The position numbers were made by a program, and so were the translations under genes. Shown here piece by piece: positions 1-64,000 of a stretch of 64,000 bases of DNA; positions within the stretch are counted from its first letter, which is position 1, and every line of letters starts with the position of its first letter. The notes under the pieces were generated by a model. That model had not been told where the DNA came from, ran no database searches, and worked only from the letters and a program-made list of their open reading frames with translations. The stretch covers positions 60,361-124,360 of the forward strand of contig CAWEYJ010000023.1 in assembly GCA_963813165.1 (NCBI GenBank). Direction: 5' to 3'. Source of the DNA: an uncultured Pseudomonadota bacterium. GTDB taxonomy: Bacteria > Pseudomonadota > Alphaproteobacteria > Rhizobiales > Xanthobacteraceae.

Positions 1-1
1 C

Positions 2-421
2 GAAAAGAGCAGCCAGGTACTTGCCACGTTGCACGCGCTACGCGCCCTGGGCGTGCGCATCTCGATGGACGACTTCGGCACCGGCTATTCGAGCTTGAGC
101 TATCTGCGAAGCTTTCCGTTCGACAAGATCAAGATCGACCAGTCGTTTGTTCGCGACCTCGCCGCCCATCGCGATGCGCAGGCGATCGTGCGCTCGATCA
201 TCAGCCTTGGCGTGGGCCTCGGTGTGACGATTACCGCCGAAGGCGTCGAAACCGAAGACGAGTTGAGCTGCCTGCGCTCGGAGGGCTGTCATGAGGGACA
301 GGGCTTCCTGTTCAGCCAGGCGCGGCCCAATGCCGAAATCGCCGATCTCCTGAAAGCGCAGTGCGGCGCCGATTGCACCGCGCCCGAGGATCCCGCCGAG
401 AAACCCGCACTCGTCGCCTGA
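2..421 (+). CDS. EAL-domain c-di-GMP phosphodiesterase/diguanylate cyclase, C-terminal part (truncated by window edge)
   Basis: Motifs SMDDFGTGYSSLSYL, DKIKIDQSF, AEGVET and EGQGFLFS; the frame is open to the left edge. Confidence 0.93.
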   Translation, partial: EKSSQVLATLHALRALGVRISMDDFGTGYSSLSYLRSFPFDKIKIDQSFVRDLAAHRDAQAIVRSIISLGVGLGVTITAEGVETEDELSCLRSEGCHEGQGFLFSQARPNAEIADLLKAQCGADCTAPEDPAEKPALVA

Positions 422-430
422 GAGCGGTGG

Positions 431-528
431 CTACGAGCTTGTGTTGGCGGTTTTGCGCCTGCGCAGATGATAGGTCAGCGCCAGCGCCACGCAGTGGCGC
501 AGTTCCGGTTCGGGAATTTCCTCCGCGA
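431..528 (-). pseudogene. Possible remnant of a DUF1801-type gene (C-terminal ~30 aa)
   Basis: Reads EEIPEPELRHCVALALTYHLRRRK then TAG; an in-frame TGA lies just upstream and there is no start codon; family recalled from memory. Confidence 0.45.
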
Positions 529-634
529 TTCAGCAGGATGCGGAATCCGGAGAATCGAGACGTGGCTTGCTCGTCGGCCTCTTGCTTCGCGGACGCTTCA
601 AGGCAGCCTGTCCGTGCATTTGGTCGCGTGGCTT

Positions 635-1807
635 TCAGGCGTCCATTGCCGGCGCGCCGGGATCGGTGGCCAGGATCGCCCTGCCGACATCTTCGTAATG
701 CGTGTCGCGGGCCTGGATCTGCTGCGCGATGGCGTGCATGTCGCGGAAGCGGCGCTCGAACCTGTTGGCGCTGAATACCGCGGTGGCGCCTGCCATGTGA
801 TAGGCCGCATCGACCACCGAGGCCGCCTGATGGATCGTCCAGGTCGATGCCAGGCGAAGCGCTGCGCGGTGGTCCTCGGTGTACTTGCCCGTAACCTCGA
901 GATCGCGCCAAACCTCGCTGGTTGTGGCATAGAGATAGGCGCGCGCTGCGCGCAAATTGCCTTCGATGCGCCCGATGGCGCCCTGCACCGCATTGTTATC
1001 GCGCATCGGCTTGATGCCGACCGACGCCTTGCCGCGCGCCAGTTCGACGGCGGCGTCGAGCGTGGCCCGCGCGACGCCGAGCGAGACCGCGGCGAAGCCC
1101 AGTCCGAAAACGATGTTGGTGGTGAGCCGATAGAGCGGCCCCGTTTCACGCACTGCGGCCGGTTCATCACGCAATGCTGTAAATTTTTCGGCGATAAACA
1201 GATTTTCGACCGAATAGGAGTCCGTGCCGGTGCCCTTGAGGCCGATGACGTCCCAGACGTCGTACATCGTGGCGCTCGCCAGCGGAAACAGGATGGTGCG
1301 CACTTCCGGCGCGCCATCGGGCCTGCGCCGCCGGGTGCCGTCGGCTTCCACGATCTGGACATGCGCGCCGAGCCAGCTTGCCTGCCGGGAGCCGCTGGCG
1401 AAGTCCCAGCGCCCGGTGGCCCGGTAGCCGCCGGGAACGACATGCGCCTCGCCGGCGATCGCGCCCCAGGCGAGGATGCCGCCGGGCGCACCGAAAATCT
1501 GGTGCGCCGCATCGGCATCGAGATAGGCCGCGATCATGGCGCAGACGCTGCATTGGCCGAGGCACCACGCCGTCGAAGCGTCGGCCTTCGCCACCTCTTC
1601 GAGCATCTGCATGAAGATTTCGGGCGGCGCCTCGGTGCCACCCGCACTTTGCGGCAACAGCACGCGATAAAGCCCGTTCTCGATCAGGGCGGCAACCACC
1701 GGCTGGGTGAGGCGCCGGGTCCGCTCGGTCTCATCGGCCTCGCGCGTGATCAGCGGCGCCAGCGCTCGCGCGCGCTCGACCAGTCCGAAACCGGGAAGCT
1801 TGTTCAT
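635..1807 (-). CDS. Acyl-CoA dehydrogenase-fold flavin-dependent monooxygenase (HsaA/HpaB-C2-like oxygenase)
   Basis: GxWDFASGS, WDVIGLKGTGTDS and FERRFRDMHA motifs; ATG at 1807 follows GAGAAG. Confidence 0.85.
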   Translation of the reverse strand: MNKLPGFGLVERARALAPLITREADETERTRRLTQPVVAALIENGLYRVLLPQSAGGTEAPPEIFMQMLEEVAKADASTAWCLGQCSVCAMIAAYLDADAAHQIFGAPGGILAWGAIAGEAHVVPGGYRATGRWDFASGSRQASWLGAHVQIVEADGTRRRRPDGAPEVRTILFPLASATMYDVWDVIGLKGTGTDSYSVENLFIAEKFTALRDEPAAVRETGPLYRLTTNIVFGLGFAAVSLGVARATLDAAVELARGKASVGIKPMRDNNAVQGAIGRIEGNLRAARAYLYATTSEVWRDLEVTGKYTEDHRAALRLASTWTIHQAASVVDAAYHMAGATAVFSANRFERRFRDMHAIAQQIQARDTHYEDVGRAILATDPGAPAMDA

Positions 1808-1925
1808 GCGTTCTTCTCGCCCATTTTTGGGGTTCTGATTGGTGGAGCCGCAATGGTGATCTATTCGCCGCCGTCGATCAAGATGGGCGGTGCTGAGACA
1901 AGGGTAGATGCCAGTCACGGCTGCA

Positions 1926-2261
1926 TCATTGCGCCAGCCCGAGGACCAGAAGGAGCGCGCGGTCGAGTTGCTCGGACGTTTCAGCGTCGATGCGGCCAAT
2001 AACCCGCCGAATGCGGTCACGGCGAAGCGCGACCAATTTATCTGTCATGATTTGCGACCGAAGGCGAAGACCGTTTTCCGGTGCAACCTCGATCAGCGGT
2101 CGGAGTGAAAGTCCGGCCTGCAGGTCAGACGATACAGGACAGACGAAGATCGTCGAAAGACCGGCAGCGAATTTGTCGCCTTGAACAACAACGCCGGGCC
2201 GGGGCCTCCCGAGATCGCTCGGAACGACCATCAGCACGACATCTCCCCGCGCTATTTCCAC
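1926..2261 (-). CDS. mazF: MazF/PemK-family toxin (mRNA interferase)
   Basis: RGDVV...GRPRPGVVVQ and LRLRSQIMTDK...RVIGRI; GTG start overlaps the antitoxin stop. Confidence 0.88.
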   Translation of the reverse strand: MEIARGDVVLMVVPSDLGRPRPGVVVQGDKFAAGLSTIFVCPVSSDLQAGLSLRPLIEVAPENGLRLRSQIMTDKLVALRRDRIRRVIGRIDAETSEQLDRALLLVLGLAQ

Positions 2262-2488
2262 GATTCCCAATCGTAAACCGACTCGATCCAGTCATCGATC
2301 GCGTCGTTTTCCGGATGCTGCGCCATCAATTTAATCTCACGGCGGATTTCCGAGAGCACCTTGGGATCGCGCAAATCCGGCACCCAATGCTGCACCGGAC
2401 GCAGCCCCTGCGCACGCAGGCGCTCGCGGCGCGAAGCCATCCGCTGCTGCGGGGTGCGGGGTTTTGCCTTTTTCGGGGTCGAGGCCAT
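2252..2488 (-). CDS. MazE-like antitoxin (DUF3018 type)
   Basis: 78 aa with RERLRAQGLRPVQHWVPD motif and acidic C-terminus; directly upstream of the toxin. Confidence 0.85.
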   Translation of the reverse strand: MASTPKKAKPRTPQQRMASRRERLRAQGLRPVQHWVPDLRDPKVLSEIRREIKLMAQHPENDAIDDWIESVYDWESWK

Positions 2489-2496
2489 GGGTGGAA

Positions 2497-2510
2497 CGTA
2501 ACATGTTACG
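2497..2510. promoter_or_regulatory. Palindromic operator of the TA operon
   Basis: Perfect 14-bp palindrome CGTAACATGTTACG, ending 9 bp upstream of the antitoxin ATG. Confidence 0.7.
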
Positions 2511-2536
2511 CGCGGAAACTCAATGGTACGCCGACT

Positions 2537-4342
2537 TCAGCTATCCACCTTCAGCGCGGCGATGAACGCCTCCTGCGGGATGTCGACCTTGCCGAACTGC
2601 CGCATCTTCTTCTTGCCTTCCTTCTGCTTCTCCAGAAGTTTGCGCTTGCGGGTGATGTCGCCGCCATAGCATTTCGCGGTGACGTCCTTGCGCAGCGCGC
2701 GCACGGTTTCGCGCGCGATCACCTTGCCGCCGATCGCCGCCTGGATCGGAATCTGGAACATGTGCGGCGGGATCAGTTCCTTCATCTTCTCGACCATGGC
2801 GCGGCCGCGGCCCTCGGCGCGCTGGCGGTGCACCAGCATCGACAGCGCGTCGACCGGCTCGTTGTTGACCAGAATCTGCATCTTCACGAGGTCGGCCGGC
2901 TTGTAGTCGGTGAGATGATAGTCGAACGAGGCATAGCCCTTGGAAACCGACTTCAGGCGGTCGTAGAAATCGAACACCACTTCATTGAGCGGCAACTCGT
3001 ATTTCACCATCGCGCGGTTGCCGACGTAAGTGAGCTCTTTCTGCGAACCGCGGCGGTCCTGGCACAGCTTCAGCACGCTGCCGAGATATTCGTCCGGCGT
3101 GAGGATGGTGGCCTCGATCCAGGGTTCCTCGATCTCGGCGATCTTCACCACATCGGGCATGTCGATCGGATTGTGGATCTCGATCACCTGCCCGTCGGTC
3201 AGATGCATCTTGTAGATCACCGACGGCGCGGTCGCGATCAGGTTGAGGTCGAATTCGCGCGACAATCGCTCCTGAATGATCTCCAGATGCAACAGGCCGA
3301 GAAAGCCGCAGCGGAAGCCGAAACCCAATGCGGCGGAAGTTTCCATCTCGAACGAGAAGCTGGCGTCATTGAGCCGCAGCTTGCCCATCGCCGCGCGCAA
3401 GGTCTCGAAGTCGTCGGCGTCGACCGGAAACAGGCCGCAGAACACCACGGGAATCGCCGGCTTGAAGCCCGGCAGCATTTCCGTCACCGGCTTGCGGTCG
3501 TCGGTGATGGTGTCGCCTACTCTGGTATCGGCGACTTCCTTGATCGCGGCGGTGATGAAGCCGATCTCGCCGGGACCGAGCTCCTCGATCTGCTGCATCT
3601 TCGGCGTGAAGAAGCCGACCCGCTCGACGTCATAGGCGGCGTTGGTGCCCATCATCCGGATGCGCTGGCCCTTTTTCATCACGCCATCGACGATCCGGAC
3701 CAGCACCACCACGCCGAGATAGACGTCGTACCAGCTGTCGACCAGGAGCGCCTTCAGCGAGGCGTCACGGTCGCCCTTCGGCGCCGGCAGCCGGTGAACG
3801 ATGGCTTCCAGCACGTCGTCGATACCGAGGCCGGTCTTGGCGGAGATCATCACCGCGTCGGAGGCATCGATGCCGATCACGTCCTCGATCTGCCGCTTGA
3901 CCTGATCCGGTTCCGCCGCCGGCAGGTCGATCTTGTTGAGGACCGGCACGATCTCGTGGCCGGCGTCGAGCGCGTGGTAGACGTTGGCGAGCGTCTGCGC
4001 CTCGACGCCCTGGCTCGCATCGACCACCAGCAGCGAGCCTTCGCAGGCCGCCAGCGACCTCGAAACCTCATAGGCGAAGTCGACATGGCCGGGCGTGTCG
4101 ATCAGGTTGAGGATGTAGGTCTTGCCGTCCTTGGCCAGATAGCTCAGCCGCACGGTCTGCGCCTTGATGGTGATGCCGCGCTCGCGCTCGATATCCATGG
4201 AATCGAGCACCTGTTCCTTCATCTCGCGCGCCTGCAAGCCCCCGGTGGTCTGAATCAGACGGTCGGCCAGCGTCGATTTGCCATGGTCAATATGCGCAAC
4301 GATGGCGAAGTTGCGGATGTTGGAAATAGGGATAGATGTCAT
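2537..4342 (-). CDS. lepA: Translation elongation factor 4
   Basis: [29 protein letters not shown] and [18 protein letters not shown]. Confidence 0.98.
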
Positions 4343-4456
4343 GGGCGCGGGATAGCATTCGCCCCCCGGTGCGGCAACCATATTGCAGCCTTTTGACGGC
4401 ACAACTTCACGCCAAGCTGATTTCACTTGGGTCAAAAACGCGCTACGCAGACGGTT

Positions 4457-6085
4457 ATGTCAGGCGCCTGGTTTCTGCCCGCAAATTTGTACGCATATGC
4501 ATCGTCGAAGGTCCGGCGGCTGGCGGCATGGCTCGCCGCGTCGGCCTCCGATCCCGAGGCCGGCCTCGGCCTGGTGATCGGCTTTGCCGCTGCGCATGCG
4601 GTGCTCTGGACCCTGATTCTGATCAATCTCAAGGCGGCGCAGGACGTCCACATGGACGTTGCGGAAGCCTATGCCTGGGGCCAGAAATTTCTGCTCGGCT
4701 ACGGCAAGCATCCGCCGCTGTCGGGGTGGATCGCGGGCATCTGGTTCACGATGTTTCCGGTCGCCAACTGGGCAACTTACGCATTGGCGATGACGACGCT
4801 TGGCTGCGGGCTGGTGATCTGCTGGCTGATCGCGTTGCGCGTGGTCGACCGCCGCCGCGCTTTCTTCGTGGTGGTGATGCTGGCGCTCTACCCGATCTTC
4901 AACTTCAAGGGCTTCAAGTATAATCCGGACCTGCTGCAGCTCGTGACCCTGCCGCTGGTGGTGCTGGCCTATCTGCATGCGTTCGAGAAGCGCGATGCGC
5001 GCTCCGGGCTGTGGCTCGGCCTCGCCGGCGCACTGGCGCTGATGACCAAATATTGGGTGCTGACCATGATCGGCGCGATCGGGATCGCCGCGTTGCTTCA
5101 TCCCGATCGGTTGCGGTTCCTGCGCTCGCCGGCGCCATGGGTTGCGATTGTCACCCTGGTGGTCGCGATGCTTCCGCATCTGTGGTGGTTGAAGCAGGTC
5201 AATTTCGTGCCGCTGACTTACGCGGGCGATACCTATGAATTGCAGAGCCGTGCGCAGTGCCTTCGGCTGGTCCTCGGCTATATCGGCCACAATCTGGCGC
5301 TGCTCGCTCTGCCGGTGGCATTGGCGGCGCTGGCGCTGGCCTGGTTGCCGCGATGGTGGACGACCTTGGCGCAACATCCGTCGGCGCTGTTCACGCGCGC
5401 CTGGTCGCGCGGGACCAATCCCGCGGTGAATCTCTCCCAGGCGCTCAATATCTGGATCATCCAGATCGTGGTTGCGATCGGGCCTCCGCTCGGCGGCTTG
5501 ATTTTCATCATCTATATGAAGACCGACTGGGGGATCTCGCTGTTCTTTCTGACCCCGCTGGCGCTGGTTGCGATACCGTCGCTGCGGCTGCAAAGAATCG
5601 CGCTGTTTCGCATTGTCGCGATCTGGCTGGTGTTGACGCTCGCGGTGCTTGCCGCCTCGCGTACCATCGCGGCCCGCGAATTCGCCGAAAATCCCAATGG
5701 CGCATCAGGCTATGCCGCGCGTTCCGAACTCGCCCGCGAGCTGACGCAAGTCTGGCATGAGCGCTTCAACTCGCGATGGGCCGTGGTCGCCGGGGCTACG
5801 GATATCGGCGAGCCGATGACATTCTACAGTCCGGATCATCCGGCGCCGTTCACGCCCGGCGAACTCTGGGCGTCGGGGTTGACCTCGCTCGAGGAGGCCA
5901 AGCGGCTTGGTTTCATCGGCATCTGCGATACGTCGGATGGGCGGCTGCCCGCCTGTGAAGCGTGGATGGCGGCCAATGCCGGTCAGGCCGAGTCCCTGGT
6001 CATCACGACGCAGCGTTTCTCCCACGGGCATTCCGGGCCGGCGACCAGCTGGAAGATCTACATCGTGCCGCCGGCTCATATCTAG
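4457..6085 (+). CDS. GT39/ArnT-PMT-like integral membrane glycosyltransferase
   Basis: DVAEAYAWG...YGKHPPL and ALMTKY motifs, many TM helices; start codon uncertain. Confidence 0.82.
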
Positions 6086-6102
6086 GCGTTCAGTCTTGCC
6101 GC

Positions 6103-6432
6103 CTACGTGCCTTCTTCGTTGAACTTGCTGGCGACGAGGTCGGTGATCGCAGTGATGGCGGCTTCGGCCTCGGGGCCGGCCGCGGAGACGAGGATGGATG
6201 TTCCGGGGCCCGCGGACAGCATCATCAGCCCCATGATGGAGGTGCCGCCGACGGTCTCGCCGCCGCGCGTCACCCAGACTTCGGCATTGAAGCGCTCGAC
6301 CAGCTGAACGAATTTCGCCGAGGCGCGCGCGTGAAGTCCGCGCTTGTTGATGATGGGAATTTCCCGGGACAGCGCGCCCGGCGGGATGCTTGGCCCGGCA
6401 TCGTTTTCGGGCGACGCGTCCTCGTCGCTCAT
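6103..6432 (-). CDS. ptsH: HPr/NPr phosphocarrier protein
   Basis: GLHARASAKFV (His15 motif) and SIMGLMML. Confidence 0.95.
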   Translation of the reverse strand: MSDEDASPENDAGPSIPPGALSREIPIINKRGLHARASAKFVQLVERFNAEVWVTRGGETVGGTSIMGLMMLSAGPGTSILVSAAGPEAEAAITAITDLVASKFNEEGT

Positions 6433-6830
6433 TTGCCGGCGAGGACCCGGCTGGCGATGGTGACGTATTTGCGACCGGCTTCCTGCGCCATGGCGATGGC
6501 ATCGGGAAGCGACCGCTCTTCGCGAACCTTGGCGAGCTTGACCAGCATCGGAAGATTGATCCCTGCGAGCACTTCCACTTTCGGACGGCTCATGCAGGAG
6601 ATCGCAAGGTTGGAGGGCGTGCCGCCGAACATGTCGGTCAGGATAGCTACGCCATCACCACTGTCGACGCGATTGACCGCCTCGATGATGTCGCTTCGAC
6701 ACAAATCGGAGTCGTCCTCGGCTCCGATCGTGACTGCTTCGATTTGTTTTTGCGGACCCATCACATGCTCGAGCGCCGCCTTGAACTCGTCGGCAAGGCG
6801 GCCATGGGTCACAAGTACTAGGCCAATCAT
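6429..6830 (-). CDS. manX: PTS EIIA mannose-type component
   Basis: MIGLVLVTHG, LTDMFGGTPSN and GINLPML. Confidence 0.93.
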   Translation of the reverse strand: MIGLVLVTHGRLADEFKAALEHVMGPQKQIEAVTIGAEDDSDLCRSDIIEAVNRVDSGDGVAILTDMFGGTPSNLAISCMSRPKVEVLAGINLPMLVKLAKVREERSLPDAIAMAQEAGRKYVTIASRVLAGK

Positions 6831-6961
6831 CGGAAACTCCTCGCGGGTGCCTTTTGGTGCACCGCACGAACGCGCCACTTTGACCATCCAGAGCCCTCGC
6901 GCAAGAGGGGATGTTTGCGATTCACCCGGAAATTAGCGGTAGAGGGGGAACCTGCGCCGGT

Positions 6962-7489
6962 CTATTCGGTCGCGATACTGGGCGTAATATGGTTACCAAT
7001 TCCCTTCAGACAATCATCCGAGGGTCGGGTATGGTCTGAACTGGCGGTTGTCGTCAGCGCAGCTACAACCAATGGCAGTGCTGGGTGGTTTGATTCCACG
7101 GGAATTCGAGGTAACTGAACACCGTGGATGTGCGTCAGGAGGGCCTCCGGCGCCGGCAGGCGCTCGGCGTCCGCAGCCGACAGATCCACGACCAGGCCCA
7201 CCACCGCCTCCCCGGCGAAGCCGCAGCGGCGAATGCCGAGCCCGCGGATTTCGATCAGGCCGGCCAGTTCGGGTGCCGGCCGCACCAGGATTTGCCCCTG
7301 GTTAGCTTCAAGATGGACGCGATCATCGCCGACCAGCACCGCCGACGGTAGTTGGCCTGAACGCCCGGCCAGGATGAGATCGAACGCCAGCCGCGACTTG
7401 CCGGAACCCGACGGCCCGCGGATCAGCACGGCGCGATTTTCGATCAACACGGCGGAAGCATGGACGCTCGCACCTTTGCCATGCGTCAT
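6962..7489 (-). CDS. hprK: HPr kinase/phosphorylase (short alphaproteobacterial form)
   Basis: VHASAV, GPSGSGKS, LVGDD and GLIEIRGLG; canonical position after chvG. Confidence 0.92.
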   Translation of the reverse strand: MTHGKGASVHASAVLIENRAVLIRGPSGSGKSRLAFDLILAGRSGQLPSAVLVGDDRVHLEANQGQILVRPAPELAGLIEIRGLGIRRCGFAGEAVVGLVVDLSAADAERLPAPEALLTHIHGVQLPRIPVESNHPALPLVVAALTTTASSDHTRPSDDCLKGIGNHITPSIATE

Positions 7490-9303
7490 GGCGCGGGCAG
7501 CCGGACCACAAAGCGCGCGCCCGCGACCGTCGCCTCGCCATCGGCGCCGACCGGACCCGCGCGATTTTCCGCCCAGATGCGTCCACCATGGGCTTCTATG
7601 ATCTGTTTCGAGATCGACAGCCCCAATCCGGAATTCTGCCCAAAGCCCTGGTGCGGCCGGTCGGTGTAAAAGCGCTCGAAGATTCGCTCCAGCGCATCGT
7701 CGCGGATCCCCGGACCGTCGTCATCGATCACGATTTCGATTTCCTGCTTCACGCGACGGCAGACGATGCGTACCTTGCCGCCGGCCTCGGAAAACGACTG
7801 GGCGTTGACCAGCAGGTTGGAAATCACCTGCCCGAGCCGCGAATCATGTCCCGGTACCGAGAAGGTATCGGTGGAGCTGCGGCCTTCGAAGCGGACTTCG
7901 ACCGCGATCTTGTTGCCAAGACTGGTTTCGTTGGCGACCGAGGTCAGGGTGTTGAGCAGGCGCCGAAGATCGACCGGCGTCATATCCTGCCGCTGCAGTT
8001 CGGCATCGAGCCGGCTCGCATCCGAGATATCGGAGATCAGGCGGTCGAGCCGCTTGACGTCATGCTCGATCACCGCGAGCAGCCGCGCGCGGCTGTTCTC
8101 GTTCCGAGCCAACGGCAGGGTTTCGACCGCGGACCGCAGCGACGTCAGCGGGTTCTTCAATTCATGGGCGACATCGGCAGCGAACATTTCGATCGCCTCG
8201 ATGCGGTTATAGAGTGCATCCGTCATGTCGCGCAGCGCGCCGGAGAGATGTCCGATCTCGTCGCGACGGCGGGTGAAGTCGGGAATCTCGACGCGGGTCC
8301 GGATGCGGCGGCGGACACGCTCGGCGCTGTCGGCGAGCCGGCGCACCGGGCCCGCAATGGTGCTTGCCAGCAGCAATGACAGCATGATCATCACCGCGGA
8401 AGCCACGCCGCCGACTTTCAAGATCGCAAGCCGCTCGGCGGTCACCATCTGATCGATGTCGTCGCCCTGGGTCGAGAGCATCAGCGCGCCATGGATCGCG
8501 CGGAATCGCTGCACCGGCACCGCGACCGAGACGATCACCTCGCCGCGTTCGTTGATTCGTACCATGCTGCTCTTTTCGCCGCTGAGGGATTTGGCGACTT
8601 CCTGATAACCGTTGCCGTTCTCCGGCCCGAGTTCCCGATAAAGCGGCAGGTCGCCGCGATTGAGCCAGGTGCGGATCGCGATCATCGATCGCTCCGCGAT
8701 ACCTGGCTTCTCGACCGACGGTGGCGGCAACTCGAACCGCAGCACATCGCCGCGGCCGTAGAGATTGCGGCTGTCCAGAATCAGGCCGCCATCGCGATCG
8801 AAAATACGGGCTCGGGTCTTGGTTGGTGAAATCAGCCGCCGCAATACCGGCGCGACGCGTTCCGGATTGATCGGAAAATCCAGTCCGGCATATTCGTCGG
8901 GCGCACCATAGGTTTCGCCGGGCTTCAGATCGAGCAGCCGGTCGGGATCGATGGTGATGGTGTTGGTCTCGACGGTCGCGGAGGCTGCGATTGCGCCAGC
9001 AATGATCTCGGCCTGCACCAGCAGGCTTTGCGCCCGCGCGTCGATCAGGCCGGCGCGGAATTGCGACAGGTAAAGAATGCTCGCCACCAGCGCGATCAGG
9101 CCGGCGAGATTCAAGGAAACGATGCGGCGGGTCAGGCTCGAGAAGCTGAGCGCGAAGAAAAACTGGCCGGCCCGGCGCAACCAGCCGAGCGGCCGCTGCC
9201 AGCCTTTCGCCCCTGCATTCTCGGCGGCAGCGGTATCCGGAACGAGGGACGACGAGGCGTCCTCGATATTCAGGCTTGCATCAGGCTGCGTTCGATCAAG
9301 CAA
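7486..9303 (-). CDS. chvG: Sensor histidine kinase ChvG/ExoS
   Basis: HAMP, HisKA (ADVAHELKNPL) and HATPase (GQNSGLGLSIS); follows chvI. Confidence 0.95.
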   Translation of the reverse strand: MLDRTQPDASLNIEDASSSLVPDTAAAENAGAKGWQRPLGWLRRAGQFFFALSFSSLTRRIVSLNLAGLIALVASILYLSQFRAGLIDARAQSLLVQAEIIAGAIAASATVETNTITIDPDRLLDLKPGETYGAPDEYAGLDFPINPERVAPVLRRLISPTKTRARIFDRDGGLILDSRNLYGRGDVLRFELPPPSVEKPGIAERSMIAIRTWLNRGDLPLYRELGPENGNGYQEVAKSLSGEKSSMVRINERGEVIVSVAVPVQRFRAIHGALMLSTQGDDIDQMVTAERLAILKVGGVASAVMIMLSLLLASTIAGPVRRLADSAERVRRRIRTRVEIPDFTRRRDEIGHLSGALRDMTDALYNRIEAIEMFAADVAHELKNPLTSLRSAVETLPLARNENSRARLLAVIEHDVKRLDRLISDISDASRLDAELQRQDMTPVDLRRLLNTLTSVANETSLGNKIAVEVRFEGRSSTDTFSVPGHDSRLGQVISNLLVNAQSFSEAGGKVRIVCRRVKQEIEIVIDDDGPGIRDDALERIFERFYTDRPHQGFGQNSGLGLSISKQIIEAHGGRIWAENRAGPVGADGEATVAGARFVVRLPAP

Positions 9304-9415
9304 TGGCCAAAACTGCCGGTTGTTTCGATAGGTCGTGCGACGCGCGTTTGCTTTCTCATCCTACCCTAGACGGGAGGTGGCGTCAGTTAACAAACGCCCG
9401 CGAAAGGCAGGCAAA

Positions 9416-10117
9416 TCAGGTTTCCTTGAAGCGGTAACCCACACCGTAGAGGGTTTCGATCATCTCGAAATCGTCGTCAACGACCTTGAACTTCTTGCGC
9501 AGCCGCTTGATGTGGCTGTCGATGGTGCGATCGTCGACATAGACCTGATCGTCATAAGCCGCGTCCATCAGGGCATTGCGGCTTTTCACCACGCCGGGGC
9601 GCGTGGCCAGCGCCTGCAGGATCAGAAACTCGGTCACCGTCAACGTCACCGGCTCGTTCTTCCAGGTGCAGGTGTGGCGCTCCGGGTCCATCCGCAGCAG
9701 CCCGCGGTCCAGCGCCTTGGCGTCGGTTTCCTTTGGCACTGCGGTCGGATCCTTCGGCGCCGCGCGGCGCAGCACGGCCTTGACGCGCTCGACCAGCAGG
9801 CGCTGCGAGAACGGCTTGCGGATGAAATCGTCGGCGCCCATTTTGAGGCCGAACAATTCGTCGATCTCCTCGTCCTTGGAGGTGAGAAAAATCACCGGCA
9901 GATCGGACTTCTGCCGCAGCCGCCGCAGCGTCTCCATGCCGTCCATACGCGGCATCTTGATATCGAGGATCGCAAGGTCCGGCGGACTGGTGCGGAAGCC
10001 GTCAAGCGCCGATGCGCCATCTGTGTAAGTCATGATGCGATAGCCCTCGGCTTCGAGCGCGATCGAGACGGATGTGAGAATGTTGCGGTCGTCGTCGACC
10101 AAGGCGATTGTGGGCAT
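9416..10117 (-). CDS. chvI: OmpR-family response regulator ChvI
   Basis: [23 protein letters not shown] and [10 protein letters not shown]. Confidence 0.96.
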
Positions 10118-10332
10118 GGGCCTGCTTTCCGAAACGGAGTGGCTGAAACGGCGAGCAATCCAGCGATGCGCCGCATAAATGGGCTTCGAACGCGGTCAAC
10201 GAGCAATGCAAGCTGGGCTGAAGTGTGACCGAGTTCCCGAAACGCCTGAGGTACCCAAGGGTTCCAGCCTGTCTGGATATCAGTTTAGCCCAAAAATGGC
10301 TATTTTTGCAATGAGATACTGGAAAATGTTCG

Positions 10333-11073
10333 ATGCAGCCCACTCCTGATTTTGACGCCGCCCGGCTCGCCCGGTCGCTATTACGGCGCAGCCGGCAAGG
10401 CGCTTTGGCGACCCTGATGCCCGGCAGCGGCGATCCCTATTGCTCGCTGGTCAATGTCGCAAGCCATCCCGACGGCTCGCCGATCCTGCTGATTTCGCGC
10501 CTCGCGATTCACACTAGGAACCTGCTCGGCGACGCCAGGGTCTCGCTGATGCTCGACGAACGGGCCGAAGGCGACCCACTGGAGGGATCGCGGATCATGC
10601 TGGCAGGTCAGGCGGAGCAGGTGGGCGGGGACGCCGTGGCGATTTTGCGCCGCCGTTACCTCAACGCCCATCCGTCTTCGGAAGTCTTTGTAAATTTTAA
10701 GGATTTTTCCTTTTTCAGAGTCCGGCCGACCGGTGCGCATTTGGTCGCTGGATTCGGCCGCATCGTCGACCTCAAACCTGAGCAGTTTTTGACCGATAGC
10801 TCCGACGCCGCTTCGTTGCTGGAAACCGAGCAGGAAGCCGTCGACCACATGAACGCGGATCATCGCGATACGATGAATCTCTATGCGACAAGGCTGCTCG
10901 GTGCCAAACCCGCCGATTGGCGCTGCACCGGCTGCGATCCCGACGGAATAGACCTTCAGGCTGGTACGACCACGCTGCGGCTGGATTTCCCGCGGCGCAT
11001 TGTCACTCCTGCCGCACTGCGGCAGACGCTGAAGCAGCTTGCCGATCAGGCCCGCGCCGGAGCAAGTATTTGA
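10333..11073 (+). CDS. HugZ-like pyridoxamine-5'-phosphate-oxidase-fold protein with DUF2470-type C-terminus
   Basis: PYCSLV, LISRLAIHTRN, HLVAGFGRI and HMNADH. Confidence 0.85.
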   Translation: MQPTPDFDAARLARSLLRRSRQGALATLMPGSGDPYCSLVNVASHPDGSPILLISRLAIHTRNLLGDARVSLMLDERAEGDPLEGSRIMLAGQAEQVGGDAVAILRRRYLNAHPSSEVFVNFKDFSFFRVRPTGAHLVAGFGRIVDLKPEQFLTDSSDAASLLETEQEAVDHMNADHRDTMNLYATRLLGAKPADWRCTGCDPDGIDLQAGTTTLRLDFPRRIVTPAALRQTLKQLADQARAGASI

Positions 11074-11255
11074 GGAGATTTAATGTGCGCCTTCGAATAA
11101 ACCAAATATGGGGGGATCGGCTTGGCAAGCCAGGTGTTCATCAGTATTAGGTCGCCGGACCGGGGCTGGACGACTATATTGACGGTCACCGCGATAGAGG
11201 CGCGTGTGGGGGCATTCGCGCAATCGAAGTACGCGGGTTCGAGGAGGATTCTTCC

Positions 11256-12872
11256 GTGCAAGAGACGGGCGTGCATAACGGTGCCTTCGGCGCCGACAAA
11301 TTCGGCTTAAAGAAACTCAAAAGCGTCAACTGGAACCTCGGTGCGCCGCAACTCTCCGAATACGCGTTGGCTGCCGGCGAAGCCGTGCTTTCCGCGGATG
11401 GAGCCTTGTGCGCGGACACCGGTGTTTTCACGGGGCGCAGCCCCAAGGACAAATTCACGGTTCGCGACGCTAATACCGACAAGAACGTGTGGTGGGCGGG
11501 CAACCAGTCGATCACATCGGAACAGTTCGAGGCGCTCTACGCCGACTTCCTGAAACACGCCGAAGGCATGACGCTGTTCGCACAGGATCTCTATGGCGGC
11601 GCCGATCCGAGCTTGCGGATCAAGACCCGCGTCTATACCGAACTCGCCTGGCACTCGCTGTTCATTCGCACGCTGTTGATTCGCCCGCAGCCGTCAGAGC
11701 TTGCGAGCTTCGTGCCCGAGTTGACCATCATCGACCTGCCGAGCTTCAGGGCCGACCCCAAACGCCATGGGGTGCGTTCGGAGAACGTGGTTGCGATCGA
11801 TTTCGCCCGCAAGATCGTCCTGATCGGCGGATCCTATTATGCCGGCGAGATGAAAAAGTCGGTCTTCACCACGCTGAATTATTATCTGCCGGAAAAGGGT
11901 GTGATGCCGATGCACTGCTCGGCCAACGTCGGCCCCGACGGCGATGCGGCGATCTTTTTCGGCCTCTCCGGCACCGGCAAGACCACGCTCTCGGCCGATC
12001 CGAAACGCACGCTGATCGGCGACGACGAGCACGGCTGGGGTGCGGACGGCATCTTCAATTTCGAAGGCGGCTGCTACGCCAAATGCATCAAGCTGTCGAA
12101 GGAAGCCGAGCCAGAGATCTATGCCGCCAGCAAGCGCTTTGGCACGGTGCTGGAAAATGTGGTGCTGGACGCCAATACCCGCCTGCCGGATTTCGACGAC
12201 GGCTCGAAGACCGAGAACACCCGTTCGGCCTATCCGCTCGAATTCATCCCCAATGCTTCGCGCACCGGCCGCGCCGGCCATCCGAAGAATTTGGTGATGC
12301 TGGCAGCCGACGCCTTTGGCGTGATGCCGCCGATAGCAAAACTGACGCCGGCGCAGGCGATGTATCATTTCCTGTCCGGCTATACCGCAAAGGTCGCGGG
12401 CACCGAGCGAGGCCTCGGCAATGAGCCGCAGCCGGAATTCTCGACCTGTTTCGGTTCACCGTTCTTGCCGCGCGATCCGTCGGTGTACGGCAATCTGCTG
12501 CGCGATCTGATCGCCAGGCACGATGTCGATTGCTGGCTGGTCAACACCGGCTGGACCGGCGGCAAATACGGCACCGGGCGGCGCATGCCGATCAAGGTGA
12601 CGCGGACGCTGTTGGCCGCGGCGTTGAACGGCTCGCTGCGATCAGCCGATTTCCGTACCGACAGGTATTTCGGCTTCGCGGTGCCGACCTCGCTGCCCGG
12701 GGTCGAGCCGCATATCCTCGATCCGATCAAGACCTGGGCCGACAAGGTGGAGTTCGACAAGACCGCGCGTTCGCTGGTCGGCATGTTCCAGAAGAACTTC
12801 GCCAAGTTCGAGAGCCTGGTCGACGCCGATGTCCGCGCCGCCGCGCCGGAAGTGAAGCTCGCCGCGGAATAA
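11256..12872 (+). CDS. pckA: Phosphoenolpyruvate carboxykinase (ATP)
   Basis: [26 protein letters not shown] and LIGDDEHGW. Confidence 0.98.
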
Positions 12873-12903
12873 GATTTCGGAAAATCGGTTGCCGTGAATA
12901 AGC

Positions 12904-12934
12904 AAAAAGGGCGGCTCAACGGGCCGCCCTTTTT
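12904..12934. terminator. Bidirectional intrinsic terminator between the convergent pckA and thioesterase genes
   Basis: AAAAAGGGCGGC-loop-GCCGCCCTTTTT. Confidence 0.85.
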
Positions 12935-13016
12935 CTTTTGACCACTGGCGCTATTTTCATTGTCATGGCGCGCGTTCCGATCGCAAAGCCGGGTCTATTG
13001 TCGCGCCATATGCAGC

Positions 13017-13835
13017 TCAAGCCTTGAAATACGCGATCTGATGCGTGGTTGCGAGCAGGCGGCCCTGCGGCGACCACAGCTCGCCGGTCTGGTCGCTATA
13101 GCTCTTGCGAAAGATATTGGCGTCGGCGACGGCCAGGACCCGGCTGATGTCCTCGGCCGCGAGATCTTCCGCGTCGGCATGAAAGTAGGTCGTCAGCGAC
13201 ACGGTGCCGAACGGCACGAGATCGCCTCTGACATGAAAGATGCGGCCGAAGAATGCATCCGACATCGCCATCAGCGACAGCGCGTCGACCTTTCGCGGGG
13301 CGCGGTCGCCGATCCATAATTTGGAGTACGAACTGATCGGCCCGGCTCCGGGCGTCGCCCCGAATTTCGGTTCGCCCTCGACAAAGCGGAAATCATATTG
13401 CTTGACCCAGGGTATCGAAATCCTGGCATAGGGCAGCGTCTGCTCGAAAGCGGTGGCGCCTGGAAATTCGGCCTGCTGATGCGACCATGACGGACGTCGC
13501 GCGGCGAACACGGCGGTCGCGAAGGTTGCAACCTCGCCGCCATCCTGCGTCATCTCGACGGACCAATGCTGTGTCGATCGGTTGGCCTTGATCAGGCGAA
13601 CGTCGAGATCGAACGTCCCGCGCGCGACCGGCGCGCAAAAGTTGACGGTGAGGGAGAGCGGATCGCCGGCGCGCTGCGGATGATCGAGCAGCGCCCGCAG
13701 CATCGTAGCGGCGGTCGCCCCGCCGAACGGGCCGACAAACGCCCAGTAATCGTCGCTGGTCCGCCCCTGCCAGCAGCTGTCGCCGGCGGTAACCTGCGTG
13801 GCCTCGTCGAAAAGGTGTTGGGTCCTGGCAAGCAT
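13017..13835 (-). CDS. Acyl-CoA thioesterase (TesB-like double hot-dog fold)
   Basis: VGPFGGATAA, MSDAFF, GTVSLTTYFH and ELWSPQGRLLA. Confidence 0.85.
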   Translation of the reverse strand: MLARTQHLFDEATQVTAGDSCWQGRTSDDYWAFVGPFGGATAATMLRALLDHPQRAGDPLSLTVNFCAPVARGTFDLDVRLIKANRSTQHWSVEMTQDGGEVATFATAVFAARRPSWSHQQAEFPGATAFEQTLPYARISIPWVKQYDFRFVEGEPKFGATPGAGPISSYSKLWIGDRAPRKVDALSLMAMSDAFFGRIFHVRGDLVPFGTVSLTTYFHADAEDLAAEDISRVLAVADANIFRKSYSDQTGELWSPQGRLLATTHQIAYFKA

Positions 13836-13960
13836 GAAATTCCCTCGATCCTTCGCCGCAGTATCATGGCCTTCCGGCCGAATTCAATGACGTCGGAGGT
13901 CATGGTCTTTCGATGATGACGGAATTGGCCAGTCAGGCCGCGGTTATTCTGGTCCGGAAT

Positions 13961-16501
13961 TCAGCGAGTTGCCTCGCGCTGTGCGCCCGGCTCTTGCGAC
14001 GCCAGCGGCGATGTGCCGCGCACCGGCACATTCCAGATATCCTGGGCATATTCGCGGATGGTGCGGTCCGACGAGAACCATGGCATTCGCGCGACGTTGA
14101 GGATGCTGGCCCTTGTCCAGGCCGGAACCACCTGCCAGCGCGCGTCGATCCCGCGCTGGGCGTCGAAATAGGCGGCGAAATCCGCGCTGACCATATAGTG
14201 GTCAAGATGGCGCAGCGCGTGTGCGACCGATTCGAAGCGGCCGGGATCGTCGGGCGAGAATTCGCCGCTTCCGATCGCGTTGATGGCGCGTGACAGGCGC
14301 GGCGAGTGCCGGATCACGTCGGTCGCATCGAGCCCCTGCTTGCGCCGCACCACCACATCCAACGCCTCCATGCCGAAGATCGCGATGTTCTCGGCGCCGA
14401 CGTGATCGCGGATCTCGATATTGGCGCCGTCGAGCGTGCCGATGGTCAGCGCGCCGTTCAGCGCGAGTTTCATGTTGCCGGTGCCGGAGGCTTCCATGCC
14501 CGCGGTCGAAATTTGTTCCGAGAGGTCGGCGGCGGGAATGATCACCTCGGCCAGGCTGACATTGTAGTCGGCGAGGAAGGCGACCTTCAGGCGTCCGGCG
14601 ATGGCCGGATCGTTGTTGACGACTTCGGCGACATCGTTGATGAGCTTGATGATCAGCTTGGCGTAGCGATAGCTCGCCGCCGCCTTGCCGGCGAAGATTT
14701 TCACGCGCGGCACCCAGTCGCGCTGCGGCTCGTCCTTGATCGCGTGATAGAGCGCCACGGCCTCCAGGATATTGAGCAATTGTCGCTTGTATTCATGGAT
14801 GCGCTTGATCTGGACGTCGAACAGTGCTCCCGGGTCGACCTTGATGTTGAGGCGCTCGCCGATCAGCCGCGCCAGCGCGATCTTGTTGTGATGCTTGACG
14901 GTTCGGAATTGCTGCTGGAACGCATTGTCGCTGGCGCGGGCTTCGAGGGATTGAAGCTGCGAGGGATCGTCGAGCACGGCTTCGCCGCAGGCCTCGCGCA
15001 ACAGATCAGTCAGCTTCGGATTGGCCAGCATCAGCCAGCGGCGGAAGGTGATGCCGTTGGTCTTGTTGGTGATGCGGTCCGGATAAAGATGGTTCAGATC
15101 GTGAAATACCGTCTCCTTCATCAGATCCGAATGCATCGCCGAGACGCCGTTGATGCGATGCGATCCGACGAACGCCAGCTGCCCCATCCGCACCCGGCGG
15201 CCCGACTTCTCGTCGATCAGCGATACCGAGGCCCTGAAGTCGACATCGCCGGGACACCGGGCATCCGCCAGCGCCAGATGCTCGACATTGATGCGGTAGA
15301 TGATGTCGAGATGGCGCGGCAGCAGACGTTCGAACAGTTCGACCGGCCAGGTTTCGAGCGCCTCGGGCAGCAGCGTGTGATTGGTATAGGACAAGGTGGC
15401 CACGGTGATCTTCCACGCTTCCTCCCAACGGAAGTTGTGAAGATCGCAGAGAATTCGCATCAACTCGGTGACGGCGAGGCTGGGATGGGTGTCGTTGAGC
15501 TGCACCGCCGCCTTGGACGCCAGGTTGCGCAACTGCCCGTCGGATGCGAGATGGCGCTGGACCAGATCCTGCAACGAGGCCGAGACAAAGAAATATTCCT
15601 GACGCAGCCGCAATTCGCGGCCCGCCGGACTTTCGTCATTCGGATAGAGGAACTTGCAGATCGATTCGGCGCGGGCCTCCTCGGCGCTGGCGCCGAGATA
15701 GTCGCCGGTGTTGAAGACGTCGAGCTTGAGCGGGTCGGGCGAGCGCGCCGACCACAGCCGCAGGGCGTTGACGTGCTGGCCACGCCAACCCACGATCGGC
15801 GTGTCGTAGGCGACGGCCTGCACGGTTTCCGCCGGATGCCAGATCGCGCGGTCGCGGCCCTTGGCATCGGTGCTGCGCTCGACGCCGCCGCCGAAATGCA
15901 CGTGGTAGACCACTTCAGGCCGCTGGAATTCCCAGGGGTTGCCGAAGCCGAGCCATTCGTCGGGATATTCCTGTTGCCAGCCCTGCGCGATGATCTGCCG
16001 GAACAGGCCGAAATCGTAACGAATGCCGTAGCCGATGGCAGGAATGGCCAATGTTGCCATGCTCTCCATGAAGCAGGCCGCAAGCCGGCCCAGCCCGCCA
16101 TTGCCGAGTGCCGCATCCGGTTCGCATTTGCGTAAATCGGAGAGGTCGACGCCGAGATCGCCGAGGGCTGCTTCGAACACCGGCAACAGCCCCATATTGT
16201 TCAGCGCATCGGTGAACAGGCGGCCGATCAGGAACTCCAGGCTGAGATAATAGACGCGCTTGCGGCCGGCGTCGTAGCTCTGCTTTTCCGCCGTCAGCCA
16301 GTGGTGCACGATGCGGTCGCGCAGCGCCAGCGCCGCGGCCTTGTACCAGTCGTGGCGGGTGGCCATGCCGGCGTCCTTGCCGATCGCAAGCCGCAGCTTG
16401 GCCAGCACCGCGCCCTTGATCTCGGCCAGCGCCAGCTCGTCGACGGGCTGGCCGAGCGCCGGAAATTTCGCCGGGAGAAATGGATCTGGCAATCTGGGCA
16501 C
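13961..16501 (-). CDS. glgP: Glycogen/maltodextrin phosphorylase
   Basis: LGNGGLGRLAAC, QLNDTHP, KRIHEYKRQ and EASGTGNMK. Confidence 0.97.
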   Translation of the reverse strand: MPRLPDPFLPAKFPALGQPVDELALAEIKGAVLAKLRLAIGKDAGMATRHDWYKAAALALRDRIVHHWLTAEKQSYDAGRKRVYYLSLEFLIGRLFTDALNNMGLLPVFEAALGDLGVDLSDLRKCEPDAALGNGGLGRLAACFMESMATLAIPAIGYGIRYDFGLFRQIIAQGWQQEYPDEWLGFGNPWEFQRPEVVYHVHFGGGVERSTDAKGRDRAIWHPAETVQAVAYDTPIVGWRGQHVNALRLWSARSPDPLKLDVFNTGDYLGASAEEARAESICKFLYPNDESPAGRELRLRQEYFFVSASLQDLVQRHLASDGQLRNLASKAAVQLNDTHPSLAVTELMRILCDLHNFRWEEAWKITVATLSYTNHTLLPEALETWPVELFERLLPRHLDIIYRINVEHLALADARCPGDVDFRASVSLIDEKSGRRVRMGQLAFVGSHRINGVSAMHSDLMKETVFHDLNHLYPDRITNKTNGITFRRWLMLANPKLTDLLREACGEAVLDDPSQLQSLEARASDNAFQQQFRTVKHHNKIALARLIGERLNIKVDPGALFDVQIKRIHEYKRQLLNILEAVALYHAIKDEPQRDWVPRVKIFAGKAAASYRYAKLIIKLINDVAEVVNNDPAIAGRLKVAFLADYNVSLAEVIIPAADLSEQISTAGMEASGTGNMKLALNGALTIGTLDGANIEIRDHVGAENIAIFGMEALDVVVRRKQGLDATDVIRHSPRLSRAINAIGSGEFSPDDPGRFESVAHALRHLDHYMVSADFAAYFDAQRGIDARWQVVPAWTRASILNVARMPWFSSDRTIREYAQDIWNVPVRGTSPLASQEPGAQREATR

Positions 16502-16727
16502 CCCTGACTGAACTCACCCAAATGATACGCGCCTTGCGCCGGGACCGAAACCCGATCAAGGGCCCCGATTGTGCAACGCATGCATGGTGTTTATGCAAGG
16601 ACTGGGCCGGGTTGATGGAGAATGTGCGCGTGACTTTGATGAAATTGTGAAGTCCGCGGATGGTAGGGGGCAAAGGCGTATCCAGGGGTTATGGAGCGGC
16701 CTGCGCCGGGACGACGCGGAATTCGCA

Positions 16728-17218
16728 TTAGTCCTTCAACTTCACCTCACTGTGGCGCCACAGGCGAAGATCGCCGAAACCTTCGATGCGGCCCAATTCC
16801 GCCAGCGCCTCGATTCGTGCGCCCAATATCTCGTCGTTGATGGGCAGGTTGTGTTGGCGACAGTGGTTCATGGCTGTCCCGATCACCCTCGCGGCCTTTT
16901 GCCGTCGCGATGTCAGGACGGAAAAGATGATCGCATCGAGATCGGCCACGGATACGGATTTTGGAAGCTTCACGTTTTTCCACCGCAAATTACTGCTGAT
17001 GGTGGGGGGCTCGGGAGGCGGACGCAGTTCTGGATGCTGCGTCCGTAGACGAACTCCAGCATCTCAAAATGTAAACCGGATCGCAGGTCCCCAACGGGCT
17101 TTCTGAATAGCCGCTGCTCTTCTTTGTCGAGTTCAAAGGTGGCAGCGAAAGTCTTGAGGAGGGCGTCGTCGAGTGCGAGCAGTTGCCGTCGAATCTTTTT
17201 CGCTTGCATCTTGTCCAT
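16728..17218 (-). pseudogene. DUF3658-type protein interrupted by a single-base frameshift near 17045 (or assembly error)
   Basis: The two overlapping ORFs join as ...LEFVY/QHPELRPPPEPPTISSNLRWKNVKLP...GDLRLWRHSEVKL. Confidence 0.6.
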
Positions 17219-17259
17219 GGTCTCGATCCCCCCGCGGCTTTGATAGGTCAGATGGACTG

Positions 17260-17274
17260 GAACAAATTAAGAAC
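17260..17274. promoter_or_regulatory. Alphaproteobacterial LexA (SOS) box
   Basis: GAAC-AAATTAA-GAAC matches GAAC-N7-GAAC, in an AT-rich divergent promoter region. Confidence 0.7.
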
Positions 17275-17359
17275 ACTTTAGCAAGTCTTTGATATATCAT
17301 AGTGATTCGGCGCCATGCCGACACAACATCTATGGTCTGCTGTTCGTTATGAGGACTAC

Positions 17360-17791
17360 ATGTCCACCATCGCCTTCGATTCCTTCGCGCTCACCCGCAT
17401 CGCCGACTTCGCCCGCTCGCTGTCGCGGTTGCATCTGGCCTCGCTCCGCCGGCCGGTCGATGACGACCAGATCGACCGCGAATTCAACGCCGTCTGCATG
17501 TCGGTTTGGGGCTACACCACAGACGATTTCAGCGACGACCTGTTCTCAAGCGAAGATCACGCCTGGCTCGACACGCTCGATGAAGCGCATGCGCGCATCT
17601 TCGCCGCCGAACAGGGCTACGACCTCGTCGACGACAACGGCATGCTGACGGACTGGTGGGGCTATTGCTGGATGATCCTCGCCGAGAAACGCGGGCTTCT
17701 GACGCCGGAAAACCGGGCGGCGGCGCGCGCGGCGATCGAGGAGAAATATCTGTCGGCGCCGAACGTGATCGGCGTCATCGTCGGGCGGTGA
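17360..17791 (+). CDS. Hypothetical protein (143 aa)
   Basis: GAGGA RBS before the ATG, backbone-like codon usage, natural composition. Confidence 0.8.
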   Translation: MSTIAFDSFALTRIADFARSLSRLHLASLRRPVDDDQIDREFNAVCMSVWGYTTDDFSDDLFSSEDHAWLDTLDEAHARIFAAEQGYDLVDDNGMLTDWWGYCWMILAEKRGLLTPENRAAARAAIEEKYLSAPNVIGVIVGR

Positions 17792-17793
17792 AT

Positions 17794-18598
17794 TTATTGC
17801 GCTTCGGCGCGCTTGCCTCCGGCCGATGCAGACTTCGGCACCGAGGTCACGGGCAGCGCGCCGCGGCTTACCTCAGGCAATGGCGCTTCATTGGCGATCG
17901 TTTCGGCTGCGACCGGCGCCACCTTCATCTCGCCGAGCCGCGCGCGCACGTCGGCGGTCAAGCCCGGATAGGACGCCACCGGCGTGAATTCAGCGGTCTG
18001 GTTGACGCCGACCTTGACGCCGGAATAGGCCACCAGCCCGGTCGTGGTGGCGATCACGTCGCCGGGACGCAGCGAGGTGTCGAGCGTCAGGTCGACCGGG
18101 GCGAGGCCGGCGGGGTCGCGGCCGTTGCAGGTACAGTCCGCGCGCAGCGCCTTGCGAAAGGCGAAGGCGTTTTCGCTGTCGGCATAGCGCTCGCCGTTGC
18201 TCGACGAGGCGCCGTCGATGGTGCTGCCGAAGAAGACCCTGGTCGGGCTCGCAGGACAGAACGCCTGGCACATCTGAGACCGGCGAAGCGTTGCCGCGCG
18301 CCAGCGGGAAATACCGGCCGTCGCAGGTTCGCACGCAGAACGCAGGCCCCGAGCCGTTTGAGGCGACCGGGCGTGGCGGTGGCGCAGGCTGCTGGTTAAG
18401 GCCAAACGGATCGGCGAAGAAATTCGCTTGCGGTGGGGCCTGGCGCTGCTGCTGGTTCTGGGCTCCGCCGAACAGGAAACTGAACAGGTCTTCGGCCGAC
18501 GCCATGCGCGGGGCAAGCGCGATCGGTGCTGCGAGGGTGGCGACGGCAACAAGCGTCAGGCGGCGCCGCATGCGCTGATAAGGCAACTCTGTACGCAA
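17794..18598 (-). pseudogene. DUF2865-domain exported protein with a +1 frameshift at about 18277 (or assembly error)
   Basis: FCVRTCDGRYFP in one frame continues as QMCQAFCPAS...FRKALRADCTCNG in the other; removing one T joins them. Confidence 0.8.
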
Positions 18599-18779
18599 CG
18601 CTCACTCCACCCGACGCCACCGAACCCGCTGCGGCGAGCCGTGCCGCAGCACGATTTACATTAGTGCGGGATGGTAAACGAGCTATGAGCAAGCGCCCCG
18701 GATCGCCGAAAAAGAAATGCTCGGGACGCGGCCGGAACACTGCATTCGGGACGGGACCCGTTCGTTGACGGCGAAGCCG

Positions 18780-19343
18780 TCAATCTTTCAGGAATTCGCC
18801 GGCCTTGTAGAGCGAGCGGAACGCAAGCCCCGCCTGCGCAAAGGTTTCGGTCGCGCCTTCGTCGCGGTCCACCATGGTGAGCACCAACGCGACTTCGCCG
18901 CCGGCCTCGCGCACCGCCTCGACCGCCTTCAGCGCCGAGCCGCCGGTCGTGGTGACGTCCTCGACGATCACCACGCGCTTGCCCTTCAGGCTTTCGCCTT
19001 TTGCCAACCCCTCCACCGACAGCCGGGCGCCGTGTTCCTTGGGCTTCTTGCGCACGAAGAACGCCGCGATCGGGTGGCCCTTGATCCAGGATAGCTGCGC
19101 GATCGCGCCGGCGAGCGGTACCGCGCCCATTTCCAGTCCGCCGACATAATCGAGATTATCGTCCTTCAGCGCATCGAATGTCAGTTCCGCCAGCAAGGCC
19201 GCACCTTCGGGGTCGAGCATGGTCGGCTTGAGATTGAAATAGAAATCGCTCTTGCGGCCCGACGCCAGCGTGATTTCGCCGCGGCCGAACGAGCGCTTGC
19301 GGATGATCTCGGCGAGGCGGGCGCGGGAAGCTGATTTGGACAA
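18780..19343 (-). CDS. pyrE: Orotate phosphoribosyltransferase
   Basis: [19 protein letters not shown] and [13 protein letters not shown]. Confidence 0.96.
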
Positions 19344-19527
19344 GGCGTTCTCTCATGTGGTGCGGAGGCGGCCGCAATCTATCGGCGGTTTCATGCACAT
19401 TCCAGCGCCGATATCGCGCCGTCAACAGCGCGGCGCAGGGATGGAACAGCATTCCGGGAGCGTGGTTGCAAACGCTCGAGATTTCGGCGTACTGGATACA
19501 CGCCTTTCGGTCGGATATGACAACGAA

Positions 19528-20154
19528 ATGACCATCGAACTGCACACCTGGAACACGCCGAACGGCCGCAAGATCAGCGTCGCGCTGGAGGAAATGGGGC
19601 TGCCGTACCGGGTTTTCCCGGTCGACATCACCAAGGGCGAGCAGATGGCGCCGGCATTCCTGGCCATCAGCCCGAACAACAAGATTCCCGCGATCGTCGA
19701 TCCCGATGGGCCGGGCGGCAGCCGCGTCAGCGTGTTCGAGTCCGGCGCGATCCTGCTTTATCTCGGCGAGAAGACCGGCAAGTTCCTTCCCGCACCGCTG
19801 ATCGAACGCATCCCCGTGCTGGAGTGGCTGATGTGGCAGATGGGCGGCTTTGGGCCCATGCCGGGGCAGGTGCATCACTTCATCGCGCTGGAAAACGAGC
19901 AGGACCGCGCCTACGGCTTGAAGCGTTTTATGACGGAGACGCGCCGGCTCTACGGCGTCCTCGATCGCCGCCTCTCGAATCGCGAGTTTGTCGCGGGCGC
20001 CTTGTCGGTCGCCGATTTTGCGATCCTCGGCTGGGCTTGGCGGCATGAGCGCCACAAGGTGTCGTTTGCGGATTTCCCCCATGTCGGCCGCTGGTACGAG
20101 ACGCTGATGGCGCGGCCCGGCGTCAAGCGCGGCATGGATGCCAAGCTGGATTGA
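19528..20154 (+). CDS. Glutathione S-transferase (YfcG/YghU-like)
   Basis: TWNTPNGRK, PNNKIPAI and FESGAIL. Confidence 0.92.
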   Translation: MTIELHTWNTPNGRKISVALEEMGLPYRVFPVDITKGEQMAPAFLAISPNNKIPAIVDPDGPGGSRVSVFESGAILLYLGEKTGKFLPAPLIERIPVLEWLMWQMGGFGPMPGQVHHFIALENEQDRAYGLKRFMTETRRLYGVLDRRLSNREFVAGALSVADFAILGWAWRHERHKVSFADFPHVGRWYETLMARPGVKRGMDAKLD

Positions 20155-20166
20155 ATTTGCTTTCTG

Positions 20167-20294
20167 CTCCCTCGCCCGCTTGCGGGGGAGGGTTGAGGTG
20201 GGGGCCCTTTGACGTGCGAAATACGCGAGACCGTTTCCCCAACCCGCCGCGCTCTATCGAGCGCGTCGACCTCCCCCGCAAGCGGGAGAGGTGA
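20167..20294. repeat. Family B palindromic doublet (intergenic)
   Basis: CTCCCTCGCCCGCTTGCGGGGGAGGG ... CCTCCCCCGCAAGCGGGAGAGG; 29 bp identical to the copy in polA. Confidence 0.9.
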
Positions 20295-20312
20295 AGAAAG
20301 TCAGCGCTCGCT

Positions 20313-20855
20313 TTACGCTTCGTCGCCCGCGAAGCTCGTGATCGCCTGAACATAGCGTTCGAGCGCGTTCCGGAGCGGCTCGGCAAACTCGGCATTGGCC
20401 GCAATGCTGGCAGCGTCATTCGTCGTGCCCAGCAAAGGCAGCGTGATCGACGCGTCGTTGATCAGCCGAGCCGACATCGTCTCCAGCGTGATGGTCAAGG
20501 CTGCCAGCGCATGGGTCGCGCGCGGCGACGTATTGATCAATGCCACCGGCTTGTTCGGAAACTCAAAGCTGCCCACCAGCCAGTCGAGCGCATTCTTCAT
20601 CACGCCAGCGACGCCGCGGGCATATTCAGGGCTGGAGATCAGAAGTCCGTCGGCGGCTCCGATGACAGTACGGAACTCGGCGACCTCCCGGGGAAGGCGA
20701 TCGCCATCGAGGTCGGAATTGAAGAAGGGAAGACTCCCGATTCCTTCAAAGATTTCGATTCTGACGCCGGCAGGTGCGAGGTGACTGGCGGCGTGAAGTA
20801 CCGCGGTGTTGAGCGAGGTGGCGCGCAGGCTGCCGGAAATCGCAATGATGTTCAT
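20313..20855 (-). CDS. NADPH-dependent FMN reductase
   Basis: ISGSLRATSLN and SPEYARGVAGVMKNALDW. Confidence 0.92.
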   Translation of the reverse strand: MNIIAISGSLRATSLNTAVLHAASHLAPAGVRIEIFEGIGSLPFFNSDLDGDRLPREVAEFRTVIGAADGLLISSPEYARGVAGVMKNALDWLVGSFEFPNKPVALINTSPRATHALAALTITLETMSARLINDASITLPLLGTTNDAASIAANAEFAEPLRNALERYVQAITSFAGDEA

Positions 20856-20917
20856 CGATAATCCACGACGAGCGATGGCATGTCAGGTTGCGGCGTTGAG
20901 TTGTCGAAATGGCAAAA

Positions 20918-23900
20918 CTAGTGCGCCTCGTCCCAGTTATTGGCGGCGCGGGCATCGACATGCAGCGGCACCGACAGCAGCACGGCCGGGAACGGCGCGT
21001 CCTGCATGGTGTGCTGCACCACCGGCAAGGTCGCGGCCACCTCTTCGTCGGGCACCTCGAAGATCAATTCGTCATGCACCTGCAGCAGCATCTGCGCGGA
21101 CAGTTTGTGTGCCGCCAGCGCGTCTTCCATCCGCGTCATGGCGCGGCGGATGATGTCGGCCGCGGTACCCTGCAATCGCGCGTTGATCGCCGCGCGCTCG
21201 TTGAAGGACCGGATCGAGGCGTTGGAGGCCTTGATGTCGGGATAATGACACTTCCTGCCGAACAGCGTCTCGACATAGCCGTGCGCCCGGCAGAAATCCC
21301 GCGTCTCGTCCATGTAGGCGCGGATGCCGGGGAAGCGCTCGAAATATTTCTTGATGTAGGCGGAGGCTTCCTCGCGGGGAATGCCGAGCTGGTTGGCAAG
21401 GCCAAAGGCCGAGATGCCGTAGATGATGCCGAAATTGATCGCCTTCGCCCGACGTCGCACCTCGCCCGGCATGTCCTTGACAGGCACGCCGAACATTTCC
21501 GATGCCGTCATGGCGTGAATGTCGAGCCCGTCGCGGAAGGCCTGCTTCAGCACCGGAATGTCGGCGATCTCTGCCAACAGCCGCAACTCGATCTGCGAAT
21601 AGTCCGCCGACACCAGTTTATGGCCGGGAGACGCAATAAAGGCACGGCGGATTTTCCGGCCGTCCTCGGTGCGCACCGGGATGTTCTGCAGATTGGGTTC
21701 GTTCGACGACAGCCGCCCGGTGGTGGTCGCCGCCAGCGCGTAAGTGGTGTGAACGCGATGGGTCTGCGGATGCACATAGGTCGGCAATGCATCGGTATAG
21801 GTCGATTTCAGTTTCGAAACCTGCCGCCATTCCAGAATCTTCTTCGGCAGTTCGTGTCCCTGCTCGGCGAGTTCATCGAGGATCTGCGCGGAGGTCGACC
21901 ACGCCCCGGTCTTGGTCTTGCTGCCGCCGGGCAAGCCCATCTTGCCGAAGATAATGTCGCCGATCTGCTTCGGGCTGCCGACATTGATCGGCTCGCCGGC
22001 GATCTCCTGGATCTCGGATTCGACCCGCGCGGCGGTCTGGGCGAAATCGCCCGACAGACGCGACAGCACCTGGCGGTCGATCGAGATGCCGCGCCGTTCC
22101 ATGCGCGCCAGCACGCCGATCAAGGGCCGCTCCAGCGTCTCATAGACCGCGGTCATGCGCTCGGCGATCAGCCGCGGCTTGAGCACCTGCCATAACCGCA
22201 GGATCACATCGGCGTCCTCGGCCGAATAGGCCGTCGCCTTGTCGATCGCGACCTGATCGAAGGTGAGCTTGCCTTTGCCGCTGCCGGTCAGATCGCCATA
22301 ACTCATGGTGGCATGACCGAGCCATCGCTCGGCCAGCGCATCGAGCCCGTGGGCGTTGCGGCCGGCGTCGAGCGCGTATGACATCAACTGCGCGTCATCG
22401 TGATTGCGCAGCGTGATGCCGGCTTGCGCGAATATCACGGCGTTGAACTTGATATCGAAGCCGATCTTCAGAATGCCGGCCGATTCCAGCAGCGGCCGCA
22501 GCGCGTCGAGGGCGTCTTCGGACTTGATCTGATCGGGCGCGAGGCCCGCATCGAACAATCCGGCCCCACCGCCGGACTGTTTGTGGGCGAGCGGGACATA
22601 ACAGGCATCGTTCGGCGCCAGCGCCAGCGCGATGCCGCAAATGTCGGCCTGCATCGGATTGTCCGAACTCGCCTTGGCTTCGATGGCGAAATGGCCGACA
22701 TCATGCACCCGCGCGATCCAGGCGTTGAGCGCATCGAGGCTGCGGATGGTCTGGTAGCTGTTGCGATCGACCCGAATTTTCCGCGCCGCCTCGGCGCGCG
22801 CGGCGGCGAGCGCCCGCGGGGTGAGGGGCTTGTCGTCTGTTTGAGTTCGGCCTCTCGCCGCATTCGGCGCGCTCCCTCTCCCGCTTGCGGGGGAGGGCGG
22901 GGTGGGGGCGCTTTGATCCGGAAAGAGGCCCCCACCCGCCGGGCTTCGCCCGTCGACCTCCCCCGCAAGCGGGAGAGGTAAGGGAGCATCGCCGTTCGCA
23001 GCGACGCGTCCGCTACCGCTGCTGTTCTTCCCGTCCGCTTCGACATCCGCCGGATCGATCTGCGAATACTCGGCGACGCGGCGGGTCAGCGTCGAAAATT
23101 CCATCGCCTTCAGAAAGGCGATCAGCTTGCGCGCGTCGGGCTCATGCACCGCGAGCTCATCGAGCGGCACCTCCAGCTTGACCTTGTCGTCGAGCAGCAC
23201 CAGTTGCCGCGATATCCGCGCCTTCTCGGCATTCCCGATCAGCGCTTCGCGCCGCTTCGGCTGCTTGATCTCGCCGGAGCGCTTGAGCAGCGTTTCCAGG
23301 TCGCCATATTCGACGATCAGTTGCGCGGCGGTCTTGATGCCGATTCCCGGCACGCCCGGCACATTGTCGGTCGAATCGCCGGCCAGCGCCTGCACCTCGA
23401 CGACCTTTTCGGGAGGCACGCCGAATTTCTCGATCACCTCGGCGATGCCGATGCGGCGGTCCTTCATGGTGTCGAACATGGTCACCTTGTCGGTGACGAG
23501 CTGCATCAGGTCCTTGTCCGAGGAGACGATGGTCGTGGTCGCGCCACGCTCGCCGGCCTCGCGGGCATAGGTTGCGATCAGGTCGTCGGCCTCGAAGCCG
23601 CCTTGCTCGAGGCAAGGCAGATCGAAGGCGCGGACCGCCTCGCGGATCAGCGGAAATTGCGGAATCAGGTCGTCCGGCGCCGGCGGCCGGTGCGCCTTGT
23701 AGTCCGGATAGAGCTTGTTGCGGAAGGTGATTTCCGACTTGTCGAAGATGATGGCGAGGTGGGTCGGCCGGTTATCCGGCGGCATGTCGCGCAGCAGCTT
23801 CCACAGCATGTTGCAGAAGCCGAGTACGGCGTTGACCTGCAATCCGTCGGATTTGCGGTTCAGCGGCGGCAGCGCGTGGTAGGCGCGAAAAATATAGGAG

Positions 23901-23989
23901 GAACCGTCGACCAGAAAGACGTGATCGCCCTTGGCAAGGGCTTTGACGGCGGCAGGCTTTGGAGCGGCTTTTTCGGAGGTTTTCGGCAT
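20918..23989 (-). CDS. polA: DNA polymerase I
   Basis: LVDGSSYIFRAYH, GDSTDNVPG, SADYSQIELR, KAINFGIIYG and LQVHDEL. Confidence 0.98.
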   Translation of the reverse strand: MPKTSEKAAPKPAAVKALAKGDHVFLVDGSSYIFRAYHALPPLNRKSDGLQVNAVLGFCNMLWKLLRDMPPDNRPTHLAIIFDKSEITFRNKLYPDYKAHRPPAPDDLIPQFPLIREAVRAFDLPCLEQGGFEADDLIATYAREAGERGATTTIVSSDKDLMQLVTDKVTMFDTMKDRRIGIAEVIEKFGVPPEKVVEVQALAGDSTDNVPGVPGIGIKTAAQLIVEYGDLETLLKRSGEIKQPKRREALIGNAEKARISRQLVLLDDKVKLEVPLDELAVHEPDARKLIAFLKAMEFSTLTRRVAEYSQIDPADVEADGKNSSGSGRVAANGDAPLPLPLAGEVDGRSPAGGGLFPDQSAPTPPSPASGRGSAPNAARGRTQTDDKPLTPRALAAARAEAARKIRVDRNSYQTIRSLDALNAWIARVHDVGHFAIEAKASSDNPMQADICGIALALAPNDACYVPLAHKQSGGGAGLFDAGLAPDQIKSEDALDALRPLLESAGILKIGFDIKFNAVIFAQAGITLRNHDDAQLMSYALDAGRNAHGLDALAERWLGHATMSYGDLTGSGKGKLTFDQVAIDKATAYSAEDADVILRLWQVLKPRLIAERMTAVYETLERPLIGVLARMERRGISIDRQVLSRLSGDFAQTAARVESEIQEIAGEPINVGSPKQIGDIIFGKMGLPGGSKTKTGAWSTSAQILDELAEQGHELPKKILEWRQVSKLKSTYTDALPTYVHPQTHRVHTTYALAATTTGRLSSNEPNLQNIPVRTEDGRKIRRAFIASPGHKLVSADYSQIELRLLAEIADIPVLKQAFRDGLDIHAMTASEMFGVPVKDMPGEVRRRAKAINFGIIYGISAFGLANQLGIPREEASAYIKKYFERFPGIRAYMDETRDFCRAHGYVETLFGRKCHYPDIKASNASIRSFNERAAINARLQGTAADIIRRAMTRMEDALAAHKLSAQMLLQVHDELIFEVPDEEVAATLPVVQHTMQDAPFPAVLLSVPLHVDARAANNWDEAH
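22872..22981. repeat. Family B palindromic doublet inserted in frame in polA
   Basis: Near-identical to 20167-20294; translated as LPLAGEVDGRSPAGGGLFPDQSAPTPPSPASGRGS. Confidence 0.9.
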
Positions 23990-24139
23990 GGCCGCAACTT
24001 AGGGATTTTTGCGGCGATTGACAGCCTTTGGGACGGGATGTTCCGGGATTTTTGCGTTCCACGGCATTTCCCGAATGAGTTGCAACGGCAGCCGTTCCAT
24101 GTCCCCCTGCGGCAATCGGCCGGCCGAAAGGGAGAATCC

Positions 24140-24724
24140 ATGACCGCGCAACTCGACACGCTGATGGACAAGCTGCGATCGGTCGAGGCCGAAATCGAAG
24201 CCGAATTGGCCAAGCGCCGCGAAGAACTGCGTTACCGCATTGAAAGCCGCAGGATCGTATTCGAAGAAGACGTCAGGCGCATCCACCGCGCCATCAAGAC
24301 CCATGCTGCGCGCTATTTCATCAACGCCAACCCGCTGATCGTGCTGACGGCGCCGGTGATCTATTCGCTGATCGTTCCGATCGCGCTGGTCGACATCTGG
24401 GTGATGGCCTATCAGGCGATCTGCTTTCCGATCTACAGGATTCCAAAAGTGCGCCGCCGCGACTACCTGATCTTCGATCGCCACCATCTCGCTTATCTCA
24501 ACGTCATCGAGAAGATCAATTGCGCCTACTGCTCCTATTGCAACGGAGCGATCGCGTTTGTGCGCGAGGTGGGGTCGCGCACCGAGGTCTACTGGTGTCC
24601 GATCAAGCATGCCCGCCGGATACTCGGCCCGCACCCGCATTACCAGGGATTTGCCGACTTCGGCGACGCCGAAGGATTTCGCGAAAAACTGGTGCAGATG
24701 AAGGATGGCGTCAAGATCGGTTGA
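24140..24724 (+). CDS. Hypothetical membrane protein with a Cys/His cluster
   Basis: GGAGA RBS, N-terminal coiled coil, one hydrophobic segment, CAYCSYCNG and YWCPIKH. Confidence 0.82.
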   Translation: MTAQLDTLMDKLRSVEAEIEAELAKRREELRYRIESRRIVFEEDVRRIHRAIKTHAARYFINANPLIVLTAPVIYSLIVPIALVDIWVMAYQAICFPIYRIPKVRRRDYLIFDRHHLAYLNVIEKINCAYCSYCNGAIAFVREVGSRTEVYWCPIKHARRILGPHPHYQGFADFGDAEGFREKLVQMKDGVKIG

Positions 24725-24771
24725 AGAGCGGACCGCATCTCGATGACGGCTTGCCTCGTTGGTGCGCCTGG

Positions 24772-25839
24772 TTACTCCGCCGCCTGCAACGCCTTGCGCG
24801 GCTTTTTCGGTGCGATCCAGAACGCGGCGGGACGCTCAAACAGGAAGTCAGCGCCGACCGCCAGCGCCATCTGCCACAGCGCCAGCGCCCCGGCGACGCC
24901 GACGATCGTGACAATGAGCGAAATCGCCCCGATATCGTGGATCAGGCCGGTCCTCAGCAACAGCGTCCGCGTCGCAGCCATCGGCAGGAAGAATGCCAGA
25001 TAGATGACGATGGAGTGCTCGCCGAAGAAGCGCAGGAAAGTCAGCCAGTGCGCCCGCGCCAGCAGCGTGCCTATGGTGATGATCGCGCAGGCGCCGGCAA
25101 GCCCAAGCGCGAGCGAGATCAGGGGCCATTCGCTGAAACCGAATTTTACCAGGCTGCCGTTGACGAGGGCCCAGAGCGCCAGGCCGACGAGCGCCCCCGC
25201 GGGACGCGCCCGTGCGCGGTCGGACAGCGCGAACACATAATCGGCGAACAAATAGCCGGAGTAGAAATAGAGGAAGCGCGCGCAAAATTCATCGATCACG
25301 GTCCAGCCGGTCGCAATATGTGCCATCTCCAATAACGCCGCGACGCCCCAGATCGGCAGCGGCGGCCATCGCCGGGTGGCCTTGGTGACGACGAAGAACA
25401 CCGGCAGCAGATAGATGAACCATAGCGTGCCGAAAGGCTCGATGAAGGATTCCAGATACAGGAAGCCGACGTGAGTCCAGCCTGTCTCGGCGGCAAAGGA
25501 TGGCGCCTTGAAGCCGAACTGGATCGTCACCCACAGCACGTAAAAATAGGCAAAATGCACGACCTTGCGGTCGAGATAGGTGCGCCAGTCGCGGTCGATC
25601 ACGATCGACAGGAACAGGCCGGAGATCAGGAAGAAATCCGGCATCCGGAACGGCTTGGCGAACATGACAACCAGATGCATGAAGCCGGTCTGGCCGGCGG
25701 CGGCCTCGACGCCCAGCACCGAATGCATCATCACCACCATGACGATGCAGATGCCCTTGGCGTAGTCCACCCAGTCGACGCGTCCGGGCGCCGAAGGCAC
25801 GGAATGCGCGGCAATGGCGGATGTGCCATTTGGTGTCAT
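24772..25839 (-). CDS. Acyltransferase family 3 (OafA/NodX-like membrane O-acyltransferase)
   Basis: DWVDYAKGICIVMVVMMH, FRMPDFFLISG and LWFIYLL. Confidence 0.9.
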   Translation of the reverse strand: MTPNGTSAIAAHSVPSAPGRVDWVDYAKGICIVMVVMMHSVLGVEAAAGQTGFMHLVVMFAKPFRMPDFFLISGLFLSIVIDRDWRTYLDRKVVHFAYFYVLWVTIQFGFKAPSFAAETGWTHVGFLYLESFIEPFGTLWFIYLLPVFFVVTKATRRWPPLPIWGVAALLEMAHIATGWTVIDEFCARFLYFYSGYLFADYVFALSDRARARPAGALVGLALWALVNGSLVKFGFSEWPLISLALGLAGACAIITIGTLLARAHWLTFLRFFGEHSIVIYLAFFLPMAATRTLLLRTGLIHDIGAISLIVTIVGVAGALALWQMALAVGADFLFERPAAFWIAPKKPRKALQAAE

Positions 25840-26009
25840 CGGTGTCCCTTTTTGGCGCTGGAACGCGGCATCATCGGCCTGATCGGTTTCTTTCTCCTTT
25901 ATTCATACAAATGACATGCCGCTTTTTCGGAACTTTCCGGTTTCCCCTTTGGCGGATCATGCGCTAAGACCCGCCCACATAACGTTAACCATTATTGATG
26001 GGTTTGCAG

Positions 26010-27320
26010 ATGCGCATCGCCATGATTGGCACGGGCTATGTGGGGCTGGTGTCAGGCGCCTGTTTCGCGGATTTCGGCCACCAGGTCACCTGTGTGGACA
26101 AGGACGGCGACAAGATCGCGAGCTTGCGTCGGGGGGAAATCCCGATTTTCGAGCCCGGCCTCGATGCGCTGGTAGCTTCCAATGTGAAGGCCGGGCGGCT
26201 GGGTTTTGCCACCGATCTTGCCGCGCCGGTCGCGGCGGCCGACGCGGTGTTCATTGCCGTCGGTACCCCGTCCCGACGCGGCGACGGCCACGCCGATCTG
26301 AGCTACGTTCATGCCGCGGCGCGCGAGATCGCAACGGCGCTGGATGGCTTCACCGTCGTGGTCACCAAATCGACAGTGCCGGTCGGCACCGGTGACGAAG
26401 TCGAGCGGCTGATTCACGAAGCCAATCCATCGGCCGACGTGGTGGTGGCCTCCAATCCGGAATTTCTGCGCGAGGGTGCCGCGATCCGTGACTTCAAGTT
26501 TCCGGATCGCATCGTGGTCGGCACTTCGGATGAGCGCGCGCGCAAGGTGCTCGGCGATATCTACCGGCCGTTGTCGCTCAACCAGGCGCCGCTGATGTTT
26601 ACCGAGCGTCGCACCGCCGAGCTGATCAAATACGCGGCGAATGCGTTTCTCGCCACCAAGATCACCTTCATCAACGAGATCGCGGATTTGGCCGAAAAGG
26701 TCGGCGCCGACGTGCAGGAAGTCGCGCGCGGCATCGGGCTCGACAATCGCATCGGCTCGAAATTCCTGCATGCCGGTCCCGGCTTCGGCGGCTCCTGCTT
26801 TCCAAAGGATACCCGCGCGCTGGTCAAGATCGCGCTCGATCACAACGTTCCGTTGCGGATCGTGGAGGCCGTGCTGGCGGTCAACGACAACCGCAAGCGC
26901 GCGATGGCGCGCAAGGTCGCAGGCGCGGCGGGCGGCAGCCTGCGCGGCAAGACCATCGCCGTGCTTGGCCTGACCTTCAAGCCCGACACCGACGACATGC
27001 GCGAGGCGCCGTCGATTCCGCTCGTGACCGGGCTGCTCGACATGGGCGCGAAGGTGCGCGCGCACGACCCGGTCGGGATGGAACAGGCGCGGCGCGAATT
27101 GCCCGATATCGAATATTGCGACGATCCCTACGCTTGCGTTCGCGGCGCGGACGCCATGGTGGTGGTGACCGAATGGGTGCAATACCGTACCCTCGACCTT
27201 GAGCGCCTGAAGAGCGAACTGGCGCACCCCGTGGTCGTCGACCTGCGCAATATCTATCGCCCGGAAGAGATGACGGCGCTCGGCTTTATTTATGAAAGCG
27301 TCGGGCGCGGGACGATTTGA
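26010..27320 (+). CDS. ugd: UDP-glucose/GDP-mannose 6-dehydrogenase
   Basis: IGTGYVGL, SNPEFLREG, GFGGSCFPKD and GLTFKPDTDDMR. Confidence 0.96.
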   Translation: MRIAMIGTGYVGLVSGACFADFGHQVTCVDKDGDKIASLRRGEIPIFEPGLDALVASNVKAGRLGFATDLAAPVAAADAVFIAVGTPSRRGDGHADLSYVHAAAREIATALDGFTVVVTKSTVPVGTGDEVERLIHEANPSADVVVASNPEFLREGAAIRDFKFPDRIVVGTSDERARKVLGDIYRPLSLNQAPLMFTERRTAELIKYAANAFLATKITFINEIADLAEKVGADVQEVARGIGLDNRIGSKFLHAGPGFGGSCFPKDTRALVKIALDHNVPLRIVEAVLAVNDNRKRAMARKVAGAAGGSLRGKTIAVLGLTFKPDTDDMREAPSIPLVTGLLDMGAKVRAHDPVGMEQARRELPDIEYCDDPYACVRGADAMVVVTEWVQYRTLDLERLKSELAHPVVVDLRNIYRPEEMTALGFIYESVGRGTI

Positions 27321-27341
27321 GTTAGCTTGTAACGGCGTTTT

Positions 27342-27433
27342 CCGTCATGGCCGGGCTTGTCCCGGCCATCCACGTCTTGTTCTCTGCTTGCTCAGGAAAG
27401 ACGTGGATGCCCGGCACAAGGCCGGGCATGACG
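27342..27433. repeat. Family A CGTC-tagged REP doublet
   Basis: CCGTCATGGCCGGGCTTGTCCCGGCCATCCACGTC ... GACGTGGATGCCCGGCACAAGGCCGGGCATGACG. Confidence 0.92.
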
Positions 27434-27447
27434 ATTTGGTGAGAAAA

Positions 27448-30051
<2,604 letters not shown>

Positions 30052-30220
30052 GTGGAGGCGTCATCCGCCGCGGCTCAACGGAATGAACGCCGCGTATCCA
30101 GCCCCTCCCATTAACACTTCGCTCATCCTTTTCGTCAAAATGGCAGCCTTTCCCGCCGCCGTTAGTCGCGACTTGGCGGCTAACGTGGTGATATCGGCTG
30201 TTCGGATCGAGTGTGGCGTG

Positions 30221-30733
30221 ATGCGTAATATAATGATCTTTGCCGCCTTCATCGCCGGCCTCGGCACCCTGATGGCGCAGATGGCCGACAAGATGACACC
30301 GGCGCTCGCCCATAACGCGTCTCCTAAAGCTGCCTTCGTGGAGACCGTCGCGCAGACCGGTTCTCGCAGCATCCGCATCCCCCGCGACGCCCGCGGCCAT
30401 TTCGAAACCGAAGGCCGGATCGACGGCCAGCGCATCGGCTTCATGGTCGATACCGGCGCCTCGATGATTGCACTGAACGAAACCTCCGCCGCGCGGTTCG
30501 GGCTGCGCCCATCGCGCAACGATTACAACGCCACGGTCACCACCGCCAACGGCACCATCAAGGCCGCGCGCACCCGGCTTGCCATGGTCGATGTCGGAGG
30601 ACTGGTGGTACGCGATGTCGATGCCATGGTGCTGCCCGACGAAGCCCTGTCGGAGAACCTGCTCGGCCTGTCGTTCCTGTCGAAGCTGAAGCGCTTCGAA
30701 TACGCCAATGGCCAGATGGTGCTGGAGCAATAG
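30221..30733 (+). CDS. Clan AA aspartic protease (TIGR02281 type)
   Basis: GHF...G.IDG, FMVDTGAS and LLGLSFL, with an N-terminal signal/TM segment. Confidence 0.92.
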   Translation: MRNIMIFAAFIAGLGTLMAQMADKMTPALAHNASPKAAFVETVAQTGSRSIRIPRDARGHFETEGRIDGQRIGFMVDTGASMIALNETSAARFGLRPSRNDYNATVTTANGTIKAARTRLAMVDVGGLVVRDVDAMVLPDEALSENLLGLSFLSKLKRFEYANGQMVLEQ

Positions 30734-31386
30734 GGCTCTTTCGCTGGGTTGGGTTTGAGTGTTTGAAGGCAAGTGCTTGAAGGAGGGCTTGCTCAATGGC
30801 GCGGAAGCGTCGCTTCCGGTTCGGCTTACCCATCGTCTTCGCCGGGCGCCAGTCCGTCGGCGGGGTCAGCCAATTCGGTTCGCTGCGGCGGCCACCTTCT
30901 GCGCGCTCGGCAGTGGATGGCCTGAAAGCGTGTCGTCTGATTCAAAAAGCCCGCAGCGGATTTTCCGGCGCGGGCTCAATTGTTGCGACGATGAAGATAT
31001 GCCGGTGATTTGCCCGCCGAGGCTGGCAAAATATTCTGCGGGATCGTACTCAGAGCGGGTAGAAGCGATGCTATTTTTGACCCACACTGGGCTGGGTTAG
31101 AATATTTTACATCGACTAGGCCCGACCAACTGCGTTCAAAAATTCCCCGCGTCGTTGCCGGCAAACGAATATCTGGCTCAAGTAGCTCGACGTGTCGAAT
31201 TATCTGACGCGGAGATTGTAGGGCGCCGGGAGCGGCTGCAAATGATGACCGTACGGCAATGACCTGTCGCTGCCAATCCGCCGCAATTAATCGCCACAAA
31301 ACGGCTGTCCCGCCTTCCGCCGCGCCCGCGCATTCGCTAAGGCTGCGGTGCCAATCCCTTTTCAGCTTTCCCGACGAGGCATCCAG

Positions 31387-32887
31387 ATGTTTCCGAAGCC
31401 GAAATCCGTTCTGGTTCCGAATACCTATGCCTATGAATCCGAGCCGATGGTCAAGGCGACCGGGTTTCGCGAATACGATGCCCGCTGGCTGTTCGGCAAG
31501 GAAATCAACCTGATGGGCATTCAGGCGCTGGGCATGGGGCTGGGCGCGCTGATTGCGGAACTCGGCGCCAGGCAGGAGGTCGTCACCGGGCACGATTTCC
31601 GCGGCTATTCGGCTTCGATCAAATATGCGCTGATTTCGGGATTGCTGGCGTCAGGCTGCAAGGTTCACGACATCGGCCTGTGCATGACGCCGATGGCATA
31701 TTTTGCGCAATTCGATCTCGATGTTCCCTGCGTCGCGATGGTGACGGCCTCGCATAACGACAATGGCTGGACCGGCGTCAAAATGGGCGCCAATCGGCCG
31801 CTCACCTTCGGCCCCGACGAGATGAACCGTCTGAAAGAGATCGTGCTCAATGCCGACTTCAAGAACAAGGTCGGGCGGATCGTATCAATTTCACGAGAAT
31901 TTTCCGGCCCGCTACATCGCCGATTTGACCAGGCGGCCGAAACTGAAACGCAAGCTGAAAGTCGTGGTCGCCTGCGGCAACGGCACCGCGGGCGCCTTCG
32001 CGCCGCAGGTGATGCAGGCGATCGGCTGCGAGGTGGTGCCGCTCGACACCGAACTCGATTACACGTTCCCGAAATACAATCCCAATCCCGAAGATATGGA
32101 AATGCTGCACGCCATCCGCGACGCGGTGCTGGCGAACAAGGCGGATGTCGGCCTCGGTTTCGACGGCGACGGCGACCGCTGCGGCGTGGTCGACAATACC
32201 GGCGAGGAAATTTTCGCCGACAAGGTCGGCGTGATGCTGGCGCGCGACATGTCGGCGATCCACAAGAATGCGCAGTTCGTGGTCGACGTGAAATCGACCG
32301 GGCTGTTCGTGACCGATCCGGTGCTGCAAAAGCAGGGTGCGAAGGCGACCTACTGGAAGACCGGCCATTCCTACATGAAGCGCCGCACCAACGAATTGGG
32401 CGCGCTGGCGGGCTTCGAGAAGTCCGGCCACTTCTTCTTCAACGCGCCGTTCGGCCGCGGTTATGATGACGGCCTGATTTCGGCGATCGCGGTTTGCGAG
32501 ATGCTCGATCGCGCGCCCGGAAAGTCGATGGCGGATCTGAAAAACGCGTTGCCGAAAACCTGGTCCTCGCCGACCATGTCGCCGCATTGCTCGGACGAGG
32601 CCAAATACGGCATCGTCGATGATGTGGTGAAGCATTTCGAGGCGATCCAGAACAAGGGCGGCAAGGTTGCGGGGCAGCCGATCCGCGATCTCGTCACCGT
32701 CAACGGCGTGCGCGTCACCGTCGAGGATGGCAGCTGGGGCCTGGTGCGGGCGTCGTCCAACAAGCCGGAACTGGTTGTCGTGGTCGAGAGCCCGGTATCC
32801 GAGCAGCGTATGCGCGACATGTTCGTGGCGATGGATTCCGTGTTGCGCACCCATCCCGAAGTCGGCGAATACAATCAGAAAATCTGA
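31387..32887 (+). pseudogene. Phosphomannomutase/phosphoglucomutase with a +1 frameshift at about 31873 (or assembly error)
   Basis: FREYDARW, TASHN, GFDGDGDR, EKSGH and VRASSN; one extra G in GTCGGGCGGA splits the frame. Confidence 0.9.
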
Positions 32888-32890
32888 GCG

Positions 32891-33391
32891 CTACGCCGCC
32901 GGTACCGGCAACGCGGTGACCGATTTGATCTTCTCCATCGCGAAACGCGACGTGACATTCTTCAGCGGTACGGCGCCGATCAGCTTCTTGTAAAAGATAT
33001 CGTAGCTCGGCATGTCCGCGACCACGACGCGCAGCATGTAGTCGACGTCGCCCGCCATGCGGTAGAATTCCATCACCTCGGGCATCGCGCTGACGGCGTC
33101 CGCGAAGGTCCGCAGCCAGGCTTCCGAATGATCGGCGCTCTCGACCGACACGAATACCGAAATGCCGAGCCCGATCTTGTTCTGATCGACCAGCGCCACC
33201 CGGCGCAGGATCACGCCGTCGGCCTCGAGCCGCTGGATGCGCTTCCAGCATGGCGTCGATGACAGCCCGACCCGGTCGCCGATCTCGGCGACCGACAACG
33301 AGGCGTCGTCCTGCAGCACCGTCAGGATTTTGCGGTCGATGGCGTCGAGGCGGCGGTTGGGCTCGAGAACGTGAACAGCAACATCGGTCAT
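32891..33391 (-). CDS. Lrp/AsnC-family transcriptional regulator
   Basis: LDAIDRKIL, VGLSSTPCWKRI and RMAGDVDYML. Confidence 0.95.
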   Translation of the reverse strand: MTDVAVHVLEPNRRLDAIDRKILTVLQDDASLSVAEIGDRVGLSSTPCWKRIQRLEADGVILRRVALVDQNKIGLGISVFVSVESADHSEAWLRTFADAVSAMPEVMEFYRMAGDVDYMLRVVVADMPSYDIFYKKLIGAVPLKNVTSRFAMEKIKSVTALPVPAA

Positions 33392-33463
33392 GAGAAGAAC
33401 TTTGTTCCATACATGAGGTCAATATCCCTCATATAGAGAAAATTCTTCTAGTACAAGCCCATT

Positions 33464-34423
33464 TTATCGCATCCGGGTCGAGCCGGCCGTCTCGTTCTGG
33501 CTTAAAAACGCTTCAACTTCAGCACGTTGCGGGGCGGCAAAAGCGCCACCGAACCGGGTGCATTTCAGGGCGGCGGCGGCCGACGCGAACCGCAGGGCCG
33601 TAACCAGATCCTGCTTCTCGGTGATGGCGAGGGCGAAGGCGCCGTGGAACACGTCGCCCGCGCCCAGGGTATCCACGGTATGCACCGGAAAGGCGGGCGT
33701 CTGCTGCAGCGACTGGTGCTCGTCGAGCCAGAGCGTGCCCTGCGCGCCCTGCGTTCCCGCCAGGAACGATGGGGTCAGTTTCGCGATTTTCAGCAGTGCG
33801 TCGGCGTCGTTGGCGACACCGGCGGTGGATTGCAGCGCTTCGCTGGAGAACACCAGATGCGACGAGGCGGTGAGCAACCCTTCCCGCAGCGACATCGTGC
33901 GGTCGACATCGACGATGACAGGAATGCCACGCCTGCGGGCCTCGGCGCACAGATCGGTGCAGAACTCCGCGCAGCGGTTCTCGGTCAGGATGGCGTCGCA
34001 GTCCTCGAGCAGCTTGTCGGCATCGGGCAGGCGGACTTTCCACAATTCCGGATCGCGGAAGGTCACGATGGTCCGCTCGCCGCTCGGGTCAATCATGATG
34101 TTCGAGATCGGAGTCACCAGGCCGGGCATGTGCACGATATGCTTGGTGTCGATGCCTTCATGCGCGAGCTTGTCGAAAATGTACCTCGCCGAGGTTTCGC
34201 GGGCGTCGCCCATCGGCCCGCAGATCGAGGCGCGGCCGCCCAGGCGCACGATTCCGATCGCCGCATTGAGCGCGTTGCCGCCGCAGATTTCATCGAAATG
34301 GCTGGCGTTCACCTTGAAGCCGCGCTTGGGCAATTCCTGGATGCGAAACGTCAGGTCACGCACCGGCATGCCGATGCAGAGGATGCGCGGCGGGATCTTC
34401 GGCACGTTGGCCTGAAAATTCAT
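33464..34423 (-). CDS. PfkB-family sugar kinase
   Basis: GGNALNAA and VDTLGAGDVFHGAF; the start could also be 34435. Confidence 0.9.
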   Translation of the reverse strand: MNFQANVPKIPPRILCIGMPVRDLTFRIQELPKRGFKVNASHFDEICGGNALNAAIGIVRLGGRASICGPMGDARETSARYIFDKLAHEGIDTKHIVHMPGLVTPISNIMIDPSGERTIVTFRDPELWKVRLPDADKLLEDCDAILTENRCAEFCTDLCAEARRRGIPVIVDVDRTMSLREGLLTASSHLVFSSEALQSTAGVANDADALLKIAKLTPSFLAGTQGAQGTLWLDEHQSLQQTPAFPVHTVDTLGAGDVFHGAFALAITEKQDLVTALRFASAAAALKCTRFGGAFAAPQRAEVEAFLSQNETAGSTRMR

Positions 34424-34504
34424 CGGCTCGTCCATCACGTCGGTCCTGCCATCTGGAGGACCCGAACCCCCGCTGATAATCGGCGAGCCATGATCGGGTT
34501 CCCG

Positions 34505-35455
34505 CTATGCGTTTGGGCCGGGATCGGCTTGCAGCCAGCGTCCCAGCAAATGATGCGCGATCGCGAACGGGTGCGGCCCGGCAAGGCCGTCGGGATGTTG
34601 CCGCTTGATCATCAAGGTCGCCTCGGCCCGGTCGAACCAGCGCGCATCCTCGAGTTCCGCGCGATCGACGACGATGTCCTGGTTGGTCGCGCGCGCGTTG
34701 CATCCGATCATCAGGGAGGACGGATAGGGCCAGGGCTGCGTCATGTAATAGCTCACATCGGTGCAGCGAATCCCTGATTCCTCGAAGATTTCGCGCCGGA
34801 CCGCATCCTCGATGGTTTCGGCGGCTTCGACGAATCCGGCCAGGCACGACCACATCCCGGCGGGGAATTGCTTCTGCCGCCCCAGCAGGCATTTGTCGCC
34901 GGAGGTCACCAGCATGATCACGACCGGGTCGGTGCGGGGAAAATGCTCGGCCTTGCAGTTGGGGCAGTCGCGTTTCCAGCCGCCTTCCTTCATGGCGGTG
35001 CGGGTGCCGCAATTGGCGCAATAGCCGTGACGCTGATGCCAGGTCACCATCGACTTCGCCATCGCGATCGCCGAGAGCTGGTCGGCTGGCACCACGCCCT
35101 GCATCGCCATGCCGCGCAATTCCGTCACGGCGACGTCATCGCGGGTCAGGAGTTTTTCCACCGCCGCAGCCGGGATGCCCATTCCGAACACCGCGGCACC
35201 CTCGCGCAAGCCCAAGAAAATCGTGCCGGGATTGGCGCCGAATTTCAGGGCTTCGTCGATGGTCAGCAGCGCGCGCGGGCCTTCCGCGGTCTGCTTCACC
35301 ACCAGCGAATCGCGATGCACCACATAGGCGCGGGCATCGCGGTGCCCCTCCATCTCGAACAGTTTGGCGTCGTTATTGCGCAGATGCGCCGCACGATCGA
35401 GAATATGGGTGACGAAGGCCGGGCGCCCCAATGGAAACGAATCGAAAGCTGTCAT
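34505..35455 (-). CDS. nudC: NAD(H) diphosphatase
   Basis: Zn ribbon CANCG...CPNC, FPRTDP, Nudix box GFVEAAETIEDAVRREIFEE and QPWPYP. Confidence 0.95.
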   Translation of the reverse strand: MTAFDSFPLGRPAFVTHILDRAAHLRNNDAKLFEMEGHRDARAYVVHRDSLVVKQTAEGPRALLTIDEALKFGANPGTIFLGLREGAAVFGMGIPAAAVEKLLTRDDVAVTELRGMAMQGVVPADQLSAIAMAKSMVTWHQRHGYCANCGTRTAMKEGGWKRDCPNCKAEHFPRTDPVVIMLVTSGDKCLLGRQKQFPAGMWSCLAGFVEAAETIEDAVRREIFEESGIRCTDVSYYMTQPWPYPSSLMIGCNARATNQDIVVDRAELEDARWFDRAEATLMIKRQHPDGLAGPHPFAIAHHLLGRWLQADPGPNA

Positions 35456-35464
35456 GAGTTCAAC

Positions 35465-35543
35465 CTAGTACCGCCGATCTGAAGTTCCTGCACCAATTGC
35501 CGCAAGCTCATCCCAGGAACGTCAGATCGAAAGGCGGTGCTAG
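35465..35543. repeat. Family D CTAG-bounded hairpin element, copy 1
   Basis: CTAGTACCGCC-GATCTGA-AGTTCCTG pairs with CAGGAAC-G-TCAGATC-GAAA-GGCGGTGCTAG. Confidence 0.8.
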
Positions 35544-35556
35544 AATCATGGATTTG

Positions 35557-35632
35557 CTAGTGCCCTCTCGCATCGGAAGTTCGTGTAAGAGCGTGCTACA
35601 ATGTATCACGGACTTCGGATGCGGGGCACTGG
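35557..35632. repeat. Family D CTAG-bounded hairpin element, copy 2
   Basis: CTAGTGCCC...CGCATCGGAAGTTCGTG pairs with CACGGACTTCGGATGCG-GGGCACTGG. Confidence 0.8.
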
Positions 35633-36061
35633 TCAGGATCCTAGCCAGATTTTACGGCGAAGCGCGCTGATGAAGTTCTGGACTTCCTCCGCATCATGCG
35701 CGAGCGGTGGCATCACCCCCCAGACCGGACGCGGCCAGGCGACGTCGCTGCTGCGGCGCGCGATGACATGGACGTGCAGCTGCGGTACCACGTTGCCGAG
35801 GGCGGCGATGTTCAGCTTGTCGCATTTGGTGATCTCTTTCAGGGAGCGTCCGACGCGGGCGATTTCGGTCATCAACTGCGCCTGCTCGACCTCGTCAAGG
35901 TCGATGATCTCCACGACGTCGTGCCGGCGCGGCACCAGCAACAGCCAGGGGTAATGCGCATCCTTGATTACCAGCACACGGCACAGCGGCAGGTCGCCGA
36001 TATCGATGGTGTCCTTCTTGAGCTGAGGATGCAGCGACCAGCCGGGATCGTCAGAGGGCAT
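35633..36061 (-). CDS. HIT-family hydrolase
   Basis: LNIAALGNVVPQLHVHVIAR. Confidence 0.92.
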   Translation of the reverse strand: MPSDDPGWSLHPQLKKDTIDIGDLPLCRVLVIKDAHYPWLLLVPRRHDVVEIIDLDEVEQAQLMTEIARVGRSLKEITKCDKLNIAALGNVVPQLHVHVIARRSSDVAWPRPVWGVMPPLAHDAEEVQNFISALRRKIWLGS

Positions 36062-36244
36062 GAGGGTTCCAGGTGCGTCCACGTTTTGTCGATGGCTTCG
36101 GTCTGAAGTGCCTGAATGGACACCGCCCGCAGTGTCATATCAAGGCGTCATGACCTGCGAAAGCGATGATCCGGTATTCCGCCGCGTGCCTTTCGCTGGG
36201 TATGACGGCTTGCTTTCCGGGGCTTTTGGCCCCAAATAAGGGCC

Positions 36245-36341
36245 GGGAGATTGGCGGTGGACGAGCCACTCGCCAACCGGGTCAGGTCCGGAAGGAAGCA
36301 GCCCTAACGAGGTCCGGATCGGGTCGCTCGTCAGTCTCCTA
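36245..36341 (+). ncRNA. ffs: Signal recognition particle RNA (4.5S)
   Basis: Domain IV signature CAGGTCCGGAAGGAAGCAGC, terminal GGGAGA/TCTCCT stem, position upstream of dnaX. Confidence 0.95.
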
Positions 36342-36448
36342 CCTGCTTTTTCGAGCGAATCGCGCAAAGATCGATATCCGTCCTTGCGCCCGATTTGTTC
36401 CTTGTTCCGCAAGCCGGCTTCGCGAGACAATCAATTGCGGATCGATCG

Positions 36449-38311
36449 ATGACCGACGCTGGCATTCCCGTAACACCCCCGACCGATCCGGAAAGCGCCC
36501 ATCAGGACGGCTTTGACCTCGGCGGCCCGCCGCAGGCCGGCCAACATTATCGCGTGCTGGCGCGGAAATACCGTCCCTCCAGCTTCGACGATCTGATCGG
36601 CCAGGAGGCGGTGGTCCGCACCGTTTCGAACGCCTTCGAAACCGGCCGGATACCGCAGGCGTGGATTCTCACCGGGGTGCGCGGCGTTGGAAAAACCACG
36701 ACCGCGCGAATCCTCGCCCGGGCCCTGAATTACGAACTGCCGGACGGATCGGTCAAGGGGCCGACCATCCACATGCCGGTCCCGGGCGTGCATTGCCAGG
36801 CGATCATGGAAAGCCGGCACATGGACGTGCTGGAAATGGACGCCGCTTCCCATACCGGCGTCGATGACGTGCGCCAGATCAACGACAGCGTACGCTATGC
36901 GCCGGCCAGCGCTCGCTACAAGGTCTACATCATCGACGAAGTACACATGCTCTCGACCGCGGCCTTCAACGCGTTTCTCAAGACGCTGGAAGAGCCGCCA
37001 GAACACGCCAAGTTCGTGTTCGCCACCACCGAGATTCGAAAAGTACCTGTCACGGTGCTGTCGCGCTGCCAGCGTTTCGATCTGCGCCGGGTCGATGCCG
37101 ACGTGCTGATGGCGCATCTGGCCAGCATTGCGGCCAAGGAGAATGTCGAGGCGGAGCCGGAGGCGCTCGGCATCATCGCCCGCGCCGCCGAGGGCTCGGT
37201 GCGCGATTCGCTGTCGCTGTTCGATCAGGCGATTGCGCATGCGGCAGGCGTGGTGCGCGCCGACGCTGTCCGGCAGATGCTGGGCCTTGCCGATCGAACC
37301 CGCGTGATCGATCTGTTCGATTCGCTTGCTCGCGGCGACATCGCCGGCGCCTTCAAGGAATTTCGCGAGCAGTATGACACCGGCGCCGATCCGATCGTGG
37401 TGCTCAGCGATCTCGCCGAATTCGTCAATTTCGTCACCCGGGTAAAGATTGTGCCGGCGACCGCGGACAATCTCGCCTTTGGCGAAACCGAGCGGCGGCG
37501 CGCCCGCGACTTTGCGTCAAAACTGTCGATGCGGGTGTTGTCGCGGATGTTCCAAATGCTGTTGAAGGGCATTACCGAAGCGCAGGGAGCGACGCGGCCG
37601 GTGACGGCCGCCGAGATGGTGCTGGTGCGCATCGCCTATGTCGCCGACCTGCCGACGCCGGATGAAGCGATCAGGATGCTGGAGCAGAATGGCGGGGCCT
37701 CGCCCGTGGTTGCGGGAAGTGCCGTGCCGCGCGGCGCGCAAGGGTCGGGGGGTTCCGCACCCAGCGTCTCTTCGATGCAATCCTCACCCGCGCGAGCGGT
37801 CTCGGCGCCGCGGGGCAGCGCAGAGGCATCCGCGCGCCCTCAGGTGATCACGCCGACGTCCGGTGCGCAGCCGGCCGCGGCGCCGCTCCGGATTGCCAGC
37901 TTTCCGGAACTGGTGGCGCTCGCCGGCGAAAAGCGCGACCTCCTGACCAAGTCCGCGCTCGAGGCCGATGTCCGCCTGGTCCGCATCGAGGACGGCCGGC
38001 TCGAAGTGACGCTGGAGCGCAGCGCCGCGCGGACGCTGATCAACGATCTGTCGCGTAAACTTGAACAATGGACCGGACGGCGCTGGACCGTGATCGTGTC
38101 CAACGAAGCGGGACAGCCGACGCTGCGTTCGCAAAATGAGATGCAGAAGAACGAACGCGAGCGCGCCGCCGAATCCGATCCGCGGGTGAAGGAGGTGCTG
38201 GCGCGATTCCCAGGCGCCAAGGTCGTCGAGGTGCGCAAGCTTGCCCCCGAGCCGCCGGAATCCGATGCTAGCGATGAAGATCCTGCCGAGAGTTCCGACA
38301 GCGACGAATAG
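36449..38311 (+). CDS. dnaX: DNA polymerase III subunit gamma/tau
   Basis: [24 protein letters not shown] and SRCQRF. Confidence 0.97.
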
Positions 38312-38331
38312 CAATACACAAGGGATGTCTG

Positions 38332-38652
38332 ATGGCTGATTTTCTCGGCATGATGAAGCAGGCGGCGCAGCTGCAATCGAAGATGCAGGCGATGCAGGAA
38401 GAACTCGGCCATGTCGAGGTCGAGGGCATCTCGGGTGGCGGCCTCGTTACCGTGCGCATGACCGCAAAGATGGAAGTGAAGGCGGTGAAGATCGATCCCT
38501 CGCTGATCAAGGCGGAGGAGCGCGAAATCCTCGAAGACCTGCTGGTCACGGCGCATAATGATGCGCGGCGCAAGGCGGAAGCCGCGATGCAGGAAAAGAT
38601 GCAGTCGCTGACCGGTGGCCTTGGCCTGCCGCCGGGGCTGGGCCTCACCTGA
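38332..38652 (+). CDS. ybaB: YbaB/EbfC nucleoid-associated protein
   Basis: SGGGLV and [13 protein letters not shown]; lies between dnaX and recR. Confidence 0.95.
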
Positions 38653-38653
38653 C

Positions 38654-39259
38654 ATGGCTGCTGCGGTTGCCGGTCCCGAAATCGAACGCCTGATCCAGCT
38701 GTTGGCGCGGCTGCCGGGGCTCGGCCCGCGCTCGGCGCGGCGTGCGGCGCTGCATCTGATCAAGAAGCGCGAAGCGCTGATGACGCCGCTCGCGGCCGCG
38801 TTGCAGGTGGCGATCGACAAGATCCAGGTCTGCAAGACCTGCGGCAATATCGACACCCAGAATCCCTGCACGGTATGCACCGATCCGCGGCGTGATCCGG
38901 CGATCATTGTGGTGGTCGCCGACGTCGCCGACCTCTGGGCGCTGGAGCGTGCCAATGCGATCAACGGATATTACCACGTGCTCGGCGCGACGCTTTCGCC
39001 GCTCGACGGCGTGGGCCCGCAGGATCTGACCATCGATGCGCTGGTTGCGCGTGCGCATGATTCGCGCGTAACGGAAATCATTCTCGCCTTGAATGCAACC
39101 GTCGACGGCCAGACCACGGCGCATTATATCACCGACCTGCTGCAGGAAGCGGGCGTCAAGGTGACACGGCTCGCCCACGGCGTGCCGGTCGGCGGCGAAC
39201 TGGACTATCTCGACGAAGGCACGTTGTCCGCCGCCATGCGGCAGCGAACCCTGTTCTAA
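38654..39259 (+). CDS. recR: Recombination mediator RecR
   Basis: [12 protein letters not shown]4 zinc finger, Toprim NATVDGQTT and [11 protein letters not shown]. Confidence 0.97.
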
Positions 39260-39274
39260 CCATACTTAACGGAA

Positions 39275-39715
39275 ATGATCGACATGACGAGACCACAATT
39301 CGGCAAACGCTTGGCTTGGGTGATGGTCGTTGCGACGACGGTCACGACATCGGGCGCGTTCGCGCAAACCGACGAACCCGCGCCGAAGGCCGCCAGGTTG
39401 ATCAATGCCGGCGACGTGCTGTCGGGAGAGCTGAACGCCTTGCGCACGCGCGGCAGCAAGAAAGGCAAGCATGTCGCCACCTATCAGCTCACCAGCGAAC
39501 CCCGCCGGCTGCCGGGCCCGACCGGACTGTGCGGTCTGGAAACCGGACCGGAAACCTTTCAGATCGTCACCGACAATGAGGCCCAGGCGGCGCAACTGAA
39601 GAGCTTCGTCGGCAAGGAAGTCTCGGTCAAGGTCGATGAAGTTGCCTGTTCCCAGGAAGCCGGGCAGATGAGCGATGCCGTGGTCACCAAATGGAGCGTG
39701 GTGACGAAGCATTGA
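39275..39715 (+). CDS. Hypothetical exported protein
   Basis: Signal-peptide-like N-terminus, two Cys, natural codon usage. Confidence 0.75.
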   Translation: MIDMTRPQFGKRLAWVMVVATTVTTSGAFAQTDEPAPKAARLINAGDVLSGELNALRTRGSKKGKHVATYQLTSEPRRLPGPTGLCGLETGPETFQIVTDNEAQAAQLKSFVGKEVSVKVDEVACSQEAGQMSDAVVTKWSVVTKH

Positions 39716-39748
39716 GCGACGCTGCCTCTCCGCGCATCCGCCGATGCT

Positions 39749-41119
39749 CTAAACCTTCACCGGCTCCAGCGTCTCAAAATGCCGCTGCCGCTGCAGCCAT
39801 GCGAGCAGGATCAGGCTCGGCACCGCGACCAGGACGCAGATCGCAAAAAACAGCGGCCAGCCGGTGGCCTTGGCCACAAAACCCGCGCCTGAGGACAAAT
39901 AAGTGCGTCCGACCGCAGCAAGTGCGGTGAGCAACGCGTATTGCGTGGCGGTATGCAGCGGATTTTTGCAAAGCGCCGAGAGGTAAGCGACGAAGATCAC
40001 GGTGCCGACGGCGCTGGTGAAATTCTCCGCTGTAATCGCAAACGCCAGCGCCCAGTGATTGATACCGGCCAGCGCCAGCCACGAGAATGACAGATTGGCC
40101 ACCGCCTGCAGCACCCCGCCGATCCACAGGCTGGCGGCCAGCGAATAGCGCCGTGCCACGAAGCCGCCGGCGAAGCCGCCGATCAAGGTGGCGGCCAGGC
40201 CGACACCCTTGACGATGGCGGCATAGTCGTTGCGGGTGAAGCCGAGGTCGATCACGAACGGCGCGGTCATGGTGCCGGAAAACGCGTCGGTGAATTTGAA
40301 GAGCACCACGAAGGCGAGTGCCGCCAGCGCGTCCTTGCGGACCAGAAATTCGGAGAACGCGCCGATCGCGGCATGCATCACCCGCGAAAATGCGGTCTCG
40401 GCGTTGGTCGCAGCCTCGGCGCGGACCGATTGTTCGGGCTCGGTGGCGGCGAGCGCGGTGGCGGTGCCGATCAGCACCAAGGCTGCCATCACCACATAGC
40501 CCCACATCCACGCTGAAGCGCGCGCGATGCCGGTGCCTTCGAACGCGCTGACCATGAACAGCGCGCCCGCGGTCGAGACCAGCATGCCGATGCGGTAGGC
40601 CGCGACATAGGACGCCATCCCGGCGGCCTGCTCGCTCTCGGGCAGGCTTTCGACGCGGAACGCATCGACTACAATGTCCTGCGTCGATGACATCGCCGCG
40701 ACCAGCAGCGCGCCGAGCGCCACAAACAGCGGCGAGCGCGCCGGATCGGTCAGCGCCAGCAGCAGGATCGCGACGATCAGCAGCAGTTGCGAGAACACCA
40801 GCCAGCCGCGCCGGCGGCCGAACGCCCGGGTGAAGAACGGCACATGCAGCGCATCGACCAGCGGCGCCCAGAGAAATTTCAGCGTGTAGGGCGTGCCGAC
40901 CAGCGCGAACAGGCCGATGGTCCCGAGGTCGACGCCGGATTCGCGCATCCACACCAGGAGCGTCGATCCCGACAGCGCCAGCGGCAGGCCGGACGAAAAG
41001 CCAAGCAGCAAAACGATCAACACCCGCCGTTGCAGATACACCGCGAGGCTTTCGCGGAAGCCGGGGCGGGGCGTTGGCGTGGTCGCCGGTTCGGGCAGGG
41101 TGTCGGGCGCGCTGGTCAT
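39749..41119 (-). CDS. ampG: Muropeptide MFS permease AmpG
   Basis: LGFSSGLPL, KFLWAPLVD, TQDIVVDA and TATQYAL. Confidence 0.93.
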   Translation of the reverse strand: MTSAPDTLPEPATTPTPRPGFRESLAVYLQRRVLIVLLLGFSSGLPLALSGSTLLVWMRESGVDLGTIGLFALVGTPYTLKFLWAPLVDALHVPFFTRAFGRRRGWLVFSQLLLIVAILLLALTDPARSPLFVALGALLVAAMSSTQDIVVDAFRVESLPESEQAAGMASYVAAYRIGMLVSTAGALFMVSAFEGTGIARASAWMWGYVVMAALVLIGTATALAATEPEQSVRAEAATNAETAFSRVMHAAIGAFSEFLVRKDALAALAFVVLFKFTDAFSGTMTAPFVIDLGFTRNDYAAIVKGVGLAATLIGGFAGGFVARRYSLAASLWIGGVLQAVANLSFSWLALAGINHWALAFAITAENFTSAVGTVIFVAYLSALCKNPLHTATQYALLTALAAVGRTYLSSGAGFVAKATGWPLFFAICVLVAVPSLILLAWLQRQRHFETLEPVKV

Positions 41120-41146
41120 ACCGCAGTGCTAGCAGATTCGCGCTTG

Positions 41147-41294
41147 TTCCCCTCTCCCCTTGTGGGAGAGGGTGGCTCGAATGAGCGCTGCGAATTCGAG
41201 ACGGGTGAGGGGCTGCGGTCTATCGGAGGCAAGAAACCCCTCATCCGGCGCGGACTGCGTCCGCGCCACCATCTCCCACAAGGGGAGAAGGGAA
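41147..41294. repeat. Family B palindromic doublet (intergenic)
   Basis: CCCCTCTCCCCTTGTGGGAGAGGG ... CCCCTCATCC ... CTCCCACAAGGGGAGAAGGG. Confidence 0.85.
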
Positions 41295-41342
41295 GAGCCG
41301 GGCGATGACGGTTCGGGGGTATTGCGCTTCTCGTCGCGCAGC

Positions 41343-42551
41343 CTACTCCCCCGCCTGCAGCTTGCGCGGCAGCGGGAACAGCTCGGGCGCGCCCGGTTTG
41401 ACGAGGCGCGGGGGCTCGGCGGGAGCCTCGGTCTTGCTGAAGTCCAGCTCCTCGATCCGGCCGGCGCGCTTTTCGATCTTGTCGGCGGAAATCAAGATCT
41501 GCCGGACGTCCTCGTTGGCGTCGCTGAAATGCTTCTGCAGTTTCACGACGCGGTCGCGCAGCCGCCCCAGATCGTCACCGAGGTTGAGCACTTCGGTGCG
41601 GATCTGGTCGGCGGCATCGCGCATCCGCGCGTCTTTCAGGATCTGCTGCATCACCTGGATCGCCAGCATCAACAGCGACGGCGACACCAGCACCACGCGG
41701 GCGCGATAGGCCTTCTGGATCACGTCGTCGAAACCGTCGTGAATCTCCGCGTAGACCGATTCGGATGGCACGAACATCAGCGCGGTATCCTGGGTCTCGC
41801 CGGTGATCAGGTATTTTTCGGCGATATCGCTGACATGCTTCATGACGTCGGCGCGCAAGCGTTGCGTGGCGGATTTCTTCTCCTCGTCGGTGCGCGCGTC
41901 ATGCAGCGCGGTCATCGCCTCCAGCGGAAACTTGGCGTCGATGCAGAGCGGGCGCTGGTCGGGGAGAAACACCACGCAATCCGGCCGCTTGCCGCTCGAG
42001 AGCGTGAACTGGAATTCGTAAGACCCCTTCGGCATGCCGTCCTGGACGATCGCTTCCATCCGGGCCTGGCCGAACGCGCCGCGCGATTGCTTGTTGGCGA
42101 GCACGTCGCGCAGCGTCGTCACCTGCGACGTCAGGTCGGTGAGATTCTTGTGCGCATTGTCGATGATGCCGAGCCGCTCGTGCAGCACGCGCAGCGAGTC
42201 CATGGTGTGGCGCGTGGTCTGCTCCATCGACTGGCCGACGCGATGGGTCACCGAATCCAGCCGTTCGTTGACGGCGCGCGCCATCTCGGCCTGGCGGCCG
42301 GCCAGCGCCTGTCCCATCGCATCGACGCGACCGGTGGCCTCGCTCTGGGCGCGGAGCATCTCGCCCAGGCGCTCCTCCAGCTCGTCGGCGCGAATCGCTT
42401 GCGCCATCGCCAGTTCCGCGCCACGCCGCCCCGACCGCGCGATCACGATGGCAATGCTGAGGAGCAACAAGAGCGCCAGCGCACTGGCGCCGATCAGCGC
42501 GACGCCGGCTCGAACCGGCAGGTCGCCGATCATGAAAAGGATTTCGTTCAT
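41343..42551 (-). CDS. rmuC: DNA recombination protein RmuC
   Basis: RGAFGQARME, KRPD, IDAKFPL and MFVPSE. Confidence 0.94.
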   Translation of the reverse strand: MNEILFMIGDLPVRAGVALIGASALALLLLLSIAIVIARSGRRGAELAMAQAIRADELEERLGEMLRAQSEATGRVDAMGQALAGRQAEMARAVNERLDSVTHRVGQSMEQTTRHTMDSLRVLHERLGIIDNAHKNLTDLTSQVTTLRDVLANKQSRGAFGQARMEAIVQDGMPKGSYEFQFTLSSGKRPDCVVFLPDQRPLCIDAKFPLEAMTALHDARTDEEKKSATQRLRADVMKHVSDIAEKYLITGETQDTALMFVPSESVYAEIHDGFDDVIQKAYRARVVLVSPSLLMLAIQVMQQILKDARMRDAADQIRTEVLNLGDDLGRLRDRVVKLQKHFSDANEDVRQILISADKIEKRAGRIEELDFSKTEAPAEPPRLVKPGAPELFPLPRKLQAGE

Positions 42552-42583
42552 GCCGCCCTTGTAGCCGATTCGCAGCCTGACGC

Positions 42584-42598
42584 GAACGAAGAGGGAAC
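42584..42598. promoter_or_regulatory. LexA (SOS) box upstream of rmuC
   Basis: GAAC-GAAGAGG-GAAC, 33 bp from the rmuC ATG. Confidence 0.75.
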
Positions 42599-42605
42599 AT
42601 TTATG

Positions 42606-42621
42606 GTTAATAGAGGGTTAA
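42606..42621 (-). promoter_or_regulatory. CtrA full binding site
   Basis: The minus strand reads TTAA-CCCTCTA-TTAAC, matching TTAA-N7-TTAAC. Confidence 0.7.
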
Positions 42622-42739
42622 TTTTCACGAACCGTGCCCGGCCGGGATTCGTGGACGGGACCATCAAGAGGACGCCGGCGGCGCATTGACCCCGGCAAAT
42701 CAGCAGCTTAAATCGCCCGCCGAGGTACTTATAAAGATC

Positions 42740-43267
42740 ATGGCTATCAGAGAAATTATCATCCTGCCGGACAAGAAGTTGCGGCTCGTCTCCAAACCCG
42801 TTGAGAAGGTCACGACGGAGGTGCGCAAGCTCGCCGACGACATGTTCGAAACCATGTATGACGCGCCCGGAATCGGGCTGGCGGCGATCCAGGTCGCGCA
42901 GCCGCTGCGGCTGATCACGATGGATCTCGCCAAGCGCGACGAAGACGGCGAGAGCAAGCCGCGCCCCCGCGTCTTCATCAATCCGGAAATCCTGTCGTCG
43001 TCGGAGGAATTGTCGGTTTACGAGGAAGGCTGCCTGTCGATCCCGGAATATTACGAGGAAGTGGAGCGGCCGGCGCAGGTGCGCGTGCGTTTCACCGATC
43101 TCGACGGCAAGGTGCATGAGGAAGACGCCGACGGGCTGTTCGCGACCTGCATCCAGCACGAGATCGATCACCTCAACGGCGTGCTGTTCGTGGATTATCT
43201 GTCGAAGCTGAAGCGCGACCGCGTACTGAAGAAGTTTACAAAAGCCGCCAAGCGCAGCGCGGAGTAG
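42740..43267 (+). CDS. def: Peptide deformylase
   Basis: [13 protein letters not shown] and QHEIDHLNG. Confidence 0.98.
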
Positions 43268-43282
43268 GGATAACCCTTCAAT

Positions 43283-43367
43283 CGTCATGACCGGGCTCGT
43301 CCCGGCCATCCACGTCTTGGCGCCGGCAAGAAAGACGTGGATGCCCGCGACAAGCGCGGGCATGACG
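43283..43367. repeat. Family A CGTC-tagged REP doublet
   Basis: CGTCATGACCGGGCTCGTCCCGGCCATCCACGTCTT ... AAGACGTGGATGCCCGCGACAAGCGCGGGCATGACG. Confidence 0.92.
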
Positions 43368-43396
43368 AAAACACTTGCTCGGGAAGCTTTCGTAAC

Positions 43397-44329
43397 ATGT
43401 CCCTCCGCTTGATCTTCATGGGTACGCCGGACTTCGCGGTGCCGACGCTGATGGAACTGGTGGCCCATGGCCATCAGATCGCGGCGGTCTATACCCGCGC
43501 GGCAAAGCCGGCCGGGCGCGGCATGAAGCTGCAACTGAGCCCGGTGGAGCAGGAGGCGCGGCGGCTCGGCATTCCGGTATTCACGCCCGCCACTCTGAAG
43601 ACGCCAGAGGCGCTACAGGAACTTGAAGCGCATCACGCGGATGCGGCGGTCGTCGTGGCCTATGGTATGATCCTGCCGCAGGCCATTCTCGACACCCCAA
43701 CGCTCGGCTGCTTCAATCTGCATGGGTCGCTGTTGCCGCGCTGGCGCGGTGCAGCGCCCATCAACCGCGCCATCATGGCAGGCGATGCCGAGACCGGCGT
43801 GATGGTGATGAAGATGGATGCCGGCCTCGACACCGGCGACGTGGCGATGGCCGAGCGCGTGGCGATTACAGATGCGATGACCGCGGCCGATCTGCACGAT
43901 GCACTGGCACCGCTCGGGGCCGATCTGATGGTGCGGGCGATGGGTGCGTTGGAACGCGGCAAGCTGCAGCTTACCAAGCAGAGCGATGCAGGCGTCACCT
44001 ACGCCGCCAAAATCGACAAGGCCGAGGCGCGGATCGACTGGGACAGGCCTGGGCGCGCCGTGCTGCGTCATATTCATGGCCTGTCGCCATTTCCGGGCGC
44101 GTGGTGTGAGATGCCGATCGACGGCGAGTCCGTGCGGGTCAAGATCCTGCGCTGTGAGATGACCGATGGTTCGGGGCCGGCCGGCGATCTGCTGGATGAT
44201 CGTCTGGCGGTCGCCTGCAGGCAAGGCGCGATCCGGATCCTCGAACTGCAGCGCGCCGGCAAGGCGCCGATGAAGGCGGAGGATTTTCTGCGCGGAACGC
44301 CGCTGAAACCTCCGATGCGGCTGCGCTGA
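43397..44329 (+). CDS. fmt: Methionyl-tRNA formyltransferase
   Basis: [22 protein letters not shown] and MDAGLDTG. Confidence 0.97.
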
Positions 44330-45066
44330 TGCCCCGCTACAAACTGACCATCGAATATGACGGTGCGCCGTTTTGCGGCTGGCAGCTCCAGGATAATGGC
44401 GCCTCCGTGCAGGGCGCGCTGGAAACCGCGATCAAGGCGATCTGCGGCGAGCAGGTTCGCGTCCATGGCGCCGGCCGCACCGATGCCGGCGTGCACGCGC
44501 TGGCGCAGGTCGCCCATTGCGATATTGCCAGGCATTTTGTGCCCGGACGATTTCGCGACGGCTTGAATGCGCATCTGCGGCCGCATCCGATCGGCGTGCT
44601 GTCGGCGGAGATCGTGCCCGATACCTTCGAGGCGCGGTTCTCCGCGAAGAAGCGGCATTATCTTTATCGCATCAGCAATCGCCGCGCCAATCTGGCGCTC
44701 GAGATCGGTCACGTCTGGCGGCTGCCGAGACCGCTCGATACCGACGCGATGCATGAGGCCGCGCAGCGGCTGGTCGGCAAGCACGATTTCACCACGTTTC
44801 GCGACACCGAATGCCAGGCGAAGTCACCGGAGAAAACCCTCGACCAGCTCGACGTCGTCAGGGACGGCGACGCCGTCCATATCGTGACCTCGGCGCGCTC
44901 GTTTCTGCACAGCCAGGTCCGCTCGATGGTCGGCTCGCTGGTCTGGGTCGGCGAGGGCCGCTGGAGCGCCGACGATCTTGCGGCGGCACTGGCCGCGCGC
45001 AACCGCGCCGCCTGCGGTCCGGTCGCGCCGCCGGATGGGCTGTATCTGGTGCGGGTGGATTATTGA
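44329..45066 (+). CDS. truA: tRNA pseudouridine(38-40) synthase
   Basis: [11 protein letters not shown] and [12 protein letters not shown]. Confidence 0.97.
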
Positions 45067-45073
45067 ATGTGAG

Positions 45074-45447
45074 CCGTCGTGGCCGGGCTTGTCCCGGCCA
45101 TCCACGTCCTTCATCTTTGGCCTATGTCAGGCGGCTATGTGTATATTCTGGCGAGCGCTCCCAACGGCATTTTGTACGTGGGAGTTACAAGCGACCTTAT
45201 TCGACGAGTCTACGAACACCGCAACGCACTCGTTCCAGGATTTACCAAGAGATATTCCATTAAACGCCTGGTTTACTTCGAATACCACGAAGAAATTCAA
45301 GCTGCGATCCAACGCGAACACAACATCAAGCATTGGTCGCGAAAATGGAAAGTGAGATTGATATTGGCCGGCAATCCCGAATGGAATGATCTATACGCTT
45401 CGATTATCTGAGAACGTGGATGGCCGGGACAAGCCCGGCCATGACGG
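45074..45447 (+). mobile_element. Candidate REP-flanked GIY-YIG element
   Basis: 34-bp inverted termini (33/34 identical) enclose only the nuclease gene; the termini match free family A doublets. Confidence 0.65.
45124..45411 (+). CDS. GIY-YIG nuclease family protein (95 aa)
   Basis: GYVYIL...LYVGVTSDLIRRVYEH...AIQREHNIKHWSRKWK; about 47% GC by hand count. Confidence 0.93.
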   Translation: MSGGYVYILASAPNGILYVGVTSDLIRRVYEHRNALVPGFTKRYSIKRLVYFEYHEEIQAAIQREHNIKHWSRKWKVRLILAGNPEWNDLYASII

Positions 45448-45464
45448 TGAGAAGAGTTGCTAGC

Positions 45465-46619
45465 TCAGCTGAAATAACGATCCAGCACACCGCGATAGAT
45501 TTTGGTCAGCTTTTCCAGATCGGAAACCGGCGCGCGTTCGTCGATCGCGTGCATGGTCTGGCCGACCAGCCCGAATTCGATCACCGGACAATAGCTGGCG
45601 ATAAAGCGCGCGTCCGAGGTGCCGCCCGAGGTGCTCAATTCCGGTTTGCGGCCGGTGACCTGCTCGATCGCCGCGACCGCCAGATCGGTGAAGGCGCCCG
45701 GCTTGGTGACAAACACATTGGCGTTGGAGGGCTCCCATACGATCCGCGCGCGAATCCGGTTGCCGGCGGCCTTCGTCATGCGCTGCTCGACCAGAGCGCG
45801 CAGCGTTTCCTGGGTGTGATGATCATTGAAGCGGATGTTGAATTTGGCGCGCGCCTGCCCCGGGATCACATTGCCGGCCTTGTTGCCGACATCGACCGAG
45901 GTGAATTCGAGGTTCGAGGCCTGGAACTGCGCGCTGCCGTGATCGAGCGGCTCGTTGCTGAGCGCCACGATCAGGCTGGCGATATCCGGCACCGGATTGG
46001 CCGCGCGATGCGGATAGGCGACGTGGCCCTGGATGCCATCGACGTAAAGCGTCCCCGACAGCGAGCCGCGGCGGCCGATCTTGATGCAATCGCCGAGTTC
46101 CTCGACATTGCTGGGCTCGCCGAGCACGCAATGGTCGAACTTCTCGCCGCGCGCCGCCACCCATTGCAGCAGTTTGATCGTGCCGTTGACGGCGATGTCT
46201 TCCTCGTCGCCGGTAATCAGGAACGAGATCGAGCCTTTCGGCTTGCCGCCATGGTCAGCGAGATATTCCAGCACCGCCGCGACGCTGCAGGCGATCCCGC
46301 CCTTCATGTCCACCGCGCCGCGCCCGTACAGAAAGCCGTCCTTGACGTCGCCCGAGAACGCGCCATGGCTCCATGCGGCCTCGTCGCCGGCCGGCACCAC
46401 GTCGGTATGTCCGGCAAAGGTGATATGCGGCGCCGTGTTGCCGATGCGGGCATAGAGGTTGTCGATATCGGCGGCGTCGGGTTCGGTGAAGGTGACGCGG
46501 TGCACCTCGAAGCCGGCACCCCTGAGGAGATTCTCCAGCACGGCGAGCGCGCCGGCATCCGCCGGGGTCACCGATGGGCAGCGGACGAGGTCACGGGCGA
46601 TGGAAAGGGCGTCGGTCAT
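45465..46619 (-). CDS. dapE: Succinyl-diaminopimelate desuccinylase
   Basis: [32 protein letters not shown] and HAIDE. Confidence 0.97.
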
Positions 46620-46633
46620 CGCTTTGCCAGGCC

Positions 46634-47479
46634 TCAATCCCGCAGCAGTTCATTGATGCTGGTCTTGGCACGGGTGCGCTCGTCGACGCGCTTCATGATG
46701 ACCGCGCAGGCGGTGGAGGGACCCGGCTGACCGTTCTTCAGCGGCCGGCCCGGCAGCGCGCCCGGCACCACCACGGAATATTCCGGCACCTCGCCGATGA
46801 AGGTTTCGCCGCTGTCGCGGTCGATGATCTTGGTGGAGGCGCCAAGGAACACCCCCATCGCCAGCACCGCGCCCTTGCGCACGATCACGCCTTCGGCGAC
46901 CTCCGAGCGCGCGCCGATGAAGCAGTCGTCCTCGACGATGACGGGCTCGGCCTGCAGCGGCTCCAGCACGCCGCCGATGCCGACGCCGCCGGAAATATGC
47001 ACGCGCTTGCCGATCTGGGCGCAGGAGCCGACCGTCGACCAGGTATCGATCATGGTGCTTTCATCGACATAGGCGCCGAGATTGACGAAGGACGGCATCA
47101 AGACGACGTTCTTGGCGATGAAGGCCGAGCGGCGGACGATGGCGCCCGGCACAGCGCGAAAGCCGGCGTCGCGAAACCGGTTCTCGCCCCAGCCGTCGAA
47201 CTTGGACGGCACCTTGTCCCACCACGACGCTTTGCCGGGGCCGCCGGAAATCGCGCTCATGTCGTTAAGGCGAAACGACAGCAACACCGCCTTCTTCAGC
47301 CACTGATTGACTTTCCATTTGCCGCCGGCTTCACGCTCGGCAACGCGCGCCTCGCCCTTGTCGAGCAGCTCCAGCGCGTGATCGACCGCCTCGCGGACTT
47401 CGCCCTTGGTCGCGGTGGAAATGCCGTCGCGGGCATCGAACGCGGCGTTGACTGACAATTCGAGGGAAGCCAGAGACAT
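46634..47479 (-). CDS. dapD: Tetrahydrodipicolinate N-succinyltransferase
   Basis: [22 protein letters not shown] and GGVLEPLQA. Confidence 0.97.
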
Positions 47480-47560
47480 CGAGATTTCCTTGGGCGATAG
47501 TGGCGAGCGGACGAGGAGCTTTGTCGGGATTTGAGGGTAGAGAGTCAAGACGCGTTCGAC

Positions 47561-47584
47561 CGTCGTCCCGGCGCCGGGACGACG
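47561..47584. repeat. Perfect 24-bp palindrome bounded by CGTC and GACG
   Basis: CGTCGTCCCGGCGCCGGGACGACG. Confidence 0.8.
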
Positions 47585-47601
47585 AAACAGATTTACTTTG
47601 C

Positions 47602-48306
47602 CTAAGTCAGCCCCTGCAGAAACCCCGTCAGATCGTCGGTGACGTGATCGACATGGACGGCGTCGCGGCCTTCCAGCTCCCAATCCTCGCGCACGACTTC
47701 CTCGGTGCCGTCGGGCACCACCAGCACCGTCGTCATGCCGAGCTGGTGCGGCACCACGAGGTTGCGCGCCAGATCCTCGAACATCGCCGAGGTCAGGGGA
47801 TCGACGCCATGAAGCCCGAGGAATTTCTGATAGGTCTGCGGCGCCGGCTTCGGTTCAAGCTCGGCGGCGATGATGTCGAACACCGCCTCGAAATGCGACG
47901 CGATGCCGAGCCGCTGCAAGACCTTGTCGGCATGGTCGGTCGAACCGTTGGTCAGGATCAGCTTGCGTCCGGGCAGCCTGGCAATGGCAGCGCCCATCGC
48001 AGGATTTGGCTGCAGCGGCGAATGATCGATCTGGTGGACATAGGCGAGATAGTCGTCGGCACGCACGCCATGCTCGGTCATCATGCCGCGCATGGTGGTG
48101 CCATAGCGGAGGTAGTAGTCCTTCTGGATCCTTCTGGCTTCGTCCGCCGGGACCTTGAGGTAGGCGCTGACGAACTCACCGATCCGAGCATCGACCTGCT
48201 GCCACAGATTGACGTGATGCGGATACAGCGTGTTATCGAGATCGAATACCCAGGTGTTGACGTGGGTGAAGGAACGCCTTGGGTCCTTTTTCGATGCGGT
48301 TATCAT
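47602..48306 (-). CDS. Pyrimidine 5'-nucleotidase (HAD superfamily)
   Basis: [17 protein letters not shown] and MFEDLARNL. Confidence 0.92.
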
Positions 48307-48319
48307 GGCTCTTTCTTTA

Positions 48320-48423
48320 CCTCTGCCGTAGGGAGAGGTCGGCGCATCGCGCCGGGTGAGGGGTTACAGCGTAACGATAGGTCGCAGCCCCTCACCCCGA
48401 CCCTCTCCCAATGGGAGAGGGAG
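48320..48423. repeat. Family B palindromic doublet (intergenic)
   Basis: CCTCTGCCGTAGGGAGAGG...GGTGAGGGG ... CCCCTCACC-CCGA-CCCTCTCCCAATGGGAGAGGG. Confidence 0.82.
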
Positions 48424-48475
48424 CGTGCAGTACCTCTGTGAGGTGTTCCGCTTGATATCTGACTTAAGATAATCA

Positions 48476-49501
48476 TCACGGCATCGCAAAGCGCAGCGTC
48501 TTGCCGCCGCTCGACATGTCGACGGCGGCAAAGCCGGTGGCGGCGAGGCCGCGGGTGCCGCAATCGCCCTGCTCATTGATCTCGAACTTGCTTTCGCGGG
48601 TGCAAAGCTGGGTGGCGCCGCCCCAGTTCAGCGGCTTGTCCTTGAACTTGATGGCGCGGTTGTCGGCGTCGACCGCCTCGGCGAAACTGAAAATCTGCCT
48701 GGGCTGGCCGACAACATCGGGATGCAGGCATTTACCGGGTTCGATCCGGTACCAGCCGCGGCTGATCACGGTCTTGCCGTCGTCGGTGCCGACGGCGGCC
48801 ATGATCTTGTGCGGCGTGTCGTTGCACCAGGTCAGCCCGGCGGAAGACGGCGATTGAACCGCGTCGATCATGGTCGCAAAAAAATTCGGCGCCTGCACGA
48901 TGTCGGGCGTCAGCCCACGGCTTTTCAGGAACGCCGCCAATGCGGTTTGCGTTTTCGGACCATCGACGCCATCGATCGGCGCCGCGTCGTATCCTGCGAT
49001 CACCAGCAGCCGCTGAATGGCGGCGAGCCTCGCCTGATCGTCGTCATATTCGCTGTCTTCGGCAAGATAGGCCACCAGATTGCCGTCTTCGGTCGAGGTC
49101 GGGGTGATCTGGGTAAATGGCGCCGGGGTCTGGCCGCTGCGGCACTGCCGCGCCGCCGCGATCACGAAATTGTCGGGCGCGATGCAAAGCGTGTCGCCGC
49201 CATTCTGCGGGATCGGCGACGCGCCGTAGACGCCGAGCGCGCGGGCGTTGAGCAGGATACGGTCCGCGGTCAGCGTGCCCTGGACGACGACGCGGCACGC
49301 CGCCGGATCGATGCGAAACCATCCGCGCGTCGCGGTGGTGGCCTTGTCGTCGATGCCGATCGCGGCCTCGACCACATAACTCATGCGATTGCAGAGTTTC
49401 AAGTCCGCATGGGCATTGCCAGCCGACATCGCCAGGACCAGTGCAACCGCAAGATATCGCCACCTGCGAATGCCGGGCCTTCCGTTGTCGTCTGGCGTCA
49501 T
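48476..49501 (-). CDS. DUF1036-domain exported protein with a peptidoglycan-binding-like segment
   Basis: Two CN...RGW..I.PxxC repeats and IDGVDGPKT; ATG overlaps the argB stop. Confidence 0.8.
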   Translation of the reverse strand: MTPDDNGRPGIRRWRYLAVALVLAMSAGNAHADLKLCNRMSYVVEAAIGIDDKATTATRGWFRIDPAACRVVVQGTLTADRILLNARALGVYGASPIPQNGGDTLCIAPDNFVIAAARQCRSGQTPAPFTQITPTSTEDGNLVAYLAEDSEYDDDQARLAAIQRLLVIAGYDAAPIDGVDGPKTQTALAAFLKSRGLTPDIVQAPNFFATMIDAVQSPSSAGLTWCNDTPHKIMAAVGTDDGKTVISRGWYRIEPGKCLHPDVVGQPRQIFSFAEAVDADNRAIKFKDKPLNWGGATQLCTRESKFEINEQGDCGTRGLAATGFAAVDMSSGGKTLRFAMP

Positions 49502-50397
49502 CACTTGTGGATCAGCGTGCCGGTGCCTTGATCGGTGAACAGTTCGAGCAAGACCGCGTGCGGCGTCTTGCCGTCGATGATGACCACGCCCTGGACGCCC
49601 TGCTCGAGCGAGTAGATGCAGGTTTCGACCTTCGGGATCATGCCGCCGGAAATGGTGCCGTCCGCAATCAGCTTGCGCGCATCGGTCACCGACAGTTCCG
49701 GAATCAGCTTCTTCGACTTGTCGAGCACGCCGGGAACGTCGGTCAGCAGCAACAGCCGCTTGGCTTTCAGCGCGCCCGCCACCGCGCCGGCAAAGGTGTC
49801 GGCGTTGACATTGAAGGTCTGTCCGGTTCGCGAGGTCGCCAGCGGCGCCAGCACCGGGATCAAGTCGTGGCCGATCAACTGGTTCAGCAGCGTGAGGTCG
49901 ACCTTTTCCGGCTCGCCGACGAAACCGAGATCGACCACCTTTTCGATGTGGGAACCCGGATCGACCATCGTGCGCGTCACCTTCGACGCCGTCACCATGT
50001 TGCCGTCCTTGCCGCACAGGCCGACGGCCTTGCCGCCGGCCTCGTTCATGTAGCCGACCAGCGTCTTGTTGATCGAACCCGCCAGCACCATCTCGACGAT
50101 CTCGATGGTCGCGGCATCGGTAATGCGCAAGCCCGCGGCGAATTCCGAATGGATCCCGAGCCGCTGCAGCATCTGCGCGATCTGCGGCCCGCCGCCATGC
50201 ACCACGACCGGGTTGATCGCGGTCTGCTCCAAAAGAACGATGTCGCGGGCGAACGCCTTGGCGACGTCTTCCGCGCCCATGGCATGGCCGCCATATTTGA
50301 TGACGATGGTTTCCTCGTCATACTGCTGCATGTGCGGCAGCGCCTCGGACAGGATGCGGGCCTGATCGAGCGGACTGATGTATGGCGCGTCGGTCAT
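49501..50397 (-). CDS. argB: Acetylglutamate kinase
   Basis: [21 protein letters not shown] and GGMIPKV. Confidence 0.97.
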
Positions 50398-50476
50398 GAA
50401 GCGGGTCTCGTCATCGAAAGGGTGGGCGGTTTCTATCCGATTGGCGGGCGCGGCGCAAAGTGCGGCTGTCGACGGC

Positions 50477-50854
50477 CTAACTCCGTTGCGGCCACGCCGC
50501 CGCCACCGCTAGCACAACCCAGCTTGCGATCAACAGCGTTCCGCCGGTCGGCGCGGCCAGCGGAAACAGGCCATGGCCGGCATATTGCCGCAGCGTCAGA
50601 TCGCCGGCGAACAGCGCCGCGGCGACGACGAAGCCCCATGCTGCTGCGATCCCGATTGCTTGATGAATGACGCCGCGTTCGGCCAGCGCGACCGCCGCGA
50701 GCACGGCGGTCGCGTGAAACAACAGCATCGAGGACGCCACGCCGAGCCGCGCGGCGTCGGGTTGATGCGCCGCCACTGCCGCCAGGATGACGCCGTCCGC
50801 GCCCATGACGCCGGCCAATATGACCAGAATGCGAAACATCCGGGTCCTCATCAT
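50477..50854 (-). CDS. DUF423-family small membrane protein
   Basis: Four TM segments, FHA motif and APTGG...LIASW. Confidence 0.82.
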
Positions 50855-51504
50855 CGGCTGCGCTCGGCGAGCAGGCGCACCATGGCGGCGCGCAATTCCG
50901 GCATCCCGGCGCCGGTACGCGAGGATGTCACCAAAACGTCAGGAAAGGCGGCGGGATGTTTGGCCAGCGCCGCCACCGTCTCGGCGGTGCGCTGCTCCAG
51001 TTCTGCAGGTTTCACCTGGTCGGCCTTGGTGAGCACGACCTGGTAGCTCACGGCTGATTTGTCGAGCGTCTTGAGCACATCGAGATCGACCTCCTTGAGG
51101 CCATGCCTTGCATCGATCAGCACATAGACCCGCGCCAGGCTGCTGCGGCCCTGCAGGAAGGTATGGATCAGCGCGGTCCAGGACGCGACCTTGGCCTTTG
51201 GCGCGGAGGCGTAACCATAACCGGGCATGTCGACCAGCCGGAGACCGGCATTGTCCGGGCCTTCGAAGAAGATCAGTTCCTGGGTGCGGCCCGGCGTATG
51301 GGAGGTTCGCGCCAGCGCGTTGCGGCCGGTCAGCGCATTGATCAGGCTCGATTTGCCGACATTGGAGCGGCCCGCGAATGCGACCTCCATGCCGGCCATC
51401 GGCGGCAGGGTTTCGATCGAGGGCGAGGCCCAGAAGAACTGCCAGTCGCCGGCAAACAGCTTGCGGCCCTGCTCGATCAGCTTCGCATCGTCATCGGCGC
51501 TCAT
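50851..51504 (-). CDS. engB: Ribosome biogenesis GTPase EngB/YihA
   Basis: AGRSNVGKSS, DMPGYG and TKAD. Confidence 0.96.
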   Translation of the reverse strand: MSADDDAKLIEQGRKLFAGDWQFFWASPSIETLPPMAGMEVAFAGRSNVGKSSLINALTGRNALARTSHTPGRTQELIFFEGPDNAGLRLVDMPGYGYASAPKAKVASWTALIHTFLQGRSSLARVYVLIDARHGLKEVDLDVLKTLDKSAVSYQVVLTKADQVKPAELEQRTAETVAALAKHPAAFPDVLVTSSRTGAGMPELRAAMVRLLAERSR

Positions 51505-51520
51505 GCGAAGGTCCAATCAT

Positions 51521-51645
51521 CGTCATGGCCGGGCATAGCCGTCGAAGGACGGCGTCGCTTCCGCTCGCCTATGCCCGGCTATCCACGTCTTCTGCGTCAT
51601 CAAGGCCGTAAGACGTGGATGCCCGGGACAGGCCCGGGCACGACG
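51521..51645. repeat. Family A REP doublet with a branched left arm
   Basis: CGTCATGGCCGGGCATAG[insert]CTATGCCCGGCTATCCACGTCTT ... AAGACGTGGATGCCCGGGACAGGCCCGGGCACGACG. Confidence 0.9.
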
Positions 51646-51680
51646 GTTGGAGATTCTTACGTCCTGCACCAAGTGCAGTC

Positions 51681-53546
51681 TCAGGTCTTCAACTCGGCCT
51701 TCTTCCAGGTGAACGTCGCCTTGAGGTTATCGAGTAATTCGACCTTCACGCCGTTGCGGCGCATGATGAAGCTCTGCTGCAGCACCGACAGCGTATTGTT
51801 CCAGGCCCAGTAGATCACCAGACCCGCCGGGAAGCCGGCCAGCATGAAGGTGAAAATCAGCGGCATCCAGGCGAAGATCATCTGCTGGGTCGGATCCGGC
51901 GGCGTCGGATTGAGCTTCATCTGGAACCACATCGTGATGCCCATGATGATCGGCCAGACGCCGAGCGCCAGATAGTGCCCGAACAGCGGCAACTGGGTCG
52001 GATCGAAGTGAAGCAGCCCGAACAGGGTGAACAAATTGGTCGGATCCGGCGACGACAGATCCTTGATCCAGCCGAAGAACGGCGCGTGCCGCATTTCGAT
52101 GGTGACGAACAGCACCTTGTAGAGCGAGAAGAACACCGGAATCTGCAAGGCGACGGGAAGACAACCGGCGATCGGGTTGATCTTCTCCTTCTTGTAGATT
52201 TCCATCATCTCCTGCTGCTGCTTCACCTTGTCGTCGGGGTAGCGTTCCTTCAGCGCGGCCAGTTGCGGCTGCACCGATTTCATCTTCGCCATCGATGCGT
52301 AGGATTTGTTGGCAAGCGGGAAGAACAGCAGTTTCACCAGCACCGTGACCAGCAGGATGGCGACGCCGAAATTGCCGACCAGGTGATAGAAGAAGTCCAG
52401 CGCCAGGAACATCGGCTTGGTGATGAAGTAGAACCAGCCCCAGTCGATCAGAAGATCGAAGTGATTGAGCCCGAGCTCCTTGTTGTAGCCGCCGAATCCG
52501 CCGATCGGAAAATTGAGGCCGACCACGCTGGCTTCCTTGGCGCCGGCGAACAGCCGCGCATTGGCGCTGCCGGTGCCGCCGATCGCGATGGTCTGCGGAT
52601 CCTGCAAGTAGTCGGTCTGGTAGGTCCTGACGGTGCCGACAAGATTGGACGAGAACCGCGCATGCAGCTCTGCGGTGGTGTCCGGCAACAGCGCCGACGC
52701 CCAGTATTTGTCGGTGATGCCGAGCCAGCCGTTGGTGACCTTGAAGTTGACCGCCTTGGCTTCGTCGATCTTCTTGTAAGCATATTCCTGCAGGCCCTGG
52801 TCGCCGAGATAGCCGATCAGACCTTCATGCAGGATGTAGTAGCCCGAGACTTTCGGAGTACCGTGCCGCGAGATCAGTGCGAACGGATAGAGAGTGACCG
52901 GCGCGTTGCCGACATTGGTGACCTCATCCCTGATAGTGAAGAGGTAGCGGTCGTCGATCGAAATGGTGCGGTGGAAGGTGAGGCCGTCGCCATTGTCGTA
53001 TTTCAGCTTGACCGGGCTGGTCGAGGTCAGGCTGCCCGAGCCCTCCTGCTGCCACACCGTGTTCTGGTCGGGAATCTTCACCGCCGAACCGCTGGCTGCG
53101 ACCCATCCGAATTCCGCATAATAAGGGCTAGCCGTGCCCGAGGGCGAGAACAGCACGATCGCCGGCGAAAGCGGATCGACGGTGTCACGGAATTGCACCA
53201 GCGACAGATCGTCGATGCGCGCGCCTTTCAGCGAGATGCTGCCGCTGACGCGCGGCGTGTCGATCTTGACGCGCGGCACCGAGGCAATGGCGGTATCGCG
53301 GTCGACGGCGGGCACCGTGGAGACGGGTTGATTGGTCGCGGGGGCGTTGGCCGACGGCGTCGGCGCCACCCCGGCCGCCGGGGCGTTCGTGCCATCGGCC
53401 TGCGGCGCGGGCTTCGCCATTTCGCTTTGGGCCTGCTGCGCGGCGCGCTGCTTTTCCATTTGCGGCAGGTTGAAGAAATATTGCCAGCCGAGCAGCACGA
53501 GGCCGGACAGAATGACGGCGAGGATGGTATTGCGATTTTCGATCAT
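51681..53546 (-). CDS. yidC: Membrane protein insertase YidC
   Basis: LIDWGWF, NFGVAI, GCLP, APFFGWIKDLS and LVIYWAWNN. Confidence 0.97.
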   Translation of the reverse strand: MIENRNTILAVILSGLVLLGWQYFFNLPQMEKQRAAQQAQSEMAKPAPQADGTNAPAAGVAPTPSANAPATNQPVSTVPAVDRDTAIASVPRVKIDTPRVSGSISLKGARIDDLSLVQFRDTVDPLSPAIVLFSPSGTASPYYAEFGWVAASGSAVKIPDQNTVWQQEGSGSLTSTSPVKLKYDNGDGLTFHRTISIDDRYLFTIRDEVTNVGNAPVTLYPFALISRHGTPKVSGYYILHEGLIGYLGDQGLQEYAYKKIDEAKAVNFKVTNGWLGITDKYWASALLPDTTAELHARFSSNLVGTVRTYQTDYLQDPQTIAIGGTGSANARLFAGAKEASVVGLNFPIGGFGGYNKELGLNHFDLLIDWGWFYFITKPMFLALDFFYHLVGNFGVAILLVTVLVKLLFFPLANKSYASMAKMKSVQPQLAALKERYPDDKVKQQQEMMEIYKKEKINPIAGCLPVALQIPVFFSLYKVLFVTIEMRHAPFFGWIKDLSSPDPTNLFTLFGLLHFDPTQLPLFGHYLALGVWPIIMGITMWFQMKLNPTPPDPTQQMIFAWMPLIFTFMLAGFPAGLVIYWAWNNTLSVLQQSFIMRRNGVKVELLDNLKATFTWKKAELKT

Positions 53547-53559
53547 CGTTCAGGTCTCG

Positions 53560-53988
53560 TCATTCAATTCGGTTGGCGGCTGGCGCCAGTGTCTGTTTTG
53601 GCGCGTTCTCTTGACGCGAACCGGTGTTCACTTCGCTCGAAAACGCTTTAGACGGTATCGGCGCCTGCCGGTCGAGGCGATGGAGCGCCGCGCGGAGATC
53701 GTCGAGCATGGTCGCAAAGTCGCGGTTCAGTGCCGTACGACGGCCGACTAGCACATAATCACTGTGCGGTCGCATGGATATGACATCCAGCCGCTTCACC
53801 AGTTCGCGAAGCCTGCGCCGGATGCGATTGCGCTCGGTGGCGGTTCCGTTCTTCCTGGTCACGGTGAAGCCGACGCGGATCGGGCCGCCATCGTCGCGGC
53901 GGCGGCTTTGCACCACAAAGGCAGCACTGTTGACCCGCGCGCCATTGGCAACGGCGAGGAAGTCCGCCCGCTGCCTTAGCCGATCCAT
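53560..53988 (-). CDS. rnpA: Ribonuclease P protein component with C-terminal extension
   Basis: RVGFTVTRK and ERNRIRRRLRE; follows rpmH. Confidence 0.95.
   Translation of the reverse strand: MDRLRQRADFLAVANGARVNSAAFVVQSRRRDDGGPIRVGFTVTRKNGTATERNRIRRRLRELVKRLDVISMRPHSDYVLVGRRTALNRDFATMLDDLRAALHRLDRQAPIPSKAFSSEVNTGSRQENAPKQTLAPAANRIE
53594..53651 (-). repeat. Family C miniature repeat translated as part of the RnpA tail
   Basis: CTAAAGCGTTTTCGAGCGAAGTGAACACCGGTTCGCGTCAAGAGAACGCGCCAAAACA has internal inverted repeats; single copy in the window, family recalled from memory. Confidence 0.65.
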
Positions 53989-54012
53989 GATGAGGTCTCC
54001 GGGAAGCCCGGC

Positions 54013-54147
54013 TCAGGCGCTCAAACGCTTGCGGCCCCGCGCGCGGCGCGCGGCGAGAACCTTGCGGCCACCGGTCGTCGCAAGGCGGGCGCGGAAGCCG
54101 TGACGGCGCTTGCGCACCAGTTTGCTGGGTTGATAAGTCCGCTTCAC
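54013..54147 (-). CDS. rpmH: 50S ribosomal protein L34
   Basis: (V/M)[20 protein letters not shown]. Confidence 0.98.
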
Positions 54148-54724
54148 GGGTCGTTCTCCGCTGACCGGGCAATTTGCCGAGGAATGAGATAAGTCCGTTA
54201 ATGCTGGCCGGCCTAAACAGGCCGTTTCCGGCCCAAATGAGCCGCCCCGGTCGGACCGGGCCATCGCGGACAGTTGGCGCGGCTTATACGGGAGCGACCC
54301 GTTTTCGTCAATGCGGCGTGGCGCCCTTCCGCGGTCCTTTGAAACGGCGCAATTCCGGTGAATATATCGACAGTTGCGGTGTTTTCAGTGCGGGGATGGC
54401 GATGCGCGATCCAGCCTGCTGCGGCTTGGGCCGTATTTTGGACCGTGCTATCGCCAAACCGGGCAAAGTTGGATCGGTCTGGCGTTGGCCGGGAACCGGC
54501 AGACATGATCAAACTGTAATTTGACCGGTTCCGGAGCAAGACGCATCGTCAAACCGGCGAAATCGGACGTGTCATCGGCAAAACGGCAACCCGGTTTTGC
54601 GTCCGATCGCGCGCCAAAGTGCTAAAAGAGCGCGTGATCCCGCCGCCAAGCCGCTTGCCGCCTTCGGGTCAGCTTGTGGGCATGTTTTGGCGGATCAGGT
54701 GCGACGGCATCGAAGGCAGAGATC

Positions 54725-56203
54725 GTGTCAGTGACCGAAGAACAGCCGACATCCGGATTGCCGCGGCCAAGGCCGGCGCGCCGGCTTGGCCTGTCCGGCA
54801 AGCTGTTGTTGCTCACCGTTCCGCTGGTGATGATCGCGGGACTGCTGATCTATGTGCCCGCGATCGCCAACTTCCGGATGAACCGGCTGAACGACCGGCT
54901 GGCGGCGGCCAACACCGCGGCGCTGGTGCTGGATGCCGCCCCCTCGGGCATGGTTCCGGATTCGCTGGCGCGGAAAATCCTCGACAGTATCGGTGCGCAC
55001 GCGGTCGCCATCAAGATGGGCCAGCAACGCCGGCTGCTGGCGAGCGCTGATTTGCCTGCCTCGATCGATCATGACGTCGACATGCGGACGATGACGGCAT
55101 GGTCGGCGATCGTCGATTCCTTCGAGACCATGCTCGAAAGCGGGAATCAGGCGATACGCATCATCGGCCCGGCGCCTGGCGGCGCGGAGTTCATCGAGAC
55201 CGTGGTCGACGAGGCGCCATTGCGCGCGTTGATGTACCGTTTTTCCCGCAACCTGCTGCTGGTATCGATGGGAATCGCGATGCTGACGGCCGGGCTGGTC
55301 TATATCGCCCTGCATTTTCTGTTCGTGCGGCCGATGCGGCGGCTGACCGCCAACCTGGTCGGCTTTCACGAAAATCCCGAGAGTTCGGCGCGGATCATCG
55401 TGCCCAGTCAGCGCGGCGACGAGATCGGGGTTGCCGAGCGCGAATTGTCTGCGATGCAGCGCGATCTGGTGTCGATGCTGCATCAGAAGAGCCGGCTCGC
55501 CGCCCTTGGCCTTGCGGTGTCGAAGATCAACCACGATCTGCGCAACCTGCTGGCATCCTCGCAACTGCTTTCGGACCAGCTCGCCAGCGTGCCCGATCCG
55601 CGGGTGCAGCGCTTCGCGCCGAAACTGATGCGTTCGCTGGAACGCGCCATCGCGTTCTGCCAGTCGACGCTGTCCTATGGCCGCGCGCAGGAGGCCGCTC
55701 CCGACCGCCGGATGATCCTGGTCGATCCCGTCGTCAACGAGGTTCGCGAATCCGCAGGGCTGGCGTCGGATGCGTCGATCGCCTGGATCAGCGCGATCGA
55801 GCGCGGGCTGACCATCGACGCCGATCCCGACCATCTGTTTCGCGTGATGCTGAACCTGGTGCGCAACGCAGCGCAGGCGCTCGAAGGCCGGCCGAGGAGC
55901 GACGCCGCGACCCAGCAGATTCGCATCACCGGGCGTCGCGAGGGCGCGGTCGCGATTGTCGAGGTTTCCGACACCGGCCCGGGCGTGCCGGCGAAGGCCC
56001 GCGATCACCTGTTCGAGGCATTCCAGTCGTCGGGCCGGCCCGGCGGCAGCGGGCTCGGCCTTGCGATTGCCGCCGAACTGGTCCGCGCCCATGGCGGCGA
56101 CATTCATCTGGTGGAGGGCACCATCGGCGCCACCTTCCGGATCACGATTCCGGACCGGCCGGTGGAACTGATGAGCGTGCGCAACGAACGGGCGCGGGCG
56201 TAA
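54725..56203 (+). CDS. Membrane sensor histidine kinase (HAMP-HisKA-HATPase), no adjacent response regulator
   Basis: SKINHDLRNLL, NLVRNA, DTGPG and GSGLGLAI; start codon uncertain. Confidence 0.92.
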   Translation: MSVTEEQPTSGLPRPRPARRLGLSGKLLLLTVPLVMIAGLLIYVPAIANFRMNRLNDRLAAANTAALVLDAAPSGMVPDSLARKILDSIGAHAVAIKMGQQRRLLASADLPASIDHDVDMRTMTAWSAIVDSFETMLESGNQAIRIIGPAPGGAEFIETVVDEAPLRALMYRFSRNLLLVSMGIAMLTAGLVYIALHFLFVRPMRRLTANLVGFHENPESSARIIVPSQRGDEIGVAERELSAMQRDLVSMLHQKSRLAALGLAVSKINHDLRNLLASSQLLSDQLASVPDPRVQRFAPKLMRSLERAIAFCQSTLSYGRAQEAAPDRRMILVDPVVNEVRESAGLASDASIAWISAIERGLTIDADPDHLFRVMLNLVRNAAQALEGRPRSDAATQQIRITGRREGAVAIVEVSDTGPGVPAKARDHLFEAFQSSGRPGGSGLGLAIAAELVRAHGGDIHLVEGTIGATFRITIPDRPVELMSVRNERARA

Positions 56204-56410
56204 GGCCGAATGCGGCGGGTTTTGACGGCATTTGGCTGCTCCTTCGGCACCGCTTCCGGCCCCGAAAGACCGGCAGAGGGCCGTTTCCGGAGCTTGCCAA
56301 GCCCGGCCGGAGCCGGTAGCTATGGCGCGCTTTCGTGACCTTTCGAAAAATGTCTTGCGAATGCATGCGGCATCGGTGGGCCCTGCGCCCTGAAATGCTT
56401 AGCGAAAAAC

Positions 56411-56487
56411 GCGCCCGTAGCTCAGCTGGATAGAGCACCAGACTACGAATTTGGGGGTCAGGAGTTCGAATCTCTTCGGGCGCGCCA
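56411..56487 (+). tRNA. tRNA-Arg (anticodon ACG)
   Basis: 77-nt cloverleaf, GCGCCCG acceptor stem, TTCGAA T-loop, CT-ACG-AA anticodon loop, encoded CCA. Confidence 0.97.
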
Positions 56488-56587
56488 GCATCTATCTGCA
56501 ATAACTTCACTTTTGGTTGTCTGCTAACCGCTTTGCTTCCACGAAGCCAGTGCGCGGAAGCAATATGGAAGCAGCTGGACTCTCAAA

Positions 56588-56833
56588 TTAGTGATTGAGC
56601 GACCTTCGAAGTCCAGTCATCGCGCCACGATATGCCCCGTAGGCCGTGGCAAATGGGCCGGTAGCAGAACCGTCCGGCGAAGAGCCGCGGCGGCGCGTCA
56701 ACCAGAACCAACCAGCGCCGTCCCTGCCGAACGTCTCCAGTGTGCGGTCCGCGTAGAACACTTCGATGCTGATGCCGGTCTCTGGGACGATGTCGTGGAG
56801 CGGCTCGTGCTGTAGGGCTTGCGGGGCCTTCAC
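56588..56833 (-). CDS. Small hypothetical protein coupled to ardC
   Basis: 81 aa; GTG start overlaps the ardC TGA (GTGA); GWFW and GPFAT motifs. Confidence 0.7.
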   Translation of the reverse strand: MKAPQALQHEPLHDIVPETGISIEVFYADRTLETFGRDGAGWFWLTRRRGSSPDGSATGPFATAYGAYRGAMTGLRRSLNH

Positions 56834-57716
56834 GCCGCCCTCACTGCCGACTCGGCAAGCGCCAAACCGCGCAGGTAGTCTGCCGCCTTGGATGCCTGGC
56901 TGCAGGCTGTAAAGAATGCCCGCTTGTCGGCCTTCAAGAGCTCAATCCAGTTGGCGATGTAGCTCGCGTTCCTGACCTCGCCGTTAAAGCCAAACTCAGC
57001 ACACAGGAAGGCGGCGCCCAGTTCAGCAATTAGCTCCTCTGCTGCGTAGTTGCGTGTGCCGAACCGGTTTTCCAAATCGCGATCAAGACGCGCTTTGTGT
57101 CCCGTCCAATGCGTCAACTCGTGAAATGTCACGTTGTAAAAGCTGTCCGCGCTCCTGAAAGCGGCGAATGCCGGCATTGAGATGAAATCCCGGTTGGGGA
57201 CATAGCAGGCTTCCCCGCTGCCTTCGCGGATGTCCGCGCCAGTCGAGTGCAAGAAGTCGTCGGCAAGCTCATCGCGCACGTCGGGATTGCGAACGCGCAC
57301 TGGCTTCCCCGTCATGACGCTATCGGGAAGGTTTTCGCACTGGTCCACATTGAAAACCGTATACTCGCGCACGTCGGGATCAGGCGGGTTGACGTGCTAT
57401 CGTCCGCGCCTTGGTCGCGAACCTGCAGTTGCTTCACGAAGTAGACCTTCGTTCCGCGCTCGCCCCTGCGGACGTTGCCGCCTAATTCCAAAGCCTGCTT
57501 AAACGTCAAAAAGCGCGGCGTGCGATAACCGCCCGCTGCCCCTTGCGCCATCCACAAAAGCACCACGTTGCATCCAGAGTAGGGCCGGTTGCTGACAGCG
57601 TTGCACGGTGTATTCGCGCCGGGTGTTGCGGACCATGGCTTGATCCAGGGGGCTGCGCCCCGCTCCAACTCGGCGATAATGCGCGCCGATACCTCCGCGT
57701 AGAGATCGGGTTTCAT
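56830..57716 (-). pseudogene. ardC: ArdC-family ssDNA-binding antirestriction protein, frameshift at about 57373
   Basis: IKPW, YSGCNVVLLW, LTFKQA...GGNVRRGERG, VFNVDQ, zincin HELTHW and YAAEELIAELGAAF. Confidence 0.88.
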
Positions 57717-58084
57717 AGATTGCCTCGCTGCAATGGCTGCTGCGACCATGATCGGCCGCGTTCCATAGCCGCGTTGGGCAGGCTCTACGTTTGCGTCAGG
57801 CGGGGAGCGCAAACCTATCCCCCGGGGAGCATGGAAAGGCCCCCGGTTCCGTACGCTATGATGTAAGAGCGTCGCCGATCTCGGCAACTAGCCCAACGTC
57901 CGGCTAATATTTGCAACGTAAACGGTCGGCGGAAACGCCCCATAAACGTTCGAGGATCTGCCTGTATTTTAATCGTTTGATACTTGGCAATCCGGCAATG
58001 AATTATTGCTTTGTTGCCCAGTTCTGGCAGCATTGTGTGTCAAGGGGACAATGTGACGCAATGCCAAACCCGCGGAGGTCGGCC

Positions 58085-58753
58085 GTGAGATTGATTGGTA
58101 TTTTGCTTTCTCCCTACGTTCGCCGAGTGGCGGTTAGCTTGAACATCTTGAAACTGCCATTTGAACATGAGAGCGTTTTTGTATTCGGGGAACCCGACGT
58201 CGTTCGACACTACAATCCGCTTGTGCGTATCCCCGCACTGGTGCTCGACGACGGCGCAAATCTTGTCGAGAGCGGAGCGATCCTTGATGAGATCGATCAC
58301 ATGGTTAGTCCTGCGCGGCGTCTGACACCAGACGATAGCCCGCTGCGACGGCGCGTCTTGCAAACCGCGGCAATGGCGCTCGGGTGCGCGGACAAGGCCC
58401 AGTGGGCATTCTATGAAGATCGTGTAAGGCCGGTGGAAAAGGTCCACACACCTTGGATCGAACACAATGACAGGCAAGTGCTCGGCGGCTTCGAACACCT
58501 GAATATGGCCGCAACGAAGATCGACAACGGCGGTTGGATTGCCGGAACGCCGCATATTAGCCAGGCGGACGTGACAACCACCGCCGCTTTCACTTTTGCC
58601 AATCTTGCCCGACCTCACCTGGAACTGGCAAAACGATTTCCTCAGCTATCGCGCTTTGCTGAACGTTGCGAAGCGTTACCCGCATTCCTAGAAGCTCCAC
58701 TTCCCACATACTCCCAATTGAGAAGCCTGTTGTCTAAGCCATTCGTCTCTTAA
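58085..58753 (+). CDS. Glutathione S-transferase family protein
   Basis: SPYVRRV, NPLVRIPAL and LVESGAI; GGAGG RBS before the GTG. Confidence 0.88.
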   Translation: MRLIGILLSPYVRRVAVSLNILKLPFEHESVFVFGEPDVVRHYNPLVRIPALVLDDGANLVESGAILDEIDHMVSPARRLTPDDSPLRRRVLQTAAMALGCADKAQWAFYEDRVRPVEKVHTPWIEHNDRQVLGGFEHLNMAATKIDNGGWIAGTPHISQADVTTTAAFTFANLARPHLELAKRFPQLSRFAERCEALPAFLEAPLPTYSQLRSLLSKPFVS

Positions 58754-58763
58754 GGCGTTATCC

Positions 58764-61649
58764 TTGGGCACTGAAAGTGAACTTGCCGCGCCGGATCACA
58801 CGATCTGGTTTGGACCGTTTTGCCTTTGGCCGACGGCGCATCTTCTGCTTGAGGCTGATACTCCCGTTCATATCGGCGTTCGTGCACTTGACCTCTTGAT
58901 CGTTTTGGTTGAGCGGGCGGGCGAGGTCGTCACTAAGGACGAATTGTTCGCTCGTGTTTGGCCGGGCCTTACCGTCGATGAGGGCAATCTCAGAACTCAA
59001 GTGGCCCTCGTGAGAAAAGCCCTTCGCGATGGCCAATCTGGTGCCCGTTACATAATGACTGTTCCCGGGCGCGGCTATCGTTTTGTTGCGCCTCTCTCAA
59101 CCATGGAGACCCCCAAACCTATCAGGCCAAGAGCTTCTCCTATCGAATTTGCATCCGGTCTGCCTGCCCGGCTAACACGGTTGATCGGCCGCGCGGACGC
59201 TGTTAGCGACATCGTCGCGCGATTAAGCAAACGTCGCTTCGTAACAATCATCGGGCCGGGCGGGATAGGCAAGACGTCAGTCGCCTTCGCTGTCGCCGAA
59301 CAAGCGGCGATTTCATATGACCACGGAGTTTGGGTGGTGGACTGCGCACCCCTCTTAGGCACGTCTTTAGTCGCGCAGAAGCTGGCTTCAACGCTCGGTC
59401 TTGAGATTGCCGTCGACGACCAAACTCGTGGGCTGGTTGCATTCCTGCACGGTAAGCGGATGCTGATCGTCTTGGATTGTTGCGAGCGAGTTGTCGAGGC
59501 CGCTGCCGTCCTGGTTGAGAACCTTCTCAAAGGCGCCGCGGGCGTCAGTATCTTGACGACGAGCCGTGAACCGCTCCGAGCAGAGGGCGAGGTTGTCTAT
59601 CGTCTCCCTCCGCTTGAAGTTCCTCCCGCACCAATCGACTTGACTGCGAGCGGTGCGCTCGCTTACCCCGCCGTTCAGCTTTTCGTTGACCGTGTTACAT
59701 CAAGCGTCCGCGGATTCGAACTGACCGATACCGATGCCCCGGTCGTCGCCGACATCTGCCGTAAGCTCGACGGGATCGCGTTGGCGATCGAACTGGCGGC
59801 CGGGCGCGTCGACGTATTCGGATTGAGGGGCGTGGCCGCGCGATTGGACGACCGGGTCCGCCTTCTGACCCATGGCCTACGGACCGCACTTCCGCGGCAC
59901 CAAACTCTCGCCGCTACACTCGATTGGAGCTACGACGCCCTTCTGGAAAACGAACAGGCAGCCCTCCGTCGGTTGTCCGTGTTCGCGGGAAGCTTCACGC
60001 TCGATGCAGCCCAGGCGGTAGCGGCCGATGGTTTGATAGTCGCGTCCGATATTGTCGAGGTCGTGGCGAGCTTGGTCTCGAAGTCTCTGTTGAATGCCGA
60101 TGTCACAACAGCAATCGGCCACTATCGTCTGCTCGACACGACACGAGCCTATGCATTGCAAAAGCTCACCGAAAGCGGCGAATTTGACCAGACTGCCCGG
60201 CGACACGCCAAGTATGTCCAACATTTGCTCGATAGGGCGAGCGCCGATGCGACGACGTCATCATCGATGGCCCCGGCAGCGGGGCTGTCTGCAGAATCAA
60301 AACTCGTCGATGAAGCGCGAGCGGTGATAGACTGGGCGTTCTCGTCCGGCGGCGACATCGAATGTGGTATCGCGCTCACCGTCGCAAGCGTCCCCTTGTG
60401 GACCCATCTCTCTCTTAACGGGGAATGCTGTCGGTATGTGGAACAAGCCCTGCTCGCAGGCAGAACGATTTTTAGACAGAATGACCGCCGGGAAATGCAG
60501 CTGCTGGCCGCGTTGGGTGCAGCGCTCGTCTGGACAAAGGGACCTGGACCGGAGGCAGACGCGGCCTTTATGAGCGCGTTGAAAATCGCCGATTTACTCG
60601 ACGACGCGGACTACCAGATTCGTCTTCTTTGGGGCTTGTGGTCCAGCCACTTCAATAGCGGTCGCATTCGGATGTCTCTTGGTACCGCAAAACAGTTTCG
60701 CGACGTGGCCGCGAATTGCGGCGACGCGGCGGCGGCGCTCGTGGGCGAACGCACTATCGGAATGTCGCTATTTTATCTCGGCGACCATACCAATTCACGT
60801 CTTCATGCCGAAGCGATGCTTCGTCGTTACTCCAGACCGAGAGATCGGTCGCACATCCTCCGTTTTCAATTTGATCCGCGTATTGTGTCTCGAACATTGC
60901 TTTCGAAACTTCTTTGGGCGCAGGGATTTGCCGATCAAGCGATGTCCGAGGCTCATAGCATGGTCGAAGAAGCCACGACCGTTGGTCACGCGATGTCGCT
61001 CGCTCTCGCTCTGGCTCAAGGTGCATGCCCCGTGACACTTCTGTCCGGCGATTGGACGGCGGCGGAGCATTTCATCAATCGGTTGCTCAAACATACGATG
61101 GAGCATGCACTGGGCCTTTGGCATGCCTGGGGCACGTGCCTCGGTGCCATGCTGCTCATAGCGCGTGGCAGAAGCGACGAGGGATTGAAAGCACTTAACG
61201 CAACTCTCAACGAGCTGCCTCAAGGTACGTTTTTCACGCACTACGCAGGGATCCACGCAACATTGGCGGAGGCGCTCGGGAGGGTTGGCGAGATATCGAA
61301 GGGACACGCAACCATCGACGATGCGCTCATGCGGTCTGAACGCGATGAAGAACGCTGGTACCTGGCTGAGTTTCTGCGCATCAAAGGCGAGCTTTTCCGA
61401 CTTGAGGATTTGCCGGGTGGGATGCGAGAAGCCGAAGAACAGTTTCGACGCTCGCTTGTCTGCTCCCGGCAGCAGGAGGCTGTCTCGTGGGAATTGCGGA
61501 CGTCCATAAGCCTTGCGCGATTATGCCAATCGCAAGGACGATTTGTCGAAGCTCGGGACGCGCTTGCACCGGTCTATAGTCGGTTCAAGGAAGGCTTTCA
61601 GACTGCGGATCTAAAGGCAGCCACGGCTCTCCTAGAAACGTTGCTCTGA
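58764..61649 (+). CDS. Winged-HTH + STAND/NB-ARC ATPase + helical-repeat regulator
   Basis: TVPGRGYRF, LIGR, GPGGIGKT, VLDCCE, TSRE, LDGIALAIELAA and C-terminal WELR. Confidence 0.9.
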   Translation: MGTESELAAPDHTIWFGPFCLWPTAHLLLEADTPVHIGVRALDLLIVLVERAGEVVTKDELFARVWPGLTVDEGNLRTQVALVRKALRDGQSGARYIMTVPGRGYRFVAPLSTMETPKPIRPRASPIEFASGLPARLTRLIGRADAVSDIVARLSKRRFVTIIGPGGIGKTSVAFAVAEQAAISYDHGVWVVDCAPLLGTSLVAQKLASTLGLEIAVDDQTRGLVAFLHGKRMLIVLDCCERVVEAAAVLVENLLKGAAGVSILTTSREPLRAEGEVVYRLPPLEVPPAPIDLTASGALAYPAVQLFVDRVTSSVRGFELTDTDAPVVADICRKLDGIALAIELAAGRVDVFGLRGVAARLDDRVRLLTHGLRTALPRHQTLAATLDWSYDALLENEQAALRRLSVFAGSFTLDAAQAVAADGLIVASDIVEVVASLVSKSLLNADVTTAIGHYRLLDTTRAYALQKLTESGEFDQTARRHAKYVQHLLDRASADATTSSSMAPAAGLSAESKLVDEARAVIDWAFSSGGDIECGIALTVASVPLWTHLSLNGECCRYVEQALLAGRTIFRQNDRREMQLLAALGAALVWTKGPGPEADAAFMSALKIADLLDDADYQIRLLWGLWSSHFNSGRIRMSLGTAKQFRDVAANCGDAAAALVGERTIGMSLFYLGDHTNSRLHAEAMLRRYSRPRDRSHILRFQFDPRIVSRTLLSKLLWAQGFADQAMSEAHSMVEEATTVGHAMSLALALAQGACPVTLLSGDWTAAEHFINRLLKHTMEHALGLWHAWGTCLGAMLLIARGRSDEGLKALNATLNELPQGTFFTHYAGIHATLAEALGRVGEISKGHATIDDALMRSERDEERWYLAEFLRIKGELFRLEDLPGGMREAEEQFRRSLVCSRQQEAVSWELRTSISLARLCQSQGRFVEARDALAPVYSRFKEGFQTADLKAATALLETLL

Positions 61650-61809
61650 GAAGAAAGGACCGCATAGGGTAGTGACCTCGCTGAAGGGCTAAGAACGAAA
61701 ATTGCAAATCTGTTCCGGCACATAGCACCTTGAATCCACAAAAATTCACAACGATTGATTAGGGGACGGCCGCCGCGGCGTGCAGAATAAAGGGCGCGTC
61801 GAACGGAAA

Positions 61810-62796
61810 ATGGAAGTCCAAATGAACGAGACCCTCCCCTGGCAGGCATATAATCCGCCGCTTGAGCCCGCCACGCGGGAATTCGTTGATGGACTCACGG
61901 CATCCAGCTTGCCAATCAGTGAACTTACAATAAACGCCGCGCGCGCTGCTCTGGTTGCGATGCAAACGACGCCGACCGGCAAACCCATTACGGTTGCCCA
62001 GCGAATTGTGGCCCCAGTCGGACCGAAGGGCTCCGTTTTTTTGCATCTCGTGCGACCCAAAGAGCATCGCAATCCCCTGCCCGCCGTCATATTCCTCCAT
62101 GGAGGAGGGTGGGCCCTAGGAGACGCGACCACCCATGATCGTCTCGCTCGCGAGCTTGCTGTCGGCGCTCGCGCGACGATCGTGATCGTCGAATTCAGCC
62201 GCACTCCCGAGAGCGGCTTTCCAATCGCGATTGAGGAGGCATACGCTGCCACGAAGTATATCGCTGATAATCCCGCATCTCTCGGCGTTGATGGATCTCG
62301 TATTGCCGTGGTCGGGGATGGCAGTGGTGGCAATATAGCAGCCGCGATAACGTTGCTGTGCAAGGAGCGCCGAGGCCCGAGAATAAGCTTTCAAGTTCTT
62401 TTCTATCCAGTAACCGGCGCAAATTTCGAGACCGCTTCCTACCGGACTTTCGAAGGAGGTCCCTGGCTGACCAAGCAAGCCATGGAGCAATATTGGGGCG
62501 TATACATCCCAAGCAAGGTAGACCGCGAAGTCATCACCGCAGCACCGCTTAACGCATCCGTCGACCAATTGCGGGGGTTGCCCGATGCTTTGATCATCAC
62601 AGCAGAAAGTGATGTCCTTCGCGACGAAGGTGAGGCTTATGCGCGAAAACTTTGTGAAGCAAATGTGCGCGTAACCTGTACACGCTACCTTGGCACTATT
62701 CACGACTTCGTCATGTTGAATGCGATCGCAGATGCGCCAGCAGCGAGAGCTGCAATAGCGCAGGCCACAAATGCTCTCCGTGATGCTCTGGATTGA
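61810..62796 (+). CDS. HSL-family alpha/beta hydrolase with a non-canonical nucleophile motif
   Basis: HGGGW, GDGSGG, ESDVLRDEG and IHDF; the start may be 61822. Confidence 0.88.
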   Translation: MEVQMNETLPWQAYNPPLEPATREFVDGLTASSLPISELTINAARAALVAMQTTPTGKPITVAQRIVAPVGPKGSVFLHLVRPKEHRNPLPAVIFLHGGGWALGDATTHDRLARELAVGARATIVIVEFSRTPESGFPIAIEEAYAATKYIADNPASLGVDGSRIAVVGDGSGGNIAAAITLLCKERRGPRISFQVLFYPVTGANFETASYRTFEGGPWLTKQAMEQYWGVYIPSKVDREVITAAPLNASVDQLRGLPDALIITAESDVLRDEGEAYARKLCEANVRVTCTRYLGTIHDFVMLNAIADAPAARAAIAQATNALRDALD

Positions 62797-63081
62797 GTAG
62801 GCCGCCGCAAATCTCGACATCGAGACAAAGCTAACTGAAGGAAGTGCATCGCTGAGATTAGGAGTTCAACGAGGGCCTAGCCCAGACCATTTGCCCGCTC
62901 GCTAACTCGGTCGTCGCGCCGGACGGCTCGCCGGCGGTCGGGGACCCGCGGGACAAGCCTCCTGATCCAATCGTGCGACTTAGCTCCTCGAGATTCTAAC
63001 TGGTTCAGGTTCTTACGTCTTGCTCAGGTAATTCGACCGCAATCCGGTCCATCCTCAAGCCAAATTTTGAGGGTAGATTAA

Positions 63082-64000
63082 ATGGAAAGCGAGTTCTTAG
63101 TGGCCAATACCAACCGAGATCGGCAAGCGCTCAATTTAATTCCGTCGCAGACGTGGCGGAGCCGCGCCGACGGCTTCACGGAGTATCTCAACAAACGCTG
63201 GCTCGACTACACGGGCATGACATTGGATCAAGCGCTCGGCTGGCAATGGTTAGCTGCGATCCACCCTGATGACCAGCCGGCATTGTCCGACACATGGGGA
63301 AACGTGCTCGCGTCCGGGAAGCCCGGCGAAGCCGAGGCGCGCATGCGTCGTTTCGACGGTGTGTATCGCTGGTTCCTGTTTCGCGCAGAGCCCCTTCAGG
63401 ACGAAACCGGCGCCGTCGTCGCATGGTATGGGACAAACACTGACATCGATGATCGCAAACAGGCTGAACAACAACTGCGGGGTAGTGAACTCAACCTACG
63501 CCAGATGACCGAAACCATTCCAGAAATGCTTTGGAGCGCCAGTTCGGACGGAGCGGTCGACTACTGCAATACTCGCCTGCGCGATTACACTGGCTTCTCA
63601 GCTGAAGCAATCAAAGGCGACAATTGGACGAAATTTCTTCATCCGGATGATATCAATCACGCGACTCAAGTGTGGCTCTCCTGTGTCACGACCGGAGCGC
63701 CGTACCGAGTTGAGGTTCGCACCATACACGCTCCGGACAGCACCTATCGATGGTGCGTCATGAGCGCGCTACCGCTGCTCGATGAACGGGGGCGCATTCT
63801 AAGGTGGCACGGCACAGTTGTGGACATGCACGATTGGAAGCAAGCTCAGGAAGATCTGCGCAACACACAAGCCGAGCTCATCAATACGGCACACGTCATG
63901 ACGATGGGCGAACTCGCAGCATCGATCGCACACGAAATTAACCAACCGCTTGCCTCGATTGTAACAAACGGCGAGACCGGCTTGCGCTGGATGGCTCGGG
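63082..64000 (+). CDS. PAS-PAS histidine kinase, NodV-like architecture (truncated by window edge)
   Basis: Translated by hand, as it is absent from the ORF track: two PAS repeats (WLAAIHPDD, FLHPDD) followed by ELAASIAHEINQPL. Confidence 0.9.
   Translation, partial: MESEFLVANTNRDRQALNLIPSQTWRSRADGFTEYLNKRWLDYTGMTLDQALGWQWLAAIHPDDQPALSDTWGNVLASGKPGEAEARMRRFDGVYRWFLFRAEPLQDETGAVVAWYGTNTDIDDRKQAEQQLRGSELNLRQMTETIPEMLWSASSDGAVDYCNTRLRDYTGFSAEAIKGDNWTKFLHPDDINHATQVWLSCVTTGAPYRVEVRTIHAPDSTYRWCVMSALPLLDERGRILRWHGTVVDMHDWKQAQEDLRNTQAELINTAHVMTMGELAASIAHEINQPLASIVTNGETGLRWMAR

What the first reader, a model, noticed from the sequence alone, without database searches (positions are those of the whole stretch)
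22872..22981. Palindromic repeat translated in frame inside DNA polymerase I
About 110 bp of polA, in the linker between the 5'-3' exonuclease and the 3'-5' exonuclease domains, is a family B doublet. It shares 29 identical bp and a 25/26 match with the intergenic copy at 20167. The reading frame is preserved and adds a Pro/Gly-rich peptide. Established parallel: Rickettsia palindromic elements (RPEs) inserted in frame in proteins. Inference: this family creates new protein sequence in housekeeping genes of a free-living lineage.
Basis: partly seen in the sequence, partly recalled or inferred. Interest (0 to 1): 0.7.

Follow-up and report, generated by a model that had tools for sequence, protein, structure and literature searches.

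The report
In-frame hairpin repeat in polA linker
A 117-base hairpin-forming repeat of a dispersed Bradyrhizobium repeat family is read through as 39 floppy residues in the tether between two domains of DNA polymerase I; it is real, but an example of a phenomenon already described, even for this gene and this spot.

Summary
Window 22871-22987 (minus strand, polA residues 335-373) is a copy of a repeat family with about 58 loci in this 6.4 Mb Bradyrhizobium-like genome. It folds into one long hairpin and stays in frame. It lies in a 125-residue gap between Pfam domains that AlphaFold2 predicts as disordered.

It is not a recent insertion. Intact copies sit at the same place, in the same frame and orientation, in at least four related species. 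A sister clade carries a decayed version.

The outer stem shows no compensatory changes. The 28-base right arm is nevertheless more conserved than fourfold-degenerate sites, so some DNA-level force acts on it, either gene conversion or selection on the unit palindrome.

The genome has no RAYT transposase.

Four more in-frame copies lie in uvrD, mutS, an ATP-dependent DNA ligase and hrpB. Congeners show clean empty sites for mutS and the ligase.

Di Nocera et al. 2013 (PMC3733652) already reported REPs inside replication and repair genes of free-living bacteria. Their list includes a REP dimer at residues 338-367 of Rhodopseudomonas palustris DNA polymerase I.

Verdict: a new member of a known kind, of modest interest.

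The parts
20918..23989 (-). polA, DNA polymerase I, 1023 aa; host gene of the element
   Evidence: ORF list and translation. Pfam finds 5_3_exonuc_N/5_3_exonuc at 24-286, DNA_pol_A_exo1 at 412-607 and DNA_pol_A at 640-1021. Orthologues are 60-92% identical.
22871..22987 (-). In-frame repeat element, a hairpin doublet of 117 nt (39 codons), PolA residues 335-373
   Evidence: Inverted repeat I1. Fold of -103.6 kcal/mol, z -8.8. nhmmer family profile hit at C23 83230-83344, which is window 22870-22984, 86.6 bits. Peptide. AF2 gives pLDDT below 50 for residues 324-386.
22875..22896 (.). A-end unit palindrome CCTCTCCCGC-TT-GCGGGGGAGG. This is the 3' arm in the polA reading direction and encodes PSPASGRG.
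   Evidence: It is conserved at 26-28 of 28 bases in 8 of 9 orthologues, above fourfold-site identity (0.64-0.83) in 7 of 9 comparisons.
22897..22908 (.). Inner G-run arm (GCGGGGTGGGGG), which pairs with the C-run at 22929-22940
   Evidence: MFE structure and family alignment.
22909..22928 (.). Hairpin loop. In the polA frame it encodes (G)LFPDQS(A). It is shorter than, and different from, the conserved ~37-nt loop of the dispersed copies.
   Evidence: Alignment of 10 full copies from the genome, alignment of polA orthologues and the GDLF motif survey.
22941..22951 (.). Mini-hairpin GGGC-TTC-GCCC, present only in the B-end arm
   Evidence: All 4 of its pairs show changes on both sides among 10 orthologues.
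22957..22978 (.). B-end unit palindrome CCTCCCCCGC-AA-GCGGGAGAGG. This is the 5' arm in the polA reading direction and encodes PLPLAGE.
   Evidence: It is decayed to LPLAEKVDE in many metagenomic orthologues and deleted in L001/L002.
20163..20299 (+). Intergenic full copy of the same family, about 620 nt beyond the polA stop
   Evidence: nhmmer hit of 100.9 bits at C23 80523-80659.
28934..29046 (+). Copy of a sister subfamily inside hrpB. It is in frame with the C-terminal part of the gene.
   Evidence: The N-terminal ORF 27274-29067 has DEAD and Helicase_C domains. The frame change lies upstream of the hairpin, at about 28860-28880.
48312..48425 (.). Intergenic copy of a related family with the same architecture but another core (CTCTCCC-AAT-GGGAGAG), upstream of a minus-strand HAD-type gene
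   Evidence: nhmmer hit of 29.7 bits; sequence, fold and ORF context.

Best explanation
The segment is an old, vertically inherited copy of a REP-like nested-hairpin repeat. The repeat is a doublet of a 22-bp unit palindrome with G-run and C-run inner arms, and one arm carries an extra mini-hairpin. The copy lies in frame in the intrinsically disordered tether between the 5'-nuclease and the Klenow part of DNA polymerase I. It is most probably read through as 39 Pro/Gly/Ser/Ala-rich residues that the enzyme tolerates. The following are shown: family membership, frame, linker position, predicted disorder, orthology across species, decay in a sister clade, absence of a RAYT gene, and further in-frame copies in uvrD, mutS, a DNA ligase and hrpB, with empty sites in congeners. 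The following are inferred. The element entered the linker in an ancestor of this Bradyrhizobium subclade. It has no role in the protein. Its unit palindromes are held near the family consensus by a DNA-level process, most likely short-tract gene conversion from the dispersed copies. Once an arm has diverged too far or is deleted, the rest drifts. The concentration of intragenic copies in DNA-repair genes repeats what was reported in 2013 and remains unexplained.
For: Family: the core occurs 5 times in the window against 0.01 expected. The genome has 47 half-sites and 58 profile loci. Ten full copies share asymmetric ends and a conserved loop. The same core is the majority form in four sister genomes, and dozens of copies occur in congeners. 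Linker and disorder: Pfam leaves a gap at 287-411. The alignment is hypervariable there. AF2 gives pLDDT 27-32 over residues 324-386 with no secondary structure. Orthology and age: intact copies with the same frame, orientation and place occur in G010, G017 (=L003), G020 and L151. Fourfold-site identity of polA to these is only 0.70-0.77. Decay: L001, L002 and G021 form one clade (SH-aLRT 97) in which the left palindrome is deleted and the right one is mutated. Metagenomic orthologues show graded decay. No selection for the long hairpin: the 21-pair outer helix has no pair changed on both sides, and 8 pairs depart only by mismatches. DNA-level conservation: the 28-nt right arm is 26-28/28 identical in 8 of 9 orthologues, including those whose left arm has decayed. 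Binomial P against fourfold sites is 5e-5 to 4e-3 in 7 of the 9 comparisons. True insertions elsewhere: mutS gains 12 aa, with 12 congeners empty. The ligase gains about 60 aa, with 3 congeners empty. uvrD is empty in other families of the order. Literature: PMC3733652.
Against: No clean empty polA allele was found. The insertion is therefore inferred from family membership and from other genes, not seen directly in polA. The hairpin loop carries a G(D)LF motif. Arm-less orthologues as distant as Xanthobacter also have this motif, which is awkward for a simple single insertion of arms plus loop. The excess conservation of the right arm, and the compensatory changes in the mini-hairpin, could equally mean selection on a nucleic-acid function, so 'neutral passenger' may be too simple. 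The nine pairwise comparisons share ancestry and are not independent. Gene conversion itself was not demonstrated.
Confidence: 0.8

Rival explanations
1. The hairpin is functional at the nucleic-acid level inside polA. A very stable mRNA or DNA structure between the two halves of the gene could pause ribosomes for domain-wise folding, serve as an RNase or attenuation site that uncouples the 5'-nuclease from the Klenow part, or bind a REP-recognising host protein. On this view selection keeps it.
For: The fold is -103.6 kcal/mol, z -8.8. The right arm is more conserved than fourfold sites. The mini-hairpin shows changes on both sides at 4 of 4 pairs. Intact copies persist in several species despite fourfold-site identities of only 0.64-0.83.
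Against: The outer 21-pair helix shows no compensatory change and is simply lost in many lineages (L001, L002, G021, L152, L155, L158, L161, L181). The right arm stays conserved even where its partner is gone, so the long hairpin is not the conserved unit. Many Bradyrhizobium polA genes have no arms at all. There are no expression data.
Confidence: 0.1
2. The polA linker is a hotspot that is hit repeatedly and independently. On this view the copies in different species, and the different REP families seen there, are separate insertions rather than one old copy.
For: R. palustris BisB18 carries a complete hairpin of a sister subfamily at the same place (L007). L004 carries a half-element of that subfamily. 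R. palustris BisA53 carries an unrelated CGTC-3 dimer at residues 338-367 (PMC3733652 supplement). The uvrD and ligase sites also hold two or more unrelated families in different congeners. The mutS insert has the same junction in two genomes that are not each other's closest relatives.
Against: Within the window's subclade, all copies share orientation, frame, the asymmetric B-then-A order, and a polA-specific loop (CCTSTTY..., encoding GLF) that differs from the loop of the dispersed copies. The decayed forms align base for base with the intact ones. This fits one ancestral copy for the subclade. Independent hits remain likely for the more distant lineages.
Confidence: 0.25
3. The arms were recruited around a functional linker motif. 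The conserved G(D)LF in the loop would be a beta-clamp-binding motif, and the repeat-derived Pro/Gly flanks would be kept because they present it as an exposed peptide. The insert would then be exapted protein sequence.
For: GDLF is conserved in the linker across Nitrobacteraceae and Xanthobacteraceae. Rhodoplanes has QLSLGL and Pseudolabrys has QLDFG at the same place. These resemble the QL[SD]LF and QLxLxL consensus quoted in 10.64898/2026.09.19.751633. The region is disordered.
Against: The window itself has GGGLF, without the Q or the aliphatic second position. The flanks are hypervariable at the protein level. Arm conservation extends to synonymous positions, which protein selection does not explain. 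No binding test was run.
Confidence: 0.07
4. The similarity is chance or compositional: a GC-rich, Pro/Gly-coding linker that only looks like the repeat.
For: The genome is 62% G+C, and the linker is rich in Pro/Gly codons.
Against: There is a 29-nt identical run and a 26/27 match to a copy 2.7 kb away. The core occurs 5 times against 0.01 expected. The profile hit is 86.6 bits, E = 4e-24.
Confidence: 0.01

Closest known systems
Intragenic REPs of free-living bacteria (Di Nocera, De Gregorio and Rocco 2013, PMC3733652), in particular the CGTC-3 dimer in R. palustris BisA53 DNA polymerase I (RPE_4821, residues 338-367 of 1012)
   Same: A short palindromic repeat, organised as an inverted dimer, is read in frame in the same interdomain linker of the same enzyme in the same bacterial family. 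Intragenic copies are concentrated in replication and repair genes (polA, uvrD, uvrB, ligase). The CGTC class also has no dedicated transposase.
   Different: The sequence family differs. Here the stems are 10 bp and all G/C-rich, the loops are 2 nt, and there are extra G-run/C-run inner arms and a mini-hairpin. CGTC units have 8-9 bp stems starting with A/T pairs and 4-5 nt loops. This core was not found in the searchable literature.
Rickettsia palindromic elements (RPE; Ogata et al. 2000, as cited in PMC3733652)
   Same: Palindromic repeats of about 100-150 bp inserted in frame in protein-coding genes without destroying them. They lie in surface or linker regions and include DNA-repair genes.
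   Different: Rickettsia is an obligate intracellular lineage with a reduced genome, and the sequences are unrelated. Here the host is a free-living soil Bradyrhizobium-like bacterium with a 6.4 Mb genome. Most copies (at least 50 of 58) are intergenic.
REPINs mobilised by RAYT transposases (Bertels and Rainey 2011, PMC3116915)
   Same: An inverted doublet of a REP unit forms a long hairpin. There are tens of copies per genome. Copies are inherited vertically and persist at orthologous sites for long periods.
   Different: No Y1/RAYT gene (PF01797) is present in this 96%-complete genome. The two ends are not equivalent, because only one carries the mini-hairpin. There is no GTAG tag.
Br-REP1 and Br-REP2 of Bradyrhizobium japonicum USDA 110 (Hahn et al. 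2016, PMC5082802)
   Same: Palindromic repeats of the Bradyrhizobium/Rhodopseudomonas lineage, found in 3'-UTRs and intergenic regions.
   Different: The consensus sequences differ: CCGGAATCTCGAGATTCCGG and CGAGATTCCGGG...CCCGGAATGA. Those repeats were not reported inside genes. The peptides VIPG...PGMT seen in uvrD of congeners look like that kind of unit, not like the window's family.

Membership tests
REP / REPIN-RAYT system | Short palindromic unit present in many dispersed, mostly intergenic copies | tested here: met
   47 core half-sites and 58 profile loci in 6.39 Mb. Only 5 loci lie in Pfam-confirmed genes.
REP / REPIN-RAYT system | Two units in inverted orientation forming one long hairpin (REPIN) | tested here: met
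   Arms are 96% complementary, and the fold is -103.6 kcal/mol. Ten full doublets are aligned.
REP / REPIN-RAYT system | A cognate RAYT (Y1 tyrosine transposase, PF01797) gene in the same genome | tested here: not met
   A six-frame search of the whole assembly found 0 matches, while the control genomes gave hits. The assembly is 96% complete, so a gene on missing sequence cannot be fully excluded.
GTAG- or CGTC-tagged REP superfamilies (Di Nocera 2013) | Terminal GTAG or CGTC tetranucleotide next to an 8-9 bp stem with a 4-5 nt loop and a short CCA-like tail | tested here: inconclusive
   The B end reads CGTCGAC directly before the palindrome (window 20264-20270, 22951-22957). The A end has no such tag, stems are 10 bp, and loops are 2 nt (for the family definition). 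The published consensus figures are not held, so no direct alignment was possible.
Intragenic REPs in replication and repair genes (Di Nocera 2013) | REP unit or dimer lying wholly within an ORF of a known protein, with the frame kept | tested here: met
   polA, uvrD, mutS and ATP-dependent ligase all meet this. In hrpB the copy is in frame with the C-terminal part only.
Rickettsia palindromic elements | Sequence membership in RPE-1 to RPE-10 and residence in Rickettsia | tested here: not met
   The host is a Nitrobacteraceae/Bradyrhizobium-like bacterium. Rfam gave only sub-threshold chance hairpin hits. No direct comparison with RPE consensus sequences was possible.
Rickettsia palindromic elements | In-frame insertion that adds a peptide to an otherwise intact protein | tested here: met
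   The ORF is open at 1023 aa with all four Pfam domains intact. The insert lies in a disordered segment.
MITE | Terminal inverted repeats derived from an IS, and a target-site duplication | tested here: not met
   At the one junction with an empty allele that was read at base level (mutS), about 17-21 nt are replaced by the palindrome and nothing is duplicated. No parent IS was sought.

The most novel reading that the evidence does not exclude
Palindromic repeats in this lineage may be fixed preferentially at a few sites in DNA-replication and repair genes. Every in-frame intragenic copy found here lies in such a gene: four in Pfam-confirmed reading frames (polA, uvrD, mutS, ATP-dependent ligase) and one in hrpB, where only the N-terminal part of the gene has Pfam support. 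The polA, uvrD and ligase sites are occupied by two or three unrelated repeat families in different congeners. That would point to a directed process rather than mere tolerance. One candidate is insertion or gene conversion coupled to the activity of these enzymes. Another is second-order selection, in which repeat-tagged repair alleles hitch-hike as mild mutators. In polA, the arms also bracket a conserved G(D)LF peptide that could be an unrecognised beta-clamp-binding motif of alphaproteobacterial Pol I.
Probability: 0.12. Interest if true: 0.7.

Novelty: new member of a known kind. Interest (0 to 1): 0.3.

Why it matters
The case adds a well-documented example to a puzzle left open in 2013: why are palindromic repeats that get inside genes found so often in DNA-repair and replication genes? 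It includes a time series from intact to decayed copies across about twenty orthologues. It also shows that one arm of the repeat is held constant at synonymous positions while the long hairpin is not. That narrows the candidate forces to gene conversion or recognition of the unit palindrome. In practice, such inserts inflate linker lengths, produce spurious 'hypothetical' peptides, and can mislead orthologue alignment and annotation in Bradyrhizobium genomes.

Tried and rejected
- Rfam scan of window 20000-23200 gave only sub-threshold miRNA-like hairpin hits, taken as chance.
- A whole-genome search for a RAYT/Y1 transposase found none.
- A literature search for the core sequence gave only unrelated primer or sequence matches. 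Br-REP1 and Br-REP2 are different sequences.
- The first DNA alignment of relatives used wrong locus coordinates and was useless. It was redone via blastn coordinates.
- One search was a malformed query.
- Long ORFs spanning other copies (C8 201975, C19 63721, C5 43881, C14 322786) looked like coding context. They have no Pfam family and an arginine-rich shadow-frame composition, so I treated them as non-coding.
- Copies near the 5' ends of uvrB and an ABC permease may lie upstream of the true starts, so I did not count them as intragenic.
- I considered whether the hrpB frame break was a homopolymer error inside the hairpin. The frame change lies upstream of it.
- Earlier notes of this scan were looked up. 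There were none on this genome, and no close look-alike by sequence.
Full report
**The observation**

polA occupies window 20918-23989 on the minus strand and encodes 1023 residues. Pfam finds the 5'-3' exonuclease domains up to residue 286 and the 3'-5' exonuclease domain from residue 412.

The two arms, 22875-22899 and 22954-22978, are 96% complementary. The region folds as one hairpin of -103.6 kcal/mol, z = -8.8 against dinucleotide shuffles.

The claimed similarity to the intergenic copy near 20167 is correct. There is a 29-nt identical run (22951-22979 = 20264-20292) and a 26/27 match at the other end. The 17-nt core occurs five times in the window, where 0.01 is expected.

The frame stays open, and the element reads APLPLPLAGEVDGRSPAGGGLFPDQSAPTPPSPASGRGS. 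An AlphaFold2 model built on 28 orthologues gives pLDDT 27-32 and no secondary structure for residues 324-386, while the flanking domains score 85-95.

**The family**

The window is part of a 6.39 Mb, 62% G+C assembly. The closest PolA relatives are soil MAGs, Bradyrhizobium and Rhodopseudomonas palustris.

The core has 47 half-sites in the genome. A profile built from ten full copies finds 58 loci.

Full copies are 110-160 bp and have two unequal ends. The A end is the palindrome CCTCTCCCGC-TT-GCGGGGGAGG followed by GGGTTGGGGTGGGGG. The B end is the same palindrome followed by TCGAC, a mini-hairpin (short or long form) and GCGGGTGGGGG.

Most dispersed copies share a conserved loop of about 37 nt. 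Single units also exist. The one in mutS is a 46-nt perfect palindrome.

The same core is the majority form in four sister genomes, and related copies occur by the dozen in congeners.

The genome has no Y1/RAYT transposase gene, and Rfam has no matching family. The sequence is not Br-REP1 or Br-REP2. The core was not found in the searchable literature.

**History of the polA copy**

The linker is hypervariable among orthologues, so there is no clean indel. At the DNA level, however, several related species carry the same element. It sits in the same place, frame and orientation, with the B end first in the reading direction. These are G010, G017 (identical to L003), G020 and the metagenomic L151.

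Fourfold-degenerate sites of polA are only 0.64-0.83 identical between the window and the nine compared orthologues, and 0.70-0.77 for the four with intact copies. The copy is therefore old.

L001, L002 and G021 form one clade (SH-aLRT 97). In L001 and L002, aligned base for base, the left palindrome is deleted and the right one is mutated, while the inner part still aligns. G021 was classed as decayed from its linker sequence and its low identity to the window in the element region.

Metagenomic orthologues show every stage of decay. L153 has point changes in both arms. L152, L158, L161 and L181 have a left arm decayed to LPLAEKVDE and an intact right arm. L155 lacks the left arm. Many other Bradyrhizobium have neither arm.

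R. palustris BisB18 carries a complete hairpin of a sister subfamily at the same spot (L007). The published list of intragenic REPs records an unrelated CGTC-3 dimer at residues 338-367 of R. palustris BisA53 PolA.

The best reading is one ancestral copy for the window's subclade. Independent hits or in-situ turnover probably account for the more distant lineages.

**What conserves it**

I counted pairs on ten orthologues. The 21-pair outer helix has no pair with changes on both sides, and eight of its pairs depart only by mismatches. The long hairpin as such is therefore not under detectable selection.

The four pairs of the mini-hairpin all show changes on both sides.

The 28-nt right arm is 26-28/28 identical to the window in eight of nine orthologues. 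These include orthologues whose left arm has decayed. It exceeds fourfold-site identity in seven of nine comparisons, with binomial P from 5e-5 to 4e-3; the comparisons are not independent.

Protein-level selection cannot hold synonymous positions, and pairing with the partner arm is not required. The conserved unit is therefore the single palindrome. Short-tract gene conversion from the dispersed copies is the simplest explanation, and it is an inference. Recognition of the unit by some host factor is the alternative.

**An awkward detail**

The loop of the polA copies is not the family loop. It encodes G(D)LF, a motif also present in arm-less orthologues out to Xanthobacter. Rhodoplanes has QLSLGL and Pseudolabrys has QLDFG at the same position.

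These resemble the beta-clamp-binding consensus quoted in a 2026 preprint. That preprint reports a Pol I clamp motif only in Mycobacteriales, and at another site.

Outgroups also keep what look like relics of the left palindrome (PPLGGEPD) directly before DLF. Either the insertion is much older than the subclade, or the arms have been renewed around an older motif. I could not decide between these.

**Other in-frame copies**

Of the 58 loci, five lie in recognisable genes, in frame:
- polA.
- uvrD, between motifs DEYQD and GDDDQS.
- mutS, just before the Walker A loop.
- An ATP-dependent DNA ligase, in the N-terminal domain.
- hrpB in this window, where the hairpin at 28934-29046 is in frame with the C-terminal part and a frame change lies upstream of it.

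Copies near the starts of uvrB and an ABC permease may be upstream of the true start codons. Other spanning ORFs have no Pfam family and look like shadow frames.

Empty sites exist. Twelve congeners have mutS without the 12 extra residues. Three have the ligase without about 60 residues. uvrD is empty in other families of the order, while all sixteen congeners carry inserts of at least two unrelated repeat families.

At the mutS junction the palindrome replaces about 17-21 nt, with no target duplication.

**Comparison with what is known**

Di Nocera, De Gregorio and Rocco (2013, PMC3733652) described GTAG- and CGTC-tagged REPs inside genes of free-living bacteria. [quoted passage not shown] They suggested the insertions sit in flexible linkers and speculated about mutator effects. 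Their supplement lists the R. palustris PolA dimer at the same linker position.

The Rickettsia elements are the older analogy. REPINs share the doublet architecture, but their defining RAYT is absent here.

Earlier notes of this scan report the same kind of thing in other genomes. I used them only as a pointer and did not test them.

**Verdict**

This is a real, tidy, in-frame repeat in the polA linker. It is old rather than recent and is almost certainly tolerated rather than functional. It belongs to an apparently unnamed Bradyrhizobium repeat family, and it exemplifies a phenomenon already published for this very gene. It is a new member of a known kind, of modest interest.

Two threads are worth keeping. 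One is the unexplained restriction of intragenic copies to repair genes, with reuse of the same sites. The other is the possible clamp-binding motif in the hairpin loop.

Noticed in passing
window 22922-22933 (PolA residues 353-356, GGLF): The only motif conserved across the otherwise hypervariable PolA linker is G(D)LF. It is found from Bradyrhizobium to Xanthobacter. Rhodoplanes has QLSLGL and Pseudolabrys has QLDFG in its place. It resembles a beta-clamp-binding motif, and it sits in the loop of the repeat hairpin. A 2026 preprint reports a Pol I clamp motif only in Mycobacteriales, at a different site.
   Followed up: partly
window 27274-29680 (hrpB), hairpin 28934-29046: hrpB is split over two frames: the N-terminal part ends at 29067, and the C-terminal frame is open from 28742. 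A sister-subfamily hairpin is in frame with the C-terminal part. The frame change lies at about 28860-28880, upstream of the hairpin. It may be a real frameshift or an assembly error.
   Followed up: partly
G000 C17:59538-59599 (L239) and G011 (L240): mutS carries a single 46-nt palindrome just before the Walker A loop (CDLSPLPPPYPPPQAGEGSREGAGQIWLITGPNMAGKST). It replaces about 17-21 nt with no target duplication. The junction is the same in two genomes that are not nearest relatives, and twelve congeners are empty.
   Followed up: yes
G000 C14:277196-277334 (L101, L236) and L102-L116: The uvrD site between motifs DEYQD and GDDDQS holds repeat-derived inserts in all 16 congeners examined. They come from at least two unrelated families: SPRLRGEV...PLPASGARE and VIPGR...AHPGMT. 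The site is empty in other families of the order.
   Followed up: yes
G000 C8:395756-395905 (L126) and L127-L143: An ATP-dependent DNA ligase carries a full doublet in its N-terminal domain. Congeners are either empty (L137, L138, L140), or carry the same family (L127), another family (L128-L132), or a single unit (L133, L141).
   Followed up: yes
window 22941-22951 and alignment A3 columns 36-39/66-69: The mini-hairpin inside the B arm (CGGGC-GAA-GCCCG versus CGCGC-GAA-GCGCG, and a long form with 21 extra nt) shows changes on both sides at all four pairs among polA orthologues. The long and short forms differ by exactly seven codons.
   Followed up: partly
G000 C7:35315-38602 (L237): The uvrB reading frame runs on for about 250 residues of out-of-frame-looking, arginine-rich sequence after the Pfam UvrB domain (ends at aa 841). 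This suggests a frameshift near the 3' end. Two repeat units flank the gene, at C7 35715 and 38279.
   Followed up: no
window 48312-48425: This is a copy of a related repeat with the same nested architecture but a different core (CTCTCCC-AAT-GGGAGAG). It lies just upstream of a minus-strand HAD-type hydrolase gene (47602-48306). The plus-strand ORF that reads through it is a shadow frame.
   Followed up: partly
window 20163-20299: This intergenic full copy, about 620 nt beyond the polA stop, shares the loop-end motif TCAAAGSGCCCCCACC with the polA copy. Most dispersed copies lack that motif. Repeat copies also lie 3-3.6 kb from the polA copy in G017 and G020, so it may be orthologous there.
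   Followed up: no

What the first reader, a model, noticed from the sequence alone, without database searches (positions are those of the whole stretch)
45074..45447. GIY-YIG nuclease gene enclosed by REP inverted termini: candidate mobiliser of CGTC-tagged repeats
Seen in the sequence: a 95-aa GIY-YIG gene (45124-45411, about 47% GC by hand count against GC-rich neighbours) is the only content between two 34-bp inverted repeats (45074-45107 and 45414-45447, 33/34 identical). Each repeat is a CGTC tag, a 9-bp hairpin and CCACGT. The reverse complement of the right terminus matches 34/34 the left arm of the gene-less doublet at 27342, and related doublets occur at 43283 and 51521. GTGAG occurs on both sides (45069-73 and 45447-51) and might be a 5-bp duplication. 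Established: REP/REPIN families with GTAG tags are mobilised by REP-flanked HUH transposases (RAYT/TnpA-REP). Inference: this is a parallel autonomous/non-autonomous system in which a GIY-YIG nuclease recognises or nicks the hairpins. I know of no characterised mobiliser for this repeat class; novelty needs a literature check.
Basis: partly seen in the sequence, partly recalled or inferred. Interest (0 to 1): 0.88.

Follow-up and report, generated by a model that had tools for sequence, protein, structure and literature searches.

The report
Ssn nuclease gene between hairpin repeats
A small DNA-cutting enzyme gene sits between two mirror-image copies of a hairpin repeat scattered through the genome; this enzyme-plus-repeat partnership was published in 2025 (the Ssn family), so this is a clear new example of a known system, and whether the enzyme also spreads the repeats is still open.

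Summary
A 95-aa single-domain GIY-YIG gene (45124-45411, 46.5% GC) is the only content between two inverted CGTC-tagged hairpin repeats, between truA and dapE.

It is not new. It fits the Ssn nuclease / SRM hairpin-repeat system of Chenal et al. 2025 (PMC11893778). In that system, small GIY-YIG proteins flanked by their own hairpins cut single-stranded DNA just upstream of the hairpin. The repeats belong to the CGTC-tagged REP class of Di Nocera et al. 2013.

In 36 genomes of the same genus, about 90 homologues are nearly all bracketed by such hairpins. At least ten hairpin types track the protein clades tightly. The gene is under strong purifying selection, and its flanking arms stay almost invariant.

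Evidence that it mobilises the repeats is mixed:
- For: cassettes of one clade lie at different loci, with homology ending exactly at the CGTC tags. Type B repeat numbers rise with the cognate gene.
- Against: type A repeat numbers do not. One complete genome has 148 type A repeats and no Ssn gene.

The GTGAG "duplication" is chance.

Verdict: new member of a known kind, low to moderate interest.

The parts
45074..45110 (+). Left hairpin repeat arm (type A). The CGTC tag is at 45075-45078 and here reads CGTCGT instead of the family's CGTCAT. It has a 9-bp stem, a 5-nt loop and a CCACGT tail. The tag points outward.
45124..45411 (+). ssn-like gene: 95 aa, single GIY-YIG domain, clade A1. GC is 46.5%.
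   Evidence: Pfam PF01541 E=3.4e-13. AlphaFold model with pLDDT 93. Best structural matches are GIY-YIG proteins BH0048 and Slx1. dN/dS is 0.12 against the G020 orthologue.
45411..45447 (-). Right hairpin repeat arm (type A), inverted, with its tag outward. It starts 2 nt after the stop codon. Orthologous cassettes have an extra inner repeat plus spacer here, which this genome has lost (a deletion of about 65 bp).
27342..27433 (.). Gene-less type A doublet. Arms are 27342-27375 (+) and 27400-27433 (-), tags outward.
   Evidence: Folds at -40.1 kcal/mol, z = -9.4.
43283..43367 (.). Gene-less type A-like doublet between def and fmt. Arms are 43283-43316 (+) and 43334-43367 (-).
51521..51645 (.). 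Gene-less type A-like doublet. The left arm (51521-51589) carries an insertion in its loop; the right arm is 51612-51645 (-).

Best explanation
This is a chromosomal Ssn-type cassette: a single-domain GIY-YIG nuclease gene enclosed by two inverted copies of its cognate CGTC-tagged hairpin repeat.

**Shown here**
- The protein has a GIY-YIG fold with its catalytic residues intact.
- The arms fold as DNA hairpins and belong to a dispersed family of 29-37 copies in this genome.
- A paralogue that is 71% identical, on another contig, carries the same arms.
- Across the genus, each protein clade has its own hairpin type.
- The gene is under strong purifying selection, while its arms stay almost identical between species whose synonymous sites are saturated.
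- The cassette at truA-dapE is shared by four species, so it is mostly inherited vertically.

**Inferred from the published biochemistry of four homologues (Chenal et al. 2025)**
- The protein binds the hairpin when the DNA is single-stranded, for example during replication, repair, conjugation or transformation.
- It cuts that strand a few nucleotides 5' of the CGTC tag.
- It leaves double-stranded DNA and the opposite strand untouched.
- Because the tags point outward, the recognised strand is the top strand at the left end and the bottom strand at the right end.

**Biological role in this organism**
The role is inferred only. The most likely one is modulation of recombination or restriction of incoming single-stranded DNA that carries the repeat. 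A possible secondary role is maintaining or spreading the repeat family.
For: **Identity of the gene and repeats**
- Pfam GIY-YIG at E=3.4e-13.
- AlphaFold model with pLDDT 93 and beta-beta-alpha-alpha-beta-alpha-alpha topology. Structural matches are to BH0048 and Slx1.
- Invariant Y7, Y18, E65 and near-invariant R28, H32 in 20 homologues.
- Hairpin folds have z-scores of -3.6 to -6.7.
- The second copy, at C8:197666-197944, has the same arms.

**Spread and hairpin flanks of homologues**
- Homologues occur in 49 of 61 related genomes.
- Almost all of about 90 copies are flanked by inverted tagged hairpins.
- The 12 hairpin-type labels need only 14 changes on the protein tree. The minimum is 11, the shuffled mean is 59, and 0 of 200 shuffles do as well.

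**Selection**
- dN/dS is 0.03-0.12 and dS is 0.9-2.7, yet the arms are nearly identical.

**Link to the published family**
- Homologues 56-58% identical sit in contigs that hold an exact copy of the published Neisseria NTS consensus. In L203 that copy lies 3 nt before the ATG; in L202 it lies about 5 kb from the gene, whose own flanks carry NTS-like hairpins.
- The published family description matches: about 94 aa, single domain, hairpins on both sides, a directional tag upstream of the stem.

**Shared locus**
- The cassette lies at truA-dapE in G000, G020, G010 (a pseudogene there) and G036.
Against: - The published degenerate SRM search pattern does not literally match these arms, because the stem is longer.
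- I could not compare the protein directly with N. meningitidis SsnA or assign it to CDD cd10448. The only Neisseria genomes I could reach, N. lactamica NS19 and N. mucosa, have no homologue.
- No biochemistry exists for this clade or this hairpin type.
- The left arm in the window reads CGTCGT rather than the family's CGTCAT, which might weaken recognition at that end.
Confidence: 0.85

Rival explanations
1. The cassette is, or recently was, the autonomous member of a mobile family. On this view the nuclease starts movement or copying of hairpin-bounded DNA, so it mobilises both the gene-less doublets and its own cassette. That would make it the missing mobiliser of CGTC-tagged REPs, analogous to RAYT with REPINs.
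For: - Sister cassettes lie at different loci, and homology starts exactly at the outer CGTC and ends exactly at the outer GACG. This holds for G036 at truA-dapE against G015 about 66 kb away from its own truA. It also holds for the own-genome C8 copy against six species that carry it at another locus, where the own genome has no cassette or repeat.
- The published cleavage site lies a few nucleotides outside the tag, which is at the unit boundary.
- Type B repeat counts are higher in genomes with a clade B gene: median 23 against 8, Mann-Whitney p=0.0007, not corrected for phylogeny.
- The fraction of perfect-consensus type A copies tends to be higher where a clade A gene is present: 0.25 against 0.18, p=0.07.
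- No RAYT/Y1 transposase is found in the genome.
- Chenal et al. raise the same hypothesis.
Against: - Type A copy number does not depend on the presence of a clade A gene: median 45 with against 55 without, p=0.58.
- The complete genome G019 has 148 type A repeats, 17 of them perfect, and no Ssn homologue even by profile search.
- This genome has 74 type I repeats but no clade I gene.
- The cassettes are single-copy and syntenic across species, and the two own-genome copies are only 71% identical. That is not the pattern of an active element.
- There is no target-site duplication.
- GIY-YIG nucleases hydrolyse DNA and are not known to catalyse strand transfer (established knowledge).
- Relocation bounded by the tags could equally arise by recombination between dispersed identical repeats.
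Confidence: 0.3
2. The gene is a homing-type selfish nuclease that parasitises existing hairpin doublets. It would cut a gene-less doublet and be copied into its spacer by repair. On this view the repeats are its targets, not its passengers.
For: - The gene always lies between arms that elsewhere form a doublet with a spacer of 20-50 bp.
- G019 and G008 have a gene-less doublet at exactly the same flank boundaries as the gene-bearing cassette of G036.
- The gene's low GC (46.5%) suggests a foreign or selfish history.
Against: - Each genome has dozens of gene-less doublets but only one or two gene copies, so homing is at best very rare.
- In three relatives the structure is repeat-gene-repeat-spacer-repeat. 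Simple deletion between the two direct repeats would then give the gene-less doublet.
- Published homologues do not cut double-stranded DNA.
- The gene is under long-term purifying selection at syntenic loci.
Confidence: 0.1
3. The flanking repeats are incidental. REPs accumulate in intergenic regions, especially between convergent genes such as truA and dapE, and happen to surround an unrelated small gene.
For: The truA-dapE spacer is a general hotspot. Across 30 species it holds at least five different repeat families, other genes, or nothing.
Against: - Both copies in this genome carry inverted tagged hairpins, as do nearly all of about 90 copies in relatives, and the hairpin type tracks the protein clade. 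Zero of 200 label shuffles do as well.
- The arms abut the gene within 0-16 nt and always have their tags pointing outward.
Confidence: 0.02

Closest known systems
Ssn nucleases with NTS/SRM hairpin repeats (SsnA of Neisseria meningitidis, NMV_0044/NMB0047; CDD cd10448; Chenal et al. 2025, PMC11893778)
   Same: - It is a single-domain GIY-YIG protein of about 95 aa.
- The gene is enclosed by inverted hairpin repeats that carry a directional xGTC(A/G)T tag upstream of the stem and a C-rich tail.
- The same repeat is dispersed in the genome, often as doublets.
- Protein and hairpin co-vary.
   Different: - The hairpin has a 9-bp GGCCGGG-type stem that the published SRM search pattern does not match.
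- This is a different protein clade with no biochemistry.
- The host genus carries at least ten nuclease/hairpin pairs side by side, and this genome keeps only two genes of one type.
- Nothing is known here about natural transformation, which is the function shown in Neisseria.
CGTC-tagged REP superfamily (Di Nocera, De Gregorio, Rocco 2013, BMC Genomics 14:522, PMC3733652)
   Same: The repeats fit the definition: a CGTC tag at one end, a palindromic stem, a CCA-type tail, extragenic location, frequent dimers, and abundance in Alphaproteobacteria including Bradyrhizobium.
   Different: [quoted passage not shown] Here, and in Chenal et al., a dedicated partner protein is evident. Chenal et al. 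do not cite that paper.
RAYT/REPIN (REPtron) systems: GTAG-tagged REPs with HUH-Y1 transposases (Nunvar 2010; Bertels and Rainey 2011; Ton-Hoang 2012)
   Same: - A single-copy, vertically inherited gene is flanked by inverted copies of a dispersed hairpin repeat.
- The repeats form doublets.
- Each gene lineage has its own repeat family.
   Different: - The enzyme is a hydrolytic GIY-YIG nuclease, not an HUH tyrosine transposase.
- The tag is CGTC, not GTAG.
- No PF01797 gene is present in this genome.
UPF0213/YhbQ-type small GIY-YIG proteins (BH0048, PDB 1ZG2; EF2693, 1YWL)
   Same: These are the closest solved structures: phmmer E=2.3e-6 and Foldseek E=9e-5. They are of the same size and fold.
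   Different: - They lack the conserved C-terminal NPxWxDL segment.
- They are not known to be flanked by hairpins.
- The own genome's member of that kind (C17:324761-324967) sits next to a tRNA gene with no repeats.

Membership tests
Ssn nuclease family (Chenal et al. 2025) | Single-domain GIY-YIG protein of about 94-100 aa | tested here: met
   95 aa. PF01541 covers residues 4-76. The AlphaFold model has one compact domain with pLDDT 93. Its best structural matches are GIY-YIG proteins.
Ssn nuclease family (Chenal et al. 2025) | Catalytic GIY and YIG tyrosines and the metal-binding acidic residue are conserved | tested here: met
   Y7, Y18 and E65 are invariant, and R28 and H32 near-invariant, in an alignment of 20 homologues from ten clades.
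Ssn nuclease family (Chenal et al. 2025) | Assignment to CDD cd10448, or tblastn E<1e-10 to N. meningitidis SsnA | not testable with these tools
   No CDD library is available here. N. lactamica NS19 and N. mucosa, the only Neisseria genomes I could reach, have no homologue. Indirect support: homologues 56-58% identical lie in contigs that hold an exact NTS consensus copy, adjacent to the gene in L203 and about 5 kb away in L202.
Ssn nuclease family (Chenal et al. 2025) | Gene flanked 5' and 3' by inverted hairpin repeats with a directional tag | tested here: met
   The paralogue on C8 has the same flanks, as do about 90 homologues in relatives.
Ssn nuclease family (Chenal et al. 2025) | Flanking repeat matches the published SRM pattern HGTCWYN(0-2)YYVSBRHN(0-5)WNVSBRGN(0-2)RNCYNB | tested here: not met
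   None of four type A arms matches. The tag, stem and tail layout is the same, but the stem is two base pairs longer than the pattern allows. This is a search pattern, not a biological definition.
Ssn nuclease family (Chenal et al. 2025) | The same repeat is dispersed through the genome | tested here: met
   29 copies with up to 3 mismatches and 37 with up to 4 in the own genome. The reversed-pattern control gives 0.
Ssn nuclease family (Chenal et al. 2025) | Site-specific cleavage of single-stranded DNA upstream of the hairpin, with no activity on double-stranded DNA or RNA | not testable with these tools
   This needs purified protein and oligonucleotide substrates.
CGTC-tagged REPs (Di Nocera et al. 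2013) | CGTC tetranucleotide at one end, palindromic stem, short CCA-type tail, extragenic and repeated | tested here: met
RAYT/REPtron | HUH-Y1 (IS200/IS605-type) transposase gene flanked by GTAG-tagged REPs | tested here: not met
   PF01797 has no match in the own genome, while the control genomes do match. The tag is CGTC and the enzyme is GIY-YIG.
Autonomous insertion sequence | Near-identical multiple copies, target-site duplication, and filled versus empty sites with exact boundaries | tested here: inconclusive
   - There are two copies, only 71% identical.
- There is no duplication.
- Empty truA-dapE sites exist in three species, but those species are too diverged to give exact boundaries.
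- Relocated cassettes do end exactly at the tags.
GIY-YIG homing endonucleases (I-TevI type) | Nuclease domain linked to a separate DNA-binding domain, located in an intron or free-standing in phage DNA | tested here: not met
   The protein has a single domain of 95 aa. NCBIfam's group I intron endonuclease model scores 18 bits against a cut-off of 56. The location is a chromosomal intergenic region.

The most novel reading that the evidence does not exclude
Ssn nucleases may be the long-missing partner enzymes of the whole CGTC-tagged REP superfamily, which was described in 2013 as lacking a dedicated transposase.

On this reading they maintain or spread their cognate hairpins as domesticated, REPtron-like units. 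This one genus holds at least ten co-evolving nuclease/hairpin pairs. Cassettes relocate as units cut exactly at the CGTC tags. Repeat families then decay slowly after the gene is lost.
Probability: 0.3. Interest if true: 0.65.

Novelty: new member of a known kind. Interest (0 to 1): 0.3.

Why it matters
By itself this locus adds one more Ssn cassette to a family already described across bacteria.

Its value is as material for the open question of whether Ssn nucleases spread their hairpins. The genus offers:
- many nuclease/hairpin pairs in parallel;
- syntenic cassettes, with relocated copies bounded by the tags;
- pseudogenes;
- a natural knockout: a complete genome with 148 cognate repeats and no Ssn gene.

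It also links two literatures that do not cite each other, on CGTC-tagged REPs and on Ssn/SRM. And it shows that the published SRM search pattern misses at least one abundant hairpin type.

Tried and rejected
1. **GTGAG as a target-site duplication: rejected.** The orthologous cassettes in G020, G010 and G036 have other flanks. In the window the two GTGAG copies arise next to indels.
2. **Cassette inversion between species: an artefact.** I first read this. Loci from the genome search are in contig orientation. Once strands were taken into account, all syntenic copies have the same orientation.
3. **Direct comparison with Neisseria SsnA: failed.** A scan for the NTS consensus reached N. lactamica and N. 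mucosa. Neither has a homologue, by single sequence or by profile.
4. **The paper's supplementary tables** are not held.
5. **Empty-site test for the relocated G015 cassette: uninformative.** The orthologous spacer in eight relatives is filled with other repeat families and the downstream gene differs.
6. **Ssn genes near random NTS copies.** Only 2 of 120 such loci have one within 8 kb, as expected for dispersed repeats.
7. **A generic count of CGTC followed by a perfect hairpin** was only weakly enriched: 316 against 217 in the reversed genome. It is too crude to use.
8. **Conspecific metagenome contigs** carrying the identical protein show the same cassette without variation.

Full report
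**Observation.**
- An ORF at 45124-45411 (+) encodes 95 aa and lies between truA (44329-45066, +) and dapE (45465-46637, -).
- It is enclosed by inverted arms at 45074-45110 and 45411-45447, which are 37 nt and 95% complementary.
- Each arm has a CGTC tag on the outside, a 9-bp stem, a 5-nt loop and a CCACGT tail. As single-stranded DNA the arms fold at -11.8 to -14 kcal/mol, far better than shuffles.
- The gene is 46.5% GC in a 62.5% GC window.
- Related gene-less doublets lie at 27342, 43283 and 51521.

**What the protein is.**
- It matches Pfam GIY-YIG (PF01541, E=3.4e-13) and nothing else.
- An AlphaFold model built on 20 homologues has pLDDT 93 and a single compact domain. Its best structural matches are the small UPF0213 protein BH0048 and the Slx1 nuclease domain.
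- The closest solved sequence is also BH0048 (E=2.3e-6).
- The GIY and YIG tyrosines, the arginine/histidine pair and the acidic residue are conserved across the family.

**Literature.** A search for GIY-YIG together with repetitive extragenic palindromes found Chenal et al. 2025 (PMC11893778).
- They show that the 94-aa GIY-YIG protein SsnA of N. meningitidis binds a hairpin repeat (NTS, CGTCATTCCCGCGMAVGCGGGAATCYRG) only as single-stranded DNA, and cuts a few nucleotides upstream of it.
- They report that 71% of homologues have such motifs in their flanks, and 42% have them on both sides.
- Homologues from three other species cut next to their own hairpins.
- Their Discussion notes that the NTS-ssnA-NTS layout looks like an insertion sequence, and it raises the REP-transposase analogy.
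- Di Nocera et al. 2013 (PMC3733652) had earlier defined the CGTC-tagged REP superfamily, including Bradyrhizobium families. They concluded that it lacks a dedicated transposase.
- Chenal et al. do not cite that work.
- No other paper in the library links GIY-YIG enzymes with REP mobilisation.

**This genome and its relatives.**
- The genome has two copies of the gene. The second, at C8:197666-197944, is 71% identical and is enclosed by the same arms.
- It has no Y1 transposase.
- Homologues occur in 49 of 61 related genomes.
- I collected about 90 copies with their flanks. Almost every one is bracketed by inverted tagged hairpins with the tags pointing outward.
- The hairpins fall into at least ten types. 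On a protein tree the twelve type labels need only 14 changes, against a minimum of 11 and a shuffled mean of 59. Nuclease and hairpin therefore co-vary tightly.
- dN/dS between orthologues is 0.03-0.12 with saturated synonymous sites, while the flanking arms remain nearly identical. Both the gene and the arms are under constraint.
- Two homologues that are 56-58% identical, in unrelated metagenome bins, lie in contigs holding an exact copy of the published NTS consensus. In L203 that copy is 3 nt before the ATG. In L202 it is about 5 kb from the gene, whose own flanks carry NTS-like hairpins. This ties the family to the published one.
- The published degenerate SRM pattern does not literally match the type A arms, because the stem is longer.

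**The truA-dapE site.** I examined this site in 30 species of the genus.
- The same cassette, in the same orientation, is present in G020, in G010 (frameshifted) and in the distant G036.
- Those three have an additional inner repeat and spacer after the gene. The window has lost this through a deletion of about 65 bp.
- G019 and G008 have a gene-less type A doublet at the same flank boundaries as G036.
- Three species have an empty site of 2-22 bp.
- G003 has a different Ssn clade with a different hairpin type.
- Seven species have gene-less doublets of that other type.
- The rest hold other repeats or genes.
- GTGAG is not found beside the orthologous cassettes, so it is not a target duplication.

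**Does the gene spread the repeats?**

Evidence for:
- The G015 cassette, sister to that of G036, lies about 66 kb from its own truA at another locus. Homology begins exactly at the outer CGTC and ends at the outer GACG.
- The own-genome C8 copy belongs to a clade that sits at another conserved locus in six species. The own genome has neither cassette nor repeat at that locus, and homology again ends at the tags.
- Type B repeats are more numerous where a clade B gene is present: median 23 against 8, p=0.0007, uncorrected for phylogeny.
- Perfect-consensus type A copies tend to be a larger share where a clade A gene is present: 0.25 against 0.18, p=0.07.

Evidence against:
- The type A copy number is unrelated to gene presence (p=0.58).
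- The complete genome G019 has 148 type A copies and no Ssn gene, even by profile search.
- The own genome has 74 type I repeats and no clade I gene.
- Cassettes are single-copy and mostly syntenic.
- GIY-YIG enzymes hydrolyse DNA and do not join it (established knowledge).
- Recombination between dispersed identical repeats could also relocate a cassette with boundaries inside the repeats.

**Verdict.**
It is wrong about novelty, and unproven about mobilisation.
- The locus is a new member of the Ssn/SRM kind, with a hairpin type that the published pattern misses.
- Earlier notes of this scan on other genomes reached the same family assignment. I reached it independently, from the literature and from the flank survey.

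Noticed in passing
L052, L055, L056, L058, L059, L060 (truA-dapE spacers of G030, G019, G009, G036, G008, G005): In sister species (about 90-92% truA identity), doublets of two different hairpin types (A and E) occupy the same spot. They share the same right-hand flank, GCGGA(G/A)..., directly after the tag. This suggests in-place replacement of one repeat family by another, or a shared insertion point.
   Followed up: partly
G019 (complete genome, same genus): This genome has 148 type A repeats, 17 of them perfect, but no Ssn homologue by protein or profile search. It has only a weak UPF0213-like GIY-YIG at C1:117108-117317. It is a natural knockout for testing whether the repeats depend on the nuclease.
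   Followed up: partly
own genome, all contigs: There are 74 copies of a type I tagged hairpin (CGTCATTGCGAGCGAAGCGAAGCAATCCA...). That is more than the 37 copies of type A, yet the genome has no clade I ssn gene. One copy lies directly after the C8 cassette.
   Followed up: partly
window 43337-43396 and 45420-46730: The hairpin repeats create spurious coding starts. The longest fmt ORF begins inside the doublet ([11 protein letters not shown]...), whereas the real start is probably the ATG at 43397. A 436-aa ORF antisense to dapE begins in the right arm (MAGTSPAMT...).
   Followed up: no
own genome C17:324761-324967: A third, unrelated small GIY-YIG gene (78 aa, UPF0213/YhbQ-like) lies directly downstream of a tRNA gene and has no flanking hairpins.
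   Followed up: partly
L044 and L046 (truA-dapE spacers of G024 and G007): After a different repeat (GTAGGATGGGT...ACCCATC type), the last ~20 nt of truA are repeated (TATCTGGTGCGGGTGGATTAA). It looks as if an element inserted into the 3' end of truA and the gene end was duplicated.
   Followed up: no
L140 / G061 (Neisseria lactamica NS19): This genome carries exact NTS consensus copies but has no detectable Ssn homologue by protein or profile search.
   Followed up: partly
G010 (L034/L120), G012 (L116), G013 (L100), G028 (L106, L118), G031 (L112): Several ssn copies are pseudogenes (frameshifts or in-frame stops) yet are still flanked by intact hairpins. They are useful for dating repeat decay after gene loss.
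   Followed up: no
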